DNA of 63,969 nt, filler included, from an uncultured Methanosarcinales archaeon (GCA_964550945.1; 3 parts of 3 records of this genome joined end to end with filler, not necessarily neighbours in it), one strand, 5' to 3'. Numbered from the whole stretch's first letter, positions 1 to 63,969 are shown. The notes: a model not told the origin generated them from the letters alone. Translations and numbers: made by a program.

Positions 1-147
1 AGCGGGTTTTATTTCTTATGGAAAAAGGATTCTATACTTTATATACCACAAGAAAAGCTACGCTTTTCTTATGTTTCTTTTTCTATATCAAAAATAATAG
101 AAACCTTTATTAATTTTACAGAATAACTCAACTGAGGGTGTTGTAAT

Positions 148-1152
148 ATAGGAGCTTCAATCATTTTTTTAGGAACAGGAACTGATCCTTATGTTGCTGG
201 CAAGCAGGTTAGGACAGCTGGAGGAATAATAATCCAGCTAAATGATCATCAGTTCCATATTGATCCTGGATTAGGTGCTTTATCACAAGCTGCTCAGTGC
301 GGCGTTAACTTAAGGGCTAATACTGCCATTCTTGTCTCTCATAATCATCTATACCATTGCAATGATGTAAATGCAGTGATTGATGCTATGACCTATTCTG
401 GATTTGACCAAAAAGGAGTTTTGATATCAAACCATACATTTGTCAATGGCGCAGAAGGCTATAAGCCTTATTTATCAGACTATTACAAAAATTTTCTTGA
501 GAGGTTTATTGTCCTTGAGCCAGAGCATAAGGTTGCAATTGATGACATAGAGATTTTAGCATTAAAAACAAAGCATAACGACCCAAAAGCAATTGGCTTT
601 AAGTTTTTTACACCCCAATTCACATTAACCTATTCCTCTGATACAAAATATTCAAAAGACATAGTTGAAAGCTATAAGGGCTCGCATATACTGATACTTA
701 ATGTTCCACTTGCCAAAAAGCAGGAAGAAAATATGAACCTGTGCTGTGAAGATGCTGTAAAAATAATCAAAGAGGTTGCTCCAAGGTTAGCTATAATAAC
801 TCATTTTGGCATTGACATGATGAAATCTGATCCATTATATGAAGCAAGGGAGATTCAAAAACAAACTAATGTGCAGGTTATAGCTGCAAAGGATGGGATG
901 GTTATAAGCCCTCTTTCTTACTCAGTCAGCTTAAGCCAGAAAACCCTGAAAACATTTTCACAGGGTATAAAGACTAATGATATAGAAGTCACAGAGATAG
1001 AAGAGAAAAAAGAGATTATCGAAAGCCCAAAAAGAGATATTGTAGAGAAAAAAGAAGAGCTGCCTGCTGAAAAAACAGAGTCAATAGAAGAAGAGATAGC
1101 CAAAAGCAATAAAACATTAAAAGATATATTTCTGGAGCAGTCAGAGCAATAA
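148..1152 (+). CDS. MBL-fold metallo-hydrolase (RNase Z-like) with charged C-terminal tail; probable ATA start
   Basis: The frame is open upstream of the ORF-track start (376) back to TGA at 133-135. It reads IGASIIFLGTG...FHIDPG...ILVSHNHLYHCND, then YSSDT and IITHFG. SD-like GAGGGTG at 134-140. Confidence 0.75.
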   Translation: MGASIIFLGTGTDPYVAGKQVRTAGGIIIQLNDHQFHIDPGLGALSQAAQCGVNLRANTAILVSHNHLYHCNDVNAVIDAMTYSGFDQKGVLISNHTFVNGAEGYKPYLSDYYKNFLERFIVLEPEHKVAIDDIEILALKTKHNDPKAIGFKFFTPQFTLTYSSDTKYSKDIVESYKGSHILILNVPLAKKQEENMNLCCEDAVKIIKEVAPRLAIITHFGIDMMKSDPLYEAREIQKQTNVQVIAAKDGMVISPLSYSVSLSQKTLKTFSQGIKTNDIEVTEIEEKKEIIESPKRDIVEKKEELPAEKTESIEEEIAKSNKTLKDIFLEQSEQ

Positions 1153-2037
1153 AACAACCAAATAACCAGCTAAGCAACCTAAACTTAAAAAAGGCATTGC
1201 TGGATAAAATCTATCCTGTTTTCCTTTCATTAATAAAATATACAATGCTATGCTGACAAATACTGGGATTATAAGTGTTTTCAAGAATGCTGCTGGCTCT
1301 GTGTTCGTTAACATCAGGCTCTTCATAACAGCTCCACTAAACATCAATGGAAATCCTATATCTCCTCCTCCTAAAACTGCGGTTTTTACCGCTCCTTTAA
1401 CTAGCTTGTATCCTTTTTTCGGCTTTGCATTTAGTTTATATGGCAAGGACAGCCCTGCAAATATCTTGCTGTCTGTTTGAAAGTTAGCCATGGCAATCAT
1501 ATGCTTGCTTTTCCATACTGCATACATGTCATAAGCAGAGATTATCAATAAAACTATGAAAGCAACAGGAATCGTAAATGCTTTAATCGGAACAAATATT
1601 GCAGCTAAGCCGCCATAGATAAACAGCTCAGTTATATTATGAACAAAAGGAGCTGGCTTAAATATTTTCCATAATCCAAGTACAAATGCAATAACAAACG
1701 CAAAGATAGGATGGATAAAAGCCCCAAAAGCAAGGCTCATGCATAACACTATTGCAAATAAAAGCCATATCTTCCAGATGAATGGCTTTCTGAATTTTAC
1801 TAACAGAAGGACTAATATCGTTCCAAAGAGTATGGCAAAAGTTAAATAAAAAATAAAAGAATAGCCTTTTTCTATTGCAGGCCTCTCTAAACCATAAGGC
1901 AGTTCACTAAATGTAATTTCTCCTGTTTCAGTTGTTTTTTTATGGTCAATGTATTTATTTATGATCGCCAAGCCAGCTATCTGAGCAAATAAAAACAATA
2001 AGACCAAAACTAGAGTTATTTTAAGGGTATGCTTCAT
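1141..2037 (-). CDS. Presenilin/SPP-like GxGD intramembrane aspartyl protease
   Basis: Multi-TM; SAYD, LGGGDIGFP and PAMP motifs. Confidence 0.9.
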   Translation of the reverse strand: MKHTLKITLVLVLLFLFAQIAGLAIINKYIDHKKTTETGEITFSELPYGLERPAIEKGYSFIFYLTFAILFGTILVLLLVKFRKPFIWKIWLLFAIVLCMSLAFGAFIHPIFAFVIAFVLGLWKIFKPAPFVHNITELFIYGGLAAIFVPIKAFTIPVAFIVLLIISAYDMYAVWKSKHMIAMANFQTDSKIFAGLSLPYKLNAKPKKGYKLVKGAVKTAVLGGGDIGFPLMFSGAVMKSLMLTNTEPAAFLKTLIIPVFVSIALYILLMKGKQDRFYPAMPFLSLGCLAGYLVVLLL

Positions 2038-2232
2038 TAGAAATTACTTTTATTTAGTTTATAAAAAGGTTGTGATTTTGGTTATTGCTTCTCTATTGGA
2101 TAAATTTTTACCTCTTCCCAACATGAGACCATGGTAGCTGAGAATTGTAATAGATACCATAAATATCTCTGAGATAATGTGGCAAAATGAATTATTGATT
2201 TATCGTTTGGGTATCTATTTAATAAGCGAGAG

Positions 2233-3918
2233 TTATTTTTCGAACTGCCTGATCCTTCCAATATCTTCCATTAACTTATTCCCGTATCTTGCTTTATCTG
2301 CAGGAGAATAGCGCACACCTTGATAATACCCTGCTTGCCGTTTAAGATCTGCCCTATGGGATGGATGAGCTAAATCAATCATCCTCATTATTATCTCCTC
2401 TCTAGATAACCTATGGCCGTCTCCTCCTTCTGCCCTGGTTAGGTTTTCCTTCCCCCATTCAGTAACCGCATAAGCAATCCCATTATTATCTCCTGTCATC
2501 AATTCCTGGGTCGGCACTGTTTGGATGGTCCCTTTAGGGAATGAGGGCACTATGCTTGACTCATTGCGACCGTGGGTTGAGTTTAAACATACGACATACA
2601 ATCCGCCAGTATCAAGTGTTTGTCTCGCAATTTTTGGCTGGCCTCCTGGGCCTGAGAATAGGTAACCATCCCTACAATGAGCATCTACTGCAGGTGTAAA
2701 ATCAAGACCAAGAGCATTATTAACTGCTATAGTCCTGCTGAATCCAGGGCCAAAAAGGTCTACATAAGGCACCAGCAAGAACCTATCAGCATATTCTTGG
2801 ACTTTAGCATAAAATTGTTTATTCTCTCCAAAAACCAGGCAGCAAGTAATTTTTCCTTCAAAAGAGACATTACTGCCGTTCAGATGTACATAAGAACCAG
2901 TTACCTTGCCTGATTCAATTAAAGGGATTGCCCAGTCTGAAGCTATTTCAGAATAAACAACAAATTTTCTTGGTGACTTACTCTCAGCCAAAGCTCTCGC
3001 AGCTAAGGTTGAAACATCACCTATTCCGAATTGCAGAGCCATACCTTCATTAGCTGGGTCTAATATTATCTCCTCAGCAACTATCCTTGCTATTTCTACT
3101 GAAGCTTTTGTCGCTCGTTTATGAGGAAGTATAGCCAATGGAGTGGTATCTCCTTCGATTACATAGTCAATGTTAGGAGAGTCGATGGGAATTTGATTTT
3201 CAAAAACGCGTTTATCTCCGCAGTGAGGGATAAACGGCATATTGTTATTTACAATCAAGACTAATCTTGGATGATCATGAGTAGCTGCATATTTGACAAA
3301 GGGGCTGCAACCATCACAACCTACACCCATATTGTAATATCCATCTTTTTCTGATACCAGTGCTACAACCAAATCTAGATTAAGGCTATCCTCTTTGCCA
3401 CCTCTTTTGCTTACCATGGTTGCCACATCGGTAAGATGGACTGGCGCTGTAAGCACAGGTGTACTCGCAGTTAAATTATGAAAAAGAGGATTTCCATCAT
3501 AACCATGGTAAAACGCTCCCAACCTTCTCACAACTCCTGCCAATCCTTTTGAGGGTAAGGGTTTGCCTGTAAGTCCTGAATAAAAGGTTTGGTAGAATAT
3601 ACTATGTTCTTGCAATTCTGCAAGAGCAGAATACATATTGAATAACATTTTTAAACCATCTAATTTGCTTTTAGGAGGCTTGTCTATGCCTACAAGAAAG
3701 TCTCGGAGAGAGGTGAACAATCCACCATGAATCCTTACATTGTTCCAATGGCTACTGCCCTGCATAATTGTTCTTAAGTTAGAAGTCGCTACAACCGGGT
3801 CTGATCCAACAACACCAAATATTACATTATAGGTTCTGTCTGGGTTATCATTCCTAAATCCAGCATAACATTCATTTAAAGCGTTTTCCAAATCAGCAAC
3901 ATTTAGCTTCTGTGCCAT
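2233..3918 (-). CDS. Divergent acetyl-CoA hydrolase/CoA-transferase family protein with N-terminal extension
   Basis: LQFGIG, YSEIASD, FSGPGGQ, YAVTEWG and IDLAHPSHRADL motifs; start taken at MAQKL (ATG 3918). Confidence 0.7.
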   Translation of the reverse strand: MAQKLNVADLENALNECYAGFRNDNPDRTYNVIFGVVGSDPVVATSNLRTIMQGSSHWNNVRIHGGLFTSLRDFLVGIDKPPKSKLDGLKMLFNMYSALAELQEHSIFYQTFYSGLTGKPLPSKGLAGVVRRLGAFYHGYDGNPLFHNLTASTPVLTAPVHLTDVATMVSKRGGKEDSLNLDLVVALVSEKDGYYNMGVGCDGCSPFVKYAATHDHPRLVLIVNNNMPFIPHCGDKRVFENQIPIDSPNIDYVIEGDTTPLAILPHKRATKASVEIARIVAEEIILDPANEGMALQFGIGDVSTLAARALAESKSPRKFVVYSEIASDWAIPLIESGKVTGSYVHLNGSNVSFEGKITCCLVFGENKQFYAKVQEYADRFLLVPYVDLFGPGFSRTIAVNNALGLDFTPAVDAHCRDGYLFSGPGGQPKIARQTLDTGGLYVVCLNSTHGRNESSIVPSFPKGTIQTVPTQELMTGDNNGIAYAVTEWGKENLTRAEGGDGHRLSREEIIMRMIDLAHPSHRADLKRQAGYYQGVRYSPADKARYGNKLMEDIGRIRQFEK

Positions 3919-4032
3919 TTTCTGAGCAAATAGATGGGTGTATAAAAATGTTTCTATTATAGGATAGTGATACATCCTGTCAATTAATTTTGCTAGAAGG
4001 TTTTAAATAATGGCAGCCCTACCAAGAAATAA

Positions 4033-4479
4033 ATGAAACTAGCACATCAAATAAAACTATCTGTCTTCGCAAAGCCAGAAGATGATATGGGGTTGATAAA
4101 AAAAGGAGCATTGTCTTTAATTCCATTTGATATTGAAAAAGAAAAGATAGAGTTAAAGGAAACAAAAGCAGACGGGTTCAATAAAAAAGAGGTAAGGATC
4201 CTTGAGATTGAACTTAAAAAAGACAGGCATATCAATGAATTTTTAAAAAGTTTAACAAATAAGCTTAACCCAGAGCAGAAAGGCATTCTTATAAAGCAGC
4301 TAAACTCAAGATTAGATGGCCAGTTAAGATTCTTTATCAGGCTGGACAAAGACAGGCTTCTAAAAGATGAGCTGCACATTACAGACTCTGGCAATTGTTT
4401 TCATATAACGCTCTCTATAGCAGCTTTTCCTGCTAGAATTGAGAATGCAATAAAAATCTTAAAGGAAATATTTAAATAG
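4033..4479 (+). CDS. Archaeal RNA-binding protein (DUF54-like)
   Basis: SRLD..LRFFIRLDKD and AAFPA..ENA pattern; typical length. Confidence 0.75.
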   Translation: MKLAHQIKLSVFAKPEDDMGLIKKGALSLIPFDIEKEKIELKETKADGFNKKEVRILEIELKKDRHINEFLKSLTNKLNPEQKGILIKQLNSRLDGQLRFFIRLDKDRLLKDELHITDSGNCFHITLSIAAFPARIENAIKILKEIFK

Positions 4480-4703
4480 GAGAGTTATTACCTATAAAAT
4501 TGATTAAAAATGTCAAGTGATTGTCGGTGGCTCTAAAGAAGCAATTTCTGAGTTTTATCTAGTCAAAAAACCACATTTTAAGATTATTCAGCCACTAATT
4601 ACCTCTATATGCTCTTATTTAACCATAATAAGGTCTATTTTTCCTTATTGCATTTTTTGCACTCAATCATTAATAAAAAACTTTATATAGGCGGGGTGAA
4701 TAA

Positions 4704-6338
4704 ATGAGTATTATTAGGTTGGAGGGTGGAATGGATAATTTTGAGGTCCAGATAGAGAAAGCCAAAATAGGGCAGATAATAACCTTGTTTAAAGTAATAG
4801 AGCAACCAATAAACTCCTTAGAGCTTTTTGCGAAATTATCTGATTATGGAAGAAAAAAGAATAGTATATTGCTTGAATCAGCAGATGTAGTGCCAAAATA
4901 TGGTGAATTCAGTATTGGAACTGCTTCTCCATGCCTTAAAATAATGGGCTTTAAAGAAGATTTTGAGATCAAGGCATTAAACAATCTAGGAAAACAGTTT
5001 ATTATTCTTTTAAAAAAGGAAAAAGAGCTGGATTTTTGCGACAAAATCCAATATAAAGAGGATTATATCAAAGGAAAATTAATCCCAACAAGAAAAACCG
5101 TAAGTGAAGATCAAAGGCTAAAGCTTAAGACCCATATGGACATTATAAGGGCTATTGCTTTCAAATTTAAGCCTGTTTCTAAGCCATTTATACCTTATTG
5201 CGGTTTGTTTGGAGCTATCAGCTATGATTTTATTGACCAATTTGAGGATTTGCCTAAAAACAAAGAAGATATCCTAAAAGACCCTGACTATGAGCTTTAT
5301 TTTGCTGATAATCTTTTCCTGACCGACCATAAAAACAGCAGAACATATTTTATTGCCAATGCTTTGGTCACACAAGAGAAAAAAAACACCATCTACAAAA
5401 ATGCGCTAAAAGTGATTGAAAACTATGAAAAAGCGCTAAAATCCAAGCTGCCCAAGCCAAGAAAATTCACAAAAAAAAAGCAGCAGATAACCACAGACAC
5501 ATCTAAAGAAGAGTTTATAGATATTGTGCATGAGCTAAAAAAGCACATATTGGAAGGCGATGTTTTTCAGGCCGTGCCTTCAAGAACAATTATAGCTGAT
5601 TATAATGCAGAGCCTCTTGATATTTACAAGGAATTAAGGGAATTAAACCCAAGCCCTTACATGTTTTTCATTAACAATACAAATGGAATCTTGCTCGGAT
5701 CTAGCCCAGAGATGTTCACAAGAGTAGAAGGCGATAAAGAAAAGATTGTTGAAATCAGGCCAATTGCAGGCACCAAGCCTCGCGGCTTAATTAATGAAAA
5801 ACTGGACAAAGATCTTGATTCAAGGTATGAGGCTGAGCTTAAGATTGATGAAAAAGAGATTGCAGAGCATACTATGCTTATAGACTTAGCAAGAAATGAT
5901 GTTGCAAGGATCTCAAAACCAGGCTCAAGATTTGTGGACGAGCCTTATATTGTTGAAAAATATTCCCATGTACAGCATCTTGTATCAAATGTAAGAGGCA
6001 TTCTAAAAGATGATCTAGATGCATTGCATGCGTATCTTGCATCGATGAACATGGGCACTCTGACAGGCGCTCCAAAGATAGAAGCAATGAAGCTGATAAG
6101 GCAGTTTGAAAAAAACAAGAGGGGCTATTATGGTGGGTCAGTTGGCTATATCACCCCAAGCGGAGATTTTGATTCTGCTATAACAATAAGATCAATGAGA
6201 TTAAAAGACAACAAAGCATACATAAGAGCAGGCGCAGGGATAGTGTATGATAGTATCCCAAAAAGTGAATTTGAAGAAACAGAGAAGAAAGCCGCGGCTT
6301 GCTTGAGAGCAATAACAAAAGCAGGTGGATTCAAATGA
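4704..6338 (+). CDS. trpE: Anthranilate synthase component I (alternative start 4731)
   Basis: LLESA, NPSPYMF, PIAGTKPRG, EHTMLIDLARND, GTLTGAPK, AGAGIV. Confidence 0.97.
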   Translation: MSIIRLEGGMDNFEVQIEKAKIGQIITLFKVIEQPINSLELFAKLSDYGRKKNSILLESADVVPKYGEFSIGTASPCLKIMGFKEDFEIKALNNLGKQFIILLKKEKELDFCDKIQYKEDYIKGKLIPTRKTVSEDQRLKLKTHMDIIRAIAFKFKPVSKPFIPYCGLFGAISYDFIDQFEDLPKNKEDILKDPDYELYFADNLFLTDHKNSRTYFIANALVTQEKKNTIYKNALKVIENYEKALKSKLPKPRKFTKKKQQITTDTSKEEFIDIVHELKKHILEGDVFQAVPSRTIIADYNAEPLDIYKELRELNPSPYMFFINNTNGILLGSSPEMFTRVEGDKEKIVEIRPIAGTKPRGLINEKLDKDLDSRYEAELKIDEKEIAEHTMLIDLARNDVARISKPGSRFVDEPYIVEKYSHVQHLVSNVRGILKDDLDALHAYLASMNMGTLTGAPKIEAMKLIRQFEKNKRGYYGGSVGYITPSGDFDSAITIRSMRLKDNKAYIRAGAGIVYDSIPKSEFEETEKKAAACLRAITKAGGFK

Positions 6339-6925
6339 GGCTGCCGGTGTTATTTATTGACAACTTTGATTCATTCACTTACAACTTAGTTGATGAATTT
6401 GAAAAGAGGGATTGTGAAGTGTTAGTCTACAGGAGCAATATAGATATGAAAACAATTGATAGTGCGATCAAGAAATTCAAGCCAAAGCTGATTGTGATAT
6501 CTCCAGGACCTGGAACACCAAGGCAAGCAGGCAATTCTATCGAGATAATCCAGAGATATCACAAAGAGATCCCTATATTTGGTGTCTGCTTAGGCCACCA
6601 ATGCATAATTGAGGCATTTGAAGGCAAAGTTTCAAGAGCTGTTGAGATTGTCCATGGAAAACCGTCCACTATCCAGCATGATAACGAAGGCATTTTCAAA
6701 GGAATTGAAAATCCATTCCAGGCAGGCAGATATCATTCTCTTGCTGGAACAGACATACCCTATTGTCTGGAAATCTCTGCAAGAACAGCTGACAAAGATA
6801 TTGTCATGGCTGTAAGGCATAAAGAGAACGAAGTAATGGGTGTGCAGTTCCATCCTGAAAGCATTTTAACTCCTATTGGCGGCCTGTTGATTGACAATAT
6901 AATCTCAAAGGTGAGAAAGTTATGA
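6335..6925 (+). CDS. trpG: Anthranilate synthase component II (glutamine amidotransferase)
   Basis: [33 protein letters not shown] overlap with trpE. Confidence 0.97.
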
Positions 6926-7938
6926 TCCAGGAAGCGATTGCAAAGCTTATTGACAAAAAGAATCTTGCAAAAGAAGAAGCAGAAGCTGTTATGAATGAAA
7001 TAATGTCAGGGCAAGCCACACCCGCCCAGATAGCTGGTTTTTTAGTTGCTTTGCGAATAAAGGGAGAAACGATAGATGAAATAGCTGCTTGTGCAAAAGT
7101 CATGCGGGAAAAAGCTGAAAGGATTAATCCAAAAGGAAAAAAAGTAGTTGATGTTGTTGGGACAGGCGGGGATAAGTCAGGAACATTTAATATCTCAACT
7201 TGTGCTGCTTTTGTTGTTGCTGGCTGCAATGTTCCGGTTGCTAAGCACGGCAACAAATGTGTGAGCTCAAAATGCGGCTCAGCAGATGTTCTTTCTGCCT
7301 TAGGCATTAATATTGATCTAGAGCCAAAACAGGTTGAAAAATGCATTGAAGAAGTTGGATTTGGTTATATGTTCGCTCCTAAATTCCACAGCGCAATGAA
7401 ATACGCAATAGGCCCAAGAAAGGAGATTGGCGTAAGGACTGTTTTCAATATTTTAGGCCCATTAACTAATCCAGCAGAAGCCCAATACGAATTGATGGGT
7501 GTTTTCGCTGAAGATCTTACAGAGCCTTTGGCAGAGGTGCTTGGAAAATTAGGCTGCAAGCACGCATTAGTTGTACATGGCAACGGCCTGGATGAGGTAA
7601 CAATTGAGGCAGAGACAAAAGTCTCAGAATATAAAGACGGCCATATAAGGACATACAAGATAAAGCCGACAGATTTTGGGATTAAGCTTGCCAGCCTCAA
7701 TGAGATTAAAGGAGGCGATCCAGAAGAGAATGCTAAAATAATCTTGAGCATATTGAAAGGAAAAGAAAAAGGGCCTAAGAGAGATGTTGTTTTATTGAAT
7801 GCTGCTGCCGCACTATTTGCAGCTGACAAGGTTGACAGCATAAAAAATGGGATCAAGCTTGCTGCTGAGTCAATTGACTCTGGCAAAGCATTGAAAGTGC
7901 TGGATAAGCTAAAAGCCTACACAAACAATCCTGAATAA
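6922..7938 (+). CDS. trpD: Anthranilate phosphoribosyltransferase
   Basis: [31 protein letters not shown]. Confidence 0.97.
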
Positions 7939-7939
7939 A

Positions 7940-8698
7940 ATGATATTAGACGAGATAATAGCAAACAAAAAAGAGGAGATAGAAAAGACCAAGGAGATAT
8001 TCCCTTTTACTCATTTGCTTAGCCAGATCACCAAATCAAGTAGAGACTTTAAAAAAGCTATTTCAAAAAAAGGGTTGAATCTGATAGCTGAGATAAAAAA
8101 AGCTTCTCCTTCCGAGGGGGTATTAAGAAAAAAATTCAATATTGTAAAGGTTACAAAGGATTTTCGCCTTAAAGAGGTTGCTGCTGTTTCAGTCGTGACT
8201 GATAAAAGATTTTTTAAGGGGAATATAAACTTTTTAAGGATTGCTAAGAAATATTCCAAAAAACCCATATTGAGGAAGGATTTCATAATCGATGAATACC
8301 AAATCTACGAATCGAGGTATTTTGACGCTGATGCTATTTTGCTTATCGCTTCTGTTTTAACAAAAGAGCAGATAGATAGTTTTGTTAAGATTGCAAAACA
8401 ATACAATATGAGTTGTGTTGTCGAAGTGCACACAATTGAAGAACTTAAAAAAGTATTGCAGACAAATGCAAAAATTATTGGCATTAACAACAGGAATTTA
8501 ACAAATTTTAAGATCAGCCTTAGCACCACAATAAAACTAGCTAAAAAGATCCCAAAAAACCGCATTATTATTTCTGAATCTGGTTTTAATAAGAAATCCG
8601 ACCTAAAAAAAGTAAAAAAGTATGTCAATGCAGTGTTGATAGGCAGTTCATTGATGAAATCAGAAGACATTAAAGGGAAAATCAGAAAATTGTTTTGA
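7940..8698 (+). CDS. trpC: Indole-3-glycerol phosphate synthase
   Basis: IAEIKKASPSEG, LRKDFIID, VEVH, GINNRNL, SESG. Confidence 0.97.
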   Translation: MILDEIIANKKEEIEKTKEIFPFTHLLSQITKSSRDFKKAISKKGLNLIAEIKKASPSEGVLRKKFNIVKVTKDFRLKEVAAVSVVTDKRFFKGNINFLRIAKKYSKKPILRKDFIIDEYQIYESRYFDADAILLIASVLTKEQIDSFVKIAKQYNMSCVVEVHTIEELKKVLQTNAKIIGINNRNLTNFKISLSTTIKLAKKIPKNRIIISESGFNKKSDLKKVKKYVNAVLIGSSLMKSEDIKGKIRKLF

Positions 8699-8700
8699 AA

Positions 8701-9348
8701 ATGCTCAAAATAAAGATCGCTCCTTCAATACTCTCTGCAGATAGGGCTAAGATCCAATCAGAGATAAATGCAGTTGAGCCCTATTCAGACTTGCTGCATA
8801 TAGACGTTATGGATGGAAAGTTTGTTCCTCCAAAAACATTTTCAGCAGACGATATAAAAAAGATTAAGACAAAACTGCCATTTGATGTGCATTTGATGGT
8901 AGAGCATCCTATCAAAGAAGGGCATATCCAAGATTTTGCAGACGCTGGCGCTTCAATCATAACAATACACGAAGAATGCAAAGATGATATCGATGAATCA
9001 ATAAGATTGATTAAAGATAGAGGGATAAAAGCAGGCATATCTATAAAGCCAAAAACCCAATTGACAAAAATAAAATATTACTTGGATAAGGTTGATATGG
9101 TTTTGATCATGAGTGTTGAGCCAGGGTATTCCGGGCAAAGCTTTATGCCAGAAGTCCTTGGCAAAGCCAAAGAATTAAGGAAGTTAAAGCCAAAATTAGA
9201 TATTGAGATTGATGGCGGGATTAATAAAGAGACTATATCTGCTGCTGCTAATGCAGGCGTTAATATTTTTGTGGCAGCATCTGCAATATTTGGAAAAAAA
9301 GACAGGAAGAAAGCAATTGCTGATTTAAGGGGAGCAGCGAATGGTTAA
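8701..9348 (+). CDS. rpe: Ribulose-phosphate 3-epimerase
   Basis: APSILSAD, HIDVMDG, DVHLMV, MSVEPG, IDGGIN. Confidence 0.96.
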   Translation: MLKIKIAPSILSADRAKIQSEINAVEPYSDLLHIDVMDGKFVPPKTFSADDIKKIKTKLPFDVHLMVEHPIKEGHIQDFADAGASIITIHEECKDDIDESIRLIKDRGIKAGISIKPKTQLTKIKYYLDKVDMVLIMSVEPGYSGQSFMPEVLGKAKELRKLKPKLDIEIDGGINKETISAAANAGVNIFVAASAIFGKKDRKKAIADLRGAANG

Positions 9349-9979
9349 GACAAAAATATGCGGTATAACCAACATTAATGACGCCCTGGATGCAGCAAAA
9401 CTTAGAGCAGATTTCATTGGTTTATTAGTTGAAATTGGCTTTTCAGAAGACAAAGTAACTAAAGAAGAAGCAAAAGAAATAATTAAAAAATTGCCATTAG
9501 AAGTTAGCCCTGTTTTTGTTACATATCTACAAAAAGCAGAGCCAATAATCAAGATTGCTGAAGAGATTAACCCGCAAATAATACAGCTGCATAATGATAT
9601 TGAACTAGCAGAAATTGGCAAGATTAGAAAAGAATTTAAAAACATTCAGATTACAAAAACAATCAGTGTTTTAAGCGAAAACTCCATAAAAGATGCAAAA
9701 AAATTTGAGAAGTATGTTGATTATTTGTTGTTAGACACAGCTGTTAAAGGAAAAAAAGGAGGCACAGGAAAAACCCACAATTGGGATATAAGCGCTAAGA
9801 TTGTAAAAGCTGTTAAAACTAAAGTTTTTTTGGCAGGTGGCCTTAACCCAGATAATGTTAAAGATGCTATTAAGAAAGTTAAACCGTTTGCAGTAGATAC
9901 AAATTCAGGGGTTAAATCAAAAGCAAGAATCAAGGATTACGAAAAGATGAGATTGTTTATCGAGAGGGCAAAGAAATGA
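9341..9979 (+). CDS. trpF: Phosphoribosylanthranilate isomerase
   Basis: [36 protein letters not shown]. Confidence 0.96.
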
Positions 9980-11178
9980 AAAAAGGGTATTTTGGCAGAT
10001 ATGGTGGCAGATTTGTCCCAGAAACATTGATGCCAGCTTGTGAAGAGCTTGAAGCTGCTTTTAATAAATACAAGAATAACAAAAAATTCAAGAGCGAGTT
10101 TGAAAAGTTATTAAGAGTGTACGTAGGAAGGCCAACACCATTGACATTTTGTGAGAACCTTTCTAAAAAACTATGCTGTAAAGTCTATCTAAAGAGAGAG
10201 GATTTGGCTCATACAGGCGCCCATAAGATAAATAATGCTCTTGGCCAGGCGCTGTTAGCAAAATATATGGGCAAAAAAAGGATTATTGCTGAGACAGGAG
10301 CAGGGCAACATGGAGTTGCAGCAGCAACAGCAGCCGCTAAATTGAAATTAGAATGTGAAATTTATATGGGAACAACTGACATTGAAAGGCAAAAGCTCAA
10401 TGTGGTCAGAATGAAATTGCTTGGGGCAAAAGTAAATCCTGTTTCAACAGGCTCAAAAACACTTAAGGACGCGATTAATGAAGCGCTTAGAGACTGGACT
10501 ACAAACGTGAAAACAACACACTATCTGCTTGGCTCTGTTCTTGGGCCTCATCCTTATCCCACAATGATCGCTCATTTTCAAAGCATGATAGGAAAAGAAA
10601 CGAGGAGACAGGTAATAGAGCTAGAGGGCAAGCTTCCTGATGCTGTTATTGCGTGTGTTGGCGGCGGCAGCAATGCAATTGGGATATTTAAGGGATTCAT
10701 TAAAGACAAGAATGTTAGGTTGATAGGTGTAGAAGCCGGCGGTCTTGGCATAATCTCAAAAAAACATGCCGCAAGGTTTGCAGACAGAAAAGTTGGAAGG
10801 CCCGGAATTGTCCATGGCACTTTCACTTACATACTGCAAGATATATATGGCCAGATCATGAATACTCATTCGATATCAGCAGGCCTTGATTATTGCGCAG
10901 TTGGCCCAGAGCACGCAATGTTAAGAGAAATGAAAAGAGCAGAATATGGCTATGCAACTGACAAAGAAACATTAGATGCATTCCAATTGTTAAGCAAGGA
11001 AGAAGGATTGATTCCAGCTTTGGAATCAGCTCATGCTGTTGCTTATCTGATAAAAAATGCAAAAAGGTTCAGGAGTAAGATTGTCATTGTTAATCTATCA
11101 GGAAGAGGAGATAAAGATGTTTATGTTGCTGCGGAAGAATTGGGTGTAAGGATACAAGAAGATAAGGTGTTATGTTAA
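9976..11178 (+). CDS. trpB: Tryptophan synthase beta chain (TrpB1)
   Basis: [47 protein letters not shown]. Confidence 0.98.
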
Positions 11179-11216
11179 TTTTCTTGTTAACAACCAAAAC
11201 ATATAAATATAACCTA

Positions 11217-11258
11217 TATACTTCTAAAGGTATAATATGATATACTTAGAGGTATAAT
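11217..11258 (+). promoter_or_regulatory. Tandem imperfect palindromes, candidate autoregulatory operator of the MNT-HEPN pair
   Basis: TATACTTctaaAGGTATAAT (11217-11236) and TATACTTagAGGTATAAT (11241-11258), directly before ATG 11260. Confidence 0.55.
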
Positions 11259-11259
11259 C

Positions 11260-11856
11260 ATGCTATTTACAAAAACACAGATAAAAACACTAAAGCTGAT
11301 TTGTTCAACTATAACCAAGTCTTACAGCATTAGGGCTATTTCTAGAAGCGTAAAACAGAGTTATCCGCTTACTTACCACTCAACAAAAGATTTAATAAAA
11401 AAAGGATTCATTATAGAGGATGAACACAGATTGTTAAGTTTAAATTATAAATCTAATTTTCAGGATTTGGCTTATATAGAGTCACTAAGAGCAGAAGAAT
11501 TCATGAAAAAACATAAGGATACCATGTTTTTTTTTGAAGAAATCCTAAAAAAAATGGAAAGCTTCTTTATACTGCTGGTTTTTGGTTCTTATGCTATTGG
11601 AAGAGAGACAAAAAATTCAGATGTAGATGTGTTGATGATAATTGAAAAAACAGAAGATGCTGACAAAGAGGAAAAATTCTTAAATAGGGTAGCTGATATA
11701 TACCTAGAAAAACACCATTGCAGCGTTGTTGGTAAAGAAAGCGTAAAAGAAATGATTAAAGAAAGGGATAAATTGAATGTTATGAATGAAACATTTAATA
11801 AGCACATTATATTTTTTGGGGCTGAGGACTATTATAGGTTGATAAAGGAAAGGTAA
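11260..11856 (+). CDS. HTH + minimal nucleotidyltransferase (MNT) antitoxin-type protein
   Basis: N-terminal wHTH; FGSYAIGRETKNSDVD (GSx10DxD). Confidence 0.88.
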   Translation: MLFTKTQIKTLKLICSTITKSYSIRAISRSVKQSYPLTYHSTKDLIKKGFIIEDEHRLLSLNYKSNFQDLAYIESLRAEEFMKKHKDTMFFFEEILKKMESFFILLVFGSYAIGRETKNSDVDVLMIIEKTEDADKEEKFLNRVADIYLEKHHCSVVGKESVKEMIKERDKLNVMNETFNKHIIFFGAEDYYRLIKER

Positions 11857-11857
11857 A

Positions 11858-12469
11858 ATGCTTGATGATAAAGAAATTGAAAAAATTAAGAAATTGGTTC
11901 CAAGGTTATTAGAAGAAGGTTTGATAAAAAAGAATGAAGACTATAAAAAACTAACGGCGTTTTTTATTGAAAATGCAAGGGATTCATTAGACTCTGCAAG
12001 ATTATTGTTGGACGTGTCTACAAACAACAAATTAATGGAAGCAACAGGTTTTAAAAATTTTAAAGGTTATTTATGGGCAATTAATGCTTCTTATTACTCT
12101 ATGTATTATATGGCAAATGCATTATTGACTTCAGAGGGCATCAAGATAGTATCAGAAAGGGGGGTTCATAAGATTGCATTCAACACATTTGCTTATTATT
12201 TTTATTTGACTGGCAAAATAACCAAAAAATACATAGAAGAATTTTTGGAAGCGCAAAGTGATTCAGAGGAATTATTGGGCAGAGAAGAAATTGTAAAAGA
12301 GGCAGATATTAAAGCAAAAAAGCTCGTGTCTGATTTAGCTTATGAAAGTGAAAAAAGGAATGTTTTTACTTATGAATTAGAAAGGACGAGGATAGAATCA
12401 AAAGCAAAGACGTCCATTGAGAGGGCAAAAAGTTTCTTAATAGAGACTATGAAACTGTTGAAGGAATAA
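11858..12469 (+). CDS. HEPN domain protein (MNT partner)
   Basis: SYYSMYYMANALL, RGVHK, KRNVFTY; adjacent to MNT. Confidence 0.82.
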   Translation: MLDDKEIEKIKKLVPRLLEEGLIKKNEDYKKLTAFFIENARDSLDSARLLLDVSTNNKLMEATGFKNFKGYLWAINASYYSMYYMANALLTSEGIKIVSERGVHKIAFNTFAYYFYLTGKITKKYIEEFLEAQSDSEELLGREEIVKEADIKAKKLVSDLAYESEKRNVFTYELERTRIESKAKTSIERAKSFLIETMKLLKE

Positions 12470-12511
12470 AAGAATAAGTTTAAAAATGATGTTGCCATAA
12501 CTTATAATAAG

Positions 12512-13321
12512 ATGAACCGTTATAAAAAAGCGTTTAATAATTTGAAAAAAAGGAAGGAAAAAGCATTAATTCCATTTGTTGTAGCTGGTGATCCAAATTA
12601 TCATGTTAGTTTGGATATAGTCCAACATATTATTGATGCTGGCGCTGACATTCTTGAAATTGGATTTGCGTTTAGTGAGCCGATTGCAGATGGCCCAACA
12701 ATCCAGGCAGCCGGTGTCCGCGCTTTAAAGGCAGGAGTAAACACAGACAGAAATTTTAAATTTATTAAAGAAATAAGAAAATATAACAGCAAAATCCCTA
12801 TAGGCATCCTGATTTATGCAAATCTTGTTTACCAAAGGGGGATTGAGAGATTCTACAAAGAGGCTGCAGCATCAGGAATTGATTCTGTTTTAGTTGCTGA
12901 CTTGCCAATAGAAGAGGCTAAGCCTTACATAAAAGCAGCAAGAAAAAATAAGGTTAACACCGTTTTTATTGTAAGCCCTTTAACAGATAAAAAAAGGCTA
13001 AAAAAGATATTAAAAAATGTCGAAGGCTTTGTTTATGTTGTTTCAAGATTGGGGGTTACAGGAGCAAAAAAAGAGCTGCAAGCAGACACCTTAAGATTAA
13101 TAAAAGGTATAAGGCCAAATACAAAGCTGCCTTTATGTGTTGGATTTGGCATATCAAAGCCAGAGCATGTCAAGGCTGTTTTAAAGGCTGGAGCAGATGG
13201 AGCTATTGTTGGAAGTGCTATTGTCAAGATTATTGAGAAGAATTTAAATAAAAGGATAGTAATTCTAAACAAGATAGAGAATTATGTGAGGCTATTGAAG
13301 AATGCCACAAAAAATCATTGA
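12512..13321 (+). CDS. trpA: Tryptophan synthase alpha chain
   Basis: AGDP, LEIG, PIADGPTIQ, SRLGVTG, VGFGIS, ADGAIVGSA. Confidence 0.97.
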   Translation: MNRYKKAFNNLKKRKEKALIPFVVAGDPNYHVSLDIVQHIIDAGADILEIGFAFSEPIADGPTIQAAGVRALKAGVNTDRNFKFIKEIRKYNSKIPIGILIYANLVYQRGIERFYKEAAASGIDSVLVADLPIEEAKPYIKAARKNKVNTVFIVSPLTDKKRLKKILKNVEGFVYVVSRLGVTGAKKELQADTLRLIKGIRPNTKLPLCVGFGISKPEHVKAVLKAGADGAIVGSAIVKIIEKNLNKRIVILNKIENYVRLLKNATKNH

Positions 13322-14388
13322 TCCCTACAGCTCAGAGTTGATAGAGGATTATGCGAAGATTGTGAAGGATTTTGGTTTAGAGAGTTTTAACTCTAAAGAT
13401 TTCCCTAACCCTAACAGGCTGATGAGAAGAGGCATTGTTTTTGCAGGCCGGGATTTAAAGATCATATCGGATTGCATCAAAGAAAAAAAGCCATTTTATG
13501 TTCTTTCAGGAATAATGCCAACTGCTGAAAAGATCCATCTTGGCACAAAGATGGTCGTTGAAAACATCAAATATTTCCAGGATCATGGGGCAAAAACATA
13601 CATTTTAGTCGCAGACCTTGAAAGCAGCGCTGCTCGTGGTGTTTCTTTAGAAACTGCAAGGAAAAATGCTCTCGAGTTTCAAATACCTGCTTACCTTGCT
13701 CTGGGATTAGACCCAAAAAAAACCACTTTTTATTTTCAATCTGATAATAAACAAGTAGTTCACCTAGCTTATGAATTCTCCAAAAAGATAACATTAAGTG
13801 AGTTCAAAGCCATATACGGAACAGCGGATCCAAGCAGGATAGTATCAGCTTTAACACAAGCTGGAGACATTCTTTATCCGCAATTGGAAGAGAGGATGCC
13901 CGGCATTATTCCTGTTGGCGTTGACCAAGATCCACATATAAGGCTCACTAGAGATATAGTAAGNNNNNNNNNNAAAATTCTTTCTGCCATCAGGTTTATA
14001 CCACAAATTTATGCCAAGCTTGGACGGTTCCTTAAAGATGTCAAAATCAAAGCCAGATAGTTATATTGAATTGCCTGAAGATATCCATAGTGCTTGCAAA
14101 AAGATTAGAAAAGCTGTGACTGGAGGCAGGGCTACTTTAGAAGAGCACCAAAGATTAGGGGCTGAGGTAGACAAATGCATGGTTTTTGAGCTGTTAAAGC
14201 AGCACTTAGTAGAAGATGACAAAGAACTTGAAAATATATTTAATGATTATAAGTCTGGAGCAATGACTTCTGGCGAAATTAAGGATCTGGCATGCAGGAA
14301 GATAACCTTATTTATGGAAGACTTCAATAAGAAGCTGGAAAAAGCTAGAAAAATGGTAAATAAGCTGAATTTCGTTGAATTCAGATGA
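13302..14388 (+). CDS. trpS: Tryptophan--tRNA ligase (single gene split by 10-N gap at 13964-13973)
   Basis: HLGT (HIGH-like), PVGVDQDPHIRLTRD before the gap; YHKFMPSLDG and KMSKS after it. Confidence 0.93.
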
Positions 14389-14441
14389 AAGTTTCAATAA
14401 GATTTATATAGTCAAAAGATTTAAGCAAAAGAGGTGATAAA

Positions 14442-14639
14442 ATGGCACTTAACGTGGCTCCTTTGAAAGGAACATTTATGATCGCTAGTATAGTTGGTTT
14501 TTTTGTTTCTGCAATATATGTTTTGCCGAGATCAAAAAGCTGGGGTTTTGCTTTTACTCTAGTTTTTGTGATGATGCTGGTTGCTTCATTGATTTCAATG
14601 ACTTACTCTCCAATTGAGAGCGAACTAAATAATAAATAA
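14442..14639 (+). CDS. Small two-TM membrane protein
   Basis: Strong SD GAGGTGA; two hydrophobic helices. Confidence 0.75.
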   Translation: MALNVAPLKGTFMIASIVGFFVSAIYVLPRSKSWGFAFTLVFVMMLVASLISMTYSPIESELNNK

Positions 14640-14818
14640 AGGAGAAGGAAGCGTGATTGCCTCCTCCTTCTTAGTACTAAAATAGATTGAGTGCATCACC
14701 TCCATATTGGTTATATTATTTTTTATAGTATGGCTTTTATAAATACGTTGTGAAATGTTGGTAGAGAATAGGGATTCACAAAACGTTTAAATGAAATTGA
14801 GGAGTTGTTAACTGCAAA

Positions 14819-15499
14819 ATGGTATTGTATGTATATTCACCACAGTGGTTCTATGGTCTTGATTCTATATTTGAGGTAGTTTCAGTAATTGTAGGTTTAT
14901 TGATAGCATTCTATGGTTACAAGACATACAGGTATACCTCTCAAAGAAGATATCTGCATTTTGCTGCTTCCTTTTTTTTGGTGGCTTTTGCTTTTTTAAT
15001 AAATATCCTGTCTAACTTTATCTATTACACTAAGTCTTTAGAGAATAAAGTTATTGAGTTAACTGCCATTGATGTAGTTGTCATCAAGCAAATAACATGG
15101 GTTTCCAGATTTGGCTCCCTTATAGGCGTTTTTTTTATGCTGCTGGCTTTCCTGTTGTTGTTTATCACTGTATACAAGATAAATGACAAGAAAATCAATC
15201 TTTTATTGGTTTATTTGGTCTTTGTAGCAGCTCTTTACAGCAAACATTCGTTTATATTCTTTCATGGAACATTACTTGTTTTGATTAGCCTTATTTTTGC
15301 TTATTATTATAAGAACTATAGAGCTAAACACACTAAGAACCGGGTTTTTGTAGCTTTATCCTTCTTAATGATGGCCCTTAGCCAATTATTCTTTATGATA
15401 TCTGCTTTCAGCGGTTTTATGTTTGTTGCAGCTCAAACCGCGCAATTAGTAGGTTATCTGATTTTGCTTTTTACAATTATCTTAGTACTAAAAAAATGA
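14819..15499 (+). CDS. 7-TM membrane protein (possible sensor)
   Basis: About seven hydrophobic segments; ATGA overlap with the downstream wHTH gene. Confidence 0.75.
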   Translation: MVLYVYSPQWFYGLDSIFEVVSVIVGLLIAFYGYKTYRYTSQRRYLHFAASFFLVAFAFLINILSNFIYYTKSLENKVIELTAIDVVVIKQITWVSRFGSLIGVFFMLLAFLLLFITVYKINDKKINLLLVYLVFVAALYSKHSFIFFHGTLLVLISLIFAYYYKNYRAKHTKNRVFVALSFLMMALSQLFFMISAFSGFMFVAAQTAQLVGYLILLFTIILVLKK

Positions 15500-15768
15500 A
15501 CTTAAGAAGAACAAAAATTGAAATAATTAACGATATACTGAAATCAATACAAGAAAAAGGAGGTAAGATTAAGCCCACTCATCTTCTGTATAAATCTAAT
15601 CTGTCTCATACAAAAATGAAAGAGTATGTCAGCGAACTAAAGAATAAAGAGATGATTTCTGAGGATCTGGAAGACGAAAACAGGTATTTTAGGATAACAG
15701 ACAAAGGCCTTAAATATATATCAGAATACAAGAAGATAATGGAGTTTTCAGATTCTTTTGGTTTGTAA
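15496..15768 (+). CDS. Archaeal winged-helix transcriptional regulator
   Basis: RRTKIEIINDIL...KPTHLLYKSNLS...ITDKG pattern. Confidence 0.85.
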   Translation: MNLRRTKIEIINDILKSIQEKGGKIKPTHLLYKSNLSHTKMKEYVSELKNKEMISEDLEDENRYFRITDKGLKYISEYKKIMEFSDSFGL

Positions 15769-15953
15769 AAATATATAGATGTATAGGCGGAAGCGCCTTC
15801 TTCTAAAACAATTAAGTTGGGTTTAGTAGATTTAAATGCGTATATGCCATTTAAAAACCTTATGAATCTCAGTTCCCTATCCTCACTTCATAATCTATTT
15901 ATAAGCCCTCGATTAAGTATATACTACAACTAAACACCTTTGATGATAAATTC

Positions 15954-15994
15954 GCTGGCTTCAGGTTTGAGACACCTCTTTTCCTGAAGCCAGC
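15954..15994 (+). other. Strong GC-rich hairpin followed by a T-tract (possible sRNA or terminator)
   Basis: Perfect 12-bp stem GCTGGCTTCAGG/CCTGAAGCCAGC. Confidence 0.55.
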
Positions 15995-16059
15995 AAACCT
16001 CCCTTTTTCTTTTAAAACAAAAGCTTTTTATTTGATTAGGAATTCTTGTCAGTAGTAAA

Positions 16060-16947
16060 ATGGCAGAAAATACTGAAAAAGGAACTTATCTCTTAAAGAA
16101 AGGCCTGGCTGAGATGCTAAAGGGCGGCGTAATCATGGATGTTGTTGATGCGCAGCAGGCAAAGATAGCTGAGAAAGCCGGAGCAGTAGCAGTTATGGCT
16201 CTAGAAAGGGTCCCTGCTGATATCAGGGCAGATGGTGGGGTTGCCAGAATGTCTGATCCAAAGATAATCAAGCAGATTATGAGCGCTGTTTCCATACCAG
16301 TCATGGCAAAATGCAGGATAGGCCATTTTGCAGAAGCGAAGATATTGGAAGTGTTAGGTGTTGATTATATTGATGAAAGTGAAGTTCTAACGCCCGCAGA
16401 TGAAAAACACCATATCAACAAGCGCTTATTTAAGGTTCCTTTTGTATGCGGAGCTCGTGACTTAGGAGAAGCGCTAAGGCGGATTAACGAAGGAGCAGCA
16501 ATGATAAGGACTAAAGGAGAAGCTGGAACAGGCAATGTTGTAGAGGCTGTGAAGCATATGAGAATGATGAATGAGCAGATTGAAAGTTTAAAAAATAAGG
16601 GCTATGAGCATCTTGAGAAGATTGCAAAGCAGATGAGGGTTCCGGTTGCTTTAGTGAGAGAAGCTGCTAAGCTTCAAAGATTGCCTTTGGTGAATTTTGC
16701 AGCTGGGGGCATTGCAACGCCCGCAGATGCAGCAATGATGATGCATCTTGGCTGCGATGGCATATTTGTTGGCTCAGGAATTTTTAAATCTACAGATCCT
16801 GAAACACGGGCTAGAGCAATAGTTGAAGCTACAACCCATTTTGACAATCCATCAATTTTAGCTAAAGTCTCAGAAGGTATTGGAGAGCCAATGAAGGGCT
16901 TGGAAATATCAAAATTAGACACTAAAATGCAAGACAGGGGAGTTTAA
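16060..16947 (+). CDS. pdxS: Pyridoxal 5'-phosphate synthase lyase subunit
   Basis: [41 protein letters not shown]. Confidence 0.98.
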
Positions 16948-16951
16948 TTCT

Positions 16952-17524
16952 ATGAAAATAGGGGTATTAGCCCTGCAAGGGTCAGTTATAGAACATATAG
17001 ATACTCTGAAGAAATTAAAAGTAAATGCTGTAGAAGTAAGGCTGCCAGAAGAGTTGGATGATCTAGATGGATTGATTATTCCTGGCGGTGAATCAACTAC
17101 TATTGGGGATCTAATGAATCAATATGGTTTAGATAAAGGTATAGTTGAAAAATATAACAAAGGCATGTCAATATATGGAACGTGCGCAGGAGCTATATTA
17201 TTAGCAAAATATGTTGATTTTGTCCAGCCAAAGCTTGGCTTGATGGATATCTCCATAACTAGAAATGGTTATGGGAGGCAGATTGACAGTTTCGAAGCTG
17301 ATTTGAATATTGAAAAAATAGGAAAATTTAGGGGGGTTTTTATCCGAGCTCCAATAGTAGATTGTGTGCATGATGGTGTTAAGATACTTGCCCAATTCAA
17401 CAACATGCCAGTTATGGCAGAGCAAGGCCATTTGCTAATCACAACATTCCATCCAGAACTAACTGATGATACAAGAGTGCATAAATATTTCATTGATATG
17501 GTGAAGTTTAACAGGATGTTGTAG
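16952..17524 (+). CDS. pdxT: Pyridoxal 5'-phosphate synthase glutaminase subunit
   Basis: GVLALQG, PGGESTT, GTCAG, FIRAP, FHPEL. Confidence 0.98.
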   Translation: MKIGVLALQGSVIEHIDTLKKLKVNAVEVRLPEELDDLDGLIIPGGESTTIGDLMNQYGLDKGIVEKYNKGMSIYGTCAGAILLAKYVDFVQPKLGLMDISITRNGYGRQIDSFEADLNIEKIGKFRGVFIRAPIVDCVHDGVKILAQFNNMPVMAEQGHLLITTFHPELTDDTRVHKYFIDMVKFNRML

Positions 17525-17535
17525 ATTTATGATGC

Positions 17536-18807
17536 CTATTTGCTGTCTTTCACAAAAACAGCAATCTCCATTTCTGTTTTGCCATGCATAATCTTTCTTT
17601 CGTGGTTTACTTTAAATTTATATTTTTCAGCAGACTTTCTAAGAAGCGCTGTTGAAGGGCTTATTAAGGTTACACTTCCACTCTTTTTTAATATGTATTC
17701 TGCCTGATAAAACAGGTTATCATACATCTTTTCTATGTCTTTAGGGTTAGTGTTCTGCGTTAATTGAGGCGGCTGGGTGATTATCTTGTCCACAGAGCAT
17801 TTCTTAAATTTTATATCAACCCAGTCGATATCCACCCTGCTGAATGTGATTTGCTTTTGGATTCCTGCGATCTTTGCATTCTTTCTTGCTGATTGGATGT
17901 AATGCAGAACAAGGTCATATCCATATATTCTTGTTTTTTTCTTGCTAATCTTTTTATCCACTTCTTTAAAGAGTTTGTCAAATTTAATTTTTTGAAGCTC
18001 TTTCAGTTTTAAAAATTGGAATTTTTCCTTTCTGTAGAAGTTTATTGGCATTTTAGCGGCAAAGAGAGCTGCTTCTATTAAGATTGAGCCTGAACCGCAG
18101 AAAGGATCAAGCGATAGGTCTTCTGGTTCATACCCTGCTATTCTTGATAAAGAATACGCAATAGTCGCCCTTAATTCACGCGGGCAACAGAATATCCTGT
18201 AATCCCGTTTATGCAAATCAAACCCAGACAGATCGATGCCAAGATAGCACATACCATTGATAATGTAAACAAAGAGAATAACATCCGGGTTTTCAAGATC
18301 CACCTTTTGTGCATATTTTTTTTCTTTTTTTATTCTGTCGATGATCAGTTCTCCTACTCTTGCGTTAATTTCTTCGCTGTTTATGGCGTTATCAATTTTT
18401 TTATTTGATATCCTGAATGTTGTTTTCTTGTCCAGCCATTCCTGAAGCTTAATCTTGTTTACAATCCCGCTTATTTTTGTGTAAAAATCTTCAGGATCAC
18501 TAAAACAAAAATGGCCTAATAACAGAAGAATTTTTTCCAATGACTGCGCTTCATAACACAGCTTGCATAAATCCAAAATCTCTTTTGTTTGGATTATCAC
18601 ACAGCCTTCTTTAATGTCTGTTTTTGCTTTTGTGATTTCCTTTATGTCAAAAATCGAAGATTCATCAAAAATCATAGATTTTTGAGTGTGATCAAAAAAG
18701 CTTTGCTTTTTTGACATTTGAGCATACTCAGAAATCTTTAGGATTTCTGATATTTCAAGAGCAGCTATATCTTCTATTCCTTTTGAGGTTATTGCAAGCC
18801 CTTCCAT
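17536..18807 (-). CDS. THUMP-domain RNA methyltransferase (Trm14/RlmL-like) with in-frame palindromic insertion
   Basis: VDLENPD, LHKRDYR, DPFCGSGSILIEAA; motif IV reads QPPQ. Confidence 0.85.
   Translation of the reverse strand: MEGLAITSKGIEDIAALEISEILKISEYAQMSKKQSFFDHTQKSMIFDESSIFDIKEITKAKTDIKEGCVIIQTKEILDLCKLCYEAQSLEKILLLLGHFCFSDPEDFYTKISGIVNKIKLQEWLDKKTTFRISNKKIDNAINSEEINARVGELIIDRIKKEKKYAQKVDLENPDVILFVYIINGMCYLGIDLSGFDLHKRDYRIFCCPRELRATIAYSLSRIAGYEPEDLSLDPFCGSGSILIEAALFAAKMPINFYRKEKFQFLKLKELQKIKFDKLFKEVDKKISKKKTRIYGYDLVLHYIQSARKNAKIAGIQKQITFSRVDIDWVDIKFKKCSVDKIITQPPQLTQNTNPKDIEKMYDNLFYQAEYILKKSGSVTLISPSTALLRKSAEKYKFKVNHERKIMHGKTEMEIAVFVKDSK
18646..18750. repeat. 105-bp array of short palindromes inserted in frame, flanked by 3-bp direct repeat
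   Basis: TCAAAAATC-ata-GATTTTTGA, TCAAAAAAGC-ttt-GCTTTTTTGA, TCAGAAATC-tttag-GATTTCTGA; TAT on both sides. Confidence 0.8.
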
Positions 18808-21236
18808 TAGCTTTCTCTTATGATTTTTGCTGCTGAGACCAATGTATCCTTTTCTGCTAATCTCATTATTCGCGAGCCTTGTGTCGCCCTGCCTATGACA
18901 GATATTTCTTTTGCTTCTGTCCTCAGGACTATCCCGTTTTTGCTTATAAATATAAGCTCATCATTTTCAGTGATTGGAATTATTGAAACCACTTTGCCGT
19001 TTCTCTCTGAGCAGAGTATATTCCTGACACCAATACCCCCCCTATTTGTTAATCTATACTCAGAAACAGTTGTTCCCTTTCCAAAACCATTCTCTGTTAT
19101 TGTAAGCAACGTCTTTTTATCGTCTGCTTTTACAGCTCCAATAACCTCATCATTATCTTTTAAGGTTATTCCTCGGACACCTGTAGCAGTCCTCCCCATT
19201 GACCTTACTGTCTGCTCTTCAAATCGGACAGCCATTCCGTTTTTTGTTGCAAGTATTATTTGCTGGCTGCCATCTGTTAGCTCTACACCAATCAATTCGT
19301 CTCCTTCTCTCAATTCACAAGCGATTATTCCTGTGCTCCTTGGATTTTGGAAGTGGATAAGATTTGTTTTCTTGATTACGCCTTTTTTGGTCACCATAAC
19401 CAAGAAATGAGAGTCATCAAATTGTTTAACTGGTATGTGGGCTGTGATTTTCTCATCCTTTTCTAATCTTAATAGGTTGATTATTGCCTTCCCCTGGGCA
19501 ATTCTTGAAGCTTCTGGAAGGTTATAAACCTTAAGCCAGTATACCGCGCCTTTGTTTGTAAAGAACAGTATATCTGAATGGGTATTGGCTATAAATATGT
19601 CCTCTACAAAGTCTTCTTCTTTTGTTTGTGTTGCTATTATGCCCTTCCCTCCTCTATGCTGCGATCTGTATGTGGCCATTGGCTGCCTTTTTATGTATCC
19701 TGAATGAGTTATTGTTATTACCATATCTTCTGGCTTTATTATGTCCTCCATTGAAAAGTCTGTCATCTCCATCTGGACAAGCTCTGTCTTTCTTGCATCG
19801 CCATATTTTTCTTTTAATTCCTGCAGCTCCTTTTTTATTATCTCAAATATTTTTTGTTGAGAAGCTAAGATTGATTTTAACTCTTCTATTAGCAATAAAA
19901 GCTTGTTCTGCTCCTCTTTTATCTTGCCCTGCTCTAAAGATGTTAAGCGTTGCAGCTTCATATCTAAAATAGCAAGAGCCTGCTCTTCTGTAAATGTGTA
20001 TTTTGAGATTAAGGATTTTTTTGCTTCTTCTGCCTCTTTGCTTTCCTTGATAAGTTTTATTATCGGATCAATATTGTTTAAAGCTATTATTATGCCTTCA
20101 AGTATATGCGATCTCTTTTGGGCTTTTGATAGGTCAAATTGCGTGCGCTTGGTCACAATATCTTTTCTGTGGTCAATATAGCACTGGATCAGCTGTTTTA
20201 AGGTTAAGACTCTTGGCTCGTTATTAACTAATGCGAGCATGATCACTCCAAATGTGACTTGTAATCTTGAATGCGCAAATAACTGGTTTAAGACTATTTG
20301 AGGGCTTGCATCCTGCTTAAGCTCAATCACTATTCTAAGGCCTTCTCTATCTGATTCATCCCTTAAATCCGAGATTCCTTTGATGTTTTTATCCCTGACA
20401 AGATCTGCTATCTGTTCCAATAGCTGGGATTTGTTCACCATATATGGGATTTCTGTCACTATTATGCGTCCTTTTTCTTGTTCGATAACCGTTTTTGCCC
20501 TTACAGAGATATGGCCGCGGCCAGTTGAGTACGTGTTTACTAATTCACTTCTGTTGCAGATTAGCGCTCCAGTTGGAAAATCCGGGCCTTTTATGTGCTG
20601 CATTAACTCCATTATGTTTATACCTGGATTGTTTATTTGCGCAATTATCCCATCTGACACCTCATTTAGATTATGAGGAGGGATGTTAGTTGCCATACCA
20701 ACCGCAATGCCGCTGCTCCCATTGACTAATAGATTTGGCAGCTTTGAAGGCAATACAGTTGGCTCTTGCAATGAAGCATCGAAGTTAGGTGTGAATTTGA
20801 CAGTTTCTTTGTCTATGTCTTGCAGCATTTCCTCTGAAAGTTGAGTAAGCCGAGCTTCAGTATACCTCATGCTGGCTGGTGGATCCCCGTCTATGCTGCC
20901 AAAATTTCCTTGCCCCTGTATTAAGAGGTATCTTAATGAGAAATACTGGGCCATCCTTACTAATGAATCATAGACAGCCATATCGCCATGTGGATGGTAT
21001 TTGCCTAATGTGTCTCCTACAATTCTCGCTGATTTCTTGAATGGCTTATTGTGGAACATGCCGTTCTCATTCATAGAGAAAAGGATTCTCCTGTGGACAG
21101 GTTTTAGGCCGTCTCTTGCATCCGGCAATGCCCTTCCAACAATAACAGACATAGCATAATTTAAGTAAGATGTTTTCATCTCGTCTTCTATTATTCTCAC
21201 TTTTATGTTTTCAGTTTTTTGATTAGTTTCTTCCAT
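18807..21236 (-). CDS. gyrA: DNA gyrase subunit A
   Basis: [28 protein letters not shown] (catalytic Tyr), GyrA-box QHRGGKG, beta-pinwheel repeats. Confidence 0.97.
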
Positions 21237-21393
21237 TTTGTTAGAATGCCCTATAACTTAAAAATGAGAGTTGATTTATATATGTTTTGGTTTTGAATTT
21301 TGCGTTTATAGGGCGTATAACCTAAGAATTTTGATGTTTCACAGAAATAATTTTAAAATGAGATAATACTTACATTGTAAGTAAAAACCCAAT

Positions 21394-21753
21394 TCAAGAA
21401 ATAGTTTCAATGTATTTTATAATCCCTTCAATTTGCCTTAATTTTGTTTTTTTAATCAGGAATTCTCTAAAAGAATTATCTATCCTGACTCCAAATCTTT
21501 GCAGATCAGAATATAATCTTCCGTAAAGTTTTTTTCCTTCCCTATCAAGGTCAGTTAGAATAATAACTTCCTTATTGTCTTCAGCTATGTGTTCAGTTAT
21601 GTGGAACAGCGGTTTTTTGCTTAAAGTTGCTATATTGGTTATACCTAACTTTTCAAGAGCTTTTTTGTCTTTATTTCCTTCAACGATTATTAATTTGTCA
21701 GATGATTTTAGTTTTTCTATTTGTTCTAATAATTCTTGTTTTGTTTGTTTCAT
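21394..21753 (-). CDS. Small Toprim domain protein (RNase M5-like)
   Basis: IIVEGNKD and ILTDLDREG. Confidence 0.88.
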   Translation of the reverse strand: MKQTKQELLEQIEKLKSSDKLIIVEGNKDKKALEKLGITNIATLSKKPLFHITEHIAEDNKEVIILTDLDREGKKLYGRLYSDLQRFGVRIDNSFREFLIKKTKLRQIEGIIKYIETIS

Positions 21754-21754
21754 T

Positions 21755-21988
21755 TGGTTTTTGAGTTTACGAAGTATTGTTCGCCTAGGATAGTAGCTGG
21801 TAATAGTTTATTATTGTTTATTATTAATAGTTATTTTTTGATTTTTATATAATGGTTAATAGTCCACCATTGATTTTAAGATTACTGATGCTTTTTTTAT
21901 GTTAAATTGTTTATTAATCTTTTGACTTTAAGTTATTATGGGTAATATAATCATTTTTTTATTATTGACTGAAAATCACATTTTCACA
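21755..21988. repeat. Dispersed ~230-bp non-coding element, copy A
   Basis: Collinear similarity to the reverse complement of 44868-45092. Confidence 0.75.
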
Positions 21989-22035
21989 ACCTTAAAAAAC
22001 AAATAATTAAATATATTTGTTGTTTTCCTGGCAGT

Positions 22036-23523
22036 ATGCTAAGTATAAGCACGATTCTAAGCCATTATAAGAGGAGCGATATTCAAAAGGCTATAATTGA
22101 TAATGCAAAATCCAGAGAGGTTGCAATTAAATTTGGGGATAAGGGTTTTGGAAAAAGGCCTGATGTCCTTAATTACCCTAAGGACATTTTAGAACTTGCT
22201 AAACAAGGCGCAACAAGTTTTCATGCTTCTGAGGAATTGTGGAAAAATCCCTTGCAATTAGATCCTGACATGAAAAAGGCAGAAATTGAAGAGCTAAGGC
22301 TTGGCTGGGACCTTATTCTGGATATTGACGCTAAGGAATGGAATATTTCAAAGATCACAGCCTGGCTTATAATTGAATCATTAAAGAAGCACGGCATTAA
22401 GTCAATCAACTGCAAATTCAGCGGCAATAAAGGATTTCATATCGCAGTCCCTTTTGAAAGCTTCCCGACAGAGATAAATGGCCAGGAAACAATAAACGGG
22501 TTTCCTGAGATGCCAAGAAACATCGCAAAATATCTTCTTGATTATATCAGCGCTAATTACATCAAGATAAAAGGTGACGATAAAATCACTTTTGGAGATA
22601 AGTTTGATGTCAGTTTTTCAAGGCTGAAGGAGATTACCGGCAAAGATGTTAATGAGTTGACTGACAAGATATGCTCTAGCTGCAATAAGATATTCAATGA
22701 CGGCAGAGAAACAATCGAATTTGTCTGCCCTAAATGCGAATCCTCTATTAAAGTAAATGAAAAATTCAAAAAATGCGAAAAATGCAAAGTTTTTATGCAG
22801 AAAATAGAGCACAGAAAAACAAAATGCAGCTGCGGCTCTGGCAATTTTTATAGGAGATTCAATCCTTTATCGATTATTGATGTGGATACCATCCTGATAA
22901 GCTCCAGGCATTTGTATAGGATGCCTTATTCATTGCATGAGAAATCTGGCTTAGTTTCTATTCCAATTGATCCTGAAAGAGTGCTAAAGTTCAGCAAGAA
23001 GATGGCTGAGCCAGGACTCGTAAAAGTCAGATTTTCATTTTTGGACAAAAGCAAAGCGATTAAAAATGAAGCAAAAGAGTTATTGGAGAGGGCTTTGAAG
23101 TTTGAAGAAAAAGAGAAAATGATGGAGCCAAAAGAAAAAAAATTTGAAGCGCCGACAGAAGCCATGCCAGAGCAGTTTTTCCCGCCGTGCATTACAAATA
23201 TACTTTTAGGCCTGGAAGATGGAAGAAAAAGAGCGTTATTTATCCTGACAAATTTTCTGACAAGCACTGGCTGGAACTATGAGATGATTGAAACCAGGCT
23301 TAAAGAGTGGAATAAAAAGAATAAAGAAGAGCTCAGAGAGGTGCTGGTAAAAGGCCAGGTAAGATACAACAAGCAAAGAAAAAAAATGATATTGCCGCCA
23401 AACTGCCAGAATAAGATGTATTATATCGACCTAGGCATATGCAAACCAGATAATTTGTGCAAAAGAGTTAAAAATCCTGTTAATTATTGTCTTGTTAAGG
23501 CTAGAGGGATGAAGAAAGGATAG
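22036..23523 (+). CDS. Fused archaeo-eukaryotic primase (PriS-PriL) with Zn-ribbon insertion
   Basis: WDLILDID, KFSGNKGFHI, RHLYRMPYSLH; PriL C-terminal FPPCI, GRKR, PPNC, CKPDNLC, KNPVNY. Confidence 0.92.
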   Translation: MLSISTILSHYKRSDIQKAIIDNAKSREVAIKFGDKGFGKRPDVLNYPKDILELAKQGATSFHASEELWKNPLQLDPDMKKAEIEELRLGWDLILDIDAKEWNISKITAWLIIESLKKHGIKSINCKFSGNKGFHIAVPFESFPTEINGQETINGFPEMPRNIAKYLLDYISANYIKIKGDDKITFGDKFDVSFSRLKEITGKDVNELTDKICSSCNKIFNDGRETIEFVCPKCESSIKVNEKFKKCEKCKVFMQKIEHRKTKCSCGSGNFYRRFNPLSIIDVDTILISSRHLYRMPYSLHEKSGLVSIPIDPERVLKFSKKMAEPGLVKVRFSFLDKSKAIKNEAKELLERALKFEEKEKMMEPKEKKFEAPTEAMPEQFFPPCITNILLGLEDGRKRALFILTNFLTSTGWNYEMIETRLKEWNKKNKEELREVLVKGQVRYNKQRKKMILPPNCQNKMYYIDLGICKPDNLCKRVKNPVNYCLVKARGMKKG

Positions 23524-23611
23524 GAGGTTATATGGAATACTACAACTAAGTATGCTTTAGTTATTATTTTAACAAAAGTTTAATAATCTCCAAAAGATTT
23601 ATTGTAATAAA

Positions 23612-24064
23612 ATGAAGATAAACGATATAATGCATAATATAATAAAAGTGCCGCCAGATATAGCTATAATGGAAGCTGCAAAACTAATGGACCAGAAAGG
23701 GATAGGCTCGCTTGTTGTTGAAGAAAGCGGAGAGATAGTAGGTATAATGACAGAACGAGACATTTTAAAAAAAGTTGTTGCTGCTGGCAGAAGATGTGAA
23801 GAGACTATAGTAAAGGACATCATGACTTCTCCCCTCATCACCATAGATCTGAATGATAGCATAGAAGAAGCAAGCGAGTTAATGGCTGTCCACCATATAA
23901 GAAGGTTAGTTGTTACTGAAAAAAGCGAGGTTGTGGGGATAATAACCTCAAGAGACCTAGTGGATACACTAAGGTACTCATTAAGCAAAAGTATTAAAGA
24001 TCTTGGCATTACAAATTACAGGCCTGATTATAGCAGAGATATAGCAAAGAACACCAATAATTGA
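23612..24064 (+). CDS. CBS domain pair protein
   Basis: IGSLVV..GIMTERD and IRRLVV..GIITSRD. Confidence 0.92.
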   Translation: MKINDIMHNIIKVPPDIAIMEAAKLMDQKGIGSLVVEESGEIVGIMTERDILKKVVAAGRRCEETIVKDIMTSPLITIDLNDSIEEASELMAVHHIRRLVVTEKSEVVGIITSRDLVDTLRYSLSKSIKDLGITNYRPDYSRDIAKNTNN

Positions 24065-24106
24065 GCAATGCATAGTGTGTTCTTTGCTATTACGAACGAG
24101 CATATA

Positions 24107-24206
24107 NNNNNNNNNNNNNNNNNNNNNNNNNNNNNNNNNNNNNNNNNNNNTTAATTAATTAANNNNNNNNNNNNNNNNNNNNNNNNNNNNNNNNNNNNNN
24201 NNNNNN
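24107..24206. other. Artificial contig-joining linker
   Basis: N44-TTAATTAATTAA-N44 (stop codons in all six frames). Confidence 0.95.
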
Positions 24207-24314
24207 CATATAGGCATAAATAGATACGCCTATTTAAATAAACTGTGAAAGTTTAGTTATGTTTTGATTAAAACAACCAAAATATATTTAAACTGGCTGA
24301 TTATCTGTTTTGAT

Positions 24315-24761
24315 ATGCAAATAATCATTGGCTCAGACCACGCAGGCTTTGAATTAAAAGAAGCAATTAAAAAATACCTGAACCATGACAAAATCCAGTT
24401 CAAGGATCTTGGAACAGATAGTACAGAAAGCTGCGACTATCCTAAAATTGGCTATGAAGTTGCAAAAAAAGTTGCTTCTGATTTGAAGAATAATAAGGGA
24501 ATCTTAATTTGCGGTACTGGTATCGGAATGTCCATTGTAGCCAATAAGGTTAAAGGCATAAGAGCAGCTCTTTGCTATAATGAAGAAACCGCGCAATTAT
24601 CCCGCCTCCATAATGATTCTAACCTACTGTGTTTAGGCTCTCGGCAAATAAGCACAAAACTAGCCTTAAAAATTACCAAGATATGGCTTGAAACAGAGCC
24701 TAGCAAAGAAGAGCGCCATACGAGAAGAGTAGGCCAAATTAGAAAAATAGACAAATGCTAA
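24315..24761 (+). CDS. rpiB: Ribose-5-phosphate isomerase B
   Basis: IGSDHAG, DYP, ICGTGIGMSIVANK, RLHND, RHTRR. Confidence 0.96.
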   Translation: MQIIIGSDHAGFELKEAIKKYLNHDKIQFKDLGTDSTESCDYPKIGYEVAKKVASDLKNNKGILICGTGIGMSIVANKVKGIRAALCYNEETAQLSRLHNDSNLLCLGSRQISTKLALKITKIWLETEPSKEERHTRRVGQIRKIDKC

Positions 24762-25321
24762 CTCTAACCTATATTTTATCATCAATTGCGTGTTTCCTAG
24801 GCCTTATCTTTGGGATGATCCTCATCTTTATAGCTCCAGAAGAGCAGAAGCCAGGGAAAAAATATTTTATCTTGTTAGAAAATATTTTCTTAATCTTAAT
24901 GACCCTTTTTTTATTGATCTATTTTTATTATTATAAGCTGTTTAGTGTAGTTTATGTTTTGTTATGGTTGTTTTTTATAATGTTGCTTATCTTTTCATTG
25001 ATGGATTTGCTGAACAGCATATCCCCATTTTTCAATAAAAGATTAAACATTAATAAGGAAAGCAAACTTATAGGATTAAAACGTAGAATTAAAAACCATT
25101 ATTCAATCTACTCAATCTTAGCGCTCATTTTCTATTTAAGCTACCAAAACAAAAACCTTTTTTTTATTGAGTCAACTCTTATCTTCTTATACGGGCTTCC
25201 AATTGGCTCATTACTAGCTGAGCATAAGGACAAAAAACAAAACATAATAACAGTCCTAAAGCATATGCACTTTCTGATCATAGCATTGCTTTTAGGGTAT
25301 CTACCATCTATCTTTGCTTAA
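24755..25321 (+). CDS. Multi-pass membrane protein, unknown function
   Basis: About six TM segments; overlaps rpiB stop. Confidence 0.7.
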   Translation: MLTLTYILSSIACFLGLIFGMILIFIAPEEQKPGKKYFILLENIFLILMTLFLLIYFYYYKLFSVVYVLLWLFFIMLLIFSLMDLLNSISPFFNKRLNINKESKLIGLKRRIKNHYSIYSILALIFYLSYQNKNLFFIESTLIFLYGLPIGSLLAEHKDKKQNIITVLKHMHFLIIALLLGYLPSIFA

Positions 25322-25870
25322 CTTTAACTTATAAGCTATAGTCCTATTCGTGATATGTATCAAGAAACTTACTATCAACACAGTTACAAACATGATTAGA
25401 GTTGGTCTAAATAAAGGCAAAATAAACACAAAGCCCCCAATAACAGAATCAATCTGGTCCCAGGGCATAAATGGCTTTCCAGGATCTATGCCAATCTGTC
25501 TTTTAAAAAAACTCTTAACCAAATCACCAAACAAAGCGCCAAACCCCATCAGGAATCCAAACAACAAGATGTCTATTCCATAATAATCCACAAAACTCAA
25601 ATTATGGAAAGATCTGGATTGGTATAAAAATTTCTGCAGATAAGCAAATATTATGCAGACCAATACTCCAGATACAAAGCCGCGATAAGTTTTATTCTTT
25701 CCAAACAAAGGTTTTCCCTTAAATGTTTTGCCAAAATCAACAGGTATAGCTAACCATTTGAAATGATCTTTGACAAAAATGGGGGTCATTACTGCAAAAG
25801 CTCCTGGCACTATAAAGTAAATGCACTTTAAAATGTAAAACAAAACTTCTTCTATCACCTTCTCCACCAT
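25301..25870 (-). CDS. carS: CDP-archaeol synthase family (CarS) cytidylyltransferase
   Basis: PVDFGK, GKNKTYRG, GALFGDLVKSFFKRQIG, DQID, KDRW C-terminus. Confidence 0.9.
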   Translation of the reverse strand: MVEKVIEEVLFYILKCIYFIVPGAFAVMTPIFVKDHFKWLAIPVDFGKTFKGKPLFGKNKTYRGFVSGVLVCIIFAYLQKFLYQSRSFHNLSFVDYYGIDILLFGFLMGFGALFGDLVKSFFKRQIGIDPGKPFMPWDQIDSVIGGFVFILPLFRPTLIMFVTVLIVSFLIHITNRTIAYKLKLSKDRW

Positions 25871-26910
25871 CTCCTCACTTTTATAGCCGCTTTTGGGCAG
25901 TATTCATGGCAGCAATAGCATCTGATGCACTTTTTATAGTCAAATTCTGGATAAGGATCCATTTTAATCGCTCCGGCCGGGCAAATATTAAAGCACGCTC
26001 TGCATTTTATGCATCTCTTTGTTATTAATATAGGTTTCGGAATAAATATGTTCTTTGCTAGCACACTTCCGTAATAAGCAAGCTTATTGGATTTAGAAGG
26101 AGCTTCAAATTTAGTCCTGAACTCATCAAGATCCCCAATAACCTCAATATCGCTAACTAACTTCCTTCTTTTTGCGATATCCACTAAAGGCACTTTTAAT
26201 CCAGTAATCTGGGCAGCAATAACATCCATCGCAATATGGTCATTAGATGCCATTATCAGATTAACCTTTTTTACAGTTCCTGAAGATGGCCCTTGGCCTT
26301 CCATCGCTTCAACAGCATCACAGATGTTCAGGCATGGCTTTATCAGTATTCCCAGATCAATCAGCATCTCCGTGAATTTATATGGATTAGTTATCCTTAA
26401 ATGGCACTTTGGCTTATCCATCCCAGGAATAAAGCCGAATAAGTTCTTAGTAGCGTTAGTCATTATTGTCAAAGAATGAGTTTTCAGCTTGGGTATATTG
26501 ACAATCTTATCATACTTTAACACTTCTTCGCATATTATAAAGCTTTTTATATTTCCCTTATCATTCTTTACTCTGACACCTTTGCCTAAATCACTCAGCC
26601 TAACCTTATGCTTCTTGCACACCTCTAGTATTCCGGCCTTTTTTGCAATCCTCTCAACACTTCCCATTGCAGGGCTATCCCCTACAGTAATCTTATCAGT
26701 CTGTTTTTTTACAAGTTTGATGACAGCATCAACCACAGCAGGATTTGTTGTAACCGCTTCTTCTGCCGTTCTAAGCTGTAGCAGATTTACTTTTATTAGT
26801 ACCTTTTCATCCTTTTTTATATACTCTTTAATATCTCCGACAGCTTCAGCCACAGCGCTATCAGCATCTCGATAATTTTCGCATCTTACCAGTTTAACTT
26901 TTGTGCTCAT
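25855..26910 (-). CDS. DUF362 protein with C-terminal 2[4Fe-4S] ferredoxin
   Basis: VLIKVN, TTNP, PKLKTH, KNLFG, MEGQGPSSG; two CxxCxxCxxxCP motifs. Confidence 0.88.
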   Translation of the reverse strand: MSTKVKLVRCENYRDADSAVAEAVGDIKEYIKKDEKVLIKVNLLQLRTAEEAVTTNPAVVDAVIKLVKKQTDKITVGDSPAMGSVERIAKKAGILEVCKKHKVRLSDLGKGVRVKNDKGNIKSFIICEEVLKYDKIVNIPKLKTHSLTIMTNATKNLFGFIPGMDKPKCHLRITNPYKFTEMLIDLGILIKPCLNICDAVEAMEGQGPSSGTVKKVNLIMASNDHIAMDVIAAQITGLKVPLVDIAKRRKLVSDIEVIGDLDEFRTKFEAPSKSNKLAYYGSVLAKNIFIPKPILITKRCIKCRACFNICPAGAIKMDPYPEFDYKKCIRCYCCHEYCPKAAIKVRRWWRR

Positions 26911-27533
26911 ATTCTTTTCTTGGCGCAACTCAATAATAATCCTAGGGGATTTGTCAATGAAGCGCCTTCAACTTTTGTAGCTTTTTTTTGGATGGCTTTT
27001 CTCAGATTGCCTTCAAAAATTGTAGCAGCCCTGCCAACCTCAAACCCAAAATGCGCATCAGAGCCAGCTGTTTTTGCGAGTTTCAACTCATTCGCAATAT
27101 TATTTGCCTTGTTGTTCTCCCAATAAAATGTTCTGGCGTTTACACATTCAATGGCATTGATCCTATCTGAAATATCTTTGATTGGATAATTGAACCTACT
27201 AATCTTAAATGGCCTGAAAGGATGGGCTATTGATACGATTGCATCCTGCTCTTTTGCCTTGTCTAAAACAGTAAAGAGCTCTTTTGAATTTATCTCTTCT
27301 TCAAGATAATAAATTAAAACATCGCCATAATCTGTTCTGATCTCACTTGCTAGGATCACCTCAAAATCATCGTCTTTATTCAATTTCCTGGCTTCTTTTG
27401 CCCCAATCATTGTGTTGTGGTCAGTTACAGCAATGCCATCAAGGCCTTTTTTCCTGGCTATCTTTAACAATATCTCAGGTTTTAATGCGCTGCACTTTGA
27501 ATATTTTGTATGGGTATGCAAATCATATCTCAT
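26907..27533 (-). CDS. PHP-domain metallophosphoesterase
   Basis: DLHTHT, TDHN, AHP, GSDAH. Confidence 0.92.
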   Translation of the reverse strand: MRYDLHTHTKYSKCSALKPEILLKIARKKGLDGIAVTDHNTMIGAKEARKLNKDDDFEVILASEIRTDYGDVLIYYLEEEINSKELFTVLDKAKEQDAIVSIAHPFRPFKISRFNYPIKDISDRINAIECVNARTFYWENNKANNIANELKLAKTAGSDAHFGFEVGRAATIFEGNLRKAIQKKATKVEGASLTNPLGLLLSCAKKRI

Positions 27534-28143
27534 TTCTAAGCCTCGCTATCTCATTCATTAGCTTGTCAACAGAGTTTCTTAATCGTTTCTTATCATATAT
27601 TTGTGTATAATCTAAATATATTGGTTTTCCTATATTAACTTTAATCAATTTTTTATATTTTCTGGGAATCCATTTTTCCATCGGAAGGATTTGATAGGTA
27701 TTTTTTAATCCTACTGGCAGGATAGGCGCTTTTGCAGCCAATGCAATTCTAATGACTCCTGTTTTTCCCTCTATCAGTTTTGCATCTTTCTTTGGGCCTT
27801 CTGGAAATATACCCACAATGCTCCCTTCTTTTAATTTATCAATTGCTTCTTTTATAGCAAACTCTTTCCTCTCATCAAAATAAACCGGAATGCCCCCAAG
27901 CCAATATTGCCAGATAACCTTCCTAAAACTGCTTCTAAACAGTTTTGCCAATGCCAGGTAATGCACTTTTTTATTTGCAGTTCTCCACATAATGACCATC
28001 ATTAAAATGGGATCAATGTAACTTTCATGATTAGACGCAATAATAAAAGCCTCATCTTTAGGGATATTTTCTATGCCTTTAATCTTTTTCACAAATGGAT
28101 TTAATAACAAATAAATTGCTCTTTTTGTTATCGGATAAACCAT
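27523..28143 (-). CDS. plsC: Lysophospholipid acyltransferase (PlsC family)
   Basis: NHESYID (HX4D), IFPEG, KTGVIRIAL, PILPV. Confidence 0.9.
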   Translation of the reverse strand: MVYPITKRAIYLLLNPFVKKIKGIENIPKDEAFIIASNHESYIDPILMMVIMWRTANKKVHYLALAKLFRSSFRKVIWQYWLGGIPVYFDERKEFAIKEAIDKLKEGSIVGIFPEGPKKDAKLIEGKTGVIRIALAAKAPILPVGLKNTYQILPMEKWIPRKYKKLIKVNIGKPIYLDYTQIYDKKRLRNSVDKLMNEIARLRNEI

Positions 28144-28144
28144 T

Positions 28145-29230
28145 TTACAATTCTTCCATGATTTTTACAATTTTATAAGCAGCGTCAGGTTTTGCAAAAT
28201 TTTTCAGTTTTTCTTTGAATGGCTCTAATTTAGATGGCTTGTCTAACACTTCCTTGATAGTTCTTACAAACTCCTTGTCATCCTTGGGCATCATAACCTT
28301 ATCTTTTAAAAATGTTGCATTCTCCCATTCAGAGCCAGCAACGCCTTTTACTAAAACCATTGGCAAATTTTTCGCAGCAGCCTCGCATATTGTGGAGCCA
28401 GATGGTTTAGTTACCAGCAAATCAGACATTTGCATATATTCATCAATATTATCTACATATCCAAGAATCTTAATCTTTTTTGTGAAATTTGATTTTTTAA
28501 GCTCGTTCATCAATTTTTTATTCAAGCCCGTAACAACAATCATCTGGAATTCATTCTCAATAGTATCTAACGATTTTACAACATCCTTAATAGGCCCAAA
28601 TCCGAACCCACCGCCCATTATTAATACTGTGTTTATATCTTCTAAGCCAAACTTCTTTCTTAGCAATAACTTATTTTTTTTGTTGGAAAATTGAGGGCCT
28701 ATTGGCAATCCAGTTACATCTATCCTATCCTTAGGGATTCCCCGCTTTATTAAGAAACTCTTAGATTCTTCTGTAGCAACTGCAAACATGTCAACATTTT
28801 TGTGGACCCAATACCTATGCACCACCATATCAGTCGGAACTGCAACTAATCTTATATCGCTGCTTTTTCTTAAAATTGAACTCATACCACAAGGAAAAGC
28901 ATGGGTGCAAACAATAATATCTGGCTTAAAAGATTCGATAGTTCCAATAAATTTACCTAAATTAATTTTTTGAAAAAAACTTACAAATACTTTAGAAACT
29001 TGGTATATCACTTCGTTATCGTACAGTAAGTCATATACCTTAGGGACATATTTGTTTGTTTTTAAGTACAAACTCTCGATTAATTTTTTTACTTTTGGGA
29101 ATTTTTGTTCAGAAGGGTCTATGCAAAGGGTATTCCAGTCAGGATGTTTGATTTTTATTGCATTCTCAATAGCTTCTGCAACTCTCTTATGCCCTGTGCC
29201 AATTGATACATACAAAAATAAGATATTCAT
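28145..29230 (-). CDS. Diacylglycerol glycosyltransferase (MGDG synthase/UgtP-like, GT28)
   Basis: GTGHKRVA, VCTHAF, PTD..VHRYW, TGLPI, MGGGFG, TKPSG.T..EA. Confidence 0.88.
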   Translation of the reverse strand: MNILFLYVSIGTGHKRVAEAIENAIKIKHPDWNTLCIDPSEQKFPKVKKLIESLYLKTNKYVPKVYDLLYDNEVIYQVSKVFVSFFQKINLGKFIGTIESFKPDIIVCTHAFPCGMSSILRKSSDIRLVAVPTDMVVHRYWVHKNVDMFAVATEESKSFLIKRGIPKDRIDVTGLPIGPQFSNKKNKLLLRKKFGLEDINTVLIMGGGFGFGPIKDVVKSLDTIENEFQMIVVTGLNKKLMNELKKSNFTKKIKILGYVDNIDEYMQMSDLLVTKPSGSTICEAAAKNLPMVLVKGVAGSEWENATFLKDKVMMPKDDKEFVRTIKEVLDKPSKLEPFKEKLKNFAKPDAAYKIVKIMEEL

Positions 29231-29844
29231 TTTGCTAAATTGTATACCCTTTTAATGATATCATTCGCGATATGCCCCAAATCCTCTCTTTTGGATCCTA
29301 ATTGCTCCCAAAGAATAGGCTTGCCAATCCTTATTTTGACGATTCTCTTTAACGCTTTAGGTTTTAATTTCAAAGCAGGTAACACCTTTGCTGTGTTTTC
29401 CAGATAAATAGGGATTATTGGCGCTTTAGAATCTAAAGCTAGCCTAGCAACACCTGCCCTTGGTTTTCTCTCTTTTTTTGTCAGTTCGCCTTCAGGAAAT
29501 AAGGCAACTATCTCTCCATTTTTTAAATGAGTTATTGCTTCATTTAATGCGCCCTTTCCTTTGTCAGCCTTGTCTAAAGGGATACATCCAGCCCATTTTC
29601 TGCATATAATATCTCCCAATTTCCAGAAATTTCTTTGAGCAGCATCCCTAATAGCAATAAATCGTATTTTCCTGTTAATCTTAGGGATTACCACAGAACA
29701 TATCACCATAGGATCCAAGTAACTTTCATGATTAGACGCAATAATAAATGGCCCTTTTGCAGGAATATTTTCTAATCCAGATAACTCTTTGATAAAGAGC
29801 CTAAAAAATGGAAAAATTGCTAGTTTTGTAAAGGGATACACCAT
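29227..29844 (-). CDS. plsC: Lysophospholipid acyltransferase (PlsC family), second paralog
   Basis: NHESYLD, LFPEG, GVARLAL, PIIPI. Confidence 0.9.
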   Translation of the reverse strand: MVYPFTKLAIFPFFRLFIKELSGLENIPAKGPFIIASNHESYLDPMVICSVVIPKINRKIRFIAIRDAAQRNFWKLGDIICRKWAGCIPLDKADKGKGALNEAITHLKNGEIVALFPEGELTKKERKPRAGVARLALDSKAPIIPIYLENTAKVLPALKLKPKALKRIVKIRIGKPILWEQLGSKREDLGHIANDIIKRVYNLAK

Positions 29845-29930
29845 AAACCACCCTAACTTACATTATTTTAAATATTTTATGGTGGTTTCAACAGAAAATT
29901 ATATATAATAGATGATGTGGAAATGTCTCT

Positions 29931-30464
29931 ATGGAAACCAAACTGTGGAATATTCCAAACGTACTCACAATAAGTAGATTCCTCTTCTCACCTTTGTTCT
30001 TGTACTTCTTCCTTGTAGATAAGATAGAGTTAGCCTTAATAGTCTTTATGTTTGTTGCTGTAACAGACTTAGCAGATGGCTGGATTGCTCGCTCAACAAA
30101 CCAAAAGACAAAATTTGGCGAATCCTTAGATCCAATGGCTGATAAGTTTATGATATTTCTGGCTTTGGTTGCTGTCTGTATCAAATTCAGCTTTCCTGTC
30201 TGGGCAATCCCTCTTTTTATATCCAGGGACATTATTTCATTGGCTGGTTCAATATTGATATACACCAAGCATAAGGGCGTGTGGAAAGCAAATAAACTAG
30301 GTAAATTAACCACATTCCTCCAGATAGTATCTATCTTAGTATTTATCCTTAATATGAGCTTTAAAATGATTGTTCTTTGGATTACAATCATCTCCAGCAT
30401 AACAGCAGCAATAGCATACTTGATCAGGTGGATAAACATAGCCAGAAACAAAACAAAACCATAA
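29931..30464 (+). CDS. pgsA: CDP-alcohol phosphatidyltransferase (PgsA/Crd1-like)
   Basis: NIPNVLTISR, TDLADGWIAR..NQKTKFGESLDPMADK, GKLTTFLQ. Confidence 0.88.
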   Translation: METKLWNIPNVLTISRFLFSPLFLYFFLVDKIELALIVFMFVAVTDLADGWIARSTNQKTKFGESLDPMADKFMIFLALVAVCIKFSFPVWAIPLFISRDIISLAGSILIYTKHKGVWKANKLGKLTTFLQIVSILVFILNMSFKMIVLWITIISSITAAIAYLIRWINIARNKTKP

Positions 30465-30496
30465 TCTTTTTATCTCTGGCCGTTTTCTAACCATGT

Positions 30497-31969
30497 ATGG
30501 CAAATACAATATTAGATTGTTATACAGACGAACCCTCTGGGTTAGGCGTTCCCCCTTACTTGGGAGTCTATCCTAGATACCTTTACGGTTATTTAGAAGA
30601 TGCATATTACTTGACAATAGACGATATAAGGTATTTCTTTGGTTTTGTCTTAAACAATAGAAGGTATGATATTCAAAGGCAGCAAAAGACAAACATCAAA
30701 ATATACAATCTAACCAAAAACATTGGCAGCATAAAGGATATCCTGCAAAATACTCAAAATCTTTACATTATTCTCGGTGTCCATACTCCTGGAAAATACC
30801 TAAGCGCTGTTCCTGGAACTCTGCATGAGGTTGCTTTATTGTTAAAAGAAATCAAACAGATTAATAACCGCATAAACATAATCTTAACTGGTCCAGCGTT
30901 ATACGGCACTCAGCTTTATGGTGGAAAATTCTCAGAAAAAATTGACTTGAGCATGTTTGGCAAAACAGCAGATATTGATTTCAGTTATGATGATACTGCC
31001 AAATATGCTTTGAAAGGAGCATCAATCATGCAACAAATACCTGATTTAAGGATTATAGAGATAGAAACCAGCAGAGGCTGCAATTATGGAAAGTGCAGCT
31101 TTTGCACAGAGCCGATAAAGCATAGATTGGAGTTTAGAGATCAAGAAGACATAATCAATGAAATAAGGTCCTTTTATGAGCTGGGAGTTTATTATTTCAG
31201 GCTTGGAAAACAATCAGACATCTATTCATATCCTAATTTGATAGCATTACTTAAAAAAATAAAGGCAGAATTTCCAAAAATCAAAGTTTTGCATGTAGAT
31301 AATGTAAACCCTAAATCAGTAATAAAAGAAAACGGAGAAAAAATTACTCAGGCTATTGTTGAATATTGCACTGCTGGCAATGTTGCTGCTTTTGGAACTG
31401 AAAGCTTTGACGAGAATGTTGTCAAGGAAAACTGCTTAAACTCCAGCCCAGAGGAATCATTTGAAGCCATAAAAATTCTGAACAGATATGGCAGCGAAAA
31501 AGGGGATAACGGAATGCCAAAGTTCCTTCCAGGCATTAACATCCTGTTTGGCTTGAAAGGCGAGAATAAAGAAACCAACCAAAGAAATATGGCTTGGTTA
31601 AACAAGATTCTTGCAGAAAATTTATTGGTCAGGAGGATTAATATACGCCAGATCTCTATTTTTGAAGGAACGCCTTTATATAGAGAGTGCGGCGACAAAT
31701 TTCTCAGGAAAAACAAGAAGTACTATTGGAAATGGCGCAATGAAATAAGGCAAAAGATAGATTTTCCTGTGCTGCAGAAATTAGTTCCAAAAGAATCGAT
31801 ATTAAAAGATGCAAGAGCAGAAATTTACGACGGTAAAACTACTTTTTTAAGGCAGATTGGCACATATCCGCTAATAATAGGGGTCAAAAAAAGGCTAGAG
31901 CTCGGAAACTTCTATAATACTCAAGTCATAGACCATATGCTTAGGAGTGTTGTTGGAGAGGTTGTTTGA
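30497..31969 (+). CDS. Radical SAM protein with TRAM-like C-terminus
   Basis: LDCYTDEPSGLGVPPY, ETSRGCNYGKCSFC, FRLGKQ, RRINIRQ. Confidence 0.88.
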   Translation: MANTILDCYTDEPSGLGVPPYLGVYPRYLYGYLEDAYYLTIDDIRYFFGFVLNNRRYDIQRQQKTNIKIYNLTKNIGSIKDILQNTQNLYIILGVHTPGKYLSAVPGTLHEVALLLKEIKQINNRINIILTGPALYGTQLYGGKFSEKIDLSMFGKTADIDFSYDDTAKYALKGASIMQQIPDLRIIEIETSRGCNYGKCSFCTEPIKHRLEFRDQEDIINEIRSFYELGVYYFRLGKQSDIYSYPNLIALLKKIKAEFPKIKVLHVDNVNPKSVIKENGEKITQAIVEYCTAGNVAAFGTESFDENVVKENCLNSSPEESFEAIKILNRYGSEKGDNGMPKFLPGINILFGLKGENKETNQRNMAWLNKILAENLLVRRINIRQISIFEGTPLYRECGDKFLRKNKKYYWKWRNEIRQKIDFPVLQKLVPKESILKDARAEIYDGKTTFLRQIGTYPLIIGVKKRLELGNFYNTQVIDHMLRSVVGEVV

Positions 31970-32147
31970 TTAATGCATTTTCCGAATATATCATACAAAT
32001 TCTATGAGTATATCAGTATACACATTTGTAAATTAATGTATAAAAACGTAAGATTTATATAGTAGTATGCATATGCTATATTCTAATTAGGGTCTTCGCC
32101 CTAAAAATAGATATCAAACTAAAAATCAAAAAAAAGGGGTCGAGAAA

Positions 32148-33179
32148 ATGGAAAATCCAAACGATGATATGATTGGTAAGGCAAACATAAAAGTAATAGG
32201 TGTTGGAGGAGCTGGCAGCAATATGGTCAGCTGGCTATATCAAAAAGGAATCAAGGGTGCTGATATTATAGCATGCAACACAGATCAACAGCATCTTAAT
32301 CTGACTCAAGCAGATACAAAATTTCTGATTGGAAGAAATGTCACTAGGGGCTTAGGCTGTGGCGGATTTCCATCTAAAGGAGCCCAGGCAGCCCAGGAAA
32401 CAGCTAGCCAGATAAAAGAGGTCCTAAAAAGCTCTGATATGGTTTTTGTCTGTGCTGGAATGGGCGGCGGAACTGGAACAGGAGCAGCTCCTTTTATTGC
32501 TAATGCAGCAAGGGAGACTGGAGCCATTGTTATTGGCACTGTAACCATGCCTTTCAAGATAGAAAGAGCCAGAATCGATAAATCTGAATTTGGCCTAGCT
32601 CAGCTAAGAGAAGTTAGCGATACTGTAATAGTCATAGATAATAACAGGCTGGTAAATATAGCAGGAAACTTGCCTGTTGAAAAAGCTTTTGCTGTTGCAA
32701 ATGAGCTAATCTCAACAATGATTAGAGGTATTGTTGAAACAATCTCAGTCCCATCTCTAGTTAATCTTGATTTTGCAGACGTAAAAGCAATAATGAAATC
32801 AGGCGGAGTAGCTGCAATAGGTGTTGGTGTTTCTGATACAACCAACAGGGTTCAAGAGGCTGTAAAAGGCGCACTAGCAAATCCATTATTGGATATTGAC
32901 TATAATGGCGCAGAAGGAGCTTTGATACATATTGAAGGAGGCCCCGATATGACACTTGACGAAGTTGAAAAGATTGGTGAGCTGGTAACTGAAAACCTGG
33001 ATGAAAGTGCAAACGTCATCTGGGGAGCAAGAGTCAGTGATAATATGAAAGGCAAGATATGTATTATGACCATTATCACAGGAGTTAACTCTCCATGGAT
33101 CTTGGGAAAATCCGACAAAAGAAACATAAATTTCCAAACATCAAAAATAGGGAAAGAATTAGGAATAGAATTTGTCTGA
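32148..33179 (+). CDS. ftsZ: Cell division protein FtsZ
   Basis: GVGGAGSN, GMGGGTGTG, NLDFADV, C-terminal LGIEFV. Confidence 0.98.
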   Translation: MENPNDDMIGKANIKVIGVGGAGSNMVSWLYQKGIKGADIIACNTDQQHLNLTQADTKFLIGRNVTRGLGCGGFPSKGAQAAQETASQIKEVLKSSDMVFVCAGMGGGTGTGAAPFIANAARETGAIVIGTVTMPFKIERARIDKSEFGLAQLREVSDTVIVIDNNRLVNIAGNLPVEKAFAVANELISTMIRGIVETISVPSLVNLDFADVKAIMKSGGVAAIGVGVSDTTNRVQEAVKGALANPLLDIDYNGAEGALIHIEGGPDMTLDEVEKIGELVTENLDESANVIWGARVSDNMKGKICIMTIITGVNSPWILGKSDKRNINFQTSKIGKELGIEFV

Positions 33180-33189
33180 GGGTGAGAAT

Positions 33190-33927
33190 ATGGAAGAACG
33201 AGACGAACAAATAGTCAAAAAGATGGTTACAACCATTGTAGAGCATAATGAAAAGATCATAAATCATAACCAGGACATTAATAAGTTCAGCAGGATAGTG
33301 CCGTCTCTGATGAAAAAAGGCTTTGACAGCCTTAATTTATCTATGTTCAGCCCAGAGGTAAAATGCGGTCTGCTGTCTGCATTAGGTGAAGAGTATAGGA
33401 GAAAAGGTAACCTCAACGATGCTGTCAAATCTTTTGTGATTGCAGGAAACAAAGAAAAGCTGAATGAAGTAGCTGAAGACTATGAAAAATTATTCCAGTT
33501 TGACAACGCCATTGAAGTTTATAAGCTGGCCAACAATAAGATGAAATTATTGGAGATTGGCAAGAGATGCCTTAACGAAGGAAGGCTGCAGTATGCGATA
33601 AAGGCGTTTATAACCCTTGGCGACAATACCAAGCTTATAGAAGTTGGAGACCAATGCGTGAGTAAATACAAATTTGACTACGCATTTGAGATATTCTCAA
33701 CAATAAAGGACAAGGATAAATTAACAGAGCTTGGCAATAAATGCATTGAAGAAAAAGAATATGCCTATGCCATAAAGTCATTTGATCTTTCTGGAGACAA
33801 GGAAAGATTAAGCGTTGTAGGAGATATTTGCTTGAAAGAAGAGCAGGTGTCAAAAGCATTGGAAGCTTATGGCTTAGCTGGCAATACTATGATGGTTGAT
33901 TTCATCAAAGAAAATTTTCATGATTAA
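33190..33927 (+). CDS. Alpha-solenoid repeat protein (clathrin/TPR-like)
   Basis: ~29-aa repeats of the form KL.E.G..C.....Y..A...F...G; SD GAGGGTGA. Confidence 0.75.
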   Translation: MEERDEQIVKKMVTTIVEHNEKIINHNQDINKFSRIVPSLMKKGFDSLNLSMFSPEVKCGLLSALGEEYRRKGNLNDAVKSFVIAGNKEKLNEVAEDYEKLFQFDNAIEVYKLANNKMKLLEIGKRCLNEGRLQYAIKAFITLGDNTKLIEVGDQCVSKYKFDYAFEIFSTIKDKDKLTELGNKCIEEKEYAYAIKSFDLSGDKERLSVVGDICLKEEQVSKALEAYGLAGNTMMVDFIKENFHD

Positions 33928-33939
33928 AGAGATGAGAAC

Positions 33940-34326
33940 ATGGAAAACACATCCTTATTCCAAAATAATATGACTGCTAATCCAGATGACTATCTGTTCC
34001 AGAGGAAGATAGAAATAATGATGGATACTAACAATAAGAAGATTAATCACGAATTAACAGACTTAAAAAGCAATATCAGCAAGCTAAATGAGGAAATCTC
34101 TATCCTTAGGCAGCAGCTTAATGAAGCTAGGTCAGTAAGAGTTGAATCTCCTGCTCCTATAGCGCCAGTTTCTGTCGCTGCTGTTGCAGCTCCAGCAACA
34201 AATTCCAATAATATAGATTTGGATGATGCTAGAAAAAATGGACAGCAGCTAAGGCCAAGATTTGGAGATTATAAGCCAGAAGACGTATCTATAAGTAAGT
34301 TCTTTTATTACGGCTCTAAAAAGTAA
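33940..34326 (+). CDS. Coiled-coil protein with disordered linker and C-terminal motif
   Basis: Heptad region, Pro/Ala-rich linker, ends with DVSISKFFYYG. Confidence 0.75.
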   Translation: MENTSLFQNNMTANPDDYLFQRKIEIMMDTNNKKINHELTDLKSNISKLNEEISILRQQLNEARSVRVESPAPIAPVSVAAVAAPATNSNNIDLDDARKNGQQLRPRFGDYKPEDVSISKFFYYGSKK

Positions 34327-34331
34327 AAGGC

Positions 34332-34724
34332 ATGAAAATGAAAAACATAGTTTACATGTGTGACCAATGTAAAAATAAGTTTGAATTTGGAAACATTAGG
34401 TACACAAATGATGGAAAAAAGCTTGTTTGCTTAGGATGTTATAGTAAGATCAAAAAACAGCCAGAAACCAAAAAACCAGAAATAACAGAGCCAGTTCAGC
34501 ATCTGCCAGATATTGTTAAAGTAATCTGCGTAAAATGCAGGTACAAATTCTCCCTAAACAGAAAATCCAACGCCAAGGTTATGTGCCCTTATTGCGGTGG
34601 CAATAACCTAATGATAGATGGCACTACTGCTGAAAAGCTGGTTGAGGAAGCTTCGCATGAGATCTCTCACAGCAAGAATATTCGCGAAAACATTGCACAT
34701 AAAAGACAGAAATTATCTTTATAG
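34332..34724 (+). CDS. Double zinc-ribbon protein
   Basis: Four CxxC pairs: CDQC, CLGC, CVKC, CPYC. Confidence 0.8.
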   Translation: MKMKNIVYMCDQCKNKFEFGNIRYTNDGKKLVCLGCYSKIKKQPETKKPEITEPVQHLPDIVKVICVKCRYKFSLNRKSNAKVMCPYCGGNNLMIDGTTAEKLVEEASHEISHSKNIRENIAHKRQKLSL

Positions 34725-34805
34725 GATTTTTTCAATAGTATCAATGTCTATTTTTATTTCAAAAACCGAAAGCTTTGAATAATAGTTATAATTATAGCTA
34801 TAATC

Positions 34806-35021
34806 ATGACTCCTACAATACTGATAAAGGAACCAACAAAACAGATGCTTGAAAAAATAAAGGAAATTGAGAACAAGGTTACATTTGATGATGCAATAAT
34901 AGGGCTTTCTAAAAATAAGCTTAATGTACCCAATTCTCTATTTGGTAAAGGAAAAGGTAAAATATCCACTTTTAAAAAAGAAGACAAGATGGTATTGCAT
35001 GACCTTGGATTATATATTTAA
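34806..35021 (+). CDS. VapB-like antitoxin
   Basis: MTPTILIKEPTK..L..IK....TFDDAI; near-palindrome ATAGTTATAA/TTATAGCTAT upstream. Confidence 0.6.
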   Translation: MTPTILIKEPTKQMLEKIKEIENKVTFDDAIIGLSKNKLNVPNSLFGKGKGKISTFKKEDKMVLHDLGLYI

Positions 35022-35051
35022 CCGCAAAACTAAATAATTCNNNNNNNNNNA

Positions 35052-35096
35052 GATGAGCATTTTAAGGACTTTGATGATGTAGAATTTCTGGATTAG
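35052..35096 (+). pseudogene. C-terminal fragment of a PIN/VapC toxin (rest lost or in gap)
   Basis: DEHFKDFDDVEFLD* resembles the tail GDKEFENMENVEFV of the intact VapC at 63229; follows a 10-N gap. Confidence 0.55.
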
Positions 35097-35103
35097 ATAA
35101 CTT

Positions 35104-36516
35104 CTATTTAATCAACCTCTTTAATGTATCATTAACCTCTTTTGGAGTTGCTTTCCCTTTTGTTTTCTTCATTACAATTCCAACAACAAAATTCAACGCT
35201 TTCTCTTCTCCATTTTTATAATCTTCAACAGCCTTTGCAGATTCTTTTATAGCCTCTTTGCATAACTTCTCAATCTCTCCAGAATCAGATACAGCGCCAA
35301 GCCCCTCTTTCTCTACATATTCATTGACATCAAACGGCTTCTCAATCAGCTTTTCCAATATTTTCTGGGCAACCCTATCAGTAATCTTTTTCTCTTCAAC
35401 TAATTTAAGCAGATCAATCATATGAATATCCTTTATTTCAGTATCTTTTAGCTTCTTTTTATTGTAATTCAGCACTCTAGCCAGCTCTCTTCTCACCCAT
35501 TTTGCAGCTAAACTAGGGTCTACAGCAGTGCTCACTGCTTCAAACATCTCAGCTAATTCTTTATCCCTTGAAATAATCTTAGCCATCTCCTCTGTAATGC
35601 CATGCTCTTTAGTGAATTTCTCCAGTTTTGCCTCAGCTAATTCAGGCATCTCTTTTTCAATCTCCTTGATCCATCCCTTTGTTAGTCCTATTCTTACTAG
35701 ATCAGAATCAATGATATAACCATACTCTTCCTCAACCTCTTTCTCTCTTAAAGAAAAGGTTATCCCTCTTTCTGAATCCCATGCCCTTGTCTCTTGTTTT
35801 AGCTTTTTTCCATCTTCAACAGCCTTTTTCTGCCTTCCAACCTCATATTTCAAAGCCCTCTCAATATCCTTAAACCCAGTAATGTTTTTTATCTCCGCCC
35901 TAACATAGCCGCTTTCTTTTATAGAAATATTGGCATCAGCTTTTATTATGCAATAATCAACATCAAAAATCTCTAAATACTCTAAAATAGTGATTAGCTG
36001 CTTCATAAAATCCCTTGCTTCCTCTGGGCTTATCAATTCTGGTTTTGTGACAACCTCTAATAATGGATTTCCGCTTCTGTTGTAATCAACAAGAACATAG
36101 CTCGATTTTTCCATTCCAGCAGGATGTATCAAAGCAGCAGGATCCTCTTCTAAATGTATCCTGACCAATCCAATCTCCTTTCCGCTTTGCAATTTTATCT
36201 TTCCTTCCTCAGCTAGTGGAATTTCATATTGGGATATTTGATAGTTTTTTGCCATGTCAGGATAAAAATAGCTCTTTCTTGAGAATATTAGCTCTTTATT
36301 GATATTTGATTTTGTTGCCAGGGCAAGCTTCATAGCCTTTTCAATCGCAGCCTTATTCACAACAGGCTTTGAACCGGGATGGCCTAGGCATACAGGACAA
36401 GTCCTTGAATTGGGATCTTCGCTGCCAAAAGTAGCGCATCCGCAAAACAGCTTTGATTTTGTATTTGGCTGTATATGTATTTCAAGTCCTATAACAACAT
36501 CAGTTGTGAAGTTCAT
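35104..36516 (-). CDS. gatB: Asp/Glu-tRNA amidotransferase subunit B
   Basis: IGLEIH, SKLFC, RKSYFYPD, IHLEED, VDYNRSG.PLLE, ETR. Confidence 0.97.
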   Translation of the reverse strand: MNFTTDVVIGLEIHIQPNTKSKLFCGCATFGSEDPNSRTCPVCLGHPGSKPVVNKAAIEKAMKLALATKSNINKELIFSRKSYFYPDMAKNYQISQYEIPLAEEGKIKLQSGKEIGLVRIHLEEDPAALIHPAGMEKSSYVLVDYNRSGNPLLEVVTKPELISPEEARDFMKQLITILEYLEIFDVDYCIIKADANISIKESGYVRAEIKNITGFKDIERALKYEVGRQKKAVEDGKKLKQETRAWDSERGITFSLREKEVEEEYGYIIDSDLVRIGLTKGWIKEIEKEMPELAEAKLEKFTKEHGITEEMAKIISRDKELAEMFEAVSTAVDPSLAAKWVRRELARVLNYNKKKLKDTEIKDIHMIDLLKLVEEKKITDRVAQKILEKLIEKPFDVNEYVEKEGLGAVSDSGEIEKLCKEAIKESAKAVEDYKNGEEKALNFVVGIVMKKTKGKATPKEVNDTLKRLIK

Positions 36517-36641
36517 TTTTTATTTTCGCATTTATTGCATATGTCTTTCTTTTTCTTGCTTTCTTCAACCGTGAATAAAAAGTGAGCTATCTTATATCCA
36601 AACCCTTCTAAAGGCACCTTACATATTTTGCATTTTTTCAT
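36513..36641 (-). CDS. 42-aa CxxC...CxxC zinc-finger microprotein (not in ORF track)
   Basis: MKKCKICKVPLEGFGYKIAHFLFTVEESKKKKDICNKCENKK*; fills the whole intergenic gap; ATGA overlap with gatB. Confidence 0.75.
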   Translation of the reverse strand: MKKCKICKVPLEGFGYKIAHFLFTVEESKKKKDICNKCENKK

Positions 36642-36644
36642 CTT

Positions 36645-37577
36645 TTATCCCTCTTGCCTGTAAGATAATACTAGAGGTTTAGGCACACAAACTTTTCCTT
36701 CTTCAGGGATATTAAGGGCACTCAACACAGTATGTATATATCTGGGTCGTTCCAACCCCCTTACTGCATCAGCAATAGCACATTCAGCATTCCAGACACT
36801 TCCATAATCAATACCTGTATCTAGCCTAACAGCTACGCCACGTCTAGGATCACCAGATTGAGGATATACTATATACAGGTCTGTCTGTGGAGGTTTACAT
36901 GATGATAATTCTTCTAATTGCGTTTGGGATAATCTATCTCTGCCCTGATTTCCTTGAACTAATTCACGAGCTCTGCAAAGCGTGTACAAATTTACTGATT
37001 CAACTGCTCCTACAACACCTCCCTTTTCAACCTCAGCACGGCAAGCGCTAATTTCTGAATCAATAAGCTCCAATAACCCCACTAATGTCCAACTAGTAAC
37101 CTCATAAGCTAATTTTTCATGCATTGGTTGAGCTGTTACCCTTCTCCACTCCCCTTTTATTAATCCAAAATGAATCACCCTATGATCATGCCCTGAGATA
37201 CTATCATCGCTAATGACCAATCCCTTTCCAGTATATACTCCTCTTAACCTACTTTGTTCTTTTAATCCATGAGCTACCTGTCTTTCATTAGATTCCATTA
37301 GCTCCCTCTCCAACTCTTCCGGAAGCTGGATTTTATCTGCAAAATCTGGTGGCAATTCCATCCTAAAATCTGAATTTCTGTATTGATTAACTAACCTTTG
37401 TACAAACTCTTGTTGTTGTGACAGCCATTCATGAAACGCCATATCTTTTCTTCTCAGAAGCTCTTCAATCTTTCCCCCTCTCTCCCTTTTCGATTCTTTG
37501 GATAAATACTCTTGAGAGTATCCTTTGTTATCCGCCTGCATTGGTTGTCCAGCAACAATCTCTAAAGAGCTATTCAT
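36645..37577 (-). CDS. Hypothetical protein inserted in gat operon
   Basis: 310-aa ORF, ATGA overlap with gatA; no motif recognised. Confidence 0.65.
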   Translation of the reverse strand: MNSSLEIVAGQPMQADNKGYSQEYLSKESKRERGGKIEELLRRKDMAFHEWLSQQQEFVQRLVNQYRNSDFRMELPPDFADKIQLPEELERELMESNERQVAHGLKEQSRLRGVYTGKGLVISDDSISGHDHRVIHFGLIKGEWRRVTAQPMHEKLAYEVTSWTLVGLLELIDSEISACRAEVEKGGVVGAVESVNLYTLCRARELVQGNQGRDRLSQTQLEELSSCKPPQTDLYIVYPQSGDPRRGVAVRLDTGIDYGSVWNAECAIADAVRGLERPRYIHTVLSALNIPEEGKVCVPKPLVLSYRQEG

Positions 37578-38875
37578 TTTTCCAACCCCCTTCCACCTTG
37601 TATTATCTTCCCTTCTTGCAAATGATCCCCTATCAACATCATCCCAACTGGCATATTATCCTTAAAACCAACTGGAACAGTCAAATGAGGCATTCCAGCT
37701 AGATTAGGCCCAACTGTCAGGATATCCATCATATACATCTGTAAAGGTGTTAATTTCTCTATCTCTGTAAACTTAGGAGCAACAATTGGCATTGTAGGGC
37801 TTATAAGAACATCAACTTTCTTAAACAGCTTTTTATATTCTTCAATTATATTAGTTCTTAATTGCATTGCCTTGATATAATAAGCATCCCTATAGCCAGC
37901 CATCCTTGCAAAGGTTCCTATTATTATCCTTCTTTTGCTTTCTTCATTAAAATTATGGCTCCTTACTTTTGAAAAATACTCATTGAAGTTTCCTTCTAAT
38001 TTTTCATGCACGCCATACCTCATTCCGCAATATTTTGCGAGATTAGTAGAAGCCTCACTCATTGCTATCAGATAATAAACATAAACGCCATATTTCGCAG
38101 TCAAAGGCAAACTAACCTCAGTATAATTCAAATCAATTATCTTATCTAGAACTATTTTTTTAATGCTCTCATCAGTCCCTTCTCCAAAAGCCTCTTTTAT
38201 TATCCCTATTTTTAATTTTTTAATATCTTTGTCTAAATAATCTGAATATTTTTCAACATGAGCATTCAAGCTAGTGCTCTCTTTCTTGTCAAAACCAGCA
38301 ATAACCTCCATTGCTAATGCTATATCCTTCATGTTCTTAGCCATTGGCCCTATTTTATCTAAACTGTTGGAATAATCCATCAATCCATACCTGCTGACCC
38401 TTCCATAAGTAGGGCATAATCCAAAAACACCGCAGAAAGATGCAGGGCAAACAATGCTTCCTCCCGTGCTCTCTGCTATGCTTATATGCCTAAAACTCGC
38501 TTTCTTAGTAATTCCTGCGCTTCCGCCAGAACTCCCCCCACATACCCTTTCTTTATCAAAAGGGTTTAATGGAACATCCATCCCTAATCCGACATTAACA
38601 TTAAAGCTTCCAAATCCAAACTCATCCTGGCTAGTTTTTCCAATTATTAATCCACCTTCTTTCTTCACTTTATCAACAACAGTAGCATCAAAAACCGGCT
38701 TATATCCGCTAAGGATCTTGCTTCCTGCCCTTGATTCAACGCCTTTAACGCAAATGCAGTCCTTTACAGAAATCGCAACCCCTTCTAATTTACCTTTTCC
38801 TTCTTTTTTCGGGTTTTCAATTATCTTATTAAAATAATGATATTCTTTGTTTATTTTTTTTACTTCTTCAATCAT
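37574..38875 (-). CDS. gatA: Asp/Glu-tRNA amidotransferase subunit A
   Basis: VKD, GGSSGGSA, ESTGGSI, YGRVSRYGL, KRRIIIGTF. Confidence 0.96.
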   Translation of the reverse strand: MIEEVKKINKEYHYFNKIIENPKKEGKGKLEGVAISVKDCICVKGVESRAGSKILSGYKPVFDATVVDKVKKEGGLIIGKTSQDEFGFGSFNVNVGLGMDVPLNPFDKERVCGGSSGGSAGITKKASFRHISIAESTGGSIVCPASFCGVFGLCPTYGRVSRYGLMDYSNSLDKIGPMAKNMKDIALAMEVIAGFDKKESTSLNAHVEKYSDYLDKDIKKLKIGIIKEAFGEGTDESIKKIVLDKIIDLNYTEVSLPLTAKYGVYVYYLIAMSEASTNLAKYCGMRYGVHEKLEGNFNEYFSKVRSHNFNEESKRRIIIGTFARMAGYRDAYYIKAMQLRTNIIEEYKKLFKKVDVLISPTMPIVAPKFTEIEKLTPLQMYMMDILTVGPNLAGMPHLTVPVGFKDNMPVGMMLIGDHLQEGKIIQGGRGLEK

Positions 38876-38876
38876 A

Positions 38877-38924
38877 TTAAAAAACTCCAAGTTTTTTAAC
38901 TATACTGAAAATCTTTGATTTTCA
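38877..38924. repeat. Two short palindromes inserted at the gatA start
   Basis: TTAAAAAACT-cca-AGTTTTTTAA and TGAAAATC-ttt-GATTTTCA; ATGA duplicated at both ends on the minus strand. Confidence 0.7.
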
Positions 38925-39491
38925 TTATTTTACATAAGCTTTTTTGATTATAACTGGGTCAACAGGAACATCATCAAATCCATTCTTAGTTGCGGTCTTA
39001 ACTGATTTGATCTTATCAACAACAGATGTTCCAGATATTACCTTTCCAAAAACAGCATAACCATAGCCTCTTGATGTTTCATCTGTATGGTCTAAAAAAG
39101 CATTATCAGCAACATTTATGAAAAATTGTGATGTAGCGCTATCAACAACCATTGTTCTTGCCATCGCAATTGTATACTTTTCATTCTTCAATCCATTTCC
39201 AGCTTCATTCTTTATTGGCCCTTTAGTCTCTTTTTGGATCAGCTCCTGGTCAAATCCTCCTCCTTGTATCATAAAATCACTAATGATCCTATGGAATATC
39301 AATCCGTCATAAAACCCCTCATTCACATAAGATAAGAAATTGTCAACAGTTATTGGCGCTTTATCTTGATATAGCTCAACTTCAAAATTCCCCATATTTG
39401 TCTCAAAAACAATAGCCTTATTTTTCATTTTATCCTCAGCTTGGCTGCATCCAACCAACAATAATAATATGACTATCCAGCTTATTCTCAT
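38925..39491 (-). CDS. ppiA: Cyclophilin-type peptidyl-prolyl isomerase with lipoprotein-like signal
   Basis: FHRIISDFMIQGGG, IAMART, SATSQFFIN, GYAVFGKV; N-terminal LLLLVGC. Confidence 0.92.
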   Translation of the reverse strand: MRISWIVILLLLVGCSQAEDKMKNKAIVFETNMGNFEVELYQDKAPITVDNFLSYVNEGFYDGLIFHRIISDFMIQGGGFDQELIQKETKGPIKNEAGNGLKNEKYTIAMARTMVVDSATSQFFINVADNAFLDHTDETSRGYGYAVFGKVISGTSVVDKIKSVKTATKNGFDDVPVDPVIIKKAYVK

Positions 39492-39492
39492 T

Positions 39493-39777
39493 CTAAACCG
39501 CCTTAGGCCCTTTAAAATATCCATCCTTTTTGTGCTCTGTGTTAGCTAATGCCTCTTCCTGTGATAAGCTATCTTCTACAACATCTTCTCTCATATATTC
39601 CTTCAGCTCAACAGGCTGAAAACTCGGCTTAACATCTTTTGTATCAGCTTCATCTATCCTAGAAAATGCATTAATAATCTCTTTTAGTTCAGGCAGGAAT
39701 CTTTCTATCTCTTTCTCGCTTAACTCAAGCCTAGCTAATTCAGCTACTTTTTTAATCATATTTTTATCTATCTGCAT
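39493..39777 (-). CDS. gatC: Asp/Glu-tRNA amidotransferase subunit C
   Basis: VAELARL, MRED, GYFKGPK. Confidence 0.95.
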   Translation of the reverse strand: MQIDKNMIKKVAELARLELSEKEIERFLPELKEIINAFSRIDEADTKDVKPSFQPVELKEYMREDVVEDSLSQEEALANTEHKKDGYFKGPKAV

Positions 39778-39813
39778 TTTAATTAGGTTATTTTAGATTG
39801 TTTATATATTTTT

Positions 39814-41691
39814 TTAATTCTTCCCAAAAAACCCATTTATCTCTTCAATATAATTCTTGCTTATCTTAACATCCATATCCTTTGGAAAACACCTCATATA
39901 GCTCTGCCATGCATATCTTTCATCCAGAAAGACCATAACCCCCTTATCATTCTCGCTTCTTATGCACCTTCCAGCATTCTGCAGGCTTTTAATAAATGCA
40001 GGAAACACATATCCATAATCCCAGCCTTTGCCGAATTTGTCATCATAATACTTTATCAGCTCTTTAGTTTCCAAATCAGGAGGCAACAAAGGCAATCCAA
40101 CTACAACAACGCATTTCAATAGATCACCAGGCAAGTCAATCCCTTCCCCAAAACTTCCAGAAGCAGTTCCAAGTAAAACAGCTCCAATATCCTTATACTT
40201 TTTAAATCTCTCAAGAAGCTCTTTCTTCTCTTTTTTATTCAATCTGGAATCCTCCAAAAAAACAGTTTTCTCGCTTATAGCTGAAAAATATTTATTGATA
40301 TTGTTCCTAAGCATATAGCTTGGGAAGAATACAGCAGAATTGCCAGGAACAGCATTAACTATCTTGCCTAATACCTTTGCAATATCCTTATATTGGTTCT
40401 CATTCCTCAAAGAGTATTTTGTTGTAGTCTCTGGAACAATTATCGCTAACTTATTCTTCTTTGGAAATGGGCTCGCGAAGTTTCTCTCAACAACATTCTC
40501 AAATCTCAATATATCTTTATACATCGAAGTTGGAGTCAAAGTTCCTGACATGATTATGCTTAAATATGCAGCCTCAAAAATATCTTTGGTCACTAATGAA
40601 GGATCCAAACATCTATAGGATAGGGTAATCACCAGATTCCTATCACTCTCAATTTTGGATAATATCCTCACAAAGCCATTATCATCTCCCTGCCACCCTT
40701 CTAAAAATCTTCCTATGCTGCCGATATAGCTTTTCTTCTGCAGCTCTCTTATATCATCTCCAGCCGCAACCAGCTCAGAAATCAACGATTCATACTCAAA
40801 ACTCTCATTTGCTTTTTTGATAAACTCCTCCTTCTTAATCAATTTCTCCGATTTTTTATTGTCTAAATCATTACCCAGCCCATTTAGTATATCCAACAAA
40901 ATGCTCAGCTTTTCTACAATCTCGTTGTATCTAAATTTCTTGCCTTCTTTTATTGCTCTGACTATTATAAAATTAGAAAGCTTCTGTGTTAACAGGTCTC
41001 TAACCCTCAAAGGAAGGTTATGGCCCTCATCAATTATCACGATGCTTTTTTCAAGCTCCTTGTTAGCTTTTGCAAAAAAACCATCCCTTATAGCAGGATT
41101 AAATATATAATAATAATCCGCAACAACGATCTTAGCTTTCTGCGCCAATAAGATAGAAACCTCATAAGGGCATAATTCATCTTTTTTGCAAATCTCAATA
41201 ATTTGATCGCAATGCATGGGCCCTTTTTTTTGAATCTCTTCTAAAGTCCTTTTTGCCTCAACACTAACCTTATTGTTCTTCTTTGTGTTCAAATAAAATT
41301 CACACTTGCCTTCTTCTCTAACAGCCCTGCAGTAATCAGCAAATTCTCCCGAGTAAAGTGTTTCAATCCCATCAACACAGCACATCCACTTCTTGCCGAT
41401 AATATCCGCAACCGCAACCTCAATTTCATATTTTTCTTTAATTTCTTTCAAAGTGTCTATAGCAATCAAATGCTGTGTATGCCTTGAAGTCAAAAAGAAA
41501 ATACTCAAATCCTTTTTTAAAGCAAAACTTAAGGCAGGGCTTATTGCAGCAGCAGTCTTCCCAAGCCCTGTTGGAGCATGAACAATAAGGTTTTTCTTTT
41601 CTTCTAACACTTTGCAAATGTCTTTTATCAATTCATCCTGCACATCTCTGATTTTAGAATAAGGAAACAACACATCTTTTATCTCAGTCAT
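39814..41691 (-). CDS. xpd: XPD/Rad3 Fe-S DNA helicase
   Basis: APTGLGKT, Fe-S cysteines, DEGHN, SGTL, GEGIDLPG, QNAGRCIRS. Confidence 0.92.
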   Translation of the reverse strand: MTEIKDVLFPYSKIRDVQDELIKDICKVLEEKKNLIVHAPTGLGKTAAAISPALSFALKKDLSIFFLTSRHTQHLIAIDTLKEIKEKYEIEVAVADIIGKKWMCCVDGIETLYSGEFADYCRAVREEGKCEFYLNTKKNNKVSVEAKRTLEEIQKKGPMHCDQIIEICKKDELCPYEVSILLAQKAKIVVADYYYIFNPAIRDGFFAKANKELEKSIVIIDEGHNLPLRVRDLLTQKLSNFIIVRAIKEGKKFRYNEIVEKLSILLDILNGLGNDLDNKKSEKLIKKEEFIKKANESFEYESLISELVAAGDDIRELQKKSYIGSIGRFLEGWQGDDNGFVRILSKIESDRNLVITLSYRCLDPSLVTKDIFEAAYLSIIMSGTLTPTSMYKDILRFENVVERNFASPFPKKNKLAIIVPETTTKYSLRNENQYKDIAKVLGKIVNAVPGNSAVFFPSYMLRNNINKYFSAISEKTVFLEDSRLNKKEKKELLERFKKYKDIGAVLLGTASGSFGEGIDLPGDLLKCVVVVGLPLLPPDLETKELIKYYDDKFGKGWDYGYVFPAFIKSLQNAGRCIRSENDKGVMVFLDERYAWQSYMRCFPKDMDVKISKNYIEEINGFFGKN

Positions 41692-41820
41692 CTTTTTTAG
41701 GTGTTGTGTTTTGTTTATTAATCTTATGAAAATGTTATTTTATACAACCAAAATCTTTAAAAATAATCCTCTCTTTCCAAAAAATTGTCGGTTTTAGTGA
41801 CGAAAAACCAAATATTTTAA

Positions 41821-41838
41821 AACGAAACATTTATATAC
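41821..41838 (+). promoter_or_regulatory. BRE-TATA promoter
   Basis: AACGAAACATTTATATAC; near-identical copy on the minus strand at 47353-47370. Confidence 0.65.
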
Positions 41839-41892
41839 CACAACATATATCTCAAAAAATAACTTAATAATCGCTATTTTGGGGGGTTAATC

Positions 41893-42168
41893 ATGGAAAC
41901 TAAAAACAAAGAAATATTTAATGTTGTCTTCCGCGAAAAACCAGCTATGATGCTAGTTGGGCTTAAGAATTCAAAAAGCGAAATCTATGCATCTTCTCTT
42001 GCAAAACAAATTGACTGTACATATTCTCATGTTGTAAAGATCCTTCAGGAGATGGAAAAATCCGGCTTGATAAACTTTGAGAAGCAAGGAAGATTGAAAT
42101 TATTATCCTTGACAAAAACAGGATCAGAAGTTGCAGACCATATCGATAACATAAGGGTGCTGCTATAA
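41893..42168 (+). CDS. MarR-like winged-helix regulator
   Basis: YASSLAKQIDCTYSHVVKIL..MEKSGLI..KQGR..LTKTG. Confidence 0.88.
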   Translation: METKNKEIFNVVFREKPAMMLVGLKNSKSEIYASSLAKQIDCTYSHVVKILQEMEKSGLINFEKQGRLKLLSLTKTGSEVADHIDNIRVLL

Positions 42169-43575
42169 AATATCTTCTTCCATTGCCTTTTTCTTTAAAA
42201 CCTCTTGGGCAATTTCAATAAACTCTTCTTCTTTATCAGTAGGGATTAATGCTCCAGCAGCATGGATATGGCCGCCAGCTTCAGAGCCTTCAATTTTTTC
42301 TGTTATCTCCTTTACAATCAGCCTTAGATCAACATCTTTGTTCCCTGCAATTCTTAAGCTAACCTTGGTATAGCCATTCAGTATTTGCGCCAAAGATAAT
42401 ACAAACGTTCCTACTTTGATTCCATTTGATTTAGATATGATCGAAGCTAATGTTCCGATAATGCTTGACATAATAATATCCTGGGCATTAATGATAGTGT
42501 ATCCTTCTCCTTCTATAATATATTTGCTTTCCTTGTTTTTGTTGTACCACTCCAGTGCATTAATGATCTCTTTTTTGTAAGCCAAAAGATTCTGCATAGC
42601 TCTTTGTTTGATCTTATTGTCTCCCAAACACGAGCCAATCCCCAAAGAAGCCTTGCCCATTCTTCCGCACGCATTCAATAAGGTAGAAAATTCCTTTGCA
42701 TCCCTCATTGGGCTCTCCAATTTTTCATCTTCAAGCACATAAATGTTTCCTAACACATCTTCAGGATTATCTTCGCTTGCTCTTTTCATAACAATCCCTG
42801 CAACTAATTTTTGCATATCTTCCTCGCTTAAATGAACAAGCTTATTCCAGTCTTTTCCATTCTTAGGGTTTATACCGAGCTGCTGCAAAAATTGTATTGC
42901 TCCGCTCTCTGATCCGCTTACGCCGGGTATATACGGATCTGTGCTGTACTCCAGAACTTTATGAAGCGGCCTTGTCTGAAAGCCAAAAAGCCTCAGCCCT
43001 TTTTCAACTCTTATCCTTCCAGTTTTGACAGCATTCTCAAGAATTTCGTTATTCAATCTCAAAAAGCCATCTTTCTCCTGGATATCTCCCACAGCGCCTA
43101 TGATTGCAATATGGGACATGCCCTCAAGAGCTTTATCAACAGCGCTGGCAAATAAGTATACTACTCCTGATCCAGAAATCTCCTTGCTGCCATCAATGCC
43201 GGCCAAATGAGGATTAACATGGATTATATCATCATCAGCCTCTCCATCTATCTCATGATGGTCTAAAATGATTATCTTCCTGCCTTTAAGGATATCCTTG
43301 ATATTCCTTAACTGGCCTGAGCCCAAATCAGCAAAAACGAAATATTTGTAAGGCTCTTTAGCCAGCTCCTGTAAGACCTCTTTGCTTAGCTGCTGCATAA
43401 CTGAAATAGAATACTTCCTATTATCTAGATTCATCAGCCTTATCATAATAGCACAAGAACTAATTCCATCTGCATCCAAATGGCCGATAAGCCTGATTGT
43501 TTCTTTCTTATCTAATGCCCTGAATTTTTCAGCAGCCATTTTAACATCCTCTTTGAATTGTTCGTACTTGTCCAT
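42163..43575 (-). CDS. RecJ/GAN-like DHH phosphoesterase
   Basis: HLDADG, DLGSG, LDHH, GAVGD, LNACGR, SLR, GGH. Confidence 0.92.
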   Translation of the reverse strand: MDKYEQFKEDVKMAAEKFRALDKKETIRLIGHLDADGISSCAIMIRLMNLDNRKYSISVMQQLSKEVLQELAKEPYKYFVFADLGSGQLRNIKDILKGRKIIILDHHEIDGEADDDIIHVNPHLAGIDGSKEISGSGVVYLFASAVDKALEGMSHIAIIGAVGDIQEKDGFLRLNNEILENAVKTGRIRVEKGLRLFGFQTRPLHKVLEYSTDPYIPGVSGSESGAIQFLQQLGINPKNGKDWNKLVHLSEEDMQKLVAGIVMKRASEDNPEDVLGNIYVLEDEKLESPMRDAKEFSTLLNACGRMGKASLGIGSCLGDNKIKQRAMQNLLAYKKEIINALEWYNKNKESKYIIEGEGYTIINAQDIIMSSIIGTLASIISKSNGIKVGTFVLSLAQILNGYTKVSLRIAGNKDVDLRLIVKEITEKIEGSEAGGHIHAAGALIPTDKEEEFIEIAQEVLKKKAMEEDIL

Positions 43576-43612
43576 TTTACATCCTTTTAGTTGAGCGCCT
43601 CTTTCTCAAAAT

Positions 43613-44293
43613 TTATTTACCAAATCTCCTCACTCTCTTTTTGTAGTCCTCAATTGCTTTTACTAGCTCTTCTTTTCCAAACTCGGGCCATAATTTATCT
43701 GTGAAATACCATTCGCTGTAATAACTTTGCCATATCAGAAAATTACTCACTCTATGCTCGCCGCCAGTCCTTATCACCAAATCCGGCTCATCTTCCATAT
43801 ATAAATTTTTACTAATAGTCTTTTCATCTATCTTTCTTATTTTTTTATGAACAATACTCTTAACAGCATCAACAATCTCAGCCCTTCCGCCATAAGCCAT
43901 GGCAAAATTCAGCCTGAAGTTATCATATTTTTTTGTATTGGACATTATCTTGCGCATCTGTTCCTGCAACTTCTTTGGAAACATGCGGATCCTTCCGATA
44001 AACCTGACTTTTATTCTATCTTTGCTGACTCTCTCATCTTTTGCAAGCTTGCTTAGCTGTTCTTCAAACAAGTTAAACAAAACCTTAACCTCATTTTTTG
44101 GCCTTTGGAAATTTTCTATAGAAAAGCAGTACAAAGTCAGCTCTTTGATGCCAAGTTCAAGAGCCCAATCAAGCATGTTTTCGATATTCTTTGCTCCAGC
44201 TTTGTGCCCTTCACCTAGATTCAAATAATTTTTTTTAGCATACCTTCTGTTACCGTCGAGAATGATCGCAACATGAGAAGGTCCTTTTGTCAT
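43613..44293 (-). CDS. uppS: cis-prenyltransferase (undecaprenyl diphosphate synthase)
   Basis: HVAIILDGNRR, FSIENF.RP, YGGR.EI, IRTGGE.RVSNFL.WQ, RRFG. Confidence 0.96.
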   Translation of the reverse strand: MTKGPSHVAIILDGNRRYAKKNYLNLGEGHKAGAKNIENMLDWALELGIKELTLYCFSIENFQRPKNEVKVLFNLFEEQLSKLAKDERVSKDRIKVRFIGRIRMFPKKLQEQMRKIMSNTKKYDNFRLNFAMAYGGRAEIVDAVKSIVHKKIRKIDEKTISKNLYMEDEPDLVIRTGGEHRVSNFLIWQSYYSEWYFTDKLWPEFGKEELVKAIEDYKKRVRRFGK

Positions 44294-44386
44294 AAAAACA
44301 AAGTCCAAGAACTAATTTATATACCTTTTGCTGTAACTTTTTAATGAGGATTGTGATTTATTGATTAGAGTGATGAGAATTAAATA

Positions 44387-44491
44387 AGCCTCCGGCGGGA
44401 TGTGCGCCCGCGACCTCCACCTTTTTTCTAAACTATCCTGTTATTGATAGTTTATACCAAGGTGGCGCAATAGCTACTATGCTACGGAGGC
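44387..44491 (-). tRNA. tRNA-Thr(GGU) with 32-nt intron at 37/38 (44423-44454) and non-canonical T-loop
   Basis: Acceptor GCCTCCG/CGGAGGC+U73; anticodon stem CCACC/GGTGG with loop TT-GGT-A^A; T-stem GCGGG/CCCGC. Confidence 0.88.
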
Positions 44492-44576
44492 ATTGATTTC
44501 ATTCCGAGCATTGCGAGGAATGCTTGGGTATCTATAGGGTAAGACCCTTAGGCTACAATGCTACGGAGACATTGAT
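44473..44576. repeat. 25-bp direct repeat of the tRNA-Thr 5' end (44473-44497 and 44552-44576) enclosing hairpins
   Basis: gctactatgctacggaggcattgat vs gctacaatgctacggagacattgat (23/25 identical). Confidence 0.8.
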
Positions 44577-44625
44577 GAACAGAATTGTATAATTATTTAT
44601 AAAATTTCCCTTTTAAAGAAAAAAA

Positions 44626-44794
44626 TGCGAGGGAAGGGATTTGAACCTTTCCGTTAAAAGCTTTTGCTTTTAATCTCGGACCCACTAAGGGACAGGATAT
44701 CTTACGTACAAGTAAGTGTCCTCTTAAGTCCTGCGCGTTTGACCAGACTTCGCTCTAAGGAATATCAAGAAAAATTCTTAATAATAACCCTCGC
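44626..44794 (-). tRNA. tRNA-Leu(UAA) with three introns (8/9: 44755-44786; 37/38: 44699-44722; 51/52: 44648-44674)
   Basis: Spliced product GCGAGGGTAGCGAAGTCTGGTCAAACGCGCAGGACTTAAGATCCTGTCCCTTAGTGGGTCCGAGGGTTCAAATCCCTTCCCTCGCA folds as a type II tRNA; each junction has a 4-bp helix with 3-nt bulges. Confidence 0.85.
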
Positions 44795-44867
44795 ATTAAA
44801 TGCCTGGTCTCTAGAAAAAGTTATTAACACATTTAAAAAACTTTCTCTATTTTAACCTTACAAAGTA

Positions 44868-45092
44868 TGTGAACTAGTGGTTTTTAGTAGTTAATAATAA
44901 TAAAAATACTATTAAATCAATAATAATCTAAAGTCAAAAGATAAACATTTACTTTAAAATAAAACAAGCACCAGTAACTTTAAAATCAATGGTGATTATT
45001 AACCAATTAAAATAAAAATCAATGGTAAAAAATAATAAATTATTACCAACTAATATCTAGGTGAACAATACTTCGTAGATTAGCAAAAACCA
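44868..45092. repeat. Dispersed ~230-bp non-coding element, copy B
   Basis: Reverse complement aligns collinearly with 21755-21988. Confidence 0.75.
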
Positions 45093-45111
45093 TAATAAAC
45101 AGGATTAATTA

Positions 45112-45618
45112 TTAGTACTTATACAAATTCAAGAACCCATTCAGCCTTTTATGCAAGTCATAAGTAAGCTTCACTAGCTCATCTTCGAACTTATTTGTCC
45201 ACATCTTCCAAATGTATCTGTCATATACTCCTCTAATGAACCAAAAGAGAGGTTTCTGCTGCCATCTCGCTGCTATATCACTTTCCAAAAAGGCATCAAA
45301 AATAATGAAAACTTCTCCCTGGTTTAATTTTTTTTTGGCCCCACCTTTCACAATAACCACTTCCTTAACATTTTCCATCAATACATTTATTCTTACCACC
45401 TGTTTCGCATAATCCATAGGCTTTTTCCATATCTCAATGAACCACTGTATCCTTTTTCCTGTTGAGGTTACATGCTCTGCTTTTTTCTTGATCTCCTTCT
45501 CCATGTCTTTCTCTTTCATCCACTCCTCTACTTCCCGGTATAGCTCTGCAACATCAAAAAGCCCATCATATTTGAGCCTTAATCCATCAACAACTAATTT
45601 GTGCGTAATCATTTTCAA
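45112..45618 (-). CDS. Conserved unknown protein, paralog 4 of tandem array
   Basis: YDGLFDVAELYR...IFDAFLESD..RW pattern shared with neighbours. Confidence 0.8.
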   Translation of the reverse strand: MKMITHKLVVDGLRLKYDGLFDVAELYREVEEWMKEKDMEKEIKKKAEHVTSTGKRIQWFIEIWKKPMDYAKQVVRINVLMENVKEVVIVKGGAKKKLNQGEVFIIFDAFLESDIAARWQQKPLFWFIRGVYDRYIWKMWTNKFEDELVKLTYDLHKRLNGFLNLYKY

Positions 45619-46151
45619 TGCGCAAAATGCGGAGGCCTCTTTACTGGAGCATAATACCTGTACATATTGAAAAACTTCTCAATAAGCTCATATAGCTGGT
45701 GCACGTCAAAACTAAGCCTCTGCTCGAATCTTTCAGTATACGCCTTATAAATAAACTTGTCATACATGCTCCTGAAAAAAACAAGCAAAGGGCTCGCATC
45801 CCATCTGTACTCATAATCGTGCTCTAAGTACCCATCAAAATATAATATTATCTTTCCCTGGCTTAATTTCAGCTTTTTCTTGTCTTTTATAACATCGACC
45901 TTTTTAATGTCATACATCAAAGCCCTTATTTTGACAATAAACCGTTGATAATCGCTGATCTTTTTCCACGGCCTCATCTCCCATTCTATAAACTTGCCAG
46001 TCGGAGTTAGTAGCTCTTCATCCCTATCAGTCCTTTTTTCATAGCCTCTTTCATACAACCATACATCAATCATCCTGAAAAACTCATTTAAATCAAATAA
46101 GCCAGAATACTCCATTTTCATATGATCTACAATAATCCTCAATTCAGACAT
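45615..46151 (-). CDS. Conserved unknown protein, paralog 3
   Basis: YSGLFDLNEFFR...YFDGYLEHD..RW. Confidence 0.8.
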   Translation of the reverse strand: MSELRIIVDHMKMEYSGLFDLNEFFRMIDVWLYERGYEKRTDRDEELLTPTGKFIEWEMRPWKKISDYQRFIVKIRALMYDIKKVDVIKDKKKLKLSQGKIILYFDGYLEHDYEYRWDASPLLVFFRSMYDKFIYKAYTERFEQRLSFDVHQLYELIEKFFNMYRYYAPVKRPPHFAH

Positions 46152-46711
46152 TACATATGCACCCCAGTCCAGTATCTGTGCTCATAACCTTGTGATTCCA
46201 TATTCAGCCTTTCTTTGACCATATTGTTAAGCTTATACAGCTCCCTATACCATAAGGTGTCCCATAAGATCCCTTCTATCCTCTTCTTTAATACAAACTT
46301 ATTGTAAAAATTTTTTAAGTTAGCATAAAATGCCCTGTCATTAAACCTTTGCTCCCAGTCAAATTGGATATTGCCTTTGAACTCAATCCATATCCTTCCT
46401 TTAGTGAATATCCTTTTGCTGCCGTCTCTCATTATGACTTCAACATCATGAGCGTCATAAGTGTGGATGTATATGTCGATGATAAATTGGATGTAATCCT
46501 CGTCCTCTCTTATTGCCTGCCAAATATACTGCCTTTCAACGCCAAAAGGGCTTGGATGCTTGTGCTTGTATATCTTCTCATGAAATTTAAACTTTTTTTT
46601 TCTCAAATAATCAATCATATACTCGTATAAATCCTGCATATCCCAGACGCCAGTGTGCCTGATGTAAACAGTGAATGTTGGCGCCTGGTCAAATACCTCG
46701 CTTGCTTTCAT
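46151..46711 (-). CDS. Conserved unknown protein, paralog 2
   Basis: GVWDMQDLY, FHEKIYKHKHPSPFGVERQYIW, HTYDAHD, FTKGRIWIE. Confidence 0.8.
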   Translation of the reverse strand: MKASEVFDQAPTFTVYIRHTGVWDMQDLYEYMIDYLRKKKFKFHEKIYKHKHPSPFGVERQYIWQAIREDEDYIQFIIDIYIHTYDAHDVEVIMRDGSKRIFTKGRIWIEFKGNIQFDWEQRFNDRAFYANLKNFYNKFVLKKRIEGILWDTLWYRELYKLNNMVKERLNMESQGYEHRYWTGVHM

Positions 46712-46748
46712 GCTCTACACTTTGCTATCTTTCTTTATAAACATTTCG

Positions 46749-47330
46749 CTAGGGGATTTTTCTATGGATGCCTGCCGAGTACATATGCTCATATTCGCTG
46801 TTCTCCATGTTCATCATTCTTTTTACAAAAGTGTGCAGTTCAAAAGCCTCATACCTCAATCTAGGAGCCCATCCTTCAGTAAATCTCCTTCTGATAACAT
46901 ATCTGTTATAGAAACTTTTCAGATGAGCATAAAATGCATTCTCATTCCATCTGCCTTCCCAATCAAGAAGAGTGTAATTCTTTATCTCAATCCATACCCT
47001 TCCTTTGGTGAATACCCTTTTAGTGCCGTCATTCGCAATAATCTCTATATCATGCGCATCATAAGTATGGAAATAAACTTCAAAAGTGCTTTTTACATAA
47101 TCTTCTTCCTCTTTCTCAGCGAGCCATATATACTGCCTTTCAACGCCAAAAGGGCTTGGATGCTTGTGTTTGTATATCCTCTCATGAAATTTATATTTCT
47201 TTTTCCTGAACCAGTCAATCATATTCTCATAGAAAACCTGCATATCCCAAGCTCCCTTGAATCTTATATAATAGGGAGGATTAGGAACCCATCTTCCATC
47301 ATGATCTAATGGAACAGTAGGATATTTCAT
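46749..47330 (-). CDS. Conserved unknown protein, paralog 1 (probably leaderless)
   Basis: GAWDMQVFY, FHERIYKHKHPSPFGVERQYIW; ATG 47330 lies ~24 nt below the TATA box at 47354-47361. Confidence 0.8.
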   Translation of the reverse strand: MKYPTVPLDHDGRWVPNPPYYIRFKGAWDMQVFYENMIDWFRKKKYKFHERIYKHKHPSPFGVERQYIWLAEKEEEDYVKSTFEVYFHTYDAHDIEIIANDGTKRVFTKGRVWIEIKNYTLLDWEGRWNENAFYAHLKSFYNRYVIRRRFTEGWAPRLRYEAFELHTFVKRMMNMENSEYEHMYSAGIHRKIP

Positions 47331-47425
47331 ATCTGGAATTATAACCAAGAATGTATATAAACGTTTCGTTAATTAGACTTTTGCGTTTTTTACAAAAACC
47401 TGTTCATTAAGTATTTTCTTTAAAT

Positions 47426-47525
47426 NNNNNNNNNNNNNNNNNNNNNNNNNNNNNNNNNNNNNNNNNNNNTTAATTAATTAANNNNNNNNNNNNNNNNNNN
47501 NNNNNNNNNNNNNNNNNNNNNNNNN
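47426..47525. other. Artificial contig-joining linker
   Basis: N44-TTAATTAATTAA-N44. Confidence 0.95.
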
Positions 47526-47686
47526 CTAGACAAAGAGATGAGATTCAATAGCTATGGAAGACAGGATGTTTTGCATAAGTTTGGAAAACATGTCGAAGAA
47601 CTGACACAAAAAGAAGTAGAGCAGTTAGCTAAAGATTTTGATTAATCTAGATATTTTGCAAAAAGAACAAGGAGGCTTCATCAACA

Positions 47687-47848
47687 ATGGAAAAAATAGA
47701 TAAATTAAGCTCTATCATAAATGAGGTTGATAGTTTGAGAAGAGAACTTAAAGAAACTGAAGGCAAAGTTGGGTTAATTAGAGATAGATTAACTGTTGTT
47801 TATGACGAGCTAGAGATTTTGAAAAAAGATGTCGTTTTTTGTAATTAA
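47687..47848 (+). CDS. Small coiled-coil protein (53 aa)
   Basis: GGAGG upstream; MEKIDKLSSIINEVDSLRRELKETEGKVGLIRDRLTVVYDELEILKKDVVFCN. Confidence 0.5.
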   Translation: MEKIDKLSSIINEVDSLRRELKETEGKVGLIRDRLTVVYDELEILKKDVVFCN

Positions 47849-48030
47849 TGGACTTTTTGGGCAGAGGCTACTTATTGGGCAAAGCTGTGAAAGAAGAAGC
47901 ATTAATAAAAGACTGATTTGATTCTTTTTTATTGAATAAAAAATAGGCTAATTCTGGGTGTTAAGAATTAGTGGCAAGTTCTCTGTGTGCAACGGAACTG
48001 ATTAGAATTAAGAAAAACAAGTCAAAAGAG

Positions 48031-49704
48031 CTAAGTGGCATGCTTTTTCTTTTTATCCTTGTATCTCCTCCAGATTATTAGTATTATCAAGATTATGATT
48101 ATTATAAGCAGTGAATAGAAAAGGTAATCTCCGCCTTTCAACACAAGTTCAAACTCTCCTTCAAGGATTTTTACAAGGCTGGTTTCCCTCTCCCCATAAT
48201 AGGCCCTGACCTTCACAAGGTTATTATCTTCTATGTCTGCCTCGCTAAGCTTAGCCTTAACTTTCTGGTCTTTTTTCTGTCCCGGTTTGAGGCTTATTAC
48301 CTCATCTGAGCCAAAACTGTTCTTTGCTCCATCCACTAGAACATCCACTAATTCTATGTCTATATAGCATTCTACACCAGATGTATCTTCTACTTCAATA
48401 TAGAATATGCCTTTCTTTTTATCATAAACTAGATTGTTGATGCTTATCTCACATTTATCCAAAACCTCTACTCTTTCAACACTTATTTTAGTATCAATAA
48501 GGCGCTCCATAGAGCCCTTCGACTCCCCATAGATTATGTACACCTCTGCCATTATTTCGCCAGCAGGCATTTTCTCTAAATCATAGACAACTGTCCTAAG
48601 TTCATTGCCATCAAGAAAAATAGGCGTTATATCCCCCACTTTCTGTTTTGAGCCGTCAGAAGCGGTTAAAGAATAGGTTCCTTTAAAATAAACCGCCTGC
48701 TCTTGGGTGTTTCTTACAGTAACCTCTAATTGGTCAGTAGCTATGTTGTATTGTATAGAATCCAGATTCATCTCTAATGTATAAACAGGCAGATAAAACA
48801 TGTCTAATGCTTCCACTTGCGAAATAGATCCTTGCGGCTGCCTTGCTCCCTGGGCAAATTTAACAAAAACACTTATGCCAACATTTCTTCTAATATAAGT
48901 TGCTGTTCCCACAAGCTCGTTGCCTATGAGAACTCCGACCTCTATTTCGCTATTTTGGACATAATCCCTGATTTGGTCTGGGACATTATTTGCTCCGATA
49001 AACACAACAGGCTCTGCCCCTGACATTACCTCCTTTTCAATAAACTCTCCGTTTGTTAATATAGCCTGCTTTGCATGCTTTATCTCCTGATATTTTTTCA
49101 CTATCTCTATGTTATTATCGAATCTATCCCCCTCTTTATCAATAATCTCAGGGTTATATGTAGATAAAGCGTCTCTCACTTCCCTATCTACATGGCCGTA
49201 TATCAACATCTTCTTAACCGATACTGTACTCAAGAATGCCTCAACATCAGCAATATTATCCCTATCAGCAAACAAGACATATGAATTGCTTACTGCTGCA
49301 TAAGGCGCAACCGATATCGCATTGTAGCCATAAGAATCGTCAACTATCACAAAACTATTAACACTTAATTTGCTGGCCAGCTCTAGATTAACATTGTCAT
49401 AAATAAATTCCTCAGCAGTATACCCATTAGATTGCAATATGCTTTCATACCCAACCACATATGGCATATCCTTTGATGAGATTACCCAAAGATGGCTCCC
49501 CTTGGGGATAGAGCTAAGTATAATCATGCTATGCTTATCACTAACTAAGAAGTTAGTGGTATGCCCAGCTAAGCTGCCATACAGCATTGTAGAGTAAACA
49601 TCCTGCCATTTTTCAGAATTAACCAGAATTTGATCAGGTTCAGCTGCAAATACGCTTGTCGCTAAAAATAAGGCCATACTTAAAAAAAAGATAAATTTTC
49701 TCAT
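48031..49704 (-). CDS. Surface protein with cell-wall-binding-2-like region, Ig-like domains and C-terminal TM anchor
   Basis: Signal peptide, GDRFDNNIEIVK motif, C-terminal hydrophobic helix plus basic tail. Confidence 0.7.
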   Translation of the reverse strand: MRKFIFFLSMALFLATSVFAAEPDQILVNSEKWQDVYSTMLYGSLAGHTTNFLVSDKHSMIILSSIPKGSHLWVISSKDMPYVVGYESILQSNGYTAEEFIYDNVNLELASKLSVNSFVIVDDSYGYNAISVAPYAAVSNSYVLFADRDNIADVEAFLSTVSVKKMLIYGHVDREVRDALSTYNPEIIDKEGDRFDNNIEIVKKYQEIKHAKQAILTNGEFIEKEVMSGAEPVVFIGANNVPDQIRDYVQNSEIEVGVLIGNELVGTATYIRRNVGISVFVKFAQGARQPQGSISQVEALDMFYLPVYTLEMNLDSIQYNIATDQLEVTVRNTQEQAVYFKGTYSLTASDGSKQKVGDITPIFLDGNELRTVVYDLEKMPAGEIMAEVYIIYGESKGSMERLIDTKISVERVEVLDKCEISINNLVYDKKKGIFYIEVEDTSGVECYIDIELVDVLVDGAKNSFGSDEVISLKPGQKKDQKVKAKLSEADIEDNNLVKVRAYYGERETSLVKILEGEFELVLKGGDYLFYSLLIIIIILIILIIWRRYKDKKKKHAT

Positions 49705-49805
49705 AAAAATACAACCACCTCTTTTAATTTAAAGATAGGGAGGAATGTTATATATAAACCTTTTGTTGGACAAAATAAAGTGGCCTAAAGTTATCTAGTC
49801 AGCAA

Positions 49806-50780
49806 CTAAACGCCAAATAATCCGCTCAGCATATTTTTTATCACAAACCTTACTAAAAAGAACACGCCCATTGTTAAAGCTATCAGTACAGGTATGTATC
49901 TAAGCCCTCTGCTCTCTTTTCCCTTGCTTATTAATCCTAAAACAAAAGAGCCTAAAATCGAATTCATGACTAAAGAAACAACCGCAAACTTAATTACAAA
50001 ATCCGCGGAAATTGTCACTTCTGTGAACATCATAGGCATTGATGCTGCCAGGGCTGTCTGGGGTATATCAATAGAAGCTAAATTCTTTGTGAGAACCTCG
50101 ACCAAGAAGGAGCTTAAGCCAAATAACAGTGGTGCTCCAAAGCCAATCGCAGCAAAAATAAAGATCACATACATCATCACATTTGCCCTGATGCGCTCAT
50201 CAACAAACCTTTGTTGCCTTAGATTCTTAGCTGTCTGCTCTAGGAGAGCAGCCAATTGGCCCCCTGACCTTAACCCAGAGACTATAAGAAGCATTGTCTT
50301 TTGCAGCCTCTCTGACTTTATCCTTTTGCTCATGTCCACCAATGCCTTGCCGATATCTGCGCCAATGGTTATTTCCTTGCCGACATAATTTATCTCGTCC
50401 TGGAATGGCCCAAATTCCGGCCTTGCACTCAATAGCAATGCCTTATCAGTAGTCAGGCCCGCTCTTAGGTTGGAGCTCATCAACTGCAATACCTCTGGAA
50501 GAATGCTCTCGACAAATCTCGCTTTTGCGTCTGCTTTTAGAAGCAGCAACATGTACACCAACACTTCAACAACAATAAACAAAATAGCAAACAAAAAAAA
50601 TATGTTTGTGTTTATCAGGTTTGCAAACATCAATGAAAAAGCTAATGATAAGCCAAAGCCGAAAAAAAGGACAAATCCTATAAATCTCTCTGTATTGATC
50701 TTTATCGCTGAGTACATCAGCAAATTTTTATAGCTAACCTTTACATTTTTGGGATAAAGATTTGACAAAAACCTGTACAT
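49806..50780 (-). CDS. Type IV pilus/T2SS F-family platform protein (TadC-like)
   Basis: LPEVLQLMSSNLRAG, ARPEFGP, SGGQLAALLE. Confidence 0.9.
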   Translation of the reverse strand: MYRFLSNLYPKNVKVSYKNLLMYSAIKINTERFIGFVLFFGFGLSLAFSLMFANLINTNIFFLFAILFIVVEVLVYMLLLLKADAKARFVESILPEVLQLMSSNLRAGLTTDKALLLSARPEFGPFQDEINYVGKEITIGADIGKALVDMSKRIKSERLQKTMLLIVSGLRSGGQLAALLEQTAKNLRQQRFVDERIRANVMMYVIFIFAAIGFGAPLLFGLSSFLVEVLTKNLASIDIPQTALAASMPMMFTEVTISADFVIKFAVVSLVMNSILGSFVLGLISKGKESRGLRYIPVLIALTMGVFFLVRFVIKNMLSGLFGV

Positions 50781-50781
50781 T

Positions 50782-51675
50782 TTACTCTTCTCCCAGCAGA
50801 TTCGGCCTTCTGGATTTTATGATCCCCAAAAACATCAACTGGAAAAATATGACAAAGCCAAACAAGCCCCAAAACACCATCTTAGTGGCAAACCCGGACA
50901 TTTTCACAAATGAGGAGATTATTATCAGAAAAGTCATCCCCAAAGAAGGCATTATCACCGCTATCAGCATGTAAAACATCGCTAGTGGATTTAACTGGCC
51001 GCCATATTTCTGCACTTGAAGTAATTGCTCCTCTGCCAATGCGTCAATTATTTCGTTTATAACTCCGGCAATGTCTGATCCTGATTTCATTCCGTTGACT
51101 ATTTGCCAGATAGCTCTCCTGAAAAAAAGAGAGGGATTTGCAGAGCCAATTTCTTCCAAAGCCTCTATCTGCGGCTTTCCGGTCCTTATCTCCTGGACAG
51201 CTGTTCCAAATTCTTTTGAAACGCCACCATAATCGCTTTTGGATATGTTCAGCAAGACATCAAACAATGTAACTCCTGAATTAAGCTGAACTAAAATATT
51301 TTGCAAGGCAGGCAAAAGGTTTTTTTCGATATTTTTTATTCGCCTGTTGGTGTATACTCTGGGGTATATCAACTGCTGGAAAAATACAAAGATAGTGAAG
51401 ACCAATGATATTGAAAATCCTGCAAATGCAGAGTTTTTCGCTCCAGAAGCGCTCAATATCATTGTGATAAACAAAAAAAAGAAGCCGCAGAATATCAATG
51501 AAGAAAGAAAACACATGCTTAAATAATCACGAGTCTCAATGTCTATTTCTGCCTGTTTAAGATGAAGCTTAAGAAACGGAAATAATGGCCTTACAAATTC
51601 TCCAACAAAAAAGAATATGTGCGCATACCTTCTCAAAACCTTTGTTGGCAAAAGCGAATAAGGTATTTTAAACAT
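50782..51675 (-). CDS. Type IV pilus/T2SS F-family platform protein (TadB-like)
   Basis: LLPALQNILVQLNSG, YGGVSKEF, FRRAIWQIVNGMKSG, KSRRP. Confidence 0.9.
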   Translation of the reverse strand: MFKIPYSLLPTKVLRRYAHIFFFVGEFVRPLFPFLKLHLKQAEIDIETRDYLSMCFLSSLIFCGFFFLFITMILSASGAKNSAFAGFSISLVFTIFVFFQQLIYPRVYTNRRIKNIEKNLLPALQNILVQLNSGVTLFDVLLNISKSDYGGVSKEFGTAVQEIRTGKPQIEALEEIGSANPSLFFRRAIWQIVNGMKSGSDIAGVINEIIDALAEEQLLQVQKYGGQLNPLAMFYMLIAVIMPSLGMTFLIIISSFVKMSGFATKMVFWGLFGFVIFFQLMFLGIIKSRRPNLLGEE

Positions 51676-51676
51676 T

Positions 51677-53182
51677 TTATTTCAACAATTTATCCGGGCT
51701 TGATTGTTTCTCAACAATCTCTGTGACAAAATCAGGATCAACATAAAATTTATTCATAACCTTGCCAATATTATCGATGCCTCGTATATTATTTTTCACA
51801 AGATACTCCAGTATTTTTTTCTTTGTTGCAATATCTTTAAATATTTGTGCCTGGCTCATTCCTGTATGCCTGCTCAGCCCCTCAAACAACCTTAGGGATG
51901 GGCTATGTGCTACCATCTGGTCATTTGCTGGCTTCCATCTGTAAAGAATGTTTGGCTTCACTACAATATTGCCGCTCTCCTCTATTGTGACAAATTCTCC
52001 AACTTGCAATGTTCTTCTAATGCCTTTTCTTCTATCTCTAAACATGACTATATTAAGGTGTACTGCGCCTAGCATGTTAGGTGGAACCTGAATTGGGGGA
52101 TTGACTAATCGTTCTATAGTCTCTTTCGTTGAATCTGCGTGCACAGTGGCATAAACACTATGGCCAGTATGCATTGCCTCAAACAAAACTTCTGCTTCCT
52201 TTTTTCTCCTTATCTCTCCCAAAACAATCCTATCCGGCCTCATTCTCAGAGCATTAACTAATAAATCAAGCATGCTTATCTCTCCTTTGCCCTCTGGATT
52301 TGGCTCTCTTGTTGTCAAAGGGCACCAGTAAAGGTGGCTTGGCAATTGAAGCTCTCTGGTATCCTCTATGCTTATCAGCCTATGATTTGGAGGGATAAAA
52401 GGCATGCAAACATTCAGGAAGCTTGTTTTTCCTGAAGCGGTTCCTCCGCTGATTAATATGTTCATCTCATATTGTATAGCCAGCCATATCAAAGCAAAAA
52501 TATCTGATGTGCATGTATTGTTAGCGATAAAATCAGTTACAGTCCAGGGATCTCTGGCGAATTTTCTGATTGTGATAGTATTTCCTTTATTTGAGATAGG
52601 GTATAAAACCGCATTTGCCCTGTCTCCTGTCACAAGATGGGCATCCAATAAAGGGTTTAATGTTGTTATCTGTCTACCAACTCTTCTGGCAATCATATTG
52701 GAATAATTCTGGATCTGCGATTCTGATGGCATAGTGATATTAGTTTCCAGCCAGCCATGGTTCTTATGATAAACCCTTATTGGCTCATCTGCTGAGTTAA
52801 TAACAATCTCTTCTAAAAAACCATCATTCAATAAGAATTCCACCTTGCCAAAACCAATCATGTCATGCAATAATGTTCCTATTAGAAATTGCTTGGTTTC
52901 TTCAGATAGGTTAGGCAGCTTATTTTTGAGCAGCAATACTGCTTTCTCCTCAAATTTTTGCTTTAAATTGCCAACAACTTTAGGGTCTAATATCTCAGAG
53001 GTTGTGATGCTGACTTCCATAACCAGCTCTCTCCTTATCTCATCCAATAATGCTAAAGTTGCTTGCTTGCATTCTGGGAGGGTTAGCTCATATTTTCTGA
53101 TAGACCCTTTGCTGCCGGTTATTTTAACCGCAACTTTAATTCCATCTGCCTCTACTGAATATTGGTCTATTGCGTCAGTCAT
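51677..53182 (-). CDS. Pilus assembly ATPase (CpaF/VirB11/FlaI family)
   Basis: ITIRKF, GGTASGKT, IEDTREL, LRMRPDRIVLGEIR, MHTGH. Confidence 0.95.
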   Translation of the reverse strand: MTDAIDQYSVEADGIKVAVKITGSKGSIRKYELTLPECKQATLALLDEIRRELVMEVSITTSEILDPKVVGNLKQKFEEKAVLLLKNKLPNLSEETKQFLIGTLLHDMIGFGKVEFLLNDGFLEEIVINSADEPIRVYHKNHGWLETNITMPSESQIQNYSNMIARRVGRQITTLNPLLDAHLVTGDRANAVLYPISNKGNTITIRKFARDPWTVTDFIANNTCTSDIFALIWLAIQYEMNILISGGTASGKTSFLNVCMPFIPPNHRLISIEDTRELQLPSHLYWCPLTTREPNPEGKGEISMLDLLVNALRMRPDRIVLGEIRRKKEAEVLFEAMHTGHSVYATVHADSTKETIERLVNPPIQVPPNMLGAVHLNIVMFRDRRKGIRRTLQVGEFVTIEESGNIVVKPNILYRWKPANDQMVAHSPSLRLFEGLSRHTGMSQAQIFKDIATKKKILEYLVKNNIRGIDNIGKVMNKFYVDPDFVTEIVEKQSSPDKLLK

Positions 53183-54480
53183 TTTTTATCTTCCTTCTTT
53201 CTTAATTCCGGCCCCCCAATTGCTGGATAATGGGTGACAGCAAGATTATGGCTCTCCAAAATTTGGGCCCATTCCTCTGCCTTCTCCTTGCTTATTCCAA
53301 ATATCTCAGAAACCTCTGATAGCCTTATCACACTATACTTACCTATAAGCTCATATAACTTGTCAAAATCTGTCTCATATCTCCCTACTTTTTTGACTTC
53401 TTGCTTTATCTTGGTTATATCGCCCATCAAAAGGCTGCCTTCGCCTTTAAATTTGCCTTTAAGGCTTTCTTTTTTCATTTCAAATCTCTTAAGATTTTCT
53501 TTTGCCTTGTCCAGTTTCTTAAGCTGCCTCTCCTCTTCTTTTTTCTTTTGCCTTTCTGCCCTTAATGTTATTTTCATCTCTTTTCTTTTTAGCTTATCCT
53601 GCCTTCTCAAAAGTTTTTCTTCCTGCCTCCTCTTTTTTTGCAGCCCCTTAAACGTTTTTTTCTCTTTTACGCCTTCTTCTAGCAGCTTTCTTTCTGCTTC
53701 CTTTATCTGTTTCAGCTTTGCCTCCGTTTCCTTATCAGCTGCCCCATTTTTTGCAATCTTAAACGATATTGGCATTTTGCTGAAAAATTCTTTTGTTTTC
53801 TTCATGTCTTCAAGGTCTTGTGATTTGGTCTTTTGTGGCCTCACTATAAACCTATAAGCCAACAATGACAAGCAAGCCAATGTAAAACCTAAAATCATTG
53901 TTATCCAATTAGAATATAATAATGCCACAACCGCGATTATGATCCCGATCAAGAATAGAAGGATATAAAGCAATGTTTGGTTTCCTGCCCTCAAGTTTTT
54001 ACCTTCTTTTTTTTCAGTTTTTTTGGCAAGCCTTATCTCAATAAATTTAGGCTTATTGCTGCTCTTTCTTTTTTTCATCACATGATAACCAATAAAAAAT
54101 AGATCTGCTAAGAATAATCCGCCAAGCAGGTATAATAGCCAGCCCTGGCTGATTGGGCCTTTAAGTATCCCTATCAACTCTCCCTTTAAGGCGTACAAGA
54201 AGTAAATCACAGCTAAGGTTATGATAACAAAAAATGCCTTGGTAAGGGCTCTTCCTTTTCTCTTTTTTTCTTCCTCTTCCTTATGGTGCAGCTCATAAAC
54301 AAACAATGACAAAAAGATAACTATCAGGCCAGCTATAACAGCAATCGGCCTTTTGGATATATGAGCTACAATCAATATAACCAAACCAACCCAGAACAAG
54401 GCTTCATATAAGATATTTACTGGATCTTTTAGATGATTTGGATGCATATCAGTTTTTTCCTTTTTTTTATTCTTAGCCAT
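53179..54480 (-). CDS. Membrane protein with K/E-rich coiled coil and C-terminal winged-helix-like domain
   Basis: Several TM helices, charged helix, ETDFDKLYELI...EEWAQILE..L....YP. Confidence 0.75.
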   Translation of the reverse strand: MAKNKKKEKTDMHPNHLKDPVNILYEALFWVGLVILIVAHISKRPIAVIAGLIVIFLSLFVYELHHKEEEEKKRKGRALTKAFFVIITLAVIYFLYALKGELIGILKGPISQGWLLYLLGGLFLADLFFIGYHVMKKRKSSNKPKFIEIRLAKKTEKKEGKNLRAGNQTLLYILLFLIGIIIAVVALLYSNWITMILGFTLACLSLLAYRFIVRPQKTKSQDLEDMKKTKEFFSKMPISFKIAKNGAADKETEAKLKQIKEAERKLLEEGVKEKKTFKGLQKKRRQEEKLLRRQDKLKRKEMKITLRAERQKKKEEERQLKKLDKAKENLKRFEMKKESLKGKFKGEGSLLMGDITKIKQEVKKVGRYETDFDKLYELIGKYSVIRLSEVSEIFGISKEKAEEWAQILESHNLAVTHYPAIGGPELRKKEDKK

Positions 54481-54655
54481 AACCCTCAACTTTATTCCTT
54501 TGTCTAACTCATTACATTCGCTGGAGGATATGTTTTTTAAATGTATGTGTTAATTCTGAAATGGTAACTTCCAAATTGAAGCAAATCAAAATATTTATTT
54601 TCATCGCTTTTCCACCCATTAATTTTAAATAGTAGTGCGCCAATAACCGATATTG

Positions 54656-55066
54656 ATGAAAAAAGAGGGGCAGATTAGTATAGAGTATATGGCAATAGTC
54701 GGCTTTGTGACTGTAGTTCTCATCTTATTGCTTGGCATCTCTAATTATTATTCCACTGGAACTCAGGACCAGATTGCAGTAAATCAAGTGGACCAGATAG
54801 CCAAACAAGTTATTGATGCAGCTGAATCGGTATACTACTGGGGGGAACCATCCAAAAACACTATAAAAGTGTTTATGCCGGAGAAGGTAGAGCTGATAAA
54901 CATTACAACAAACGAGATCACCTTTGTTGTAAAAACAACAAACGGCAATAGTGATATTGCATATTCTTCCTCAGTGAACCTAACCGGCTCTATACAAAAA
55001 ACCCAGGGAATCCACTATATCAATGTGGAAGCAAAAGAGGGCTATGTATGGATAAACTCCACATAA
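54656..55066 (+). CDS. Pilin-like protein, class III signal peptide
   Basis: KKEG/QISIEY followed by hydrophobic helix. Confidence 0.85.
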   Translation: MKKEGQISIEYMAIVGFVTVVLILLLGISNYYSTGTQDQIAVNQVDQIAKQVIDAAESVYYWGEPSKNTIKVFMPEKVELINITTNEITFVVKTTNGNSDIAYSSSVNLTGSIQKTQGIHYINVEAKEGYVWINST

Positions 55067-55440
55067 AAAGCCAGTCAGCTATAGAATTCCTGGCTCTCAC
55101 AGGAGTGGTGCTCTTCATGTTTTTGATTCTTCTGGGCATGACTGCAAACAGAGTTGAATATCTTGACAAGCAGAAAGAGATCATCTATGGTGAAGATTTA
55201 GTGATAAAAGTGCAAAAAGAGGTTAATCTCGCTTCCCGTTCTTTGGATGGCTATTCAAGGGTATTTGAGATACCTCAAAAATTAGGCAGCTTAAATTACA
55301 CCATTTCCATTGTTGGAAATGAGTTAACTGTAGACACCATTAACCAGGCATTCACAAGGAGGATCCCTCCAGTTGTTGGAAATATCGCAAAAGGAGCAAA
55401 CAAGATCAATAAAACAGATGGCACAATCTACCTCAACTAA
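55048..55440 (+). CDS. Pilin-like protein, class III signal peptide
   Basis: KS/QSAIEF followed by hydrophobic helix. Confidence 0.85.
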   Translation: MDKLHIKSQSAIEFLALTGVVLFMFLILLGMTANRVEYLDKQKEIIYGEDLVIKVQKEVNLASRSLDGYSRVFEIPQKLGSLNYTISIVGNELTVDTINQAFTRRIPPVVGNIAKGANKINKTDGTIYLN

Positions 55441-55921
55441 ATCGCAGATCTGGACCCTTGACTTGATGATTGCTGTATTGATTTTTCTAGGGGCTATTTT
55501 TATATTTTATAAGTACAGCATCAATCTTTCGAATATAGACCAAAATGATGTAGGCAACATAGTTGCAGATGCTAAGGTCATTTCAAGCTATCTTGTATCA
55601 GAAGGGTATCCCACTGATTGGACAGTTAGCAATGTGACTGTCATAGGATTAATGGAAAAAAACCAAAAATTGAGCGCAACAAAATTAGCTCAGTTCTCCC
55701 AGCTTGCAACAACAGACTATGAGGAAACAAGAGATCTATTTTCAACAAGGCATGATTATTTTGTTTTTATTGAAAACAAAGATGGCGAAAAACAGGCTAT
55801 CAATGGTGTTAACTGGATCGGCAAAAACTACTCAATTGATAATCCCGCTAATTTAGTAAAAGTGTATAGGTTTGTCTATTATAATTCAACAATATTAAGG
55901 CTGGGGTTGTATGTATGGTAA
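55418..55921 (+). CDS. Minor pilin-like protein
   Basis: KS/QIWTLD followed by hydrophobic helix; GYPTDW; ends LYVW. Confidence 0.82.
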   Translation: MAQSTSTKSQIWTLDLMIAVLIFLGAIFIFYKYSINLSNIDQNDVGNIVADAKVISSYLVSEGYPTDWTVSNVTVIGLMEKNQKLSATKLAQFSQLATTDYEETRDLFSTRHDYFVFIENKDGEKQAINGVNWIGKNYSIDNPANLVKVYRFVYYNSTILRLGLYVW

Positions 55922-58467
55922 AGAAAGCCTATTTTTTCAGTATGGATGCATTTATAGCAGTTTTGATTATTTTGACTGTCATTATAGTGGCTCCATCATT
56001 TTATAGTGTAAACAAGAATTCTGAGCAGCCGATCTATTTTTCTTCAGACCTTATACAGATATTATCAACCACAAAGATGGGAGAGATAAATAACTCTGAT
56101 ATCCAGCTGATAATAAACACAACCAGCCAGGATATTTTGAATAGGACCTTTCTGGAGCAGGTGCTAAGATACCAAATAACCGGAAGAGAAGACAAAGCTG
56201 AAGAGCTTGTAAGACTGATGACTGAAGGCCTATTGCCCTCCACCTATGGTTTTGGTGTTTGGGCTGAAGGTTATACTCAATCTATCTATTCGCAAGGAAG
56301 CCCGTATACAACTCAGCTTTTATCTTCAAAACAGATGATTTCAGGAATAGAAAAGTCAAGAGCAATAGAAGGCCTTAGCGCAAGAATATTTCTAACTGGG
56401 ATAAATGAGCTGGTCTCTTCATCTTATGTTTATTTTGGAGGGTATGAGGGAGATGGCAACATCACCAAATACCTTACTCTGCCTAGCTCGATAAATAACA
56501 TCACTTCTGCATACATGGAATTAGATGTCAATGATGACTTCAAGCTTTACATAAATGATAACTACTCTGGCTCTTATCATCCTCAATTTACAAATATGAC
56601 TGCTGATTCCTGGCAGCTTTCTGTGGATAACCTCAGCTTTTTTCACCCGGGGAATAACACGCTGGAATTCAGGTTCACAGGAGCAAACAAGTACATAGGT
56701 GGCGGTTATTTTAAAATTGCCTATACCACATCAGAGATTAGCCAATCAAAAGAAAATATATACAATTTTCCCGGGATAACTGGCATCATCAACCTTTATT
56801 CTTCCTTTTATGTTCCTGGAGTGTTGTACTCAATGGAGATATATCTGCATTATTCAAGTGATTATGAAGTATTCTTAAAGATTGGAGACAAAACTATTTT
56901 AGATGATAATAATCCTGGTGAAAATAAGATCACTATATCAAATGAAGAATTAAATTTAAGCCTCAATTACTCTGATCTGAGCTTATTAACGGTTCCTCTA
57001 AGGTTTGGATTGAGAAACGCCACTTATTTTGAAGCTGGTTTTGGCGGAACAGCTGATACGATCTTGATCACAGATATATCTTCAAGCATGGATCAGTGCG
57101 TTAACTATAATCCGGGAAATCTAACCTGTAATCAAACAAGGCTGGATCTTGCAAAAATCGCAGATAAGGAATTTATAAACATTTCACTGGAAGCTGAGGA
57201 GAACCAGGTGGGATTAGTGGTATACCATGCTACTGAAGTGAGCGGGCAAAGGCACCCATTAACTAACGATAAAGCCAGCCTATTCAGTTCCATCGATGGT
57301 TATGCAACATCAACAGCTAATACCTGCCTGTCCTGCGCAATATATGGGGCAATAGATGTTCTTGACGCAAGCAGCAACGCCTCTAGGATTAGATCGATGG
57401 TGTTAATGACAGATGGCTCGCCTGATAAATGCTATTTCCCTCCAAAATCCTGCAGTGTAGCTAAAGCAAAACAAGAGTCAATTGACGCAGCATGCTATGC
57501 ATATCAAACAAAAGGCATAATAGTATATGCAGTTGGCTTTGGGCCAGATTCAGATTATCAGACCCTTACAAGTATTGCAGAGTGCGGCCATGGCGCTTCT
57601 TATAACACTAATGTTTCAAATATCACAAGCATATACCAGAAAATTTCAGAGATTATTTTCAATCTTAGTTACAGCGCACAAACAATAACCTCTTTCCAAA
57701 ATGTTTCAGTTAATTCAACATTATTCCCAGATTCGTATATCCAATTTGAATATACTCCTTTAATCACACAAGATACATACGGCCTAATGCCCATAACAAT
57801 TGAAACGCCTAAATTTGGTAACTCTATAACTCAAGGCTCATTTGAAATACCAAATGGTGTTGTGGTATTAGATGCAAAACTAGCTTCATACTCAGCAGAC
57901 AAATGGACAGACCTTGCTTCAATAAGCTCTGGAGCTGGCTGGCAAAATTTCTATAACCTCTCTTATTTCGGAAGTGATTATCATATATTAGGCGATCCTT
58001 ATATAGTCAATATCCCTATAAATTACATCCAAACAGGAGAAAATAGCATAATGATCAGGACAGGATTAGCTCCAAACAACGCAACAGGAGGCTCTCCTGA
58101 TGACCGCGCTTTTTATACTTTGGGCATTGATGTGTTTATCAATTACACGAGCGTTTTTGAAAAAGCAGAGGGCTGCACTTGGACAGTCATATTTGAAGAT
58201 GATACTAATTCCACAATAAAGATACCAAGCGATTATGCAGGCCCAAATGCCTGTTCTTTTACTTCCTCGACAGAATGCCAATCAGATTATAGCGATGATG
58301 CAATTAATAATGCAGTATGCAAATTATTGGAGCGGCTGGATTTAGACGACAATGGCAAGCTCTACATAAAGATTGGCCAAGATAATTTACAGACTGAAAC
58401 TGTCCAGATAGGGGGCATCCCATACATGTGGGGCCCGACAATTATGGAAGTCAGGGTGTGGAAATGA
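55915..58467 (+). CDS. Large pilin-like protein with von Willebrand A domain (tip adhesin)
   Basis: KKA/YFFSMD signal; MIDAS DISSS, MVLMTDG, YAVGFG. Confidence 0.85.
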   Translation: MVKKAYFFSMDAFIAVLIILTVIIVAPSFYSVNKNSEQPIYFSSDLIQILSTTKMGEINNSDIQLIINTTSQDILNRTFLEQVLRYQITGREDKAEELVRLMTEGLLPSTYGFGVWAEGYTQSIYSQGSPYTTQLLSSKQMISGIEKSRAIEGLSARIFLTGINELVSSSYVYFGGYEGDGNITKYLTLPSSINNITSAYMELDVNDDFKLYINDNYSGSYHPQFTNMTADSWQLSVDNLSFFHPGNNTLEFRFTGANKYIGGGYFKIAYTTSEISQSKENIYNFPGITGIINLYSSFYVPGVLYSMEIYLHYSSDYEVFLKIGDKTILDDNNPGENKITISNEELNLSLNYSDLSLLTVPLRFGLRNATYFEAGFGGTADTILITDISSSMDQCVNYNPGNLTCNQTRLDLAKIADKEFINISLEAEENQVGLVVYHATEVSGQRHPLTNDKASLFSSIDGYATSTANTCLSCAIYGAIDVLDASSNASRIRSMVLMTDGSPDKCYFPPKSCSVAKAKQESIDAACYAYQTKGIIVYAVGFGPDSDYQTLTSIAECGHGASYNTNVSNITSIYQKISEIIFNLSYSAQTITSFQNVSVNSTLFPDSYIQFEYTPLITQDTYGLMPITIETPKFGNSITQGSFEIPNGVVVLDAKLASYSADKWTDLASISSGAGWQNFYNLSYFGSDYHILGDPYIVNIPINYIQTGENSIMIRTGLAPNNATGGSPDDRAFYTLGIDVFINYTSVFEKAEGCTWTVIFEDDTNSTIKIPSDYAGPNACSFTSSTECQSDYSDDAINNAVCKLLERLDLDDNGKLYIKIGQDNLQTETVQIGGIPYMWGPTIMEVRVWK

Positions 58468-59426
58468 AATCAAAAAAAGGCATGTATTTCACTATATTGA
58501 CAATTGCTTTCCTGACAATATTCCTGTTCATATTTGTAGCTCACAACTACCATAGGTTGAGTGATGATATGCTGGCAATAGAGATGAGAGTTGATGCAAC
58601 AAATGATTTTATTAAAAACCTGAATAGGGATGTTGAGCGCGGCTTGTATATCTCATCTTACAGGGCAATATTATCGTTAGAAGGCTACATAATCTCCAAA
58701 GGCAAATTTCTTAATGATTCTGAGCTCTGCTTGAAAGAAGCAATGATTAACGGAACTTTATTTGGTGAGAATCTTTCCTTGATGAAAGATGACGCTACTA
58801 CTTTGCCTGATTGGATCAACAATATCAAGAGAGAAAGCCGCAGATTGAACATCAACACAGAAATAACAGTAGGGAATATAACAGTTTATCAAAAAGATCC
58901 TTGGAAGATTACTGTCGGAGCTAATTATACATTATTTGTGAATGATAGTGCAGGGCTTGCTTCCTGGAAAAGGCAAGAATACACAGAAACAGATATCAGC
59001 ATAGAAGGATTTGAAGATCCATTGTATATAGTATTTGGCCTTGGCAGGATAACTAATGTGATCAATAGGACTGATTTTGAGAATAATTACACATTTAAGG
59101 TGGATGAAACATGGAATATGACGCATCTTTTGGCTCATATAGAAAACTCCCTTTATGCTGCTAATCCAAATGCTCCTAGTTTCCTTGCCAGGTTTGAGTA
59201 TAACCTAAGCCCTTCTGAATATGGCATTGAAAGCTTTGTGGATTTAAGTAAGTTAAGCAGCCAAAGCCTCGACATAAATGATGGTGCTAGCATCATAGAT
59301 TACCATTATTTCCCTGATGATGGAAATGGCGATTACAGGATTAATTTCACTCCCCAATGGGTTAAGATAGATAATGAGCACAGAGCAAGGTATAATGTAA
59401 CCTCAGTCAGCTACCCTATCGGATAA
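58464..59426 (+). CDS. Minor pilin-like protein
   Basis: KKG/MYFTI signal; SIEGFEDPLY, APSFLARF, GIESFV. Confidence 0.8.
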   Translation: MKSKKGMYFTILTIAFLTIFLFIFVAHNYHRLSDDMLAIEMRVDATNDFIKNLNRDVERGLYISSYRAILSLEGYIISKGKFLNDSELCLKEAMINGTLFGENLSLMKDDATTLPDWINNIKRESRRLNINTEITVGNITVYQKDPWKITVGANYTLFVNDSAGLASWKRQEYTETDISIEGFEDPLYIVFGLGRITNVINRTDFENNYTFKVDETWNMTHLLAHIENSLYAANPNAPSFLARFEYNLSPSEYGIESFVDLSKLSSQSLDINDGASIIDYHYFPDDGNGDYRINFTPQWVKIDNEHRARYNVTSVSYPIG

Positions 59427-59490
59427 AAAGCACAAAATTTTTATATGTCGCTGCATTCCGCAATGATTAATTGTTAATGGGGGGGTTGGA

Positions 59491-62400
59491 ATGAGTTTAG
59501 ACACGATTCTTAAAGGAGTAGTTAGAAGCAGATTAGCTAGATTTGGCTTGGGAATAGCCACTTTTTTGACTTCAGTAGGGCAGACACGTGCTGATATACC
59601 AATAGAAGAGGTTCTAGATGCTTTTTTAGGCAATAAACCTGCTATTGTAGAAGTTTACGATCCATCAGTTGCAGGATACCCTACAAAAATACCCTCACCA
59701 GAAGTCCTTGAAATATTCAGAAATGATTACATCGCCCTGGGAGTTAACCCCCATCCAGACGAATATTGGACTATGCCTAAGATAAGTTATGGTATACCAC
59801 AAACGCCTGCAGATTATTTTGGAACTGTCAATGACATTGGCAATTTTTTTGGAGAGATAGCTATTGAAAATATATCAGTAGAAGGCAGGATTGGTGGAAT
59901 AAATTATGCTCAACCATCCTCACTAATCCAATACGAAAGTGATACATGGTATCATCTCATAGTCAGAGCTGATGACCCTGAAACAACTGATATAATAGAA
60001 GGAGGTATTCCAGGGCAATCAGTACAGATTTATTTTGTAAATGATGGCACAAGTAGTTTAGTTGGAGTAGGTGAATGGCAGTTTGGAAGCCAGAGATATA
60101 ATATACTTGTTGATTCTGATCAGGATGGATTGACTAATAAGGAAGAAACAGATATCCACTTTACAGATCCTAATAATCCTGATACAGACAGTGATAATCG
60201 TCGGGATAGTTATGAGATAGCACAAGGGACTGATCCTCTAGTATGTGATAAACCAGTTGTTCCTGCAAATGTTGTTGCTACTGATAATCTTGCAGATATA
60301 ATCCAGGTAACCTGGGCTTCTTCTGTTGGTGCTACAGATTATCGGGTTTATAGAGGATTAACTGATAATTCCGCACAAGCTAGCGTGATTAGCGATTGGA
60401 TTGCTGAAACTAGCGTTACAGACACAACTGCATCTCAAAACCCAGCCAATACATACTATTATTTTGTTGTTGCTAGAAATGATTGTGTTGTTGGTGATTT
60501 CAGCTCATCAGACCAAGGCTCTGTTTTATGCCAGATTCCAGCTGCTCCTGCAAATGTTGATGCTACTGATGATCTTGCAGATAGGGTTGAGGTAACTTGG
60601 AATGCTTCTCCAGAAGTGGAAGGGGCAAATAATTATCAGGTTTACAGGGGATTATCAATCAATCCTGCAGATGCTATTGCAATCAGCGGTAGTTTAGCAT
60701 CTGGCATAACAAGCTTTACAGACACAACTGCTCAGGTATTGACTGGCTATAATTATTTTGTTCTTGCTGAGGATGTTTGCGGCACTAGCAGTTTCAGCTC
60801 ACCAGACCAAGGATCTGTTTTATGCCAGATTCCAGCTGCTCCTGCAAATGTTAATGCTACTGATGATCTTGCAGATAGGGTTGAGGTAACTTGGAATGCT
60901 TCTCCAGAAGTGGAAGGGGCAAATAATTATCAGGTTTACAGGGGATTATCAATCAATCCTGCAGATGCTATTGCAATCAGCGGTAGTTTAGCATCTGGCA
61001 TAACAAGCTTTACAGACACAACTGCTCAGGTATTGACTGGCTATAATTATTTTGTTCTTGCTGAAAATGTTTGCGGCACTAGCAGTTTCAGCTCACCAGA
61101 CCAAGGATCTGTTTTATGCCAGATTCCAGCTGCTCCTGCAAATGTTAATGCTACTGATGATCTTGCAGATAGGGTTGAGGTAACTTGGAATGCTTCTCCA
61201 GANNNNNNNNNNNNNNNNNNNNNNNNNNNNNNNNNNNNNNNNNNNNNNNNNNNNNNNNNNNNNNNNNNNNNNNNNNNNNNNNNNNNNNNNNNNNNNNNNN
61301 NNGGTATTGACTGGCTATAATTATTTTGTTCTTGCTGAAAATGTTTGCGGCACTAGCCCTTATAGCTCATCAGACCAAGGCTCTGTTTTATGCCAGATTC
61401 CAGCTGCTCCTGCAAATGTTGATGCTACTGATGATCTTGCAGATAGGGTTGAGGTAACTTGGAATGCTTCTCCAGAAGTGGAAGGGGCAAATAATTATCA
61501 GGTTTACAGGGGATTATCAATCAATCCTGCAGATGCTATTGCAATCAGCGGTAGTTTAGCATCTGGCATAACAAGCTTTACAGACACAACTGCTCAGGTA
61601 TTGACTGGCTATAATTATTTTGTTCTTGCTGAGGATGTTTGCGGCACTAGCAGTTTCAGCTCACCAGACCAAGGATCTGTTTTGTACCAGGTTCCAGATG
61701 CTCCTTATTCTGGGCTAATAACAAATGTAGGCAGTTTCTTTGGAGGGATTGATGCAAGTACCTTATCCATAGAAGCTAGGATTGATGGAGTAAATTACGC
61801 GCAAGATTCTTCAATAACCAGAGATGGTAGTTGGAATCTTCACTATCAAACTACGATAAAGGCAGATGACCCCTACACATCAGCTATAGAAGGCGGCGTA
61901 ACTGGGCAGATGGCGGATATTTATTTTGTTGGCGGCTCTGGTTCAATAGACCGCCTTTTGGGAGTTGTTGAATGGCAGTCTGGCAGCAATGCCTATGACA
62001 TAAGCGTTGATCTAGACCAAGACAGCTTAAGTGATGCTGAAGAAACATATATACATTCAACAGATTATTCAAATGCAGATACAGATTTAGACGGCCTTAA
62101 TGACGGATTGGAAGTGCTAACCTATAATACAAATCCTTTATTGATGGATACAGACAATGACGGCTTAAATGATTACAAGGAGCTGGTATCATATGACTCA
62201 AACCCATTCGAACCTGATACAGATGGGGATGGATTAACTGACGGGTTAGAAGTCAACACTTACTCTACTCACCCATCATATACTGACACAGATAATGATG
62301 AGTTGGATGATTACTATGAGATATTTACCAGCCATACAAACCCTATATCGTGGGATACTGATGATGACTTGTTATGGGATAATATTGAACTAATATGGGG

Positions 62401-63067
62401 CATTAATCCTCTTTTGGCAGACTCTGATGGAGACGGGCTTACAGATTACTTTGAAGCAAGATATGATGAAAATAGATATGCTACTCGTACCTACTACAAC
62501 CCATTCCACCCTACTAATAATCCAAGAGGCACTGACCTTAACGCTTTGCTGGCAGACACAGATGCTGATGGATTTTCAGACAGCAATGAGCTAGATACAG
62601 GCTATAATCCCTTAGAGTGCGATGCGCCGCGAGATATGAGTAATATTGATGCCACTACAGGCCACATAGGCCAAGTTAGAATAACATGGGAAGCTATAGA
62701 CCATGCTAAAGAATACCGGGTTTATAGAGGAGCGCCATCAAGCTCTTTTCAAGATGCTAAGCCTATAAGCGGATGGCAGGCTGAAACAAGTTATACAGAT
62801 ACAACAGCAGAACCGCCAGAATATGTTGGCGGTGGTTGCTTTAAAAAAGGCACTGAAACTCCAGTAGAATATATTTATTGGGTGAGAGCCAGGAACACAT
62901 GTGGAAATAGTGACCCCAGCTCTCCAGATAATGGGTATGCTCTAAAATCAGGCCAATCAACAACCAATTCTGCTGCTGTTGGAGACCCAGTTATGTTATT
63001 ACTTGCAGGAGCAGGACTCTTATTAGGGAGCAGAAGAAAACCGATAAGCGAAACAACAAATAACTGA
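59491..63067 (+). CDS. Large secreted adhesin: FN3-like tandem repeats, DxDxDG Ca-binding repeats, C-terminal TM anchor (one gene spanning gap 61203-61302)
   Basis: Signal peptide; same repeat on both sides of the gap; C-terminal GDPVMLLLAGAGLLLGSRRK. Confidence 0.82.
60511..61680 (+). repeat. 294-bp (98-aa) near-identical tandem repeats, at least 4 copies
   Basis: GACCAAGG unit starts at 60511, 60805, 61099, 61373 and 61667. Confidence 0.93.
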
Positions 63068-63228
63068 CTGTGTTGCCAAGGAATAATCTCCCTTCAATAA
63101 CTTGGTTGGTTCATCTTTTTCTATACAGCTCGTATATTATTCCTAACTCAATAGCAACAAAATAACCGAAATATTTAACTTTTATGCCTGTAAGGCTACG
63201 CCTGCCATAACAGAATCCTCTGAATGAT

Positions 63229-63603
63229 CTATGCCTTTACAAACTCAACATTTTCCATATTTTCAAATTCCTTGTCTCCTGTCAAAAATTTAATATTCAG
63301 TTTCTTTGCGAGGATATGGCCTATACAGTCCGTCATAGAGATATTCTGTTTTCTATTGTTAAACCTGAATAGCATAGCTTCTTTTATTACATCCGGACTT
63401 ACTCTTATTACATATTGCGAATATTTATCAGTATATTCATAAGCTTTGTCGACATTGTGCTCTTTAATCAAATTGTAACATAGTTCTGTTAATATAAACT
63501 CATTGATCAAGATAGCGGAATCAAGATAAGGCTCGTAGTTTTTATTGCCCCTTATTAGTTCTATAATCGCATAGGTGTCAAAAACAAATGCGTTCTTAGT
63601 CAT
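63229..63603 (-). CDS. vapC: PIN-domain toxin
   Basis: FDTYAIIE, TEL, ISMTDCIG, LTGDKEF. Confidence 0.92.
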   Translation of the reverse strand: MTKNAFVFDTYAIIELIRGNKNYEPYLDSAILINEFILTELCYNLIKEHNVDKAYEYTDKYSQYVIRVSPDVIKEAMLFRFNNRKQNISMTDCIGHILAKKLNIKFLTGDKEFENMENVEFVKA

Positions 63604-63817
63604 TATACAACTCCTTGTCTGTTTCTTTCATCATCTTTTGAGTAGATTTTCTAAATTTTAATGCACCAAAAGTTTCTTTTAAGATGTTCCTATCTTTTAA
63701 CAATAAGACCTTTAATTTTTCTCCAGGCTTAATCTCTAAATCCCTGATGGCTTCATTTGGCAGAGTTATGCCTAATGAATTGCCCCAGTTCCTGACTTTT
63801 GTTTCGATTTCTATCAT
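63596..63817 (-). CDS. vapB: AbrB/MazE-fold antitoxin
   Basis: KVRNWGNSLGITLP....LEIKPGE; overlaps vapC. Confidence 0.9.
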   Translation of the reverse strand: MIEIETKVRNWGNSLGITLPNEAIRDLEIKPGEKLKVLLLKDRNILKETFGALKFRKSTQKMMKETDKELYND

Positions 63818-63969
63818 TTTTATCCTCCGTATAATTAATATAATTATATAAATATAATTGAATATATAAACCTTTCCATATTTTTGTAACCACTTAGAGA
63901 TGAATAATAACCGAAATAGTCAACGCGATAGATAGTTGCTAGATTTTAGCATAAAATTTGTTTTGTCAA

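Follow-up and report, generated by a model that had tools for sequence, protein, structure and literature searches.

The gene cluster described here, from the genome under study (G000, 92.5% complete), which likely belongs to a DPANN archaeon of the Woesearchaeales, probably carries out the head-group half of a pathway for fatty-acyl ester lipids of bacterial type, in which CarS would activate phosphatidic acid (PA) and not DGGGP. The window, i.e., the whole stretch of 63,969 nucleotides that was analysed, consists of three scaffolds with N-linkers at 24107-24206 and 47426-47525, and the lipid locus is located on scaffold G000:C21 (window 24207-47425). Six minus-strand ORFs are arranged in the order plsC-GT28-plsC-PHP-DUF362/ferredoxin-carS with gene-to-gene gaps of -4, +1, -11, -4, and -16 bp, and the features of the slot are as follows:

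24264..25321, plus strand, rpiB and a 188-aa membrane protein; conserved left edge of the slot
25301-25870, minus strand, carS (ORF and PF01864)
25855-26910, minus strand, DUF362-ferredoxin gene (ORF with ATG start and Pfam)
26907-27533, minus strand, PHP gene (ORF and PF02811/PF13263)
27523-28143, minus strand, plsC (ORF and Pfam)
28145-29230, minus strand, GT28 gene (ORF and Pfam)
29227-29844, minus strand, plsC (ORF and Pfam)
29931-30464, plus strand, PgsA-type gene (PF01066), divergent from the operon across 86 bp
30497..31969, plus strand, radical SAM protein gene; conserved right edge of the slot

All seven proteins of the lipid locus passed the Pfam cut-offs, and the ORF coordinates and Pfam results agree with the gene set, order, tight spacing, and divergent PgsA given in an earlier note on this DNA. 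A scan of the 86-bp gap with a model of bacterial promoters detected 2 sites, compared with 2.1 in shuffles.

The locus belongs to the archaeal genome. Scaffold C21 also encodes FtsZ, the rad3/XPD helicase, and GatB, the GC content of the lipid locus (33-39%) is similar to that of the flanking genes, and public metagenome contigs (3 runs, 2 studies) carry the lipid genes and their flanking genes at comparable depth, bridging junctions that include 188-aa membrane protein-carS-DUF362, plsC-pgsA, and radical SAM-ftsZ; the whole stretch is spanned by no single contig, and the best-matching runs may be the source sample. Contamination was rejected on the grounds of these markers, GC, depth and bridged junctions, and synteny, in agreement with the origin assumed earlier. 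Among the archaeal markers cited in the earlier note, FtsZ and XPD stand, but the tRNA-intron argument was not confirmed because ARAGORN detected no tRNA gene in the window, where intron-bearing genes may be missed. The conserved core of the slot (carS, pgsA, and PHP) recurs at one position across families, with rpiB and the 188-aa membrane protein, to which Pfam, NCBIfam models, and Atlas assigned no family, beside carS in most relatives' loci, and with radical SAM orthologues (46-66% identical) closing the slot in many relatives. None of the 21 carS loci of relatives has exactly these seven genes in this order; the operon as such is thus not the conserved unit that had been supposed, since only the three core genes recur. 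The DUF362 protein carries 2x[4Fe-4S] (Pfam) and its family is widespread in anaerobic bacteria. Orthologues occur in 12 of 26 relatives, in 10 of which phosphoglycerate kinase (PGK) adjoins, and in none of the 21 carS slots; rather than the lipid step once suggested, it is probably a passenger inserted in the G000 cluster. This passenger and the variable gene order are what would be expected if unrelated genes, a contaminant, or enzymes of non-membrane acylation had come together by chance, but such an origin is very improbable given FtsZ and XPD on the same scaffold, the matching GC, even contig depth and bridged junctions, the recurring carS-pgsA-PHP core, and a PHP protein whose nearest named homologues are from Woesearchaeota or Nanoarchaeota; synteny has already largely refuted it.

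The canonical archaeal ether-lipid pathway was not found in G000. Neither UbiA/DGGGPS nor Fe-ADH_2/G1PDH was detected in this 92.5% complete genome, GGGPS was represented only by a weak 68-residue PcrB match to a protein that is presumably HisA-like, and CdsA was also not found. Among 301 genomes of the order, GGGPS is present in 3, CdsA in 2, and CarS in 144. Weak Fe-ADH_2 matches (E 5e-14 or worse) were obtained in 22 of 26 relatives and UbiA matches in 16; the former were rejected as G1PDH, all four ORFs tested being AroB, and the latter as DGGGPS, none of ten tested reaching the DGGGPS cut-off (best MenA-like, DPPR-synthase-like, or unassigned).

CarS scores 104 bits on PF01864 (cut-off 22), and its model has the five-helix CarS fold, which does not decide the substrate: it matches A. 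pernix CarS (5GUF) with Z 19.4, rmsd 2.0, and 150 residues aligned, against Z 7.9, rmsd 3.8, and 133 residues for T. maritima CdsA. Active-site positions D116, D138, D141, K60, K123, and R124 are retained; their aligned A. pernix equivalents are D100/D122/D125, K57, K107, and R108, which we take to be the conserved acidic and basic active-site residues. Position 27 is Val instead of the conserved Asn (A. pernix N28; Asn in 112/117 homologues), and Val/Ile at this position is common to three other proteins of 61-80% identity. On the CDP-archaeol synthase equivalog NF003114 the protein reaches 126.2 bits, below the cut-off of 148, and on the CdsA model NF008635 24 bits against 385; a partial match to PF01148 (CTP_transf_1, 40 bits) is the sole one in G000. 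In 31/51 loci a CDP-alcohol transferase gene is no more than two ORFs away from carS, and 11/12 long CarS homologues are fusions with PAP2, DUF212, or a CDP-alcohol transferase. CarS would work like CdsA though it is not a member of the CdsA family; by exclusion and neighbourhood it is likely a CDP-diacylglycerol synthase, as had been proposed.

According to one review (PMC9385802), CarS activity in M. thermautotrophicus does not discriminate strongly against analogues of DGGGP with ester linkages or G3P, and the grooves of CarS are broader than those of CdsA; the same review states that the CarS enzymes characterised prefer DGGGP to bacterial PA and that A. fulgidus CarS does not complement E. 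coli cdsA. Close GpsA was found in 27 genomes, 22 of which have CarS, and CarS was also found in 101/236 genomes without a GpsA match, so CarS is not dependent on de novo PA; a Fisher test of CarS versus GpsA (p 0.001) was given no weight because kin are not independent. CarS and CdsA were not found in G118 (97% complete), G199 (92%), and G258 (79%), three genomes of one family in which the gpsA cluster is present, or in G215 (96%) and G140 (59%). The DGGGP preference, Val27, the CarS carriers without GpsA, and the gpsA-cluster genomes without CarS/CdsA count against a PA-activating CarS.

The PgsA-type protein has the CDP-alcohol transferase motif and scores 101.6 bits on TIGR00560 (cut-off 109.1), 22-39 bits on archaeal models, and 88 bits against 240 on a ClsA-type model; it matches the PgsA structure 7DRJ with E 9e-12, and a PgsA-family gene is near carS in 19/21 loci. 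The head-group transferase role assigned to it earlier is supported, and by sequence it is likely a PGP synthase. The GT28 protein contains an MGDG_synth domain (PF06925, 108 bits) and the GT28 C-terminal domain, with UgtP (9WDE, E 1e-36) and MGD1 (E 2e-29) as best solved relatives, bacterial nearest named homologues of up to 41% identity, and 224 bits on an equivalog with a cut-off of 500. It occupies the carS slot in 2/21 relatives; a search of 60 relatives gave one match (G016, E 1e-28), a long branch not adjoining lipid genes, and a back-translated pattern scan of named genomes gave only one distant actinobacterial locus. It is a predicted diacylglycerol glycosyltransferase of bacterial origin, UgtP/MGD-like, which bears out the earlier annotation.

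The PHP domain retains its metal-ligand motifs. PHP lies within two genes of carS in 14/21 loci, and among 51 loci PHP (9) and DUF212, PAP2-like (8), stand beside carS but never together. PgpA was found in none of 27 genomes. The protein has a PHP fold and falls outside the known PGP phosphatase families (PgpA, PAP2, and HAD types), and the PgpP paper makes no mention of PHP. A metallo-phosphoesterase acting on PGP or PA, as suggested before, is a plausible candidate assignment.

Should CarS have stayed DGGGP-specific, activating ether lipid from an archaeal host, self-made acyl-glycerol would reach only DAG glycolipids through PHP and GT28. Such a mixed membrane is in keeping with the fold and motifs of CarS, with the preference of characterised CarS, and with family f119, in which the slot holds PlsC with PHP or GT2 and no carS or pgsA; we regard it as decidedly improbable, since PgsA fits the bacterial model far better than archaeal ones, a TIGR00544-level Lgt is present, and with GT28 in just two of 21 slots most relatives would be left without a mapped PA sink.

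The PA that CarS would activate is likely supplied by a second cluster on contig C19, comprising genes for ACC, FabZ, thiolases, FabG, and ACAD-Etf (Bcd-Etf), a plsC-plsC pair, and gpsA, and abutting archaeal-type rpS2. In loci of 21 relatives plsC adjoins gpsA, and rpS2 is also nearby in 15 of these. The motif-III Arg, which binds the LPA phosphate in TmPlsC (R159) according to two reports (PMC6688108; bioRxiv 2021.02.05.429882), is present in 18/18 and 18/19 rows of the PlsCs of this unit. Both window PlsCs have HX4D and FPEG, as noted before, but motif III is FPEGPKK at 27523..28143 and FPEGELT at 29227..29844 (40% identical to its neighbour), both without the Arg. They form a third paralogue group (the carS-slot group), apart from the plsC-plsC-gpsA pair, and two PlsCs were found at 0/21 relatives' carS loci. 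On TIGR00530 (cut-off 103 bits) they score 61 and 65, and the C19 pair also falls below, at 45 and 93. These observations weigh against the earlier proposal that the window PlsCs make PA; judging by sequence, they are probably accessory acyltransferases acting on lyso- or non-phosphorylated acceptors, with secondary acylation or remodelling likely for the 27523..28143 protein.

PssA and Psd (contig C147) and Lgt (TIGR00544) pass NCBIfam cut-offs in G000, and the wide occurrence of Lgt in the order (160/171 genomes) also speaks for the bacterial-type route. A check for bacterial FAS II and PlsX-PlsY covered ACP, found in 1/5 genomes and not in G000, and PlsY, found in 0/5. The genome yielded GpsA and the acyl-CoA genes but not G1PDH, GGGPS, DGGGPS, or ACP. 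The C19 thiolases adjoin a Zn-ribbon DUF35-like protein, its N-terminus read by eye (Pfam gave only DUF362). A catabolic or fermentative role is another reading of the C19 enzymes, and Huang 2021 (PMC8421398) treated Bcd-Etf as part of energy metabolism.

A reading that dispenses with de novo bulk lipid is that PA, DAG, and lyso-lipids are taken up from a bacterial host, re-acylated, and given new head groups. CarS in genomes without a GpsA match, the window PlsCs without the LPA-phosphate Arg, and Lgt in 160/171 genomes of the order, mostly without the de novo cluster (of 14 search controls only the 10 bacterial ones were positive), speak for it, and host-derived lipids are the published view (PMC11868695; PMC8421398). 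For G000 we consider salvage unlikely, because ACC, chain-building enzymes, gpsA, and the plsC pair stand in one conserved cluster and a long-chain acyl-CoA ligase was not detected in this genome, the sole AMP-ligase being acetyl-CoA synthetase. The host acyl donors once envisaged likewise give way to the de novo acyl-CoA cluster. Salvage probably holds for relatives without that cluster.

The bacterial-type ester-lipid route proposed for this archaeon is supported, and it would run as follows. The C19 genes, read in the biosynthetic direction, would build acyl-CoA without ACP via thiolases, FabG, FabZ, and Bcd-Etf; GpsA would provide glycerol-3-phosphate, which the C19 plsC-plsC pair would acylate twice. 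By exclusion, CarS would then convert PA to CDP-DAG; going by their families, PgsA would form PGP, PssA and Psd would form PS and PE, and PHP would strip phosphate from PGP or PA. GT28 may glycosylate diacylglycerol, and Lgt may use PG to lipidate lipobox proteins; the window PlsCs would be accessory, and the DUF362-ferredoxin passenger lies outside the route. The route is predicted from genes, kin are not independent, and G000 is incomplete. A bolder proposal, tentative and slightly short of evenly balanced, is that a multi-family archaeal lineage has a membrane wholly of self-made G3P fatty-acyl ester lipids (PG, PE, and glycolipid) with Lgt-anchored lipoproteins, CarS re-specified to PA, and PHP as a new lipid phosphatase family, while its other relatives in the order depend on bacterial-type lipids obtained from bacterial hosts.

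Eukaryotes are of archaeal descent and have bacterial-type membranes, and we know of no archaeon with a bacterial-type membrane. For cultured Lokiarchaeota only archaeal lipids are noted in one passage (EMBO Rep 2026). If true, our proposal would put an archaeon across the lipid divide, on its bacterial side, and a living lineage that had completed the membrane switch would demonstrate that the switch is viable and reveal which enzymes were exchanged or put to new use. The claim in PMC8421398 that membrane lipid synthesis is beyond these Woesearchaeota would be overturned as well, and either bacterial partners or a free-living habit would be suggested. Parts of the route are already in print: published passages describe PlsC in DPANN, GpsA, FabG, FabZ, cyclopropane synthase, Mss/Ger, and MEP genes in Woesearchaeota (PMC6431249; PMC8204110; PMC10936187; PMC11868695), and the CarS family in 42% of Woesearchaeota (Castelle 2021 Table S3, PMC8204110). 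In those passages DPANN/Woesearchaeota lipid genes are treated piecemeal, with host-derived or no membrane synthesis concluded (Huang 2021, PMC8421398), and neither a complete route nor CarS acting on PA is proposed in Coleman 2019, Castelle 2021, Zhang 2024, or PMC11868695. Among openly available papers and the main texts of preprints, none was found that puts forward the whole route or a CarS switched to PA.

Compared with the archaeal CarS route (A. pernix 5GUF, A. fulgidus), G000 CarS has the same fold and acidic catalytic residues, and as in the G1PDH-GGGPS-DGGGPS-CarS route it is followed by CDP-alcohol transferases; it differs in the three enzymes not found, the replaced Asn27, the 126 versus 148 bits, and a carS neighbourhood made up of PlsC genes with a UgtP-like gene and a bacterial-like PgsA gene. 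Like the bacterial phospholipid route, G000 encodes GpsA, PlsC-family proteins, PgsA-like, PssA, Psd, UgtP-like, and Lgt; unlike it, ACP, PlsY, a PlsB-sized acyltransferase, CdsA, and PgpA were not found, and their places would be taken by a plsC pair, CarS, and PHP. The C19 thiolases, DUF35-like neighbour, and CoA-based chemistry resemble the ACP-independent FAS of Sulfolobus acidocaldarius (ketothiolase and DUF35; bioRxiv 10.1101/2024.07.05.601840), a preprint that mentions neither DPANN, Woesearchaeota, nor PlsC, but C19 differs in its linkage to ACC, FabZ, Bcd-Etf, plsC-plsC, and gpsA. For FCB bacteria that carry genes of archaeal ether-lipid synthesis (Villanueva 2021, PMC7852524), it was likewise proposed that the other domain's CTP-transferase takes over the missing step, CdsA in place of CarS; the present case is the mirror image, an archaeon in which CarS is proposed to fill in for CdsA.

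The seven open reading frames lie at the coordinates and in the order that the earlier note had described, with gaps of -4, +1, -11, -4 and -16 bp among the six minus-strand genes and 86 bp before the divergent pgsA-type gene, and every one scored above its Pfam cut-off (CarS-like, DUF362 plus Fer4, PHP, Acyltransferase twice, MGDG_synth, and CDP-OH_P_transf). The window consists of three scaffolds separated by N-linkers; the lipid locus sits on scaffold C21, which also encodes FtsZ, rad3/XPD and GatB, and the GC content of the lipid genes (33-39%) is in line with that of the flanking genes. Contigs from three public metagenome runs covered the stretch evenly and bridged several of its junctions; none spanned it in full, and the best-holding runs may be the source sample. 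The genome (G000) is 92.5% complete with 2.3% contamination, and named homologues of PHP and CarS carry Woesearchaeota or Nanoarchaeota labels, from which the order is probably Woesearchaeales. Elsewhere in the window we observed a single ORF whose matches cover the small and the large primase subunit, i.e., a fused primase, on the neighbouring scaffold (22036-23523), two 270-bp copies about 78% identical and 605 bp apart amid small unassigned ORFs (46375-47249), and tandem repeats of about 294 bp (identity 89-99%) within large ORFs around an assembly gap (60458-61705), with related copies on contig C114.

The carS locus was mapped in every relative with both a close GpsA and CarS, 21 in total. 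A PgsA-family gene was found near carS in 19 of them (16/18 when the unpublished genomes G131, G207 and G209 are set aside), PHP within two genes in 14 (11/18 likewise), one PlsC in 6 (4/18) and GT28 in 2 (1/18); neither two PlsCs nor the DUF362-ferredoxin was found at any of the 21. For the most part these genes share a single slot, bounded by rpiB-mem188 on one side and a radical SAM gene on the other. The carS-pgsA-PHP core is thus conserved, while the operon as drawn in the earlier note is specific to this genome. An unknown membrane protein (24755-25321) and an uncharacterised radical SAM protein (30497-31969) flank the slot in many relatives, and either could be lipid-related. Widening the set to the 51 carS loci with the best scores, no two from one genome, and scanning 131 of their 142 unlabelled neighbours (the 11 dropped came from three redundant loci), we found a CDP-alcohol transferase within two ORFs of carS in 31 loci, PHP in 9 and a PAP2-like DUF212 gene in 8, the latter two never together. 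Fusion to PAP2 or DUF212 was seen in nine of the 12 long CarS homologues, and fusion to a CDP-alcohol transferase in two. Because of this alternation and these fusions, PHP appears to hold the place of a lipid-phosphate phosphatase, and its gene neighbourhood makes it a candidate for that activity on PGP or phosphatidic acid (PA). Two of the order's archaeal genomes have sigma-70-family genes next to carS (L092 and L099).

The CarS model (pLDDT 96) gave Z 19.4 against A. pernix CarS vs. Z 7.9 against T. maritima CdsA, so the protein is a member of the CarS family and a CdsA identity was ruled out. Its acidic triad and its basic residues are intact. At position 27, where 112 of 117 homologues carry Asn, this protein has Val, and three others have Val or Ile. 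Three close homologues (P0032, P0120 and P0422) are labelled as Patescibacteria (CPR) proteins, one of them fused to a CDP-alcohol transferase. CarS was the only CTP-transferase match in the genome. Searches of the genome recovered GpsA (on contig C19) and Dxr; no UbiA-family or Fe-ADH_2 gene was found, and the single PcrB match was weak (68 residues), in a protein that we take to be HisA. We therefore found nothing in the genome that would supply DGGGP, the substrate known for CarS. In another genome of the order, G074, which has no GGGPS match, genes for a polyprenyl diphosphate synthase, a UbiA-family protein and a geranylgeranyl-reductase-family protein lie side by side (C23, L151). According to the review PMC9385802, A. 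fulgidus CarS prefers DGGGP selectively over PA and failed to rescue E. coli cdsA; the review adds that DGGGP analogues of the ester and G3P type are tolerated and that CarS has wider grooves than CdsA. Action of the window CarS on PA is thus predicted by exclusion and runs counter to the only assays. A mixed membrane with a CarS that is still ether-specific would agree with the assayed preference; we consider it improbable.

The other half of the predicted pathway would be encoded elsewhere in the genome, mainly in a second cluster:

G000:C19:5400-25385 (L017): ACC parts plus BirA, FabZ, two thiolases, a Zn-ribbon/DUF362 protein, a Vor-type oxidoreductase, FabG, acyl-CoA dehydrogenase plus EtfBA, two further PlsCs and GpsA; an archaeal-type rpS2 closes the cluster.

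The EtfA here is apparently split into two ORFs, and the Zn-ribbon/DUF362 protein is a fusion. If condensation is of the thiolase type, ACC would be left with no obvious user; the Vor-type oxidoreductase could be a source of branched primers. Searches of the genome for ACP and PlsY found neither, the only AMP-ligase is acetyl-CoA synthetase, and a search of 27 genomes for PgpA found none. A PssA fusion and Psd, both above NCBIfam cut-offs, are encoded on contig C147. Salvage of lipids alone, set against a genome whose C19 enzymes would supply acyl-CoA, seems to us unlikely.

In a tree of 62 PlsC proteins, built with no bacterial outgroup, two gpsA-linked types stand apart from a carS-slot group (99/89), and both window PlsCs (27523-28143 and 29227-29844) fall in the latter on long branches. 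The motif-III Arg, the residue that holds the phosphate of LPA in TmPlsC (PMC6688108; bioRxiv 2021.02.05.429882), occurs in 18 of 18 and 18 of 19 gpsA-linked rows and is missing from both window PlsCs, which speaks against the proposed role of the two as PA makers; among nine further non-gpsA rows, five keep Arg with Glu changed to Gly and four do not have it. Of the two pairs, the gpsA-linked one is the more plausible PA maker, and the window PlsCs probably acylate different acceptors or take part in lipid remodelling.

The nearest solved structures to GT28 are UgtP and MGD1. Its homologues are two unnamed close relatives followed by bacterial named ones (at most 41% identity), and it groups with moderate support (89/82) with slot-borne copies of G131 (unpublished) and G264, so a single transfer from bacteria is likely. 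The DUF362-ferredoxin, once proposed as a lipid-modifying step, has orthologues in 12 of 26 relatives, 10 of them adjoining phosphoglycerate kinase, and three from a single family have psd and pssA two genes away; given this neighbour and its absence from the 21 carS loci, it is most simply a passenger in the window cluster.

Across one sample of 301 genomes of the order (including the unpublished G111, G120, G131, G182, G205, G207, G209, G244 and G273), the PlsC family was found in 138, CarS in 144, GpsA in 65 (E<=1e-20), GGGPS in 3 (E<=1e-15) and CdsA in 2 (E<=1e-14). CarS occurs in 22 of 27 genomes with close GpsA (at least 49% identity; G000 among them), 21 of 38 with distant GpsA and 101 of 236 with none. 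In all 21 relatives' loci where both were seen, none from an unpublished genome, plsC adjoins gpsA, with rpS2 near in 15. Family f119 (G118, G199 and G258; L056, L063 and L079) carries the gpsA-plsC cluster, yet searches for CarS and CdsA came up empty in its genomes, which counts against CarS being indispensable. Its CDP-alcohol transferase matches are weak and its slot holds PlsC with GT2 or PHP, a content that suggests glycolipid-based membranes or an unknown activator.

From the observed gene content, motifs, fold, synteny and order profiles we infer the following steps. The C19 enzymes would build acyl-CoA, the C19 PlsC pair would make PA, CarS would convert it to CDP-DAG, PgsA would yield PGP, PssA and Psd would yield PS and PE, PHP would dephosphorylate, and GT28 would form a glycolipid. 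The conserved carS-pgsA-PHP core is thereby predicted to complete the pathway, and this whole route, from acyl-CoA to PG, PE and glycolipid with CarS as the CDP-DAG synthase, is the reading we regard as reasonably probable. PG would also serve as donor for Lgt, of which the genome has two homologues, one exceeding the TIGR00544 cut-off:

G000:C3:18563-19336 (L088): canonical-scoring Lgt, stronger than, and distinct from, the divergent copy on C1.

A simple lipobox-like pattern matched 20 of 1,981 ORFs (a raw count with no shuffle control), and a cyclophilin on C21 with such a signal (38925-39524) is a candidate Lgt substrate. Of 171 genomes in the order, 160 gave an Lgt match, whereas the available part of Hong 2025 (PMC12462473) states that no archaeal homologues are known.

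Our literature search, in scope covering papers outside subscription, found no proposal of the complete route or of CarS acting on PA; neither appears in the available portions of PMC13691511, PMC13400652, PMC11804483 and PMC7852524, and those of a Sulfolobus synthase preprint do not mention DPANN. Several components are in print, as far as the accessible text of each source goes: PlsC in DPANN (PMC6431249), GpsA with fatty-acid genes in some Woesearchaeota (PMC8204110, whose Table S3 lists the CarS family for 42% of Woesearchaeota and 10% of CPR), FabG, FabZ and cyclopropane synthase (PMC10936187), and Mss/Ger homologues interpreted as host-lipid modifiers (PMC11868695). The proposed route is a variant on lipid pathways already known, and the literature foreshadows part of it.
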